Origin: a virus
Taxonomy: Duplodnaviria > Heunggongvirae > Uroviricota > Caudoviricetes
Virus record (IMG/VR): IMGVR_UViG_2734482566_000010
Reading direction: 5' to 3' (one strand)
Length of the DNA: 4,277 bases
Part shown: one piece after another, positions 1-4,277 of the stretch
Layout: each line of letters starts with the position of its first letter
Numbering within the stretch: the first letter of the stretch is position 1
Notes under the pieces: generated by a model
The model's database searches: none
The model's input: the letters and a program-made list of their open reading frames with translations, nothing else
What the model was told of the DNA's origin: nothing
Translations under genes and position numbers: made by a program

Positions 1-75
1 GCGGACAGCATCAGTAACGAAAGTATTTAGCGGGCATGAAAATGGCAAATAACGGTCAAACATCGTGGCGTTGAC

Positions 76-140
76 ACAATTGCGATCTTTTCCTGTGTGG
101 TACGCCGTCTGCGTTTCTCCGGCCCTAAGACATCAATCAT
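76..140 (-). pseudogene. IS2 orfA (InsC-like) 5' fragment; reads [22 protein letters not shown] then diverges and stops at 26-28
   Basis: Minus-strand ATG at 138-140 followed by the characteristic IS2 OrfA N-terminus; frame leaves IS2 homology after ~22 codons. Confidence 0.6.
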
Positions 141-231
141 CTGTACTCCAATGACTAGTCTAAAAACTAGTATTAAGACTATCACTTATTTAAGTGATAC
201 TGGTTGTCTGGAGATTCAGGGGGCCAGTCTA
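76..231 (-). mobile_element. IS2 left-end fragment (terminal inverted repeat plus first ~22 codons of orfA), truncated at ~76
   Basis: Reverse complement of 76-231 matches my recollection of the IS2 left end (TAGACTGGCCCCCTGAATCTCCAGACAACC...ATGATTGATGTCTTAGGGCCGGAGAAACGCAGACGGCGTACC...) with one or two mismatches. Similarity stops after GCAATTGT; 1-75 is unrelated sequence. Confidence 0.8.
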
Positions 232-351
232 CGGACATTTTCTGCCTGTGGACCAGGAAAGTGCACGGGTGCTTTCCACTCCCATGAAGCCCGGCAATCC
301 GCGCAGATACAGTAATAAACGAACTGACAGCAGTAAGATGGAGCGTTTCTT

Positions 352-609
352 TTGAACAACCAGACAATGACTTTTACCCCTGAACAATTGCGTAAACACG
401 CGCAGGAAATGCTGCGTCATGCTGAACAACTCGAAAAAACGGGCATAACAAAAGACGCTATCCGTAAAGATATGGTACCCGCGCTTCGGGAACTGATGCA
501 GGCGAAGCATCGCGCACAGAAAGCAGTAGATGAGCTGGTGGACTGTGTGGCAGAGCTGGAAACCAGAGTCGGAAAGTTTGAAAAACTGGTGCAGGAGGTG
601 CTGCGCTGA
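352..609 (+). CDS. hypothetical phage protein (85 aa, helical/coiled-coil-like, no Cys motif)
   Basis: ORF with TTG start at 352 preceded by GGAG at 340-343 (alternative ATG at 367). Stop TGA 607-609 overlaps the rusA ATG at 609-611, indicating translational coupling. No family recognised. Confidence 0.6.
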   Translation: MNNQTMTFTPEQLRKHAQEMLRHAEQLEKTGITKDAIRKDMVPALRELMQAKHRAQKAVDELVDCVAELETRVGKFEKLVQEVLR

Positions 610-983
610 TGCGCCATGAGTTTATTTTACCTTATCCGCCGACGGTGAATACTTACTGGCGACGTCGTGACAACACATATTTTGTATCAAAAGCCGGTGA
701 GCGTTATCGCCGGGATGTGGCGCTTATTGTCCGTCAGCAGCGACTGAAATTAAGCCTGTCCGGAAGACTGGCGATAAAGATTATTGCAGAGCCACCGGAT
801 AAGCGCCGTCGTGACCTGGACAATATCCTGAAAGCACCACTGGATGCACTGACACATGCGGGAGTGTTAATGGACGATGAGCAGTTTGATGAAATCAATA
901 TCGTTCGTGGTCAGCCAGTATCTGGTGGACGTCTGGGGGTGAAGATTTACCCCATAATGCATGAAGAGCAGGTCAAAAAATGA
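609..983 (+). CDS. rusA: RusA-family crossover junction endodeoxyribonuclease (Holliday junction resolvase), 124 aa
   Basis: Strong AGGAGG at 593-598, 10 nt before the ATG. Protein shows the RusA signature LPYPP..N.Y, VS..G..YR, PD.RRRDLDN (catalytic Asp pair), DAL..AG...DD.Q and GGRL, collinear with E. coli RusA as I recall it. Confidence 0.9.
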   Translation: MRHEFILPYPPTVNTYWRRRDNTYFVSKAGERYRRDVALIVRQQRLKLSLSGRLAIKIIAEPPDKRRRDLDNILKAPLDALTHAGVLMDDEQFDEINIVRGQPVSGGRLGVKIYPIMHEEQVKK

Positions 984-1801
984 AACTGGAAGATTTACCG
1001 AAATACTACTCCCCAAAATCCCCTTGCCTGACCGATGCATCGGCCTCAACGTCAAAAGATGCGCTGAGTATCACTGATGTGATGGCCGCGCAGGGCATGA
1101 CACAGAATCGGGCTGAGATGGGGTTTTCTGCGTTCCTGGGGAAAATGGGCATCAGTATGAATGACAGGGCGCGGGCAACAGAATTACTGGCAGATTATGC
1201 ACTCAGTCGGTGCGATCGTGTGGCGGCGTTGAGAAAACTTCCGGCAGAAATAAAACCGGTAGTGATGCGCATTATGGCTTCGTACGCTTTTGAGGATTAT
1301 GCCCGCAGCGCAGCGAGTAAAAAGCAGTGCCCTTGTTGCTATGGGGAAAAATTTATTGAAAGCGTAGTTTTTACAAACAAGGTCCAGTATCCGGATGGTA
1401 AGCCGCCGGTATGGGCAAAGTGTACGAAAGGTGTGTATCCGTCTTACTGGGAAGAATGGAAAAAAGTCAGGGAGGTGGTAAAAGTTGCCTGTCCGGAGTG
1501 TGGCGGAAAGGGTGAGGTTTCCACCGCCTGTAAGGATTGCCGTGGGCGTGGTGTCGCCATTCATCGTGAAGAGTCGGTAAAACGTGGTATGCCTGTTATC
1601 AGAGACTGCCAGCGTTGTGGTGGTCGTGGCTATGAAAGACTACCATCAACGGAGGCATTTAATGCTATATGCGAGGTGACAAACCAGATAACACGCGCGT
1701 CATGGGAAAAAACAGTTAAGAAATTTTATGATGCGCTGGTGACCCGGTTTGATATTGAAGAAGCATGGGCTGAGCGGCAGTTAAAAAAGGTAACTAGGTA
1801 A
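980..1801 (+). CDS. Q: Late-gene antitermination protein Q (lambda Q family), 273 aa, with expanded Cys-rich central module
   Basis: ATGA overlap with the rusA stop. N-terminus (..SPKSP....TDVMAA.GM....FGK...S.ND...) and C-terminus (CxDCxGxG...CxRCxGxGY.R.P.....W..TVK..YDALV......V.R) align with lambda Q as I recall it. Followed immediately by a PR'-like promoter. Confidence 0.85.
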   Translation: MKLEDLPKYYSPKSPCLTDASASTSKDALSITDVMAAQGMTQNRAEMGFSAFLGKMGISMNDRARATELLADYALSRCDRVAALRKLPAEIKPVVMRIMASYAFEDYARSAASKKQCPCCYGEKFIESVVFTNKVQYPDGKPPVWAKCTKGVYPSYWEEWKKVREVVKVACPECGGKGEVSTACKDCRGRGVAIHREESVKRGMPVIRDCQRCGGRGYERLPSTEAFNAICEVTNQITRASWEKTVKKFYDALVTRFDIEEAWAERQLKKVTR

Positions 1802-1806
1802 CAAGG

Positions 1807-1846
1807 TTGATTTTTCCGGAATCTGTGGTAAATTCGTTATAACGAT
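1807..1846 (+). promoter_or_regulatory. Late promoter PR' with Q-utilisation pause element (-35 TTGATT 1807-1812, -10 TAAATT 1829-1834, AACGAT 1841-1846)
   Basis: 16-bp spacer. The -10 hexamer and the downstream ACGATGGG with 7-nt spacing are identical to lambda PR' and its sigma70-dependent pause site as I recall them. Sits directly after Q. Confidence 0.75.
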
Positions 1847-1881
1847 GGGCGTTTTATGCCTGACGTTAGAAGAGTTTCTAC

Positions 1882-1905
1882 AACCCGCCGCCGAGCGGGT
1901 TTTTT
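1882..1905 (+). terminator. Intrinsic terminator (tR'-like) ending a short PR' leader transcript of about 65 nt
   Basis: Stem AACCCGC (1882-1888) / GCGGGTT (1895-1901), loop CGCCGA, T-run 1900-1905. Confidence 0.7.
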
Positions 1906-2025
1906 ATGACTGAAATCGCGTCAGTACAGTAAACGCGCTGGTGGCGGTGAATACCTGTCTTTCAGCTTGCTGGCTTTTTCGACAAGAGTTATTGGTGTGT
2001 CACGTTAACCGGAAAAGGAAAAGAC

Positions 2026-2223
2026 ATGCTAAAACAGCAGGATATGACAGAAACCGCCAGAGTGGTGTTTAATGAATTAAGCGTTACCGAACCGGCGACA
2101 GTCGGGGAGATAGCGCAGAATACTTACCTTTCACGCGAACGCTGCCAGTTAATACTGACCCAGCTGGTTATGGCGGGTCTGGCAGACTATCAGTTCGGTT
2201 GTTACAGACGCCTTCCGCAGTGA
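2026..2223 (+). CDS. small hypothetical protein (65 aa), putative helix-turn-helix DNA-binding protein
   Basis: ATG 2026 preceded by AAGGA at 2015-2019 (6-nt spacer). Segment ATVGEIAQNTYLSRERCQLILTQLVMAGL resembles an HTH/winged-helix recognition unit. Stop codon lies inside a terminator hairpin. Confidence 0.5.
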   Translation: MLKQQDMTETARVVFNELSVTEPATVGEIAQNTYLSRERCQLILTQLVMAGLADYQFGCYRRLPQ

Positions 2224-2233
2224 AGGCTTTTTT
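2210..2233 (+). terminator. Intrinsic terminator overlapping the stop codon of the 65-aa ORF
   Basis: Perfect 6-bp stem GCCTTC (2210-2215) / GAAGGC (2222-2227), loop CGCAGT, followed by TTTTTT at 2228-2233. Confidence 0.7.
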
Positions 2234-2250
2234 ATTTGTGGTAAATGGGC

Positions 2251-2281
2251 GGCTGGTGGGTGTTAGGGGCACCCACCAGCC
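2251..2281. repeat. 12-bp perfect inverted repeat (GGCTGGTGGGTG / CACCCACCAGCC) with 7-nt spacer
   Basis: Arms 2251-2262 and 2270-2281 are exact reverse complements. No U-tract follows on either strand, so it is not an intrinsic terminator. Confidence 0.6.
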
Positions 2282-2393
2282 ATCTGCTCATGCGTTGGGT
2301 TCACAAGCAAACCTCAGGCCCACTGCTTTGCGCAAAAGCAGAATGAGCCTATCAGAGACAGGCTTAATGATCCATGCTTAATACTGTAAAAAT

Positions 2394-2683
2394 NNNNNNN
2401 NNNNNNNNNNNNNNNNNNNNNNNNNNNNNNNNNNNNNNNNNNNNNNNNNNNNNNNNNNNNNNNNNNNNNNNNNNNNNNNNNNNNNNNNNNNNNNNNNNNN
2501 NNNNNNNNNNNNNNNNNNNNNNNNNNNNNNNNNNNNNNNNNNNNNNNNNNNNNNNNNNNNNNNNNNNNNNNNNNNNNNNNNNNNNNNNNNNNNNNNNNNN
2601 NNNNNNNNNNNNNNNNNNNNNNNNNNNNNNNNNNNNNNNNNNNNNNNNNNNNNNNNNNNNNNNNNNNNNNNNNNNNNNNNNNN
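2394..2683. other. Run of 290 N (assembly gap or masked sequence)
   Basis: Directly visible. Nothing inside can be annotated; ORF-track segments translated as X are artefacts. Confidence 1.
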
Positions 2684-3475
2684 GAAATCATGATGCGTGA
2701 ACGCTTCAGTGTGCTGAACCATATTATCTGGGCGAAGCCGTCCGGACGCTGGAACGGATGCAACAAGGAAAGCCTGCGGGCGTATTTCCCCGCCACAGAG
2801 CGCATTCTGTTCGCGGAACATTATCAGGGGCCGTATCGTCCGAAAGATGCCGGGTATGCGGCGAAGGGCAGTGCACTGAAACAGCATGTGATGGCCCCGC
2901 TGATTTCTTACTTTCGTGATGCGCGAGCTGCCCTGGGGATAACGGCAAAACAGATTGCAGATGCCACAGGAAAGAAAAACATGGTGTCGCACTGGTTCAG
3001 TGCCGGTCAGTGGCAGTTGCCGAATGAAAGCGATTATCTGAAATTACAGGCGCTGTTTGCCCGGGTGGCAGAAGAGAAGCATCGGCGTGGTGAACTGGAA
3101 AAGCTCCACCACCAGCTGGTGGATACGTATACCTCACTGAACCGGCAGTATGCGGAGCTGCTGAGTGAATATAAACATCTGCGGCGGTATTTTGGCGTGA
3201 CGGTGCAGGTGCCGTATACCGATGTGTGGACGCATAAACCGGTGCAGTTCTATCCCGGGAAACATCCGTGCGAAAAACCGGCAGAAATGCTGCAGCAGAT
3301 AATCAGCGCTAGCAGTCGTCCGGGTGACCTGATTGCAGATTTTTTCATGGGGTTGGGTTCGACAGTGAAAGCGGCACTGGCGCTCGGGCGTCGTGCAATT
3401 GGCGTTGAGCTGGAGACTGAACGTTTTGAGCAGACGGTTCGGGAAGTACAGGATTTAGTCAGCCAGAACGGATGA
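2684..3475 (+). CDS. DNA methyltransferase, beta-class N6-adenine/N4-cytosine type (N6_N4_Mtase-like), 5' end lost in the N-run
   Basis: C-terminal HPCEKPAEMLQQIISASSRPGDLIADFFMGLGSTVKAALALGRRAIGVELE matches the HP.xKP...GD.V.DPF.GSGTT...LGR..IG.E SAM-binding block (motif X + motif I) of beta-class MTases. N-terminal visible part has the IIWAKP motif. No DPPY-type catalytic motif in the visible 261 aa, so it must lie upstream in the gap. Frame is open from the first non-N base. Confidence 0.8.
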   Translation, partial: EIMMRERFSVLNHIIWAKPSGRWNGCNKESLRAYFPATERILFAEHYQGPYRPKDAGYAAKGSALKQHVMAPLISYFRDARAALGITAKQIADATGKKNMVSHWFSAGQWQLPNESDYLKLQALFARVAEEKHRRGELEKLHHQLVDTYTSLNRQYAELLSEYKHLRRYFGVTVQVPYTDVWTHKPVQFYPGKHPCEKPAEMLQQIISASSRPGDLIADFFMGLGSTVKAALALGRRAIGVELETERFEQTVREVQDLVSQNG

Positions 3476-3477
3476 TA

Positions 3478-3506
3478 TTGAAGAATTAATTACGCGTCGT
3501 TATTAT
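3478..3506 (+). promoter_or_regulatory. Putative sigma70 promoter for the tRNA array (-35 TTGAAG 3478-3483, -10 TATTAT 3501-3506)
   Basis: 17-bp spacer; -10 lies about 10 nt upstream of the first tRNA 5' end. Confidence 0.5.
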
Positions 3507-3515
3507 GCGGCTCCC

Positions 3516-3591
3516 GGCCCTTTAGCTCAGTGGTGAGAGCGAGCGACTCATAATCGCCAGGTCGCTGGTTCAAATCCAGCAAGGGCCACCA
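3516..3591 (+). tRNA. tRNA-Ile2 (anticodon CAU, ileX/ileZ-like; formally CAU could also be Met)
   Basis: Hand-folded cloverleaf: 7-bp acceptor GGCCCTT/AAGGGCC, D-arm GCTC..GAGC, anticodon loop CTCATAA (CAT at 3549-3551), T-arm GCTGG-TTCAAAT-CCAGC, encoded CCA. Close to E. coli ileX as I recall it. Confidence 0.85.
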
Positions 3592-3598
3592 TCACATA

Positions 3599-3675
3599 CC
3601 GCCATTAGCTCATCAGGAAAGAGCGCCAGCCTTCGAAGCTGGCTGCGCGGGGTTCAAGTCCCCGATGGCGGTCCA
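3599..3675 (+). tRNA. tRNA-Arg (anticodon UCG)
   Basis: Acceptor CCGCCAT/ATGGCGG (7 perfect bp), U8, D-arm GCTC..GAGC, anticodon stem CCAGC/GCTGG with loop CTTCGAA (TCG at 3633-3635), T-arm CGGGG-TTCAAGT-CCCCG, encoded CCA. Confidence 0.8.
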
Positions 3676-3688
3676 TTATCTGCATCAT

Positions 3689-3746
3689 GCGTTGTTAGCT
3701 CAGCCGGACAGAGCAATTGCCTTCTAAGCAATCGGTCACTGGTTCG
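3689..3746 (+). tRNA. tRNA-Arg (anticodon UCU, argU/argO-like), 3'-truncated after GGTTCG of the T-loop; probable pseudo-tRNA
   Basis: Acceptor 5' strand GCGTTGT, D-arm and anticodon arm ATTGC-CTTCTAA-GCAAT are intact (TCT at 3723-3725) and homologous to argU up to GGTTCG. No complementary T-stem 3' strand, no ACAACGC acceptor 3' strand and no CCA downstream. Confidence 0.6.
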
Positions 3747-3766
3747 CTTTTGCGGGCCTTTTTTTT
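3741..3766 (+). terminator. Intrinsic terminator built on the remnant T-arm of the truncated tRNA
   Basis: Stem GGTTCGC (3741-3747) / GCGGGCC (3752-3758), 7 bp with two G-U pairs, loop TTTT, then an 8-T run at 3759-3766. Confidence 0.6.
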
Positions 3767-3963
3767 AAATGTCTCACAATTCAGACGGTTGACAGTTGTC
3801 TGTTTTGCGGGGAGTTTGTTAAAAGAAACTGGCATGGTGAATCCCCCTGTGCGGAGGGGCAATCAGCGAGTAGGTATATGGGATAATCGCGGATTCAGGT
3901 GCTGGTACTGAATTCACCGGGAGGCACCCGGCATCATGCAATGGCACATAGCGCCACTCTCCA

Positions 3964-3986
3964 GCCCTCTCCGGAGGGGCTTTTCT
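3964..3986 (+). terminator. Putative intrinsic terminator ending a possible small RNA
   Basis: GC-rich palindrome CCCTCTCCGGAGGGG followed by CTTTTCTG. Confidence 0.45.
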
Positions 3987-4170
3987 GTGCCGGATACATC
4001 ACAGTTTCTGGAACCTTAGGTACTACAGTATCAGTCAGGGTGCTATATTTTCAGATGTGATGAAAGCCTGTCAGCAGGCAGGGCGTATCGGAAATGACCC
4101 AGTAGAGAAAACGTTGACTCAGATACCGGTGCTGAGTTACCGGGAAACCGGCATCACATGACCGCTATCC

Positions 4171-4277
4171 TGAGGTGTACTGGCAATAGCGGACACTACC
4201 ATTTGTTCTTTTTTTAAGCAGCCATCTGATGATATTTTTCCCTGAAGGCTGCCGGGGAGATATTCCCCAGACGAGAG
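4171..4277 (-). mobile_element. IS3-family insertion sequence, right end (IRR), continuing beyond the window
   Basis: Terminal sequence TGAGGTGTACTGGCAATAGCGGACAC has the TG...CA terminus and the GCAATAG.GGACAC core resembling IS3 inverted repeats. A transposase C-terminus is encoded just inside it on the minus strand. Confidence 0.7.
4214..4277 (-). CDS. IS3-family transposase (OrfB) C-terminal fragment, partial at window edge
   Basis: Minus-strand frame reads ...SRLGNISPAAFREKYHQMAA then stop (4214-4216). The LG..SP..F motif is typical of IS3-family DDE transposase C-termini. Stop lies 43 bp inside the IR terminus. Confidence 0.65.
   Translation of the reverse strand, partial: SRLGNISPAAFREKYHQMAA

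Follow-up and report, generated by a model that had tools for sequence, protein, structure and literature searches.

An IS-bounded fragment that is very probably the late-control region of a toxin-less Shiga-toxin-phage-type lambdoid prophage in a Shigella-type genome

The window (the whole stretch of 4,277 nucleotides that was analysed) is very probably the late-control region of a toxin-less lambdoid prophage of the Shiga-toxin-phage type, which survives as a fragment between IS elements in a genome of Shigella type. The control set named in the original prediction, consisting of the late antiterminator Q, the late promoter PR' and the terminator tR', is complete and lies about where it had been placed, and the proposed accessory cargo (a 65-aa ORF, a methyltransferase (MTase) gene and tRNAs) is present after PR' and tR', ahead of the lysis genes. 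The layout is already known, and the region is an ordinary toxin-less Stx-phage late region. The features of the window are as follows.

1..78, plus strand: 3' end of an IS21-family element (istB end and terminal repeat) inside an IS2 copy, from homology to annotated loci
79..231, minus strand: left-end fragment of IS2 with the orfA start, cut by the IS21 element, from the ORF and annotated E. coli matches
232..351, plus strand: remaining 3' end of a gene for a DnaB-like replicative helicase, cut off by IS2, from alignment to relatives
352..609, plus strand: 85-aa ORF in the nin-region position, function unknown (PHROG 2565, E=1.2e-32)
609..983, plus strand: rusA, RusA Holliday-junction resolvase gene (PF05866, 61.3 bits, cut-off 22.8; PHROG 34, E=8.5e-56)
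980..1801, plus strand: Q, late antiterminator of the lambda-Q family, QuuQ type, 273 aa (PF03589)
1807..1846, plus strand: PR' late promoter, from alignment with lambda PR'
1882..1908, plus strand: tR' intrinsic terminator, from a terminator scan
2026..2223, plus strand: 65-aa ORF ahead of its partner, the MTase gene, with a product that is probably a winged-helix protein (PHROG 331, E=1.4e-37, function unknown)
2210..2233, plus strand: intrinsic terminator spanning the 3' end of the 65-aa ORF, from the scan (6-bp stem, then TTTTTT; -8.9 kcal/mol)
2251..2281, plus strand: perfect inverted repeat of 12 bp, located between the 65-aa ORF and the MTase gene, from a sequence search
2374..3475, plus strand: beta-class N6/N4 DNA methyltransferase gene without a neighbouring restriction gene (PF01555)
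3478..3506, plus strand: promoter-like site upstream of the tRNA genes (TTGAAG-17-TATTAT, 9/12 matches; a consensus match only)
3516..3591, plus strand: tRNA with a CAU anticodon, ileZ-type tRNA-Ile2 (ARAGORN; Rfam tRNA 72.5 bits)
3599..3675, plus strand: tRNA-Arg(UCG), argN-type (ARAGORN; Rfam 58 bits)
3689..3746, plus strand: inactivated remnant of tRNA-Arg(UCU), argO-type, 5' two-thirds, from alignment with ATCC 11775 and SF-088
3741..3766, plus strand: terminator-like hairpin and T8, from the scan (-11.3 kcal/mol, z=-2.9)
3803..3992, plus strand: prophage sRNA gene of the STnc100/PasD family, including a terminator of its own at 3963-3985 (Rfam RF02076)
4172..4277, minus strand: IS600 end with the transposase on the minus strand, within which the window ends (99-100% identity)

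The Q gene is apparently intact. Q scored 183.7 bits against PF03589 (cut-off 26.7), and its residues 1-113 and 182-273 align to lambda Q (PDB 7ubm/7ubn, 4mo1; E=1.5e-40 for 7ubm), with 31% identity overall and an insert of ~66 aa that carries extra CxxC pairs. The exact protein is recorded in 7505 blocks of the collection and is found both in L020, a prophage that has kept its lysis genes, and in L037. PR' has a -35 element TTGATT at 1807-1812, a -10 element TAAATT at 1829-1834, and AACGAT at 1841-1846, six bases after the -10 element. An alignment of lambda, Stx2_EH1910, ATCC 11775 and the window shows that TAAATT, the 6-nt spacing and AACGATGGG are conserved; by analogy, transcription would start at 1841 and AACGAT would act as a sigma70-dependent pause element. 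Against this reading, a generic promoter scan placed PR' below its threshold (8/12 matches by hand count), and the Q-binding element is not recognisable from sequence. The tR' hairpin (1882-1901, a 7-bp stem with 5 G-C pairs, followed by TTTTTT) is kept in relatives with different stem sequences, and the predicted PR' leader RNA of ~65 nt folds at -21.4 kcal/mol (z=-2.1). The scan gave 11 terminator-like sites for the window versus 4.3 +/- 2.1 for shuffles.

Among the cargo, the 65-aa ORF matches the TrmB profile weakly (18 bits, under the 25.6 cut-off), and its NCBI homologues are named 'TrmB family transcriptional regulator' or 'DprA-like winged helix'. Its AF2 model has three helices (pLDDT 60.8) and the top Foldseek matches are winged-helix domains (E about 1), and the product is probably a winged-helix protein. 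In 19 loci, the MTase start follows 150 nt downstream of the ORF, and the identical ORF is recorded in 32001 blocks of the collection. Across 19 loci, the left arm of the 12-bp repeat is invariant and the right-arm changes are all C>T or A>G; because such changes keep G.U pairs only in plus-strand RNA, the repeat is likely a plus-strand RNA hairpin. An MTase without a restriction partner had been predicted, and the gene is indeed present, but 290 N at 2394-2683, most likely a scaffold gap, make its integrity unreadable. Since relatives have 247 nt at this place, the flanks of the gene are out of frame in the window. The C-terminal 261 aa scored 91.5 bits against PF01555, and a full-length 349-aa relative scored 148.2 bits. 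In near-identical contigs, the gene has a duplication of 7 bp (L037) or a stop codon from a CAG>TAG change (L041) and, as read from these lesions, is a pseudogene there; L038-L040 have N-runs within the same gene.

Of the tRNAs predicted as cargo, two are intact, but the third (3689-3746) is cut short by a deletion, with 39 bp absent after position 3746 in the alignment to ATCC 11775 and SF-088. The remnant had no ARAGORN call and scored 22.5 bits in Rfam, under the gathering score of 29. As its sequence shows, the 'terminator' at 3741-3766 arose when the deletion fused the tRNA remnant to the terminator after the tRNA cluster. ARAGORN called the first tRNA tRNA-Met(cat), and the identical sequence is tRNA-Ile in RefSeq ATCC 11775. 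Terminators had been expected between the cargo genes; there is one after the 65-aa ORF (2210-2233), but none between the MTase gene and the tRNAs. The STnc100 gene, which lies just outside the predicted range, scored 123.6 bits against RF02076 (gathering score 47; E=8e-28) and stands directly after the slot occupied by stx in Stx phages. This STnc100/PasD sRNA family has been described (bioRxiv 10.64898/2026.05.13.724894).

Both ends of the fragment are IS junctions. Window 1-1907 is 99.4% identical to L013-15, L017-19 and L022, in which istB (PF01695) ends at the position equivalent to window 17. The E. coli matches to 1..78 are annotated 'IS21 family helper ATPase IstB', and those to 79..231 are annotated IS3-family transposase. 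We take the IS21/IS2 boundary to be near 78, from the letters of the window and the sequence of IS2, and we take the first 22 aa of the minus-strand ORF 27-185, which diverges afterwards, to be the IS2 OrfA N-terminus. Prophage homology starts at 231, and in E. coli SF-088 the stretch that aligns to 232..351 is the end of a gene for a replicative DNA helicase (L002 4725-6125); in L016, L020 and L021, the identical 85-aa ORF is preceded by the complete gene (463 aa, PF03796). The exact 85-aa protein is recorded in 2758 blocks of the collection and had no Pfam match above cut-off. At the other end, collinearity with relatives stops at 4171, and E. coli copies of 4172..4277 are annotated 'IS3-like element IS600 family transposase'. 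A defective prophage had been one of the options offered, and with the helicase gene cut at 231 (IS2/IS21), IS600 at 4172 and one tRNA truncated, that description holds. The element is no longer able to act as a phage: of the helicase gene and all that came before it, IS2/IS21 left the last 120 nt, one tRNA is truncated, and the closest contigs have the MTase as a pseudogene. The host appears to be Shigella or EIEC, because ipaH-type genes (PF12468/PF14496) lie near the same left junction in related loci, a sister scaffold carries ospC4/pINV sequence, and the NCBI names on identical small-ORF proteins are 'Shigella sonnei' and 'Shigella sp.'.

The predicted absence of a lysis cassette from the window was confirmed: when 14 proteins (holins, endolysins, spanins and the related late-gene products YdfR and NanS-p) and Stx2A/B were run against the six frames by tblastn, no lysis or stx gene was found (best E=0.045), and the small ORFs in 3695-4060 had no lysis-family match. 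The reason is that the window is too short, with 2.4 kb from the Q stop to IS600, while Q to holin spans 3.4-6.7 kb in intact relatives (at least 3.4 kb in those with the MTase-tRNA-STnc100 cargo). The holin gene lies 1027 nt past the equivalent of window 4171 in ATCC 11775, and in EIEC O121 nanS-p is followed by the holin gene 2535 nt past that point; on these alignments, the window stops 1-2.5 kb short of the lysis-gene position in intact relatives. Counterparts of window 2684-4171 with 98-100% identity run on into nanS-p and the lysis cassette. L035, which is 100% identical to 2684-3746 and 99.5% identical to 3736-4171, has no IS600 and continues into nanS-p, holin and DUF1327, and holin, lysozyme and Rz are also retained in L020, which matches window 231-1907 at 99.6% identity.

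The original prediction had read this arrangement as a departure from the norm, which it is not. The order Q, PR'/tR', small ORF, MTase, ileZ-argN-argO, [stx], STnc100, nanS-p, holin, lysozyme, Rz is the standard Stx-phage order, is given in reviews as a conserved layout (PMC8065619, PMC7547250), and recurs in thousands of stx-less E. coli prophages as well as in Stx2_EH1910, ATCC 11775, SF-088 and EIEC O121. Among 10 diverse loci with the identical 65-aa ORF, 9 have the Q/small ORF/MTase/tRNA order (L027 is without an MTase call); in all 10, where Q belongs to three different families, lysis genes follow downstream. The window matches 319 phage records, mostly of Stx-converting phages. Lysis genes that do not directly follow the PR' leader thus differ from lambda itself but are standard among Stx-type prophages.

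What became of the lysis genes in the source genome has to be weighed among several explanations. Recombination between IS600 copies may have deleted or relocated the distal late region and left the control module and its cargo, which was the second option of the original prediction and has about an even chance of being right. It is favored by the IS elements at both fragment ends with the truncated helicase gene, by sister contigs L038-L040, which are 6.4-7.4 kb pieces with IS600 on both sides, and by L013-type genomes, in which an IS600-associated rearrangement is accompanied by further decay (an 8-bp deletion takes out the Q stop codon, and the pause element AACGAT is changed to AACTAT). 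The 4171/4172 junction was found in 0 of 5426 complete E. coli genomes, which also points this way. However, short-read assembly of a simple insertion would yield IS-bounded contigs as well.

Such a simple insertion, in which IS600 interrupts a complete late operon and the second STnc100, nanS-p and holin-lysozyme-Rz lie directly beyond it, is a possible but doubtful explanation. It would predict the continuation TTCCAGGCCCATCCGCTCCGG at the other flank of IS600 together with a 3-bp target duplication. The 98-100% collinearity up to the junction with late operons that reach the lysis genes agrees with it, as does the uninterrupted same allele in L035. On the other hand, the near-identical contigs, from Shigella-type draft assemblies, all end in IS600 or pass into unrelated pINV DNA (the contig that does so is a proven assembly chimera), and complete Shigella-type genomes sharing the left junction have an equivalent IS600 followed by inverted unrelated prophage genes (Dam, resolvase), not lysis genes. 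The left side of the element is also destroyed already.

It is unlikely that an assembly artefact joined the left part (IS21/IS2, 85-aa ORF, RusA, Q) to the cargo of another remnant (65-aa ORF, MTase, tRNAs) via the shared tR' repeat and the scaffold gap. The window is probably a short-read scaffold, and its join across the 290-N gap depends on scaffolding; this weighs against the main reading too, as does the finding that positions 1-1907 and the part from 1908 onwards are best matched in prophages of different context. Complete genomes with the identical left junction are without 1908-3475, and sister scaffolds of the same assembly kind contain single-N joins and one proven chimera. But L037 spans 1-2393 and 2684-4277 with the same left-right join, without a gap in the region and at 99.6-100% identity, and in E. 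coli this Q is naturally followed by either module arrangement; even a real artefact would leave both halves as ordinary late regions. A special arrangement that gives host-modifying cargo priority over lysis, the first option of the original prediction, is highly improbable: the cargo does precede the lysis genes and would be transcribed first by Q-modified polymerase, but the wide distribution of the layout, with the 65-aa ORF's block count, the phage records and a review (PMC8065619), contradicts this reading.

For the toxin-less Stx-type late region, homology with lambda and Stx phages suggests that PR' would fire constitutively and that RNA polymerase would stop at tR' after ~65 nt. Q, once made, would engage the polymerase paused at AACGAT, and the Q-modified polymerase would read past tR' as well as the terminators that follow the 65-aa ORF and the tRNAs. 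Such transcription would, in the intact ancestor, have covered the small ORF of the probable winged-helix protein, the MTase gene, the tRNAs for rare codons and the STnc100 sRNA, and then have run on into nanS-p, holin, DUF1327, lysozyme and Rz, a further 1.0-2.5 kb downstream. The lysis cassette would be out of sight since the window ends in an IS600 inserted upstream of it, and the loss of upstream DNA to IS2/IS21 would also cut Q off from its early promoter.

The Stx2a phage Stx2_EH1910 (LC567834; 933W/Sp5 layout) shares rusA, a quuQ-type Q, PR'/tR', the 65-aa ORF, the N6/N4 MTase, tRNA-Ile2, two tRNA-Arg and STnc100 with the window, with 92% nucleotide identity over 375-3629. In Stx-converting phages, Q control at PR' is the same (PMC8065619, PMC7547250): PR' is constitutive and terminated by tR' (PMC7547250), and stx is located between Q and S-R-Rz under pR' (PMC8065619). 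Stx2_EH1910 has stx2AB between the tRNAs and STnc100, where the window has none; the window further differs from Stx phages in its truncated third tRNA, an IS at both ends, and nanS-p and lysis genes out of view. ATCC 11775, SF-088 and EIEC O121 201805972 are collinear with window 606-4171 at 93-96% identity and have an empty stx slot and STnc100 (in EIEC O121, the tRNAs are followed by STnc100 twice and nanS-p). Unlike the window, they have an intact third tRNA, no IS600 at the equivalent of 4171, and a DUF968 gene instead of the 85-aa ORF before rusA, and they go on to (nanS-p), holin, DUF1327/YdfR, lysozyme, Rz and terminase. Lambda has the same PF03589 Q family, -10 element, spacing and pause element as the window, but its Q is without the insert, its leader is 194 nt, and its S starts 677 nt past the Q stop, where the window's intact relatives have at least 3.4 kb of cargo between. 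S. dysenteriae type 1 has an IS600-flanked stx locus in an IS-fragmented lambdoid remnant. Unlike that locus, the window is without toxin genes; like the IS-fragmented remnants of Shigella, it is a late-region piece with IS600 and other IS elements at its borders, in a lineage that carries pINV.

The late-control feature of the window is real but ordinary, and of a kind already known. The window was compared by megablast with 5426 complete E. coli genomes and 50,697 phage records. Positions 606-4171 are collinear with common E. coli prophages at 93-96% identity, and the window is also collinear with the Stx2a-converting phage Stx2_EH1910 at 92% identity. The common gene order is rusA, Q, the 65-aa ORF, a DNA methyltransferase (MTase) gene, tRNA-Ile, tRNA-Arg, tRNA-Arg, accessory genes, holin, YdfR/DUF1327, lysozyme, Rz and terminase. 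The map of the window, drawn from a reading of the sequence together with mechanical scans, is as follows.

1-78: end of an IS21-family element
79-231, minus orientation: left-end fragment of IS2
232-351: last 120 nt of a DnaB-like helicase gene
352-609: 85-aa ORF
609-983: rusA
980-1801: Q
1807-1908: PR', pause element and tR'
2026-2223: 65-aa ORF, with a terminator at 2210-2233
2374-3475: DNA MTase gene, with 290 N inside at 2394-2683
3516-3591: tRNA (CAU)
3599-3675: tRNA-Arg(UCG)
3689-3746: tRNA-Arg(UCU), truncated
3741-3766: terminator-like hairpin
3803-3992: STnc100-family sRNA gene
4172-4277: end of IS600

Q scored 183.7 bits against PF03589 in Pfam (cut-off 26.7), and matched PHROG 127 'anti-termination protein Q-like' with E=1.4e-110 and the lambda Q structure (PDB 7ubm) with E=1.5e-40, the N-terminal 113 and C-terminal 92 residues being aligned. 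Residues 182-273 lie opposite lambda Q 116-207, with both CxxC pairs in register (CKDC/CQRC opposite lambda CRDC/CGRC). By homology, Q is a genuine lambda-Q-family protein. Between the two lambda-alignable halves is an insert of ~66 aa (window 1319-1522, Q residues ~114-181) that has extra CxxC pairs and weak matches to DnaJ-type zinc fingers. Because the exact Q protein is very common in E. coli, the insert represents a standard QuuQ-type variant. The same Q is found in a prophage (L020) that retains holin, lysozyme and Rz, and the Q of the window appears intact.

Downstream of Q, the sequence TAAATT-N6-AACGATGGG (the -10 element, a six-base spacer and a sigma70-dependent pause element) is common to lambda, the Stx2a phage, E. 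coli ATCC 11775 and the window. The generic promoter scan of the window did not pick up PR'; judged from the sequence, PR' is evident by homology. The lambda-type order was found: the Q gene, PR' with a promoter-proximal sigma70-dependent pause element, and the intrinsic terminator tR' at 1882-1908. The terminator is a 7-bp G+C-rich hairpin followed by T6, and its position therefore predicts a leader of ~65 nt. In the complete Shigella-type genomes sharing the left IS junction of the window, an 8-bp deletion (AGGTAACA; L013 11440-11500, matching window ~1790-1850) takes out the Q stop codon, and the product is a 284-aa protein running into PR'; the pause element in these genomes is AACTAT, compared with AACGAT in the window.

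PR' has been reported to be constitutive and terminated at tR' until Q acts (PMC7547250). By analogy with lambda and Stx phages, PR' in the window would be constitutive and polymerase would pause at +16/17, probably because of the AACGAT element. Without Q, transcription would stop at tR'. With Q, polymerase would resist tR' and the two downstream terminators and would transcribe the cargo; in the ancestor, transcription would also have taken in the lysis genes. Because IS2, itself struck by IS21, removed all sequence upstream of the helicase 3' end, Q has lost its early-promoter context; for the remnant, the only sources of Q would be transcription reading in from outside or a related resident prophage acting in trans.

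The original prediction described Q, PR' and tR' followed by cargo with no lysis cassette in the window, and this description was correct. When all frames of the window were searched by tblastn with 14 proteins (13 holins, endolysins, spanins and the adjacent YdfR, plus NanS-p) and Stx2A/B, the best match had E=0.045, and the small ORFs at 3695-4060 had no match to PHROG and none to lysis families. The prediction had also treated cargo before lysis genes as a departure from the norm, and here it failed, the layout being ordinary. Lysis genes lie downstream in 10 of the 10 diverse loci with an identical 65-aa ORF, upstream of which are three different Q families, and nanS-p and a holin-endolysin-spanin cassette lie downstream in all uninterrupted relatives. 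The layout looked unusual because the comparison was with lambda alone, where only 0.68 kb lie between the Q stop codon and the holin gene. In E. coli ATCC 11775 and SF-088 the holin gene begins 3.4 kb past the Q stop (1027 nt beyond the match to window 4171); the distance is 4.9 kb in EIEC O121 (2535 nt beyond that match, with nanS-p between), and 6.7 kb in the Stx2a phage, because stx2AB, iraM and nanS-p sit between. In the window, only 2.4 kb separate the Q stop codon from IS600. Since Q and holin are normally set 3-7 kb apart, with MTase, tRNAs, the stx slot, sRNA and nanS-p as the cargo between them, the absence of lysis genes is not remarkable, and 'no lysis genes after PR'' is uninformative for a 4-kb window of this phage group.

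In the published layout of Stx phages, stx follows Q, precedes S-R-Rz and is under pR' (PMC8065619). The window was searched for stxAB in the slot that follows the tRNAs, and neither Stx2A nor Stx2B gave any tblastn match. Only ~57 nt lie between the tRNA-cluster terminator and STnc100. The element is thus a toxin-less relative and not an Stx phage. The STnc100 gene scored 123.6 bits against RF02076 (gathering threshold 47) over model positions 1-206; STnc100/PasD has been described as a family of prophage sRNAs associated with Q genes of the PF03589 type (bioRxiv 10.64898/2026.05.13.724894). By Rfam, STnc100 comes immediately behind stx2B in the Stx phage; in relatives lacking stx it comes immediately behind the tRNAs. 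Because STnc100 follows the tRNAs directly, the window shows an empty stx slot. Two tandem STnc100 copies are present in stx-less relatives (9186-9376 and 9654-9863 of locus L043), and a copy of the family is also present at 10528-10743 of locus L034; IS600 of the window lies a short way upstream of the expected start of the second copy. Weak Rfam matches below threshold (isrK at 18.9 bits, Trp leader, P26, and a second STnc100 at 21.8 bits at 4031-4219) were discarded.

Of the two options that the prediction had left, the defective state of the prophage is borne out: the prophage is defective, with the helicase gene cut by IS2/IS21, IS600 at 4172, and a deletion in tRNA-Arg(UCU). The left end is a nested insertion: IS2 orfA is broken by the IS21-family end (1-78), and the helicase gene is cut short by the IS2 end (79-231). 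The same IS21/IS2 junction is found in several complete Shigella-type genomes (L013-15, L017-19, L022). The deletion is of 39 bp at 3746/3747; compared with ATCC 11775, SF-088 and the near-identical draft contig L037, it takes the 3' third of tRNA-Arg(UCU) and joins the remnant to the downstream terminator. The deletion junction was in no other locus, exact-pattern scans of genome, viral and metagenome contig collections found none, and exact look-up of two small ORFs spanning it found none on record. In the Shigella-type genomes with the left junction, decay is further advanced: the 65-aa ORF and MTase module is absent, and the Q/PR' control cassette is decaying, whereas it appears intact in the window.

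Complete genomes 99.4% identical to window 1-1907, including the IS21/IS2 junction, have ipaH-type genes nearby; identical small-ORF proteins are labelled 'Shigella sonnei' and 'Shigella sp.' at NCBI; and a sister scaffold (L036 6280-7998) passes through IS600 into the pINV gene ospC4. The host is therefore Shigella or EIEC. The passage into ospC4 as the true flank was rejected as an assembly chimera formed across an IS that is present in several copies, and what these drafts show on the two sides of IS600 is therefore not trustworthy.

What lies beyond IS600 can be read in three ways. IS-mediated loss or relocation of the distal late region in the source strain has, in our judgment, an even chance of being right; in the Shigella-type genomes with the left junction, a late-region IS600 is followed by unrelated, inverted prophage genes. 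A simple IS600 insertion in the source strain is possible but somewhat doubtful. If so, the far flank would read TTCCAGGCCCATCCGCTCCGG... with a 3-bp target duplication, followed by nanS-p and holin. A contig with the same allele and no IS600 (L035), 100% and 99.5% identical over 2684-4171, runs unbroken into nanS-p, holin and DUF1327, and this arrangement is the ancestral state. The site at 4172 is unoccupied in all 5426 of the 5426 complete E. coli genomes, and exact-pattern scans of genome, viral and metagenome contig collections had no match to the IS600 junction. It is unlikely that scaffolding joined two remnants into a chimeric window.

The C-terminal 261 aa of the MTase scored 91.5 bits against PF01555, and the SAM-binding motif FxGxG is present as FMGLGS; the DPPY region falls inside the 290-N gap, where relatives read TDPPYF. 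Relatives carry 247 nt opposite the 290 N, and the MTase flanks are out of frame in the window. The closest contigs have a frameshift or a stop codon in this gene. L037 (GCA_900485225.1), 99.96% identical to the window over 1-2393, 100% over 2684-3746 and 99.6% over 3736-4277, is gap-free in the MTase region and frameshifted by a 7-bp duplication, GAAGCCT; L041 has a CAG>TAG stop; and in the public Shigella-type drafts L038-L040 this gene contains N-runs of 250-266 nt. From these comparisons, we conclude that the N-run marks a gap, of estimated size, left when a short-read draft was scaffolded. Exact look-up of the 261-aa ORF whose start immediately follows the N-run gave eight contigs only, and this 'MTase ORF' arises, in a handful of Shigella-type drafts, from gaps in the assembly or from real lesions. 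Exact look-ups of the Q protein and the 65-aa ORF gave E. coli prophages in other contexts only.

No restriction endonuclease gene lies beside the MTase gene in the window. A moron would have a promoter and a terminator of its own; scans of the window placed terminators after the 65-aa ORF and after the tRNAs and a promoter-like site only before the tRNAs, and detected no promoter for the 65-aa ORF or the MTase gene. Structure prediction for the 65-aa ORF gave a low-confidence model with non-significant fold matches. The small upstream ORF and MTase were also considered as the phiPA8 rRNA methyltransferase/PNB-2 pair, which was rejected: the phiPA8 enzyme belongs to MT-A70, has a DPPW motif and is encoded at another place in the phage (PMC10810198), whereas the window enzyme is PF01555 with DPPY. 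The 65-aa ORF and MTase module (window 1908-3475) is a precise presence/absence unit, and in the loci without it (L003-L022) the tR' T-run is joined directly to the sequence after the MTase stop codon. The 65-aa ORF is separated from the start of the MTase gene by an invariant spacer of 150 nt, which contains a perfect 12-bp inverted repeat (2251-2281), of which only the right arm varies among 19 loci, always by C>T or A>G. Since such changes keep G.U pairs in the plus-strand RNA only, the repeat points to an RNA hairpin and not a DNA operator.

It is very improbable that this IS-bounded fragment has been kept in the Shigella lineage for host benefit, with the constitutive ~65-nt PR'-tR' leader as an StxS-like regulatory RNA, together with rare-codon tRNAs, the STnc100/PasD sRNA and a winged-helix and MTase pair, all switchable in trans by same-type Q of other resident prophages. 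The locus has little importance beyond correct annotation. It marks the empty stx slot of a toxin-less Stx-phage relative in a Shigella-type genome and records a decay in which IS elements acted step by step; the run of N and the ends within IS elements reflect the assembly, not biology.

Compared with lambda, the window has the same PR' -10, spacing and pause element, while lambda Q is without the ~66-aa insert. Compared with late regions as Stx phages have them, the window has Q, PR'/tR', the small ORF, MTase, ileZ-argN-argO and STnc100, as do Stx2_EH1910 (LC567834) and the stx-less relatives, except that its third tRNA is truncated; the stxAB operon that follows the tRNAs in the Stx phage is missing in the window.

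Follow-up and report, generated by a model that had tools for sequence, protein, structure and literature searches.

A conserved structured mRNA leader that probably gates translation of an orphan DNA methyltransferase in lambdoid prophages

Comparison of related loci showed that a perfect 12 bp palindrome in front of a prophage DNA methyltransferase gene is the stem-loop, named HP1, of a plus strand mRNA leader, rather than a symmetric DNA operator. As judged from conservation, predicted folding, and covariation, the leader probably gates translation of the methylase. The stretch of tailed-phage DNA analyzed here (4277 nt, referred to as the window) also encodes a stand-alone winged-helix protein directly upstream of the leader. 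The explanation that we prefer as a whole comprises the winged-helix gene, HP1 as part of the leader RNA, and a translational switch between two alternative helices, 3:4 and 2:3; we give it a probability of about 0.55.

The cassette is the first of a lambdoid late operon. Its elements, all on the plus strand, are arranged in the order Q, pR', tR', small winged-helix gene, terminator hairpin, structured leader, orphan DNA methyltransferase, tRNAs, and late genes. A candidate for the late promoter pR' is located directly after the Q stop codon at 1801 and was read from the sequence at 1807–1834 (TTGATT, a 16 nt spacer, and the extended -10 element TGgTAAATT). It was below the threshold of the promoter scan, and we infer its identity from the lambdoid Q-pR'-tR' layout. 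An intrinsic terminator, presumably tR', follows at 1882–1907 (stem 1882–1901 and TTTTTT; -11.2 kcal/mol, z -3.1). A second hairpin with a T run, HP0, overlaps the stop codon of the small ORF at 2210–2233 (hairpin 2210–2227 and TTTTTT; -8.9 kcal/mol, z -2.7). The terminator scan found both at the places where an earlier reading, made from the sequence only, had positioned terminators around the ORF, and both consist of a G+C-rich hairpin and a U run. In total, 11 terminator-like sites were present in the window, compared to 4.3 ± 2.1 in shuffled sequences. Homology to prophages with other Q types starts at position 1806 or 1882 of the window, and the terminator at 1882 is a mosaic joint at which phages with different Q genes begin to match. 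HP0 is retained in relatives by different stems (GCCTTC/GAAGGC, GCCTCC/GGGGGC, CTCCGC/GCGGAG, or TGCCA/TGGCA). Its T run varies from 7/8 down to about 3/8, with 3–5 of 8 in many relatives; this range was taken from the alignment, and automated U-tail counts were confounded by alternative extended pairings. A terminator-like hairpin always directly precedes the leader, regardless of the presence or absence of the ORF.

The small ORF (2026–2223, 65 aa, PHROG 331) starts with ATG and is preceded at a distance of 5–6 nt by the Shine-Dalgarno-like sequence AAGGAA (2015–2020, read from the sequence), in agreement with the good ribosome-binding site proposed before. It is 63–67 aa long in Escherichia, Salmonella, Klebsiella, Citrobacter, Kluyvera, Buttiauxella, Mixta, a Providencia-like class, and further phage contigs. 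Conservation as a coding sequence, suggested earlier as a check, was confirmed across Enterobacterales by a median dN/dS of 0.14 and by variabilities of 0.139, 0.124, and 0.322 at the three codon positions. We concluded that the ORF is a genuine gene for a stand-alone winged-helix protein. The position of the gene between two intrinsic terminators and 3' of Q makes late, Q-dependent expression the natural reading. The bracketed position on which the sequence-only reading had based its expectation of expression mainly under Q antitermination was thus found, and dependence on Q itself would follow from this layout. Upstream of the ORF, an alignment of 25 loci revealed a block of conserved columns (1966–2003, CTTGCTG...AGAGTTATTGGTGTGTCAC), which is missing from loci without the ORF and is not an inverted repeat. 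It is weakly promoter-like (TTGCTG at 1967–1972, a 17 nt spacer, and TATTGG at 1990–1995, without the final T), and the promoter scan made no call there.

The structure prediction for the 65 aa protein bore out the helix-turn-helix-like segment noticed before: AlphaFold returned a confident stand-alone winged helix (pLDDT 93), a DNA-binding-type fold. The nearest structures were repressors of the MarR, ArsR, BlaI, and IclR types, mostly DNA binders. RefSeq names the protein 'TrmB family transcriptional regulator'. All Pfam winged-helix matches were below the gathering score (TrmB 18 bits versus 25.6; MarR_2 14.7 versus 27), and across 32 family members the best Pfam E-values reached only 3e-4 to 6e-6. 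The protein represents a narrow family of its own (phrog_331), with 61 representatives at 50% identity. A PDB sequence-profile search with the family gave only spurious repeat matches, and a zinc-finger motif was absent from the protein. Membership in a defense system was considered and rejected, the only match being a marginal one to SWIM_XIII (E 0.0035).

The gene that follows the leader (2374–3475) encodes an orphan beta-class N6A/N4C DNA methyltransferase (PF01555, E 1e-25) of 349 aa in relatives; bases 2394–2683 are masked as N in the window. The expected methyltransferase downstream of the small ORF was therefore present, and the ORF is tightly linked to it. A full-length relative was assigned to MTase_II by PADLOC (E 1e-166), and the methylase is a type II-like orphan. 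According to the RefSeq annotation, no endonuclease is encoded nearby; tRNA genes come next, followed by stx or other late genes. No Shine-Dalgarno sequence precedes the methylase AUG in most aligned relatives. Within the interval from the ORF to the methylase, no promoter was called by the scan. An extended -10-like TGTG-A-run before segment 1 (the 5' end of the leader) was rejected as a methylase promoter, since its spacing varies and the scan made no call.

A 614 nt region of the cassette matched 3136 of 5426 complete E. coli genomes, 1760 of them over nearly its full length, so that at least about one third of complete E. coli genomes carry the prophage methylase with its leader. ORF, leader, and methylase occurred together in 189 loci, and a small gene directly 5' of the methylase was also kept in 49 further loci. 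In all 102 loci in which the protein was found and downstream sequence was available, the same leader followed the ORF, and all but three of these 102 loci had a beta-class DNA methyltransferase gene. About 38 leader loci were without any small ORF. In phage phiP27, the cassette sits between Q and stx2e, and in several Stx2 phages it is likewise part of the late transcript, 3' of Q and 5' of the stx genes. A search of the Stx-phage literature for the cassette found generic annotation only.

The structured leader comprises about 130 nt (2245–2373). It was shown by comparison of relatives to be the most conserved part of the cassette, with a mean pairwise identity of 83.8%, whereas the ORF reaches 70.3% and the methylase 75.1%. 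Its minimum free energy is -63.4 kcal/mol (z -5.5), and four helices are backed by compensatory changes among the 253 instances that we collected. The Rfam 15 covariance models gave no plus strand match in 2240–2380 of the window at E up to 1, and no match to a typical leader from outside E. coli at E up to 10. The leader RNA appears to be undescribed so far.

HP1 (2251–2281) is formed by the arms GGCTGGTGGGTG (2251–2262) and CACCCACCAGCC (2270–2281), which are 12 nt long, 100% complementary, and 7 nt apart, exactly as reported before. By our own estimate, about 4277 positions × about 20 spacings × 4^-12 give an expectation of about 0.005 such repeats per window. The stem extends outward to 2245 and 2291 by pairing of AUGGGC (segment 1, 2245–2250) with GCUCAU (2286–2291, in segment 2) across a 4 nt bulge (2282–2285). 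Together these pairs make up a helix of about 19 bp that is irregular, its bulge being asymmetric (-33.3 kcal/mol, z -5.4). The extension, helix 1:2, was indistinguishable from another long-range pairing of UGGGC with GCCCA. Of the HP1 cells, 98.3% were paired, with double changes in 5 of 9 pairs. A hairpin of at least 9 bp was folded by 247 of 253 leaders with 21 distinct 5' arms, and distant relatives retain HP1 with different sequences. The perfect repeat is a minority variant of E. coli, found in about 35 of about 205 scored leaders. The commonest variants have either the right arm CACCTGCCAGC with tandem G·U wobbles or a one-base bulge, so in most relatives pairing is possible on the plus strand only. 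Non-Watson-Crick cells were G·U rather than A·C in both HP1 (44 versus 3) and helix 1:2 (71 versus 0). Folding energies did not discriminate between the strands (the plus strand was more stable in 31 of 65 leaders, p 0.33). More generally, a palindrome that is perfect in one sequence can turn out to be a local, symmetric-looking variant of an RNA hairpin.

The second, imperfect palindrome described earlier (2323–2341) was also found, as the inner stem of a further hairpin, HP2 (2317–2349; -12.5 kcal/mol, z -3.1). The inner stem (2323–2329/2335–2341) has 7 bp and a 5 nt loop. The outer stem (2317–2322/2344–2349) covaries, with CG in 39 and UA in 17 sequences at one pair and AU in 43 and GC in 13 at another. 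The center of HP2 reads AGCGCT, AACGTT, TGCGCA, or GTGCAC and is self-complementary throughout. HP2 is enclosed by the long-range helix 3:4 (2299–2372), in which segment 3 (2299–2309, GGUCACAAGCG in most relatives) pairs with segment 4 (2361–2372). Segment 4 ends 1 nt before the methylase AUG, and in the class without the ORF helix 3:4 is predicted to cover the AUG. Helix 3:4 belongs to the minimum free energy fold in most representatives and was 92.5% paired in alignment A3 (end pair 158/213: GC 32, AU 14, GU 6). Double changes were seen at 75/140, 76/139, and 77/138 of alignment A4, and non-Watson-Crick cells were 80 G·U versus 6 A·C. The alternative helix 2:3 (2285–2309) joins UGCU..UG (2285–2292) to CA..AGCA (2302–2309). 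It was 98.5% paired, and its terminal pair 122/158 occurred as CG 33, UA 18, UG 10, and AU 4. In the window, helix 2:3 is thermodynamically weak on its own.

Segment 3 thus covaries both with segment 2, located just 3' of HP1, and with segment 4, which abuts the methylase start codon, although it can pair with only one of them at a time. Segments 2, 3, and 4 carry the triplet C-G-C in 25 sequences and U-A-U in 14; the compared leaders are related, and these covariation counts do not represent independent events. In the Providencia-like class, the change of AAG to GGA in segment 3 is matched in both segment 2 and segment 4. On the side of segment 2, pair 55/76 changes from UA to CG in 12 sequences, and 56/75 and 57/74 become CG/GC in 12, which closes an internal loop. 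When the partners were slid as a control, pairing fell to 14–48%. The argument for alternative helices rests mainly on two lineage-level changes. Two partners for segment 3, with one of the pairings covering a start region that lacks a Shine-Dalgarno sequence, suggest a translational switch. A leader peptide starting from the AUG/GUG of segment 1 (MGGWWVL..., with tandem Trp codons from Chi) was rejected, because its ORF varies from 3 to 49 codons without a Shine-Dalgarno sequence, and it is the hairpin and not the peptide that is kept in divergent loci.

Helices 1:2 (the extension of HP1) and 3:4 would both be formed in the proposed ground state, with helix 3:4 hiding the initiation region. 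The methylase would then stay untranslated even if transcripts leak past both terminators. If HP1 or helix 1:2 were disturbed, segment 2 could capture segment 3, leaving segment 4 free and allowing translation. The trigger might be a bound protein, cleavage of the approximately 19 bp helix by RNase III, or the sequence in which helices fold as the RNA is transcribed. Production of the methylase, which is potentially harmful, would be limited to the late phase under Q antitermination by the leader in combination with tR' and the terminator at the end of the ORF. More speculatively, the winged-helix protein may be the factor that acts on HP1, analogous to the activation of mom translation by Com of phage Mu. 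At loci with 70–90% methylase identity, the 5' arm of HP1 differs in about 0.2 of 12 nt when the ORF is present and in about 4 of 12 nt when it is absent, and this constancy is a hint at a link between protein and HP1. The idea that the protein reads HP1 is weakened by nearly identical proteins that occur beside different HP1 stems (loci L284 and L285), and the roughly 38 leaders lacking the winged-helix gene also count against the protein as effector, as do its nearest structural neighbors, DNA binders for the most part. We regard as tentative, and at present rather unlikely, the idea that the leader represents a novel type of bistable mRNA switch whose effector is the 65 aa protein, binding HP1 to unlock methyltransferase translation.

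The sequence-only reading had likened the arrangement to the controller proteins and C-boxes of restriction-modification systems. An explanation along this line would have the palindromes serve as double-stranded DNA operators at which the bound winged-helix protein times methyltransferase transcription, or would have the protein act as a roadblock or antiterminator. The fold and its repressor-like neighbors, the strict linkage of the small gene to the methylase leader, the nearly invariant 5' arm of HP1 where the protein is present, and the perfect symmetry of the repeat in the window are all in line with it. In most relatives, however, the arms are asymmetric as DNA, with tandem G·T or one-sided bases that shift the half-site spacing. 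The prevalence of plus strand G·U wobbles over A·C, the one-sided bulges, and the compensatory changes likewise disagree with the earlier view of the palindromes as regulatory DNA sites. The hairpin is also kept with unrelated sequences and at the loci without the protein, and no promoter was detectable between ORF and methylase. The analogy itself did not hold, as restriction-modification controllers share with the cassette a small helix-turn-helix-type protein beside a methyltransferase and nearby inverted repeats, but are of the Xre type (HTH_3-like), not winged helices. They control a linked endonuclease, none of which is annotated here, and their C-boxes are symmetric operators 5' of the C gene, whereas the repeats found here are 3' of the ORF and their arms covary as RNA. 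We consider binding to DNA operators improbable. The alternative suggestion of a moron regulator is unlikely too, because the gene was never seen away from the methylase leader. A somewhat better, though still minor, chance is given to HP1 with helix 1:2 being an RNase III site or a protective hairpin that separates two messages and sets their half-lives, the other helices being merely stable structure. The long, irregular, bulged helix, its location between two cistrons of a long late transcript, and its conservation with and without the small ORF fit such a role. Left unexplained are the covariation of segment 3 with two alternative partners and the conserved long-range helix that holds the sequence before the methylase AUG. 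RNA processing at HP1 is compatible with the preferred translational switch, as its trigger.

Each arm of HP1 contains a Chi octamer, GCTGGTGG (2252–2259 on the plus strand, 2273–2280 on the minus strand), which had been missed before. The palindrome might exist to present Chi in both directions, protecting or recombining phage DNA under RecBCD attack from either side; as DNA, the two octamers would be signals for RecBCD. Six Chi sites were present in the window versus 0.14 expected, among them one at 1937–1944 (plus strand) that is conserved in some relatives only. The related regions have about 1 Chi per kb with a strand bias of 104:32, most Enterobacteriaceae loci keep the 5' arm with its Chi, and lambdoid phages rich in Chi have been described (Zheng, Casjens, Davidson, Amundsen and Smith 2025; PMC12315714). 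Against this, only some 35 of about 205 scored leaders have the minus strand Chi, at least 17 HP1 stem variants are free of any Chi, and conservation reaches well past the octamer and follows base pairing. No Chi is present in the HP1 of the class without the ORF, although Chi is most abundant in this class (1.26 per kb, 139:7). Chi as the reason for the hairpin is very unlikely; its presence in HP1 appears to be a secondary by-product of strong Chi enrichment in these phages. High Chi density, strongly oriented along the late-gene strand, is shared with the phages of that study, whose subject is not this hairpin but the Chi content of whole genomes and the absence of Rec modules. In the cassette, Chi forms part of a conserved RNA stem that can do without it. 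We attach hardly any weight to a metabolite-sensing riboswitch (e.g., for SAM or SAH) or a protein-free cis antitermination RNA of the HK022 put type. The bistable architecture with conserved unpaired stretches, the location in front of a SAM-dependent enzyme, and the occurrence of the leader without the winged-helix gene would suit them. The Rfam searches matched neither a riboswitch nor any other family, evidence for a ligand pocket is absent, and the leader lies 3' of the terminators that need to be overridden, with Q already supplying antitermination.

Attenuator-type bistable leaders follow a 1:2/2:3/3:4 logic of the trp or erm type, and the leader of lambda N is processed by RNase III. 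The leader described here resembles trp- and erm-type leaders in that a central segment is common to helices that exclude one another, one of which would cover a downstream initiation region. It differs in having no conserved leader peptide, and control would be at the level of translation, since helix 3:4 is not followed by a terminator. The promoter-like site and the intrinsic terminator right after Q correspond to the Q/pR'-tR' control of lambdoid phages (lambda 6S RNA, StxS in Stx phages). Compared to classical lambda, a second terminator and a folded leader are added between tR' and the first enzyme gene. For Stx phages, pR' is reported to be constitutive, with the transcript being terminated just downstream in lysogens (PMC7547250). 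In phage Mu, the small protein Com binds mRNA and activates translation of mom, and the start of the modification gene is masked by a stem-loop in the RNA (PMC6483171). The com-mom operon and the cassette both have a small protein gene directly 5' of a DNA-modification gene in a late transcript, and both follow the logic that a DNA-modifying enzyme is kept off until late. RNA structure at the start of the modification gene would be a further likeness, helix 3:4 being deduced here from prediction and covariation. Com is a zinc finger protein, while the protein found here is a winged helix with no relation in sequence or fold, and Mom, unlike the enzyme here, is not a methyltransferase. The leader is also much larger than that of Mu, with four helices and two alternative pairings, and some leaders occur without the protein. 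The winged helix-turn-helix fold is shared with TrmB and MarR regulators; unlike MarR, TrmB, ArsR, and BlaI regulators, the 65-residue protein is a winged helix alone, with no dimerization or ligand domain.

The leader offers a concrete candidate, open to experimental test, for a new cis-regulatory RNA. A widespread protein known from annotation simply as 'hypothetical protein' or 'TrmB family' has also gained a first functional hypothesis. If this hypothesis holds, a stand-alone bacterial winged-helix protein would bind an RNA hairpin and be a functional analog of Mu Com on a different fold. The bistable switch would then be a class that occurs in Shiga-toxin phages and in no fewer than about one third of the complete E. 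coli genomes. The cassette may illustrate how an orphan methylase with the potential to change host methylation stays silenced before lytic growth. Where it lies between Q and stx, the extra terminators, processing sites, or a translational switch bear on the insulation of late transcription in lysogens and thereby on toxin expression.

The sequence in the window comes from a degraded lambdoid prophage and spans its late-regulatory region. An insertion-sequence end (1-232), which matches transposase-annotated DNA in 4779 of 5426 E. coli genomes with several copies in each, is followed by a small ORF (352-609), RusA (609-983) and the Q antiterminator (980-1801; PF03589, E 6e-55). Besides its Antiterm domain, the latter has a DnaJ-type CxxCxGxG zinc-finger repeat (PF00684, E 2e-6). 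A 65-aa ORF (2026-2223) then precedes the gene for an N6/N4 DNA methyltransferase (2374-3475; PF01555), in which bases 2394-2683 of the 5' third are masked as N; the full-length gene (349 aa) was taken from the near-identical locus L001. Downstream of the methylase lie two intact tRNAs and a truncated third (3696-3761), which scored 22.5 bits with the Rfam tRNA model, under threshold, and received no call from ARAGORN. It corresponds to the third tRNA of the ileZ-argN-argO-type cluster normally present and continues into a terminator-like hairpin (3741-3758). An STnc100-family sRNA (3803-3992; 123.6 bits, E 8e-28) and a second, weak STnc100 match (4031-4219; 21.8 bits) follow. The best E. coli match has the same gene order (RusA, antitermination protein, hypothetical protein, DNA methyltransferase, tRNA-Ile/Arg/Arg). 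Since the insertion-sequence end occupies 1-232 and similarity to other prophages is lost again near 4171 (the stretch beyond being about 4172-4277), the prophage segment appears to be bounded by rearrangements.

The terminator tR', the 65-aa ORF, a second terminator hairpin, an mRNA leader of about 130 nt (2245-2373) and the methylase gene form one cassette. Homology to phages with other Q genes starts at position 1882, the first base of tR', and in many E. coli genomes at 1806. In phage phiP27 the cassette (L23, L24) is located between Q and stx2e. All 102 loci that were found through the protein and had downstream sequence carried the same leader. Of 210 leaders in a first collection, 189 stood between the small ORF and the methylase, 8 had the methylase but no ORF, and 3 were truncated leaders with the ORF and no methylase. 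Searching from a divergent methylase brought in a further 49 loci with the ORF and about 29 ORF-less loci with leader and methylase; in these ORF-less loci the leader followed directly after a terminator or after an unrelated hairpin element of about 90 nt. The terminator hairpin was always immediately 5' of the leader, whether the small ORF was present or not. The long-hairpin element (GCGAAGCCTCATCC ... GGATGGGGCTTCGC) occupies the place of the ORF in many ORF-less loci, among them L189, L111, L160, L227 and their relatives, at a distance of about 100 nt on the 5' side of the leader. A 13-nt direct repeat, found in the E. coli version only, is present as ATCTGTGGTAAAT over the -10 region of the presumed pR' (1821-1833) and as ATTTGTGGTAAAT just before the leader (2234-2246), where the final T of the -10 hexamer is missing.

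The small ORF is genuinely coding, and its product is a winged-helix protein. As the sequence-only reading had described, the ORF has a ribosome binding site (AAGGAA, 2015-2020) and is bracketed by terminators, seen here as hairpins with T runs at 1882-1901 and 2210-2227 (-11.2 and -8.9 kcal/mol). The protein belongs to phrog_331 (E 1.4e-37), a family of unknown function. Its homologues are few (334 clusters at 90% identity, 61 representatives at 50%) and confined to Enterobacterales and the phages of this order; in the source, many carry the name "TrmB family transcriptional regulator". When each species was represented by a single genome, 24 loci were obtained (Escherichia, Salmonella, Klebsiella, Citrobacter, Kluyvera, Buttiauxella, Mixta, Providencia and others), and the ORF was intact at 63-67 aa in nearly all of them, at identities as low as about 53%. 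An even more divergent branch of the protein (RCQLLLTQF...) emerged from a subsequent scan. The median dN/dS was 0.14 in a set of 110 distinct ORF sequences, and codon position 3 was 2.5 times as variable as positions 1 and 2. The HTH-like segment proposed earlier agrees with the AlphaFold2 model from a 22-row alignment (pLDDT 93.2, pTM 0.80), which has the topology a1-b1-a2-a3-b2-b3 of a winged helix. Pfam winged-helix families hit 25 of 32 members, all below the gathering scores. At the level of structure prediction we regard the winged-helix fold as settled. A conserved non-coding block 5' of the ORF (1966-2003) consists of CTTGCTG, a variable stretch of 10-13 nt and, in most relatives, CCAGAGTTATCTGTATGTCAC; it is promoter-like but weak, and is missing wherever the ORF is missing.

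The layout had previously been likened to a controller (C) protein with C-boxes, with the palindrome behind the ORF as a DNA site for a protein. The perfect inverted repeat itself was found as described, with arms of 12 nt (2251-2262 / 2270-2281) and a 7-nt spacer. The cassette is not a C-protein system: an Xre-type HTH protein, symmetric C-boxes upstream of the C gene and a linked restriction endonuclease gene were looked for, and none was found. The variation among relatives points to an RNA hairpin (HP1, 2251-2281) instead of an operator. Only about 35 of some 205 scored leaders have the perfect repeat. In the commonest forms the right arm is CACCTGCCAGC, giving two adjacent G·U wobbles on the + strand, or the stem has a one-base bulge, e.g., CACCCGGCCAGCC. 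Divergent loci retain the hairpin with quite different stems, such as GACUGUAAAGGUG, GGCGGAGAGGGUG, GGCGAUCAGCGUG and GGCGAAUAGAGUG. A single hairpin of at least 9 bp was present at this position in 247 of 253 leaders, with 21 distinct 5' arms. In a 67-sequence alignment 98.3% of HP1 cells were paired and 5 of 9 pairs had two-sided changes, while slid-partner controls reached only 24-43% pairing. Among the non-Watson-Crick cells, G·U strongly exceeded A·C in HP1 (44 vs. 3), its outer extension (71 vs. 0) and the helix next to the methylase start described below (80 vs. 6). This excess is expected of a + strand RNA and unexpected for a symmetric protein site in DNA or a - strand transcript. Comparing the folding energies of the + and - strands did not discriminate. 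In the window, the two strands fold equally well owing to the perfect repeat. From this pattern of substitutions we concluded that the palindrome is an RNA hairpin.

The leader as a whole, from the ORF stop to the methylase AUG, is the best-conserved part of the cassette, with a mean pairwise identity of 83.8%; the ORF reaches 70.3% and the methylase 75.1%. It comprises segment 1 (2245-2250, AUGGGC), HP1, a bulge (2282-2285), segment 2 (2285-2292), segment 3 (2299-2309; nearly invariant, GGUCACAAGCG in most relatives), a second hairpin HP2 (2317-2349) and segment 4 (2361-2372), next to the methylase AUG at 2374. The 7-bp inner stem of HP2 is the imperfect palindrome noted before at 2323-2341. 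In the minimum-energy folds of most representatives, segment 1 pairs with segment 2 and lengthens HP1 to about 19 bp, and segments 3 and 4 form a helix around HP2 that stops one base short of the AUG. RNAalifold gave a hairpin of segments 2 and 3 instead. Helix 1:2 could not be separated from an alternative UGGGC/GCCCA pairing. Covariation supports both helix 2:3 and helix 3:4. Counted as sequences and not as independent events, the closing pair of 2:3 was CG in 33, UA in 18, UG in 10 and AU in 4; the same segment-3 base formed GC in 32, AU in 14 and GU in 6 with segment 4, and the three columns changed together (C-G-C in 25, U-A-U in 14). HP2 also covaried (CG 39 / UA 17; AU 43 / GC 13). A broader alignment included the Providencia-like class and the ORF-less class. 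Here a class-specific change of AAG to GGA in segment 3 was matched in segment 2 (UA to CG in 12 sequences, with two previously unpaired positions now CG and GC in 12) and, by double changes at three consecutive pairs, in segment 4. In these MAFFT alignments a one-column shift of the ORF-less class affects part of helix 3:4 and reduces the share of paired cells at that place. The methylase AUG lacks a Shine-Dalgarno sequence in most loci, and in the ORF-less class it lies within helix 3:4 itself. The leader matched no family in Rfam and stands outside all described RNA families.

Chi, GCTGGTGG, is present in both arms of the perfect repeat, a feature the earlier reading had overlooked. The window has six Chi sites (534, 1937, 2252, 2273(-), 3109(-) and 3115) against 0.14 expected. 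In related prophage regions the density is close to 1 per kb, and 104 sites are on the late-sense strand against 32 on the antisense strand; the enrichment was seen in the related loci L004-L026 and L227-L306. Both enrichment and orientation match the Chi-rich lambdoid phages without a recombination module of their own described in 2025 (PMC12315714). Because related regions are enriched and such phages are known, the octamers in HP1 would probably act in DNA as RecBCD signals. The hairpin is not kept for their sake: no other group is as rich in Chi as the ORF-less class (1.26 per kb; sense 139, antisense 7), yet its HP1 contains none. A further palindrome of two back-to-back Chi sites, CCACCAGCTGGTGG, is part of the methylase coding sequence (3109-3122, codons HHQLVD); many genera have this pair in the same place, about 1034 and 1040 nt 3' of the small-ORF start.

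Starting from the observed structure of the leader and its conservation, we infer the following course of events. Transcripts from pR' are described as halting at tR' in lysogens of Stx phages (PMC7547250). Transcripts that leak through or arise downstream would run into the second terminator hairpin just before the leader. In RNA that gets through, the stable state with helices 1:2 and 3:4 would conceal the methylase start. If HP1 and helix 1:2 were opened or cut, segment 2 could capture segment 3 and the start region would be freed. Helix 2:3 is weak on its own, so a factor or folding during transcription would be needed. The small winged-helix protein is the obvious candidate for this factor because it is strictly linked to the leader. 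Beside the protein, the 5' arm of HP1 is almost frozen (0.2 differences per 12 nt where the methylases are 70-90% identical), while without it the arm drifts by about 4 per 12, in locus pairs that are not phylogenetically independent. Selection for Chi does not explain this difference, given the Chi-rich ORF-less class with no Chi in HP1. Against a role of the protein, nearly identical proteins stand beside two different HP1 stems in the Providencia-like class, and in about 38 loci the leader is evidently functional without the protein.

The winged-helix fold is common to the TrmB and MarR families; the small protein stays under their thresholds and is without their extra domains. In its logic the cassette is most similar to Com and mom of phage Mu (PMC6483171), the closest functional analogy, but the protein fold is different and the RNA is larger. 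We infer that the leader works as a bistable translational leader. The general regulatory principle that this presumed function would follow is already familiar; the cassette itself is widespread and lies on the Stx late transcript.

Follow-up and report, generated by a model that had tools for sequence, protein, structure and literature searches.

A scaffold gap of inexact length probably hides the N-terminus of an intact prophage adenine methyltransferase gene of the M.EcoGI/M.EcoGII family

The stretch of DNA studied here, referred to as the window, comprises 4,277 nt of IMG/VR record IMGVR_UViG_2734482566_000010 (Caudoviricetes), given as one strand from 5' to 3'. Between two IS-derived ends it carries genes for RusA and a Q-type antiterminator, a small ORF, a methyltransferase (MTase) gene interrupted by a run of N, tRNA genes and an sRNA gene:

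1-230: multi-copy IS sequence, which we take to be an IS2-like terminus that includes the minus-strand start of orfA
Between this IS2-like end and RusA: tail of a replication-region gene
352-609: ORF of 85 aa, with sub-threshold Pfam matches only
609-983: RusA
980-1801, plus strand: Q-type late antiterminator of 273 aa (Pfam PF03589 Antiterm, E=6e-55; PHROG 127/25523, anti-termination protein Q-like)
1807-1834, plus strand: putative pR'-like promoter, recognised by reading the sequence (TTGATT, 16-nt spacer, TG-n-TAAATT, i.e., an extended -10)
1882-1907, plus strand: intrinsic terminator (tR'-like), a 7-pair stem with 5 GC pairs followed by TTTTTT
2026-2223, plus strand: ORF of 65 aa, possibly winged-helix (PHROG 331, E=1e-37)
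2210-2237, plus strand: another terminator-like hairpin followed by a T-run; it overlaps the stop codon of the 65-aa ORF
2251-2282: 14-bp hairpin between the 65-aa ORF and the MTase gene
2374-2393, plus strand: start of the MTase gene, ATG CTT AAT ACT GTA AAA AT (MLNTVK...), the annotated CDS start in three homologous loci (L001, L002, L003)
2394-2683: N-run of 290 nt, in our reading standing for 247 nt (residues 7-89, with motif IV TDPPYF and LKPAGSLYLF)
2684-3475, plus strand: readable part of the MTase gene, residues 90-352 and stop codon (IIWAKP, TRD, motif X HPCEKP, motif I DFFMGLGST)
3478-3506, plus strand: sigma-70-like promoter (TTGAAG, 17 nt, TATTAT) that precedes the tRNA genes and corresponds to the 'pT' annotated in phage 933W
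3516-3591, plus strand: tRNA with CAU anticodon (ileZ / tRNA-Ile in relatives; ARAGORN; Rfam, 72.5 bits)
3599-3675, plus strand: tRNA-Arg (UCG), argN (ARAGORN; Rfam)
3689-3746, plus strand: 5' 58 nt of a third tRNA gene, tRNA-Arg (UCU), argO, shortened by a 39-nt deletion relative to contig L122 (see below)
3803-3992: STnc100-family sRNA (Rfam, 123.6 bits; gathering score 47)
4172-4277: multi-copy IS sequence, presumably an IS3-family transposase C-terminus encoded on the minus strand (...SPAAFREKYHQMAA and stop)

The IS sequence occupies the first ~230 nt and the last ~105 nt, and queries with positions 1-620 and 3750-4277 match thousands of sites in E. coli genomes. Another IMG/VR contig, IMGVR_UViG_2690316284_000005 (L122; 4235 nt), breaks at nearly the same ends as the window. 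The repeat ends and the matching breaks of L122 mark the window as a repeat-bounded draft contig, in all likelihood a short IS-bounded scaffold of a lambdoid (Stx-phage-like) Escherichia prophage.

Only one N-run occurs in the window and, as a sequence-only reading of this DNA had supposed, it hides the N-terminus of the MTase. An ORF of 261 aa is present at 2690-3475, the frame of which is open back to the first readable base at 2684, yielding 263 readable residues. This readable part matches Pfam N6_N4_Mtase (PF01555) with 92 bits (cut-off 26.7) over profile positions 71-219 of 221, i.e., the N-terminal third of the domain is missing from it. The readable motifs follow in the order IIWAKP, HPCEKPAEML (motif X) and DFFMGLGST (motif I, FxGxG), with the TRD ahead of motif X, and this order, together with the PF01555 match, bears out the beta class assigned earlier. 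PF01555 was the only family matched by the MTase, and the FxGxG motif lies C-terminally, in contrast to the alpha-class, Dam-like enzymes with a PF02086-type domain. The reported lack of a DPPY-type motif IV also held, since [DNS]PP[YFW] was absent from all six frames of the readable window.

The sequence-only reading had further pointed out that the ATG at 2374 is out of frame with the MTase if the length of the run is exact and, indeed, with the run counted as 290 nt, the ATG is in frame 0 and the MTase in frame 1. Homologous loci were collected by megablast with region 1800-3800; of the 5426 complete E. coli genomes, 3390 contain this region, as do 292 phage records, most of them from Stx2-converting phages. 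An exact-pattern scan of IMG/VR added 120 loci. In E. coli 55989 and in an O121 strain (L001, L002), 247 nt separate the flanks of the N-run, and this spacing also occurs in a homolog of E. albertii (94% identity), found by an exact 22-mer at the gene start. Among the 115 loci that span the hidden stretch, it measures exactly 247 nt in 113, 248 nt in one and 249 nt in one, the latter two both being frameshifted, and none of the 115 contains an N-run or anything near 290 nt at this position. Contig L122 is 100% identical to the window over 4-2393 and 2684-3746, with 247 nt between these segments, and four further contigs (L097, L088, L119, L083) possess a right flank that is 100% identical to the window and the same 247 nt as L122.

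A stretch of 247 nt puts the ATG at 2374 in frame and yields a 352-aa product (MLNTVKISS...TDPPYF...), so that the sibling contig restores the gene completely. The 43 extra nt by which 290 exceeds 247 displace the reading frame by one position, and this is exactly the mismatch seen between the ATG at 2374 and the MTase. The hidden 247 nt are predicted to encode, in frame, ISSCELINADCLEFIRSLPENSVDLIVTDPPYF..., and the reconstructed protein would carry TDPPYF at residues 34-39 (DPPY at 35-38), followed by LKPAGSLYLF. TDPPYF is found within the 247 nt of all five identical-flank siblings, as well as in 94 of the 95 full-length homologs, and motif IV was probably rightly thought to be concealed by the run. 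The full-length sibling protein matches PF01555 with 144 bits, from profile position 1 to 219.

A repeat that exceeds the reach of short reads is bridged by scaffolders with an N-run, the arbitrary length of which (290 nt, for example) is an estimate from insert size with errors of tens of bases. The length of such a run is an estimate, and arguments on reading frame across scaffold gaps are unsafe. The explanation that we favour, and that as a whole we regard as very likely, is an inexact scaffold gap, about 43 nt too long, inside an intact 352-aa gene of the M.EcoGI/M.EcoGII family that starts at the ATG at 2374.

Alternatively, the run could be exact, in which case the 5' third of the gene would contain 43 extra bases (by insertion or duplication), the frame would be shifted and the gene would be a pseudogene. 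Taken at face value, the two frames indeed differ. Truncation of the gene is not rare: 12 of the 107 MTase copies (~11%) are truncated by frameshift or nonsense (L008, L020, L034, L040, L050, L073, L074, L093, L111, L114, L123, L028), and the +1 and +2 indels mentioned above lie in this very stretch. In PHROGs, the N-terminal and C-terminal halves of the MTase form families of their own, as does a 50-aa remnant of its C-terminus, and these data suggest that the gene decays frequently in resident prophages. The 39-nt deletion in the neighbouring tRNA gene, which is private to the window, may likewise point to a decaying copy. However, more than 249 nt was seen in none of the 115 homologs, all five contigs whose right flank is 100% identical to the window combine the 247-nt spacing with an intact ORF, and N-runs such as one of 290 nt are generally insert-size estimates. 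An exact run is, therefore, improbable in our opinion, and so, to about the same degree, is a true disruption of this copy in general.

With regard to the origin of the gap, the hidden stretch has matches of at least 99% identity in 963 complete E. coli records vs 138 for a piece of the same length from the C-terminal half. The MTase gene is carried by 1915 of the 5426 complete E. coli genomes (~35%), with up to 6 copies per genome, and five IMG/VR contigs end within its first ~415 nt. We infer that the gap lies where it does because this is the most conserved part of a multi-copy gene, which short reads would fail to resolve. A per-column diversity profile over 83 unique loci also indicated a slightly more conserved 5' third, but these loci had been picked by the start-codon 22-mer and, because of this selection bias, the profile was replaced by the unbiased match counts.

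The closed gene allows a comparison with characterised enzymes. M.EcoGII is a beta-class enzyme of 349 aa from a prophage of E. coli O104:H4 (C227-11), in which DPPY lies at the N-terminal side, the TRD in the middle and FxGxG at the C-terminal side; it methylates adenine in dsDNA, ssDNA and RNA regardless of sequence context (Murray et al., 2018; PMC5778455). Its paralog M.EcoGI, identical at 333 of 349 positions (16 positions differ), is likewise non-specific (PMC5778455). The reference sequence of M.EcoGII was taken from Supplementary Table S1 of PMC11551740, where it is printed with OCR errors. The sibling reconstruction is identical to this printed sequence at 324 of 349 residues and to the protein of locus L080, which equals M.EcoGII apart from the OCR errors, at 328 of 348 (~94%), while for the readable part alone the figure is about 239 of 259 (~92%). 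Residues 1-120 are identical to M.EcoGII and all 20 differences come after residue 147, within the TRD/linker region and the catalytic part towards the C-terminus. The two proteins also share the DPPY-TRD-FxGxG architecture, similar lengths (349 vs 352 aa), the MLNTVKISS start and a position as prophage orphan. They differ in the C-terminal tail (...DLVSQNG in the reconstruction instead of ...DLIV) and in a Ser313Leu change in motif I; a likeness in function is predicted from the sequence identity. The readable residues are, furthermore, identical to the E. coli O121 homolog at 254 of 263 positions and to the O104:H4 locus L003 at 246 of 260. M.EcoMV (EC958_1545) is 99% identical to M.EcoGI, and M.EcoMV and M.Eco95JB1I/II are prophage enzymes of ST131 and O111 strains that are listed as non-specific, or predicted to be so, and as silent (PMC4659465, PMC6602927). 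M.EcoGI, M.EcoMV and M.Eco95JB1I/II belong to the same family and reside on lambdoid prophages, and their connection with the window runs via M.EcoGII and L003. A sequence search of the PDB returned no solved structure for the M.EcoGII family, the best matches being other beta-class MTases at E = 1e-25 or weaker.

From these comparisons the gene is assigned to the beta-class, SAM-dependent N6-adenine DNA MTases of the M.EcoGI/M.EcoGII family, i.e., it would be an already known, ordinary prophage MTase gene. This family, to which the commercial enzyme EcoGII belongs, resides in the late operon of lambdoid/Stx prophages. The sequence-only reading had ventured no specificity; with ~94% identity to M.EcoGII, methylation of adenine in any context is predictable, the activity itself being known from the literature (PMC5778455).

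It is conceivable that the gene is intact but functions differently from M.EcoGII, either as a sequence-specific enzyme, through its changes in the TRD and linker, or in a weakened or inactive form, through the Ser-to-Leu change in the FxGxG loop. All 20 differences are indeed located after residue 147, and motif I, at 3310-3336, reads DFFMGLGST in just 6 of the 95 full-length copies, whereas DFFMGSGST is found in the other 89 and in M.EcoGII; the lineage of the window thus carries Ser313Leu in the glycine-rich, SAM-binding loop. However, the changed residue is an 'x' position of FxGxG, and M.EcoGI is non-specific in spite of its 16 differences from M.EcoGII (PMC5778455). Homologs of the M.Eco95JB1I/II type, at ~93% similarity, are treated as non-specific too, albeit by prediction (PMC6602927). 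Residues 97-110 and 116-140, which form the proposed dimer interface (PMC11551740), are unchanged. We consequently consider a divergent function unlikely, and an enzyme that resembles M.EcoGII in its activity remains the preferred reading.

The MTase was described earlier as an orphan, and this description holds: a restriction endonuclease was found neither among the ORFs of the window (RusA, Q, 65-aa ORF, MTase, 85-aa ORF) nor in the annotated homologous loci. The arrangement thus differs from that of a type II restriction-modification system, where the gene of the cognate endonuclease is adjacent, and corresponds to that of the M.EcoGI/M.EcoGII family, orphans on lambdoid prophages. Four annotated loci repeat the succession of Q, hypothetical ORF, MTase and three tRNAs, and they likewise lack an endonuclease.

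Upstream of the MTase lies a late-control region. The counterpart of Q is labelled 'antitermination protein' in homologous E. coli loci. The putative pR'-like promoter scores 8/12, which is below the threshold of the consensus scanner; its hexamers and TG are invariant in five aligned loci, where one spacer base and the bases just upstream vary. About 65 nt past the predicted transcription start follows the tR'-like terminator, which folds at -24.1 kcal/mol (z = -2.9). In Stx phages pR' has been described as constitutive, its transcript ending immediately downstream in the absence of Q (PMC7547250), and a comparative paper on pR' leaves the MTase unmentioned (PMC6266700). The 65-aa ORF has a weak match with TrmB (E=0.0026), below the Pfam cut-off, and its counterpart is a hypothetical protein in annotated E. 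coli loci and a TrmB-family regulator in the RefSeq record of phiP27. This is the true first ORF after pR'/tR' and the MTase gene is the second. The earlier designation of the MTase as the first Q-dependent late product is, therefore, correct in that it placed the gene in a presumably Q-controlled late region, but the MTase is preceded by the 65-aa ORF and two terminator-like hairpins.

Some further features of this region deserve mention. The hairpin at 2251-2282 is a perfect, GC-rich and very stable 14-bp structure (GGCTGGTGGGTG...CACCCACCAGCC) without a T-run, and may serve for processing or as a non-canonical terminator. Segment 2200-2375 as a whole folds at z = -3.6 relative to shuffled sequences. 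The predicted pR' transcript (1841-1907), ending at the first terminator, would be an RNA of ~65 nt with a 5' hairpin, to which no Rfam family was matched. By position it is analogous to the 6S RNA of lambda and to the StxS sRNA reported for Stx phages (PMC7547250).

The pR'-like promoter and the two terminator-like hairpins ahead of the MTase gene are consistent with silence in the lysogen. We propose that in the lysogen transcripts from pR' would stop at the terminators and the MTase, harmful if constitutive, would not be made. Upon induction, Q-modified RNA polymerase would read through the terminators and the MTase would be expressed. It would then methylate adenines across the replicating phage DNA (blanket m6A), and progeny genomes covered with m6A may resist many adenine-methylation-sensitive restriction systems in the next host. 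The MTase is probably a late-expressed anti-restriction methylase, of which we infer both the dependence on Q and the anti-restriction role. Self-protection of phage DNA from restriction was proposed by Murray et al. (PMC5778455) and was one of the two roles considered in the sequence-only reading. The other, epigenetic modification of the host, is unlikely because such enzymes are silent in lysogens and harmful if constitutive: M.EcoGI and M.EcoGII are unexpressed in the lysogen and their constitutive expression is deleterious (PMC5778455), and M.EcoMV is RT-PCR-negative (PMC4659465). Among the accessible papers, Q dependence or protection of phage DNA has been found for no member of the family, and nothing relevant was found on expression in the phage or on evidence for anti-restriction. 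The anti-restriction role inside the phage is presumed, and this applies to the family in general rather than to the window in particular.

In more than 100 loci the MTase gene immediately precedes three phage tRNA genes of the same cassette, and M.EcoGII is known to methylate rA in RNA in vitro (PMC5778455). That an MTase made late in infection also modifies phage or host RNA (the adjacent tRNAs, late transcripts), or else that the N-run has its true length and conceals an insertion of 43 nt, is a pair of options to which, taken jointly, we give very little credence, and a DNA-directed, late-expressed methylase with an inexact gap in its gene is retained as the preferred reading.

As to the start of the gene, the MTase CDS of every annotated homolog begins at the ATG equivalent to 2374 (MLNTVKISS...), and in the window an in-frame TGA (2368-2370) lies two codons upstream of this ATG. 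The earlier conclusion that the start must be inside the gap, which would leave the ATG at 2374 to something else, followed from frame arithmetic under the premise of an exact run and can practically be dismissed, since the 247-nt spacing brings this ATG in frame, annotated homologs start there, the sibling sequence has no in-frame ATG, GTG or TTG from the ATG to the DPPY codons 35-38, the PF01555 profile begins at residue 29, and a start downstream of DPPY would yield a catalytically dead protein. The analysis shows the start and frame of the gene as well as its identity, architecture and orphan status.

The surroundings of the gene are mosaic. Homology to most Stx2 phages with other Q types begins exactly at the terminator at window position 1882 and, therefore, terminator, ORF, MTase and tRNAs form a cassette that can be exchanged behind different Q/pR' modules. 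Conversely, an exact look-up of the Q protein yielded an identical 273-aa Q in ten NCBI genomes (L127-L136), where it is followed by a module without MTase. In these ten genomes DUF3927, two TolA-like ORFs and a holin take the place of the MTase/tRNA cassette behind Q. This mosaicism shows the segment from tR' to the lysis genes to be a hot spot where cargo is exchanged.

The same cassette of terminator, small ORF, MTase and ileZ-argN-argO occurs in phage 1720a-02 (AGR48369.1), phiP27 and the '45-kb' Stx2a phages, with a DNA identity to the window of 94% in 1720a-02 and in the Stx2a phages, and of 86% in phiP27. The MTase of 1720a-02 (L004), which has been named as very similar to M.EcoGII (PMC5778455), shares 245 of the 263 readable residues with the window. 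A 'transcriptional regulator and DNA methylase' has been noted between q and the tRNAs in the 45-kb Stx2a phages and is absent in the 61-kb group (PMC8456039). These phages differ from the window in that they have other Q/pR' modules and carry stx2 after the tRNAs, whereas in the window an STnc100-type sRNA and then an IS follow and no stx is present. Phage 933W has pR', terminators and ileZ-argN-argO in the same order, but its Q is from another family, and both the 65-aa ORF and almost the whole MTase gene have been lost. The phage keeps the last ~110 nt of the latter upstream of ileZ (L126, NC_000924.1, 3970-4120; 92% identity to window 3365-3475), and its annotated tRNA promoter 'pT' follows just after this relic. 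The arrangement in 933W looks like a deletion derivative of the MTase-bearing cassette. T4 Dam, P1 Dmt and M.EcoVT2Dam are comparable in being orphan phage adenine MTases thought to shield phage DNA from restriction, but these enzymes are alpha-class (FxGxG before DPPY), GATC-specific, and belong to another Pfam family and genomic position.

At the 3' side of the cassette, ARAGORN detects three tRNAs in L122 vs two in the window. The argO gene of the window is shortened, relative to L122, by a 39-nt deletion between the short direct repeats GGTTCG and GGCTCG. The deletion junction was encountered in none of the other ~135 loci, nor in viral or metagenome contigs, and represents either a private mutation or an assembly error. 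The STnc100-type sRNA sits just 3' of the tRNA cassette, i.e., in the place of stx in Stx phages, and a second, partial and sub-threshold STnc100 match is present at 4031-4219.

Follow-up and report, generated by a model that had tools for sequence, protein, structure and literature searches.

The closest described relative of the locus analysed here is the ileZ-argN-argO tRNA array of Shiga toxin (Stx) and other lambdoid phages (Stx2a_1447/WGPS2, 933W-type). In the Stx2a phage, the three genes with the anticodons CAU, UCG and UCU are located after Q and a DNA methylase gene, and argO is followed by a terminator and stx2A/B. The same gene order, anticodons, location and terminator are found in the 4,277-nt stretch of viral DNA studied here (the window), which is 93% identical to the Stx2a sequence over the 3' end of the methylase gene and the array. 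The two differ in that argO of the window lacks its 3' 19–22 nt and in that stx is absent, the gene of an STnc100 sRNA directly following the terminator, a layout also known from hundreds of E. coli prophages without stx. Names and history are given here according to GenBank annotations and general knowledge; a search for ileZ, argN and argO together returned no papers in the literature collection used.

Two known kinds of event are relevant for the interruption of argO. Spontaneous deletions of the lacI type in E. coli are classic cases of replication slippage between short direct repeats. Similarly, the block missing from the window is flanked by an 8-nt repeat (7 of 8 positions identical), of which one hybrid copy is kept; unlike in lacI, the repeat is short and imperfect, and slippage is the mechanism we infer for it. 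The second kind is the attachment-site tRNA gene, into which foreign DNA has been inserted and whose 3' part is duplicated. As in partial tRNAs of this kind, argO is interrupted in or near the T-loop, but nothing is inserted into argO, the window contains no duplicated 3' part, and 39 bp are simply gone. Judged from sequence comparison, the locus is very probably the known lambdoid module, in which a strain-private slipped-strand deletion of 39 bp has left argO dead and the terminator in place. Such an event is ordinary gene decay of an already known kind, a textbook short-repeat deletion giving rise to a tRNA pseudogene.

The tRNA array and its prophage surroundings

The window covers the late-regulatory region of a lambdoid prophage, with the end of an insertion sequence on either side (Table 1). 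Its first 231 positions are presumably the end of an IS2 copy, judged from the terminal sequence. Collinearity with IS-free relatives begins at 231 and ends at 4171, where a sequence starts that is 99–100% identical to entries annotated as 'IS3-like element IS600 family transposase' in 2,881 genomes. The IS2 junction (window 1–1907, 99.4% identity) is also present in Shigella sonnei chromosomes (L016–L018) and in contig L035 (GCA_900485225.1, UDRU01000153.1) of a Shigella-type draft genome. Among the complete chromosomes with this junction are CP041322 (S. sonnei, PMC8209639) and CP037997 (S. sonnei strain FC1653, PMC6836418); the late module after tR' in L016–L018 differs from that of the window. 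The IS600 junction was found in three draft contigs (L034, L035 and L038) and in none of 5,426 complete E. coli genomes and none of the GTDB representative genomes. The distribution of both junctions points to a Shigella/EIEC-type background. In the stx locus of S. dysenteriae type 1, IS600 is located upstream of stx (PMC7819885), and the window might represent this locus. L034, which alone among the relatives reads through the same IS600 junction, continues into a DUF3927-PmrD-DUF1737 late-region remnant, and none of the genes called beyond the junction in L034 carries a stx-family (Pfam) annotation.

Table 1. Features of the window, with coordinates counted from its first nucleotide
Feature	Position	Strand	Basis
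End of a putative IS2 copy, abutting the early-right region of the prophage	1–231		Terminal sequence ...GGAGATTCAGGGGGCCAGTCTA
80-aa gene, upstream of the RusA gene	367–609		ORF list
RusA gene	609–983		ORF list; PF05866 (RusA), precomputed Pfam match on the exact protein
Q-type late antiterminator gene, 273 aa	980–1801	+	ORF list; PF03589 (Antiterm), precomputed Pfam match on the exact protein
PR'-like promoter (TTGATT, 16 nt, TGgTAAATT) and tR'-like terminator	1807–1909	+	Stem 1882–1901 and T-run
65-aa ORF	After the tR'-like terminator, before the methylase gene		ORF list
N6/N4 DNA methyltransferase gene	2374–3475	+	ORFs; PF01555 on the exact 261-aa product
Sigma-70-like promoter (TTGAAG, 17 nt, TATTAT), just upstream of the array	3478–3506	+	Match in a consensus scan only
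ileZ, complete tRNA, anticodon CAU (Ile2 type)	3516–3591	+	ARAGORN; Rfam tRNA, 72.5 bits
argN, complete tRNA-Arg(UCG)	3599–3675	+	ARAGORN; Rfam tRNA, 58.0 bits
argO remnant, nt 1–58 of a 77-nt tRNA-Arg(UCU)	3689–3746	+	Alignments with intact copies
Predicted intrinsic terminator of the array (stem GGTTCGC/GCGGGCC, loop TTTT, T8)	3741–3766	+	Terminator scan, folding
Deletion junction, TCG common to both repeat copies	3744–3746	+	Deletion-register scan
STnc100-family prophage sRNA with its own terminator (3963–3985)	3803–3992	+	Rfam RF02076
IS600 end, interrupting the late region	4171–4277	− (transposase strand)	Annotated matches, 99–100%

Q and the 80-aa and 65-aa proteins belong to very common modules according to exact-protein look-ups, and the homolog of Q in E. 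coli 042 is annotated as 'antitermination protein'. The tR'-like terminator results from a terminator scan; the promoter-like element upstream of it was read by eye and, by analogy with lambda PR', may act as the late promoter, the promoter/tR' region having a putative function here. In phage Nil3, tR' is annotated at the corresponding place, between q and the tRNA array; q of Nil3 is unrelated to Q of the window, and the correspondence of the two tR' elements is one of position. The sole nucleotide difference between the window and L035 (1838, T/C) is located just past the -10 element of the PR'-like promoter. A weak match to the Rfam family isrK (1834–1905, 18.9 bits) covers the same region; it was set aside together with the other sub-threshold Rfam matches (P26, Trp leader and a second STnc100).

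The start of the methylase gene (2374) and the ORF for its C-terminal part (2690–3475) are in different frames in the window, and a masked run of 290 N (2394–2683) covers the gene from codon 7 onward. L035 has 254 nt at this place, and the difference of 36 nt could be padding of the mask or a real in-frame insertion. The methylase gene of L035 is frameshifted by a 7-bp duplication (GAAGCCT). Eight draft contigs were recovered in an exact-protein look-up with the 261-aa C-terminal ORF of the window. One of them, the 9,588-bp contig L034, contains the methylase/tRNA/STnc100 module twice and, in addition, a third STnc100 in remnant form, with IS600 copies between them; its two tRNA arrays lie within 4 kb. 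In the second copy, IS600 truncates the methylase gene just upstream of the 261-aa ORF, the same ORF that L035 reaches by frameshift. This layout suggests an IS600-mediated duplication or rearrangement of the late region. The insertions of IS2 and IS600, together with the frameshifted methylase gene in L035, mark the prophage as defective; it is a Shigella-type, IS-riddled and decaying lambda-like prophage.

The first-pass annotation had recognised the array as the ileZ-argN-argO set known from the interval between Q and stx in Stx phages. This assignment was confirmed, with 92–93% identity to annotated Stx2a arrays. The anticodons CAU, UCG and UCU occur in that order, downstream of Q/PR' and in a region homologous to annotated arrays, and homologs of the first gene are annotated as tRNA-Ile or ileZ. 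Only two of the three members are complete cloverleaf tRNAs: ARAGORN called those with the anticodons CAT (3516–3591) and TCG (3599–3675) and left the third uncalled. The acceptor stem of argN is perfect in the window and contains an A-A mismatch in E. coli U1 and 042.

The third gene is a pseudogene of the family member argO. It had been described from the letters alone as intact only up to G57, and alignments with intact copies bear this out, placing the cut in the T-loop after nt 58. The remnant keeps the 5' acceptor strand, the D-arm, the anticodon arm with TCT, the variable loop, the 5' T-stem and TTCG; everything 3' of these is gone, from the remainder of the T-loop through the 3' T-stem and 3' acceptor strand to CCA. 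With the Rfam tRNA model, it gives a partial, sub-threshold match (3696–3761, model positions 8–63) of 22.5 bits (gathering score, 29), compared to 70.1 bits for the intact argO of L034 and L035. The missing 3' part (AATCCAGTACAACGCGCCA) has no match elsewhere in the window with up to three mismatches allowed. By the standard codon-anticodon rules, tRNA-Arg(UCG) reads CGA/CGG, and argO, the member now truncated, was therefore the only decoder of AGA/AGG in the array. The view that the set decodes AUA and AGA/AGG thus needs correction for Arg(UCG).

The argO deletion and its junction

Alignment with E. coli U1, E. coli 042 and phage PhiR49_2 revealed a single gap of about 39 bp in the window (37–39 bp, varying with the length of the T-run in the relative), flanked by sequences of 96–98% identity. 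From the junction to 4171, identity is 98% in U1 and 042 and 100% in five draft contigs (L033–L035, L038 and L040). The DNA 3' of the breakpoint had been taken for unrelated sequence, but it is 98–100% identical to that following an intact argO, offset by exactly 39 bp, and nothing apart from these 39 bp is missing. All five contigs encode the 261-aa methylase ORF of the window. The most informative of them is L035, which has the same IS2 and IS600 junctions, matches the window at all but one of 3,987 unmasked bases and carries the 39 bp. In the other four, both flanks are identical over the segments compared and the 39 bp are likewise present, so that five of five informative sister contigs lack the deletion.

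The ancestral sequence, as given by L035, is CACTGGTTCG[AATCCAGTACAACGCGCCACACTTATTTTCCCTGGCTCG]CTTTTGCGGGCC, with the deleted block in brackets; in another notation it is CACTGGTTCG[AATCCAGTACAACGCGCCACACTTATTTTCCCTGGCTCG]CTTTTGC. The loss comprises the 3' 19–22 nt of argO and a spacer of 17–20 nt. At its ends, L035 has an imperfect direct repeat with seven of eight positions identical, CTGGTTCG in the T-arm and CTGGCTCG in the 5' arm of the terminator, 39 nt apart, and the window retains a single copy, CTGGTTCG. The breakpoint can be placed in four equivalent registers (3743/3744 to 3746/3747). Among all possible deletions of 20–79 bp in L035, only 0.34% have a junction repeat as good as 7/8. 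The exact microhomology is the 3-nt TCG, which taken alone has a p value of about 0.06.

No junction-spanning match was present in 5,426 complete E. coli genomes (megablast with an 85-nt query), and the 31-nt junction sequence GCAATCGGTCACTGGTTCGCTTTTGCGGGCC was not found in the GTDB representative genomes, IMG/VR or the JGI metagenomes. Exact-protein look-ups with the two ORFs that span the junction retrieved no record. Since the junction is absent from these collections and all five sister contigs are intact, the deletion is probably very recent and private to one strain. The truncation thus appears to be derived and restricted to one sequence; it is not an ancestral form widespread among prophages, an outcome that the first-pass annotation had named as one that would speak against its own reading.

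The same distribution would be expected if the strain had an intact argO and the 39-bp gap had arisen during assembly or consensus calling. Apart from the junction being found in no other public sequence searched and the five otherwise identical informative relatives all carrying the 39 bp, such an artefact would fit with the masked run of the window, which differs in length (290 N) from the 254 nt of L035. An artefact is nevertheless unlikely. The gap lies in unique DNA and not within a long repeat. A clean loss of 39 bp at a 7/8 repeat is a signature of slippage and does not resemble typical short-read or long-read errors, and the remaining 3,987 bases match the relatives at all but one position.

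To judge from the junction, the deletion most likely arose by slipped-strand mispairing between CTGGTTCG in the tRNA T-arm and CTGGCTCG at the base of the terminator hairpin. Slippage of this type would be a RecA-independent illegitimate recombination; hairpin-forming DNA is found beside both repeats (T-arm and terminator). One hybrid copy of the repeat remains, and the predicted stability of the terminator is essentially unchanged. The product of argO would be unable to form the acceptor stem or the T-arm, whereas ileZ and argN are untouched. A tRNA without the 3' T-stem, the acceptor strand and CCA cannot become chargeable, and the argO remnant is presumably not chargeable for this reason. 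Loss of argO was most likely neutral, which is plausible because the prophage was already defective, further copies of the array exist in related genomes and the host has its own tRNA for AGA/AGG.

The truncation might also be functional or selected, either through a benefit of losing the AGA/AGG tRNA for the host or through the fusion of tRNA fragment and hairpin acting as a stable regulatory RNA. The intact anticodon arm, the strong hairpin and the U8 tail form a shape that could stabilise an RNA, and the module comes with its own promoter-like site. Against this, shuffled sequence folds as well as the complete 84-nt fusion (z = -0.48), the allele is present in one sequence with no recurrence or spread in the collections searched, and the surrounding prophage is in general decay. 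A functional or selected truncation is therefore considered very unlikely. The more specific proposal, that the 5' 58 nt of tRNA-Arg(UCU) with the hairpin and U8 constitute a stable, Hfq-bindable, tRNA-half-like regulatory sRNA transcribed from the array's own promoter, is extremely unlikely; if it were true, the deletion would have gone beyond destroying a gene and given rise to a new RNA.

The terminator, STnc100 and the stx slot

A terminator hairpin directly after the cut had been noted before and was recovered here. It has 7 bp (3741–3758) with five G-C pairs and is followed by T8 (3759–3766), the GC-rich hairpin and U-run expected of Rho-independent termination. Its predicted folding energy is -11.3 kcal/mol (z = -3.5) in the window and -11.4 kcal/mol in an intact relative. 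The ancestral terminator, GGCTCGC-TTTT-GCGGGCC with a T-run, lies approximately 19 nt downstream of argO; in the window, the 5' arm starts with the tRNA-derived GGT and not with GGC, so that one G-U pair replaces a G-C pair. The same terminator follows argO in every terminator-type relative examined and is kept in E. coli U1 and 042 and in the phages PhiR49_2, Nil3, phi296 and Stx2a_1447. The element at 3741–3766, a predicted intrinsic terminator, is thus native to the array.

Downstream of the terminator, the window contains a full-length STnc100 match (model positions 1–206) of 123.6 bits, compared to a gathering score of 47 (E = 8e-28). STnc100 has been tied to the PasD sRNAs in a 2026 preprint (10.64898/2026.05.13.724894). 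The order in phage Stx2a_1447 is methylase, ileZ, argN, argO, terminator, stx2A, stx2B and STnc100, the STnc100 copy just after stx2B (L020, 4375–4590) scoring 153.8 bits. Sequences with and without stx part just 3' of the T-run, at about 3766–3768. The module boundary between stx-carrying and stx-less phages is located there and not at 3746/3747. Since stx2AB lies between the terminator and STnc100 in the Stx2a phage, the slot for cargo is found some 20 nt 3' of 3746/3747. In the window, STnc100 comes directly after the terminator, which is the common arrangement in the absence of stx. This layout is shared by 378 complete E. coli genomes that match the window up to 4171, in which the downstream DNA is 98% identical and three tRNAs are annotated in the region of the array.

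That no toxin gene follows the array was seen correctly from the letters: the window contains none, and STnc100 and the IS600 end occupy the downstream part. The accompanying proposal took 3746/3747 for a T-loop scar left by an integrase or by recombination, with loss or replacement of downstream cargo such as stx. In its favour, integrases are known to target the T-loops of host tRNA genes, and another T-loop-mediated rearrangement of the array exists in the ileZ/argO chimera of L005 (see below). The homology of Stx2 phages to the window also ends at 3746; this stop is, however, caused by the 39-bp gap itself, and the Stx2a phage has the terminator as well and diverges only after the T-run. 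The intact sister contigs, which share the stx-less layout, likewise have nothing in the stx slot. The flanks are collinear with intact stx-less relatives, nothing is inserted or replaced at the breakpoint, and the sequence 3' of it is not unrelated DNA. Within the window, the 3' end of the tRNA is not duplicated and no integrase gene is adjacent: the list of ORFs with 40 aa or more, of which a minority of the short ones were compared to a domain library, showed none. A scar with loss of cargo at 3746/3747 is thus given almost no credence. The apparent scar is very probably a private slip deletion in a known tRNA module and does not testify to toxin-gene loss or integration. Of minor value is the placement of the stx slot between the terminator of the array and STnc100.

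Other decay events in the array

The comparison is also of minor value in that the array appears to decay repeatedly in E. coli and Shigella prophages, via several independent small events. Four E. coli prophages (L005, L006, L008 and L013, at about 10967–11041) contain a single chimeric tRNA gene, in which the 5' part of ileZ through GGTTCAAATCCAG is joined to the 3' end of argO (TACAGCGCGCCA) by a deletion of approximately 177 bp between the T-loops. The chimera is still called as tRNA-Met(CAT) by ARAGORN, and its acceptor strands derive from different genes. In L024 and L030 (from 11621), argO ends after nt 42, shortly behind the anticodon loop, where it meets a DUF3927 ORF region; this truncation represents an independent event. 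Finally, L004 and the S. sonnei chromosomes L016–L018 have a degenerate argN between the ileZ and argO calls, in which the anticodon arm is replaced and which is left uncalled by ARAGORN.

What the first reader, a model, noticed from the sequence alone, without database searches (positions are those of the whole stretch)
3767..4170. About 400 bp of ORF-free, hairpin-rich DNA with a terminator: candidate small RNA or att-arm remnant
No ORF of 60 aa or more on either strand. The region contains a perfect 5-bp stem at 3844-3859 (CCCCT...AGGGG), a CCGGG/CCCGG hairpin at about 3918-3932, long-range complementarity between GGTGAAT (3836-3842) and ATTCACC (3913-3919), and a terminator-like hairpin at 3964-3986. 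It sits between a tRNA breakpoint and an IS end, where a structured sRNA or integrase-binding arm DNA could lie. I do not recognise the sequence. The TTGACA at 3789-3794 has no convincing -10.
Basis: seen in the sequence. Interest (0 to 1): 0.45.

Follow-up and report, generated by a model that had tools for sequence, protein, structure and literature searches.

The report
Known prophage small RNA gene (STnc100)
The hairpin-rich, gene-free stretch is a copy of STnc100, an already catalogued small RNA carried by lambda-like prophages of E. coli and its relatives, followed by a second, divergent copy cut short by an insertion sequence; it is ordinary, although nobody yet knows what this RNA family does.

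Summary
Window 3803-3992 (+) matches Rfam RF02076 (STnc100) over the full model at 123.6 bits (gathering 47, E 8e-28). It lies in a lambdoid prophage late region: rusA, Q-like antiterminator, DNA methylase, a phage tRNA cluster, then this RNA. This is the 'moron' slot where EHEC and EPEC studies found the Hfq-bound sRNAs EcOnc27/sRNA103 and PasD.

They are helices P2 and P4 and the terminator of a five-helix core (3832-3939). Covariation in 88 distinct related units from many Enterobacterales genera supports the core, and so does a covarying loop-loop pseudoknot (3862-3868 with 3900-3906).

The rest of the region (4055-4159) is a second, sequence-divergent unit with the same architecture. An IS600 end at 4171 removed its terminator.

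The 'tRNA breakpoint' is a 39-bp internal deletion in the phage's own tRNA-Arg gene, not an att site, and no integrase is linked.

About half of complete E. coli genomes carry close copies of unit 1.

Verdict: already known; sRNA reading supported, att-arm reading rejected. The mode of action is unproven. The elaborate conserved fold hints at more than simple seed pairing.

The parts
3689..3746 (+). Truncated phage tRNA-Arg (argO-like) pseudogene. 39 bp are missing (T-arm 3' half, acceptor 3' strand and spacer); the junction lies within GGTTCG 3741-3746.
   Evidence: Alignment to the intact tRNA-Arg of E. coli ATCC 11775 (L001 5000-5076) shows a 39-bp gap. ARAGORN does not call it. The Rfam tRNA score is only 22.5 bits, against 70.1 bits for the intact copy.
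3741..3766 (+). Intrinsic terminator closing the tRNA cluster (7-bp stem GGTTCGC/GCGGGCC plus T8). It insulates the sRNA gene from upstream transcription in a lysogen.
   Evidence: Terminator scan. Folding gives -11.3 kcal/mol, z -4.2, 0/200 shuffles as good.
3773..3801 (+). Conserved upstream box CTCACAATTCAG-N4-TTGACAGTTGTCTG.
   Evidence: The same box precedes STnc100 unit 3 of the intact prophage (L001 5593-5621). TTGTCT lies 18 nt upstream of the -10-like element. This reading is an inference.
3817..3825 (+). Extended -10-like element TGtTAAAAG, 6 nt upstream of the first base of helix P1. This is the probable promoter, with a start near 3831-3833.
   Evidence: PasD1's RNA-seq 5' end is the first base of the equivalent helix, with TTGACT-18-TAAAAA-7 upstream (PMC8550237 Table S6; L002 2761). 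A TAnnnT hexamer lies 4-9 nt upstream of P1 in 24/45 units, against 3-10/45 in control windows. This copy's hexamer lacks the final T, so the promoter is inferred, not shown.
3803..3992 (+). STnc100 (RF02076) match, full model 1-206.
   Evidence: cmscan gives 123.6 bits, gathering score 47, E 8.3e-28.
3832..3939 (+). Structured core, a five-helix junction. P1 3832-3839/3932-3939 (G3837-U3934 wobble). P2 3843-3847/3853-3858. P2a 3859-3860/3889-3890. P3 3891-3898/3908-3915. P4 3917-3921/3927-3931.
   Evidence: The core folds alone into this architecture. RNAalifold on 46 units supports it. In 88 distinct units, 97.6% of cells pair against 83.1% when shuffled, 18 of 24 pairs show compensatory changes, and slid controls pair at 37-52%.
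3862..3906 (+). Loop-loop pseudoknot: AUCAGCG (3862-3868, just after P2) pairs with UGCUGGU (3900-3906, loop of P3).
   Evidence: Within-unit complementarity score is 15.2, against 10.6 (sd 0.29, maximum 11.5) in 1000 permutations across 84 units with 72 distinct 5' strands (first seen).
3940..3962 (+). Variable single-stranded linker between the core and the terminator. It is the candidate target-pairing (seed) region.
   Evidence: It is the least conserved part of the Rfam alignment. In PasD1 the proposed seed UGUGAG and the RIL-seq chimera ends lie in the equivalent segment (PMC8550237 Fig. S5 and Table S3). This is an inference for the window copy.
3963..3988 (+). Rho-independent terminator of unit 1. 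It is weakened by a 1-nt deletion (CCCC to CCC) in the 5' arm.
   Evidence: Terminator scan. Folding gives -12.2 kcal/mol (z -1.35), against -19.3 (z -3.8) for the intact ATCC 11775 copy.
4041..4049 (+). Extended -10-like TGcTATATT, 5-6 nt upstream of unit 2.
   Evidence: Read from the sequence. A second class of E. coli homologues (92.6% identity) shares only window 4035-4170, which suggests the module starts here.
4055..4159 (+). Second, sequence-divergent STnc100-like core. P1' 4055-4062/4152-4159. P2' 4066-4070/4075-4079. P3' 4117-4122/4132-4137. P4' 4140-4143/4148-4151. Pseudoknot about 4086-4091 with 4126-4131.
   Evidence: It folds alone into the family architecture at -37.4 kcal/mol, z -3.5, 0/200 shuffles. 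Rfam gives 21.8 bits here and 30.1 bits (E 6e-4) for the intact copy. My core-only model, built without it, finds it at 25.4 bits, E 5e-4. BLAST finds no similarity to unit 1. The pseudoknot is kept.
4171..4277 (-). End of an IS600 (IS3 family) copy, with the transposase reading on the minus strand. It replaces the linker, the terminator of unit 2 and everything downstream.
   Evidence: 100% identity to annotated IS600 in thousands of E. coli records. The intact prophage continues with ...TCCAGGCCCATCCGCTCCGGTGGGCCTTTTT, the terminator of unit 2.

Best explanation
The region holds two tandem genes of the STnc100 family of prophage small RNAs. They sit in the late-region 'moron' slot of a lambdoid prophage: Q-like antiterminator, methylase, phage tRNA cluster, then the sRNAs, then normally the lysis genes.

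Unit 1 is complete. A weak extended -10 promoter (TGtTAAAAG, 3817-3825) would start transcription at about 3832. The RNA of roughly 155 nt has three parts:
- a 108-nt five-helix, pseudoknotted core (3832-3939);
- a 23-nt variable single-stranded linker (3940-3962);
- a Rho-independent terminator (3963-3988), weakened here by a 1-nt deletion.

Unit 2 (core 4055-4159) has the same architecture with an unrelated sequence. It lost its terminator to an IS600 insertion at 4171.

By analogy with its studied relatives (EcOnc27/sRNA103 in Stx2 phages, PasD in EPEC), unit 1 most likely acts in the lysogen as an Hfq-associated, trans-acting regulatory RNA. Its variable linker would pair with host or island mRNAs, and the conserved core would serve as a stable 5' scaffold. 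During lytic growth it would simply be read through as part of the Q-antiterminated late transcript.

Shown here: family membership, structure, context and the lesions. Taken from the literature on homologues: transcription and Hfq binding. Inferred: the promoter, the seed position and the mode of action. My confidence in the base-pairing mechanism alone is about 0.5.
For: - Family membership: Rfam full-length hit at 123.6 bits.
- Context: the window is colinear at 94-98% with an intact prophage annotated rusA / antitermination protein / DNA methyltransferase / tRNA-Ile, -Arg, -Arg / ... holin, lysozyme. That prophage carries three STnc100 units in tandem (136, 30 and 161 bits).
- Structure: covariation in P1, P2, P2a and P3, with 18 of 24 pairs compensatory. 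The pseudoknot covaries. The core folds into the family architecture on its own.
- Independent transcription unit: an intrinsic terminator lies upstream, -10-like hexamers are enriched just 5' of P1, and unit 1 has its own terminator.
- Spread: close copies of unit 1 occur in 2,635 of 5,426 complete E. coli genomes, up to 11 per genome.
- Literature on homologues: EDL933 has 11 STnc100 copies that are transcribed, one of them Northern-positive (PMC5331693). EcOnc27/sRNA103, downstream of stx2B, overlaps STnc100 and is Hfq-bound (PMC4104026, PMC12711010, PMC7873438). PasD shares ancestry with STnc100 and gives Hfq RIL-seq chimeras (PMC8550237; bioRxiv 10.64898/2026.05.13.724894).
- The STnc_100 qPCR primers of PMC12370729 both match the window exactly (3834-3853 and the reverse complement of 3907-3926), and that assay detected the RNA in STEC vesicle preparations.
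Against: - No expression data exist for this particular copy.
- Its -10 (TAAAAG) lacks the conserved final T, and the consensus scan finds no sigma-70 promoter on this strand.
- Its terminator is weakened and has only four U before a C.
- No target of any STnc100 member has been validated. The family's function is listed as unknown (PMC9029176), and the reported sRNA103 effects on fimZ/espA have no established mechanism (PMC7873438).
- A five-helix junction with a covarying kissing-loop pseudoknot, conserved across genera, is more elaborate than typical Hfq seed-pairing sRNAs. PasD abundance barely changes in a hfq deletion mutant (log2 fold change +0.55 and -0.18; PMC8550237 Table S2).
- The full-length single-sequence minimum-energy fold is not the family fold, because P2 and the terminator can pair with each other.
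Confidence: 0.8

Rival explanations
1. The conserved core is itself the functional part. It would be a folded RNA module that binds a protein or small ligand, or acts as a decoy or sponge, rather than a passive scaffold for a seed-pairing sRNA. The tandem units would then be repeated binding modules.
For: - The core is a compact five-helix junction with almost no unpaired junction bases and a covarying loop-loop pseudoknot.
- The strings GGUGAAUCCCCC and CACCGGGAGGCACCCGGCACC are near-invariant from Escherichia to Pantoea, Erwinia and Rahnella. These units were selected with the second string, so that part is biased.
- Arrays of 4-6 cores occur in multi-kb ORF-poor islands, some only 5-17 nt apart with no room for separate promoters or terminators.
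- PasD levels are nearly Hfq-independent.
Against: - Unit 2 and PasD keep the helices but not the 'invariant' loop and junction sequences, and PasD lacks P4 altogether. That fits a scaffold better than a specific binding pocket.
- Hfq CRAC and RIL-seq data exist for homologues.
- No partner protein gene is consistently linked.
Confidence: 0.2
2. It is a cis-acting element of the prophage late operon or of the downstream gene. It could be a leader, a riboswitch-like attenuator or a processing signal, and it would appear as an 'sRNA' only because it terminates prematurely.
For: - The unit lies inside the Q-dependent late transcript, directly after the tRNAs, and the same tRNA-then-STnc100 order recurs in Salmonella diarizonae and a Pantoea plasmid.
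- P2 and the terminator are mutually complementary, so alternative folds are possible.
- One subgroup sits about 190 nt upstream of a KdgM-family porin gene with no obvious terminator between them.
- In phages, relatives often precede the nanS-p esterase gene (bioRxiv 10.64898/2026.05.13.724894).
Against: - Downstream genes are heterogeneous: methylase, GNAT, Ivy, lysozyme, porin, or nothing.
- Most units have their own -10-like element and terminator.
- Units occur in ORF-free arrays.
- A convergent anti-sRNA gene usually separates the unit from the next ORF (PMC4104026; L001 5830-5918).
Confidence: 0.1
3. It is att-arm or integrase-binding DNA left at a tRNA integration site.
For: It lies adjacent to a truncated tRNA gene and to an IS end.
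Against: - The tRNA belongs to a three-gene phage tRNA cluster in the middle of the late region. The intact version, followed by the same block, is present in 235 E. coli genomes.
- The truncation is an internal 39-bp deletion, not a phage/host junction.
- There is no integrase in the window or within 5 kb in the intact prophage.
- The compensatory base changes are an RNA-level signature.
Confidence: 0.01
4. The two copies in this window are decaying relics without activity. The family is real, but these copies would be pseudogenes in a degraded prophage.
For: - The terminator of unit 1 carries a 1-nt deletion, giving -12.2 against -19.3 kcal/mol.
- Unit 2 has lost its terminator to IS600.
- The neighbouring tRNA-Arg is deleted.
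- The lysis genes are replaced by an IS.
- No complete E. coli genome shares this junction.
Against: - The core of unit 1 is intact. Its only core change is G-C to G-U in P1, which keeps the pair.
- The promoter-like region is conserved.
- A bulged 6-bp GC stem plus a U-tract may still terminate transcription.
Confidence: 0.15

Closest known systems
STnc100 (Rfam RF02076, 'Gammaproteobacterial sRNA STnc100'), first listed from Salmonella Hfq-bound RNA sequencing
   Same: Full-length covariance-model match at 123.6 bits. It has the same helices, the same terminator sequence type (GCCCCUCUCCGGAGGGGC) and the same prophage context.
   Different: Nothing essential differs. This copy has a G-U in P1 and a 1-nt deletion in the terminator stem. 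The first ~30 model positions probably cover promoter DNA rather than RNA, judging from PasD's mapped 5' end.
EcOnc27 / sRNA103 (EHEC O157:H7 Stx2 phage, about 75 nt downstream of stx2B)
   Same: It overlaps an STnc100 copy in the same moron slot between PR' and the lysis genes. It is Hfq-bound and Northern-positive (PMC4104026, PMC12711010, PMC7873438).
   Different: There it follows the stx2AB insertion, whereas here it follows the tRNA genes directly with no toxin genes. It is a different sequence variant. I did not align it directly.
PasD1/PasD2 (EPEC E2348/69 prophage sRNAs)
   Same: It has the same P1 (GCAUGGUG), P2, pseudoknot and P3, and the same position after the Q gene. My core model finds it at 29.9 bits. 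A common ancestor with STnc100 has been proposed (bioRxiv 10.64898/2026.05.13.724894).
   Different: PasD lacks hairpin P4, has a different linker (seed UGUGAG) and terminator, and is below Rfam's gathering score. BLAST similarity to the window is limited to the first 40 nt.
AsxR / AgvB anti-sRNAs (convergent partners in the same prophage slot)
   Same: Same locus type. In intact prophages the last STnc100 unit faces a convergent short sRNA gene (L001 about 5830-5918, minus strand).
   Different: They are unrelated 51-60-nt RNAs on the opposite strand that sponge FnrS or GcvB. Their position in this window has been replaced by IS600.
IsrK / StxS (short PR'-tR' transcripts of lambdoid prophages)
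   Same: They are prophage late-region sRNAs near the Q gene. A candidate of that type lies at window about 1802-1900.
   Different: Different position (immediately after Q) and a different structure, and they are made from PR' itself. They are not related to the region under study.

Membership tests
STnc100 (RF02076) | Covariance-model score at or above the curated gathering score (47 bits), over the full model | tested here: met
   123.6 bits, model 1-206/206, E 8.3e-28 at 3803-3992. Unit 2 scores only 21.8 bits (truncated) or 30.1 bits (intact copy in L001). By this criterion it is below threshold and not a formal member.
STnc100 (RF02076) | Closing helix enclosing hairpins P2, P3 and P4, with pairs maintained by compensatory change | tested here: met
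   The window core folds into it. In 88 distinct units, 97.6% of cells are paired, 284 cells show double changes against 64 when shuffled, and 18 of 24 pairs are compensatory. The alignment was fitted to the model; the MAFFT-based RNAalifold run gives the same helices.
STnc100 (RF02076) | Rho-independent terminator 3' of the core | tested here: met
   Hairpin at 3963-3981 plus UUUUCUGU. It is weakened by a 1-nt deletion, -12.2 against -19.3 kcal/mol.
STnc100 (RF02076) | Location in the late region of a lambdoid prophage, between Q/PR' and the lysis genes | tested here: met
   Window ORFs and tRNAs. Colinearity with an annotated prophage of ATCC 11775.
STnc100 (RF02076) | Transcribed as a discrete small RNA and bound by Hfq | not testable with these tools
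   Literature on homologues only: PMC5331693 (RNA-seq, Northern), PMC4104026 (Hfq CRAC), PMC8550237 (RIL-seq for PasD), PMC12370729 (RT-qPCR with primers identical to the window sequence).
Phage attachment-site arm (attL/attR) at a tRNA gene | Junction between host tRNA 3' end and phage DNA, with an adjacent integrase and arm-type binding sites | tested here: not met
   The tRNA is one of three phage-borne tRNAs. Its truncation is an internal 39-bp deletion. There is no integrase in the window or in the 10.5-kb homologous locus.
Riboswitch / cis-regulatory leader | Consistent association with one downstream gene family in the same orientation | tested here: not met
   Downstream ORFs of ten units are KdgM porin (2), DNA methylase, GNAT, Ivy, phage lysozyme, DUF4055, a weak RcnB match, and none (2). 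Many units have no downstream ORF within 450 nt. No other Rfam family matches the region.
IS600 (IS3 family), flank only | Terminal sequence identical to annotated IS600 copies | tested here: met
   Positions 4171-4277 are 100% identical over 107 nt to records annotated 'IS3-like element IS600 family transposase'.

The most novel reading that the evidence does not exclude
The STnc100 core may not be just the body of a seed-pairing sRNA. It may be an autonomous, tightly folded RNA module: a five-helix junction locked by a covarying kissing-loop pseudoknot.

It is conserved from Escherichia to Pantoea, Erwinia and Rahnella. It often follows phage or plasmid tRNA genes. It is amplified into arrays within ORF-free islands.

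Such a module could bind a specific protein or ligand, or act as a decoy, so the family's real function would still be undiscovered. The texts I read used methods that cannot predict pseudoknots, and I found no mention of this one.
Probability: 0.25. Interest if true: 0.6.

Novelty: already known. Interest (0 to 1): 0.2.

Why it matters
For this window it matters little. The block is a routine copy of one of the most frequently annotated enterobacterial sRNA families, present in about half of complete E. coli genomes.

It is useful for annotation. RefSeq labels the same DNA 'hypothetical protein' or leaves it blank.

It also shows that the 400-bp 'empty' region holds two sRNA units, and that IS600 and two small deletions have damaged this prophage's late region.

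More broadly, STnc100 has no established function even though it sits next to Shiga-toxin genes and has been linked statistically to clinical outcome (PMC12711010). The covarying pseudoknot and the arrays seen here suggest that the family deserves structural and biochemical study.

Tried and rejected
- **Sigma-70 promoter scan of 3480-4277.** It found nothing on the plus strand. The promoter proposal therefore rests on comparison with PasD and on -10 enrichment, not on a consensus match.
- **Full-length single-sequence fold of unit 1.** It gave a non-family structure (z -0.7), because P2 pairs with the terminator. It is uninformative on its own, and I did not build a switch model on it.
- **Search for the source genome.** No complete E. 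coli genome has the unit 2-IS600 junction, so the organism stays unidentified. It could be E. coli or Shigella; IS600 is common in both, which is my own background knowledge.
- **Cis-leader or riboswitch idea.** Rejected as a general explanation because the downstream genes are heterogeneous. The KdgM-porin subgroup was left open.
- **BLAST between unit 1 and unit 2.** No similarity was found. Their relationship rests on the two covariance models and the shared architecture only, so convergence cannot be excluded.
- **Coding reading.** I considered the overlapping ORFs (64 aa plus strand, 55 aa minus strand, 53 aa 3899-4060) and RefSeq's pseudo-CDS. I rejected them because variation is compensatory in helices and the ORFs run through terminators.
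- **My first pseudoknot script.** It mis-assigned P3 in a few units (L041, L077, L083, L120). I repeated the test with model-defined boundaries.
- **Not done.** I did not align EcOnc27 or Salmonella LT2 copies directly, and I did not attempt target prediction because no genome is available.
Full report
**1. What the window is**

The ORFs and tRNAs lay out the late region of a lambdoid prophage:
- a RusA-type resolvase ORF (609-983);
- a 273-aa Q-like antiterminator ORF (980-1801);
- a small ORF (2026-2223);
- a DNA methylase, partly masked by N (2690-3475);
- tRNA(CAT) at 3516-3591 and tRNA-Arg(TCG) at 3599-3675.

The same order is annotated in E. coli ATCC 11775 (locus L001): RusA family endonuclease, antitermination protein, DNA methyltransferase, tRNA-Ile, tRNA-Arg, tRNA-Arg, then about 1 kb without genes, then holin, lysozyme and the other lysis genes. 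The window is colinear with that locus from 606 to 4171 at 94-98% identity.

**2. Checking the observation**

Three small corrections apply:
- The perfect 5-bp stem is at 3844-3848/3855-3859.
- The CCGGG/CCCGG hairpin is at 3917-3921/3927-3931.

The terminator-like hairpin is found by the scan at 3963-3981, followed by TTTTCTGT.

The ORF statement needs a caveat. A mechanical 64-aa TTG ORF (3717-3911) and a 55-aa minus-strand ORF (3695-3862) overlap the region.

The features are not chance. A covariance-model scan of the whole window against Rfam gives a full-length match to RF02076, STnc100, at 3803-3992 on the plus strand. It scores 123.6 bits against a gathering score of 47, with E 8e-28.

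**3. Anatomy of unit 1**

The 108-nt core (3832-3939) folds on its own into the family architecture:

| Element | Coordinates |
|---|---|
| P1 (closing helix) | 3832-3839 / 3932-3939 |
| P2a (short helix) | 3859-3860 / 3889-3890 |
| P3 | 3891-3898 / 3908-3915 |

To test this fold I scanned one genome per species for the P4 string. I recovered 45 further units that also carry the 5' box GGTGAA[TC]CC, from Kosakonia, Enterobacter, Klebsiella, Raoultella, Salmonella diarizonae, Atlantibacter, Pantoea, Erwinia, Rahnella and others. RNAalifold on their MAFFT alignment recovers P1, P2, P2a, P3 and P4, with compensatory changes in 10 of 24 pairs.

A covariance model built from these cores found 89 units in 63 loci. 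On that alignment:
- 97.6% of cells pair, against 83.1% after shuffling.
- 284 cells carry double changes, against 64 after shuffling.
- 18 of 24 pairs are compensatory.
- Sliding the partners by 1-3 columns drops pairing to 37-52%.

The alignment is fitted to the model, so these numbers lean towards the structure. The independent MAFFT result agrees.

GGUG belongs to P1, and AUUC belongs to the 3' arm of P3.

**4. A pseudoknot**

The bases just after P2 (AUCAGCG, 3862-3868) are complementary to the loop of P3 (UGCUGGU, 3900-3906). The same relation holds unit by unit with quite different sequences, for example:
- ACUGGAUA / UAUCCAGU
- AGGCUAC / GUAGCCU
- UUUGAUC / GAUCAAA
- AAAGUCAU / GUGACUUU

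Across 84 distinct units with 72 different 5' strands, the within-unit complementarity score averages 15.2. In 1000 permutations of partners it averages 10.6 (sd 0.29, maximum 11.5) (first seen). PasD1 and unit 2 keep the pseudoknot too.

The core is therefore a compact five-helix junction locked by a loop-loop contact. I saw no mention of this in the papers I read; the recent comparative preprint used RNAalifold, which cannot predict pseudoknots.

**5. Transcription signals**

An intrinsic terminator directly upstream (3741-3766; -11.3 kcal/mol, z -4.2) closes the tRNA cluster. In a lysogen the RNA therefore needs its own promoter.

An overlapping TTGTCT (3796-3801) lies 18 nt from an extended -10-like TGtTAAAAG (3817-3825), which ends 6 nt before P1. 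This geometry matches PasD1, whose RNA-seq 5' end is the first base of the equivalent helix and which has TTGACT-18-TAAAAA-7 upstream (PMC8550237 Table S6).

Across genera, a TAnnnT hexamer lies 4-9 nt upstream of P1 in 24 of 45 units, against 3-10 of 45 in control windows. The first ~30 positions of the Rfam model are thus probably promoter DNA.

The window's -10 lacks the final T, and the consensus scan does not call a promoter. This step is inference.

Compared with ATCC 11775, the terminator of unit 1 has lost one C. That weakens it from -19.3 to -12.2 kcal/mol. The only change in the core is G-C to G-U in P1, which keeps the pair.

**6. The rest of the region is a second unit**

The intact prophage has three tandem STnc100 matches at 136, 30 and 161 bits, each with its own terminator.

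The middle, divergent unit corresponds to window 4055-4159. BLAST finds no similarity to unit 1, yet it has the same architecture:
- P1': ATGTGATG / CATCACAT
- P2': GCCTG-tcag-CAGGC
- P3': ACTCAG / CTGAGT
- P4': CCGG-gaaa-CCGG
- a pseudoknot

It folds alone into that architecture at -37.4 kcal/mol, z -3.5. My core model, built without it, detects it at 25.4 bits, E 5e-4. An extended -10-like TGcTATATT (4041-4049) precedes it.

Its linker and terminator (…AGGCCCATCCGCTCCGGTGGGCCTTTTT in L001) are missing. An IS600 end starts at 4171, 100% identical to annotated IS600. No complete E. coli genome has this junction.

**7. The 'tRNA breakpoint'**

The third phage tRNA (tRNA-Arg, argO-like) has lost 39 bp between the imperfect repeats GGTTCG and GGCTCG. 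The terminator that follows it is kept. This is a small deletion inside the prophage, not an attachment site.

No integrase is present in the window or in the 10.5-kb homologous locus. The att-arm reading is rejected.

**8. What is known about the family**

- STnc100 is among the most often annotated sRNAs in bacterial genomes, with no assigned function (PMC9029176).
- EDL933 has 11 copies. Most are transcribed, and one was confirmed by Northern blot (PMC5331693).
- In Stx2 phages a copy lies about 75 nt downstream of stx2B. It overlaps the Hfq-bound sRNA EcOnc27, also called sRNA103. Overexpression of sRNA103 raised fimZ and espA transcripts by an unknown route (PMC4104026, PMC7873438, PMC12711010).
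- Tree et al. describe this slot, between PR' with its 'moron' genes and the lysis genes, as carrying convergent sRNA pairs in at least eight Sakai prophages (PMC4104026).
- PasD1/PasD2 of EPEC are abundant and give Hfq RIL-seq chimeras through a seed in the segment between core and terminator. They were recently proposed to share an ancestor with STnc100 (PMC8550237; bioRxiv 10.64898/2026.05.13.724894).
- The STnc_100 RT-qPCR primers of PMC12370729 match the window exactly.
- Close copies of unit 1 occur in 2,635 of 5,426 complete E. coli genomes, up to 11 per genome. Unit 2 occurs in 673.
- Rfam's own model reaches its gathering score on units from Salmonella diarizonae, K. pneumoniae, Kosakonia, Pantoea, Erwinia and Superficieibacter.

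**9. How it most likely works**

The best-supported reading is an independently transcribed prophage sRNA of about 155 nt. The conserved core would give a stable, base-paired 5' end. The variable linker (3940-3962) would pair with targets with the help of Hfq, and the terminator would supply the 3' end. During lytic growth, Q-modified polymerase would read through it.

Membership, structure, context and the lesions are shown here. Expression and Hfq binding come from homologues. The promoter, the seed position and the mode of action are inferred.

Three observations leave room for a different core function:
- the elaborate fold;
- the near Hfq-independence of PasD levels;
- arrays of cores only 5-17 nt apart in ORF-free islands of a Pantoea megaplasmid and other genomes.

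Against a sequence-specific binding pocket, unit 2 and PasD keep the helices but not the conserved loop sequences.

A general cis-leader role is unlikely because the downstream genes are heterogeneous. One subgroup does sit upstream of KdgM-family porin genes.

**10. Verdict**

The sRNA interpretation is right and the att-arm interpretation is wrong. The element is an already known family, so interest for the scan is low. The remaining interest is the unexplained, strongly structured core of a very common but functionally uncharacterised RNA.

Noticed in passing
window 1802-1900: Directly after the Q-like antiterminator gene there is a promoter-like TTGATT (1807-1812) with TGgTAAATT (1826-1834). 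A strong hairpin plus T-run follows (ACCCGCCGCCGAGCGGGTTTTTT, about 1873-1896). Rfam hits are weak: isrK 18.9 bits, Trp_leader 21.8 bits. It looks like the short PR'-tR' leader transcript, which is the position of StxS and IsrK in other prophages.
   Followed up: no
window 3689-3746: The third phage tRNA (tRNA-Arg, argO-like) has a 39-bp internal deletion between GGTTCG/GGCTCG repeats and is no longer recognised as a tRNA. The terminator after the cluster survives.
   Followed up: yes
window 4171-4277: An IS600 (IS3 family) end is inserted into the sRNA array and replaces the downstream units and the lysis genes. No complete E. coli genome in the collection shares this junction.
   Followed up: partly
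window 2394-2683: A run of N masks the 5' part of the DNA methylase gene, so that ORF cannot be read in full.
   Followed up: no
window 2250-2314 (minus strand): A GC-rich perfect hairpin, GGCTGGTGGGTG...CACCCACCAGCC, follows the 65-aa ORF. It gives a weak P26 Rfam hit (24.2 bits, below threshold) and is probably just a terminator.
   Followed up: no
L001 5152-5342, 5381-5554, 5620-5829 and minus strand about 5830-5918: The intact E. coli prophage has three tandem STnc100-type units. A convergent short hairpin-terminated gene follows on the other strand, in the position of an AsxR/AgvB-type anti-sRNA (weak OmrA-B hit). RefSeq annotates none of them as RNA.
   Followed up: partly
L066 about 2700-6700, L090 about 900-2000, L086 about 6300-8000, L053: Multi-kb stretches without ORFs of 100 aa or more hold 4-6 STnc100-like cores each. 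They lie on a Pantoea megaplasmid and in Superficieibacter and Enterobacter chromosomes. Some cores are only 5-17 nt apart, so they are probably co-transcribed.
   Followed up: partly
L028 809-941, and L055, L065, L073, L076, L091, L104: A subgroup of cores in Kosakonia, Enterobacter and Klebsiella indica lies about 190 nt upstream of a KdgM-family porin gene on the same strand, with no obvious terminator between them. It may be a leader in that context.
   Followed up: partly
L015 5491-5933; L066 4374-4648: The order 'tRNA gene(s) then STnc100 unit' seen in the window recurs in Salmonella enterica subsp. diarizonae and on the Pantoea plasmid.
   Followed up: no
window 3843-3860 and 3964-3980: P2 (CCCCCUGUGCGGAGGGGC) and the terminator (GCCCUCUCCGGAGGGGC) are near-repeats that can pair with each other. 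The full-length minimum-energy fold uses this alternative. Whether it has any switching role is unknown. Terminators in other genera do not resemble P2.
   Followed up: partly
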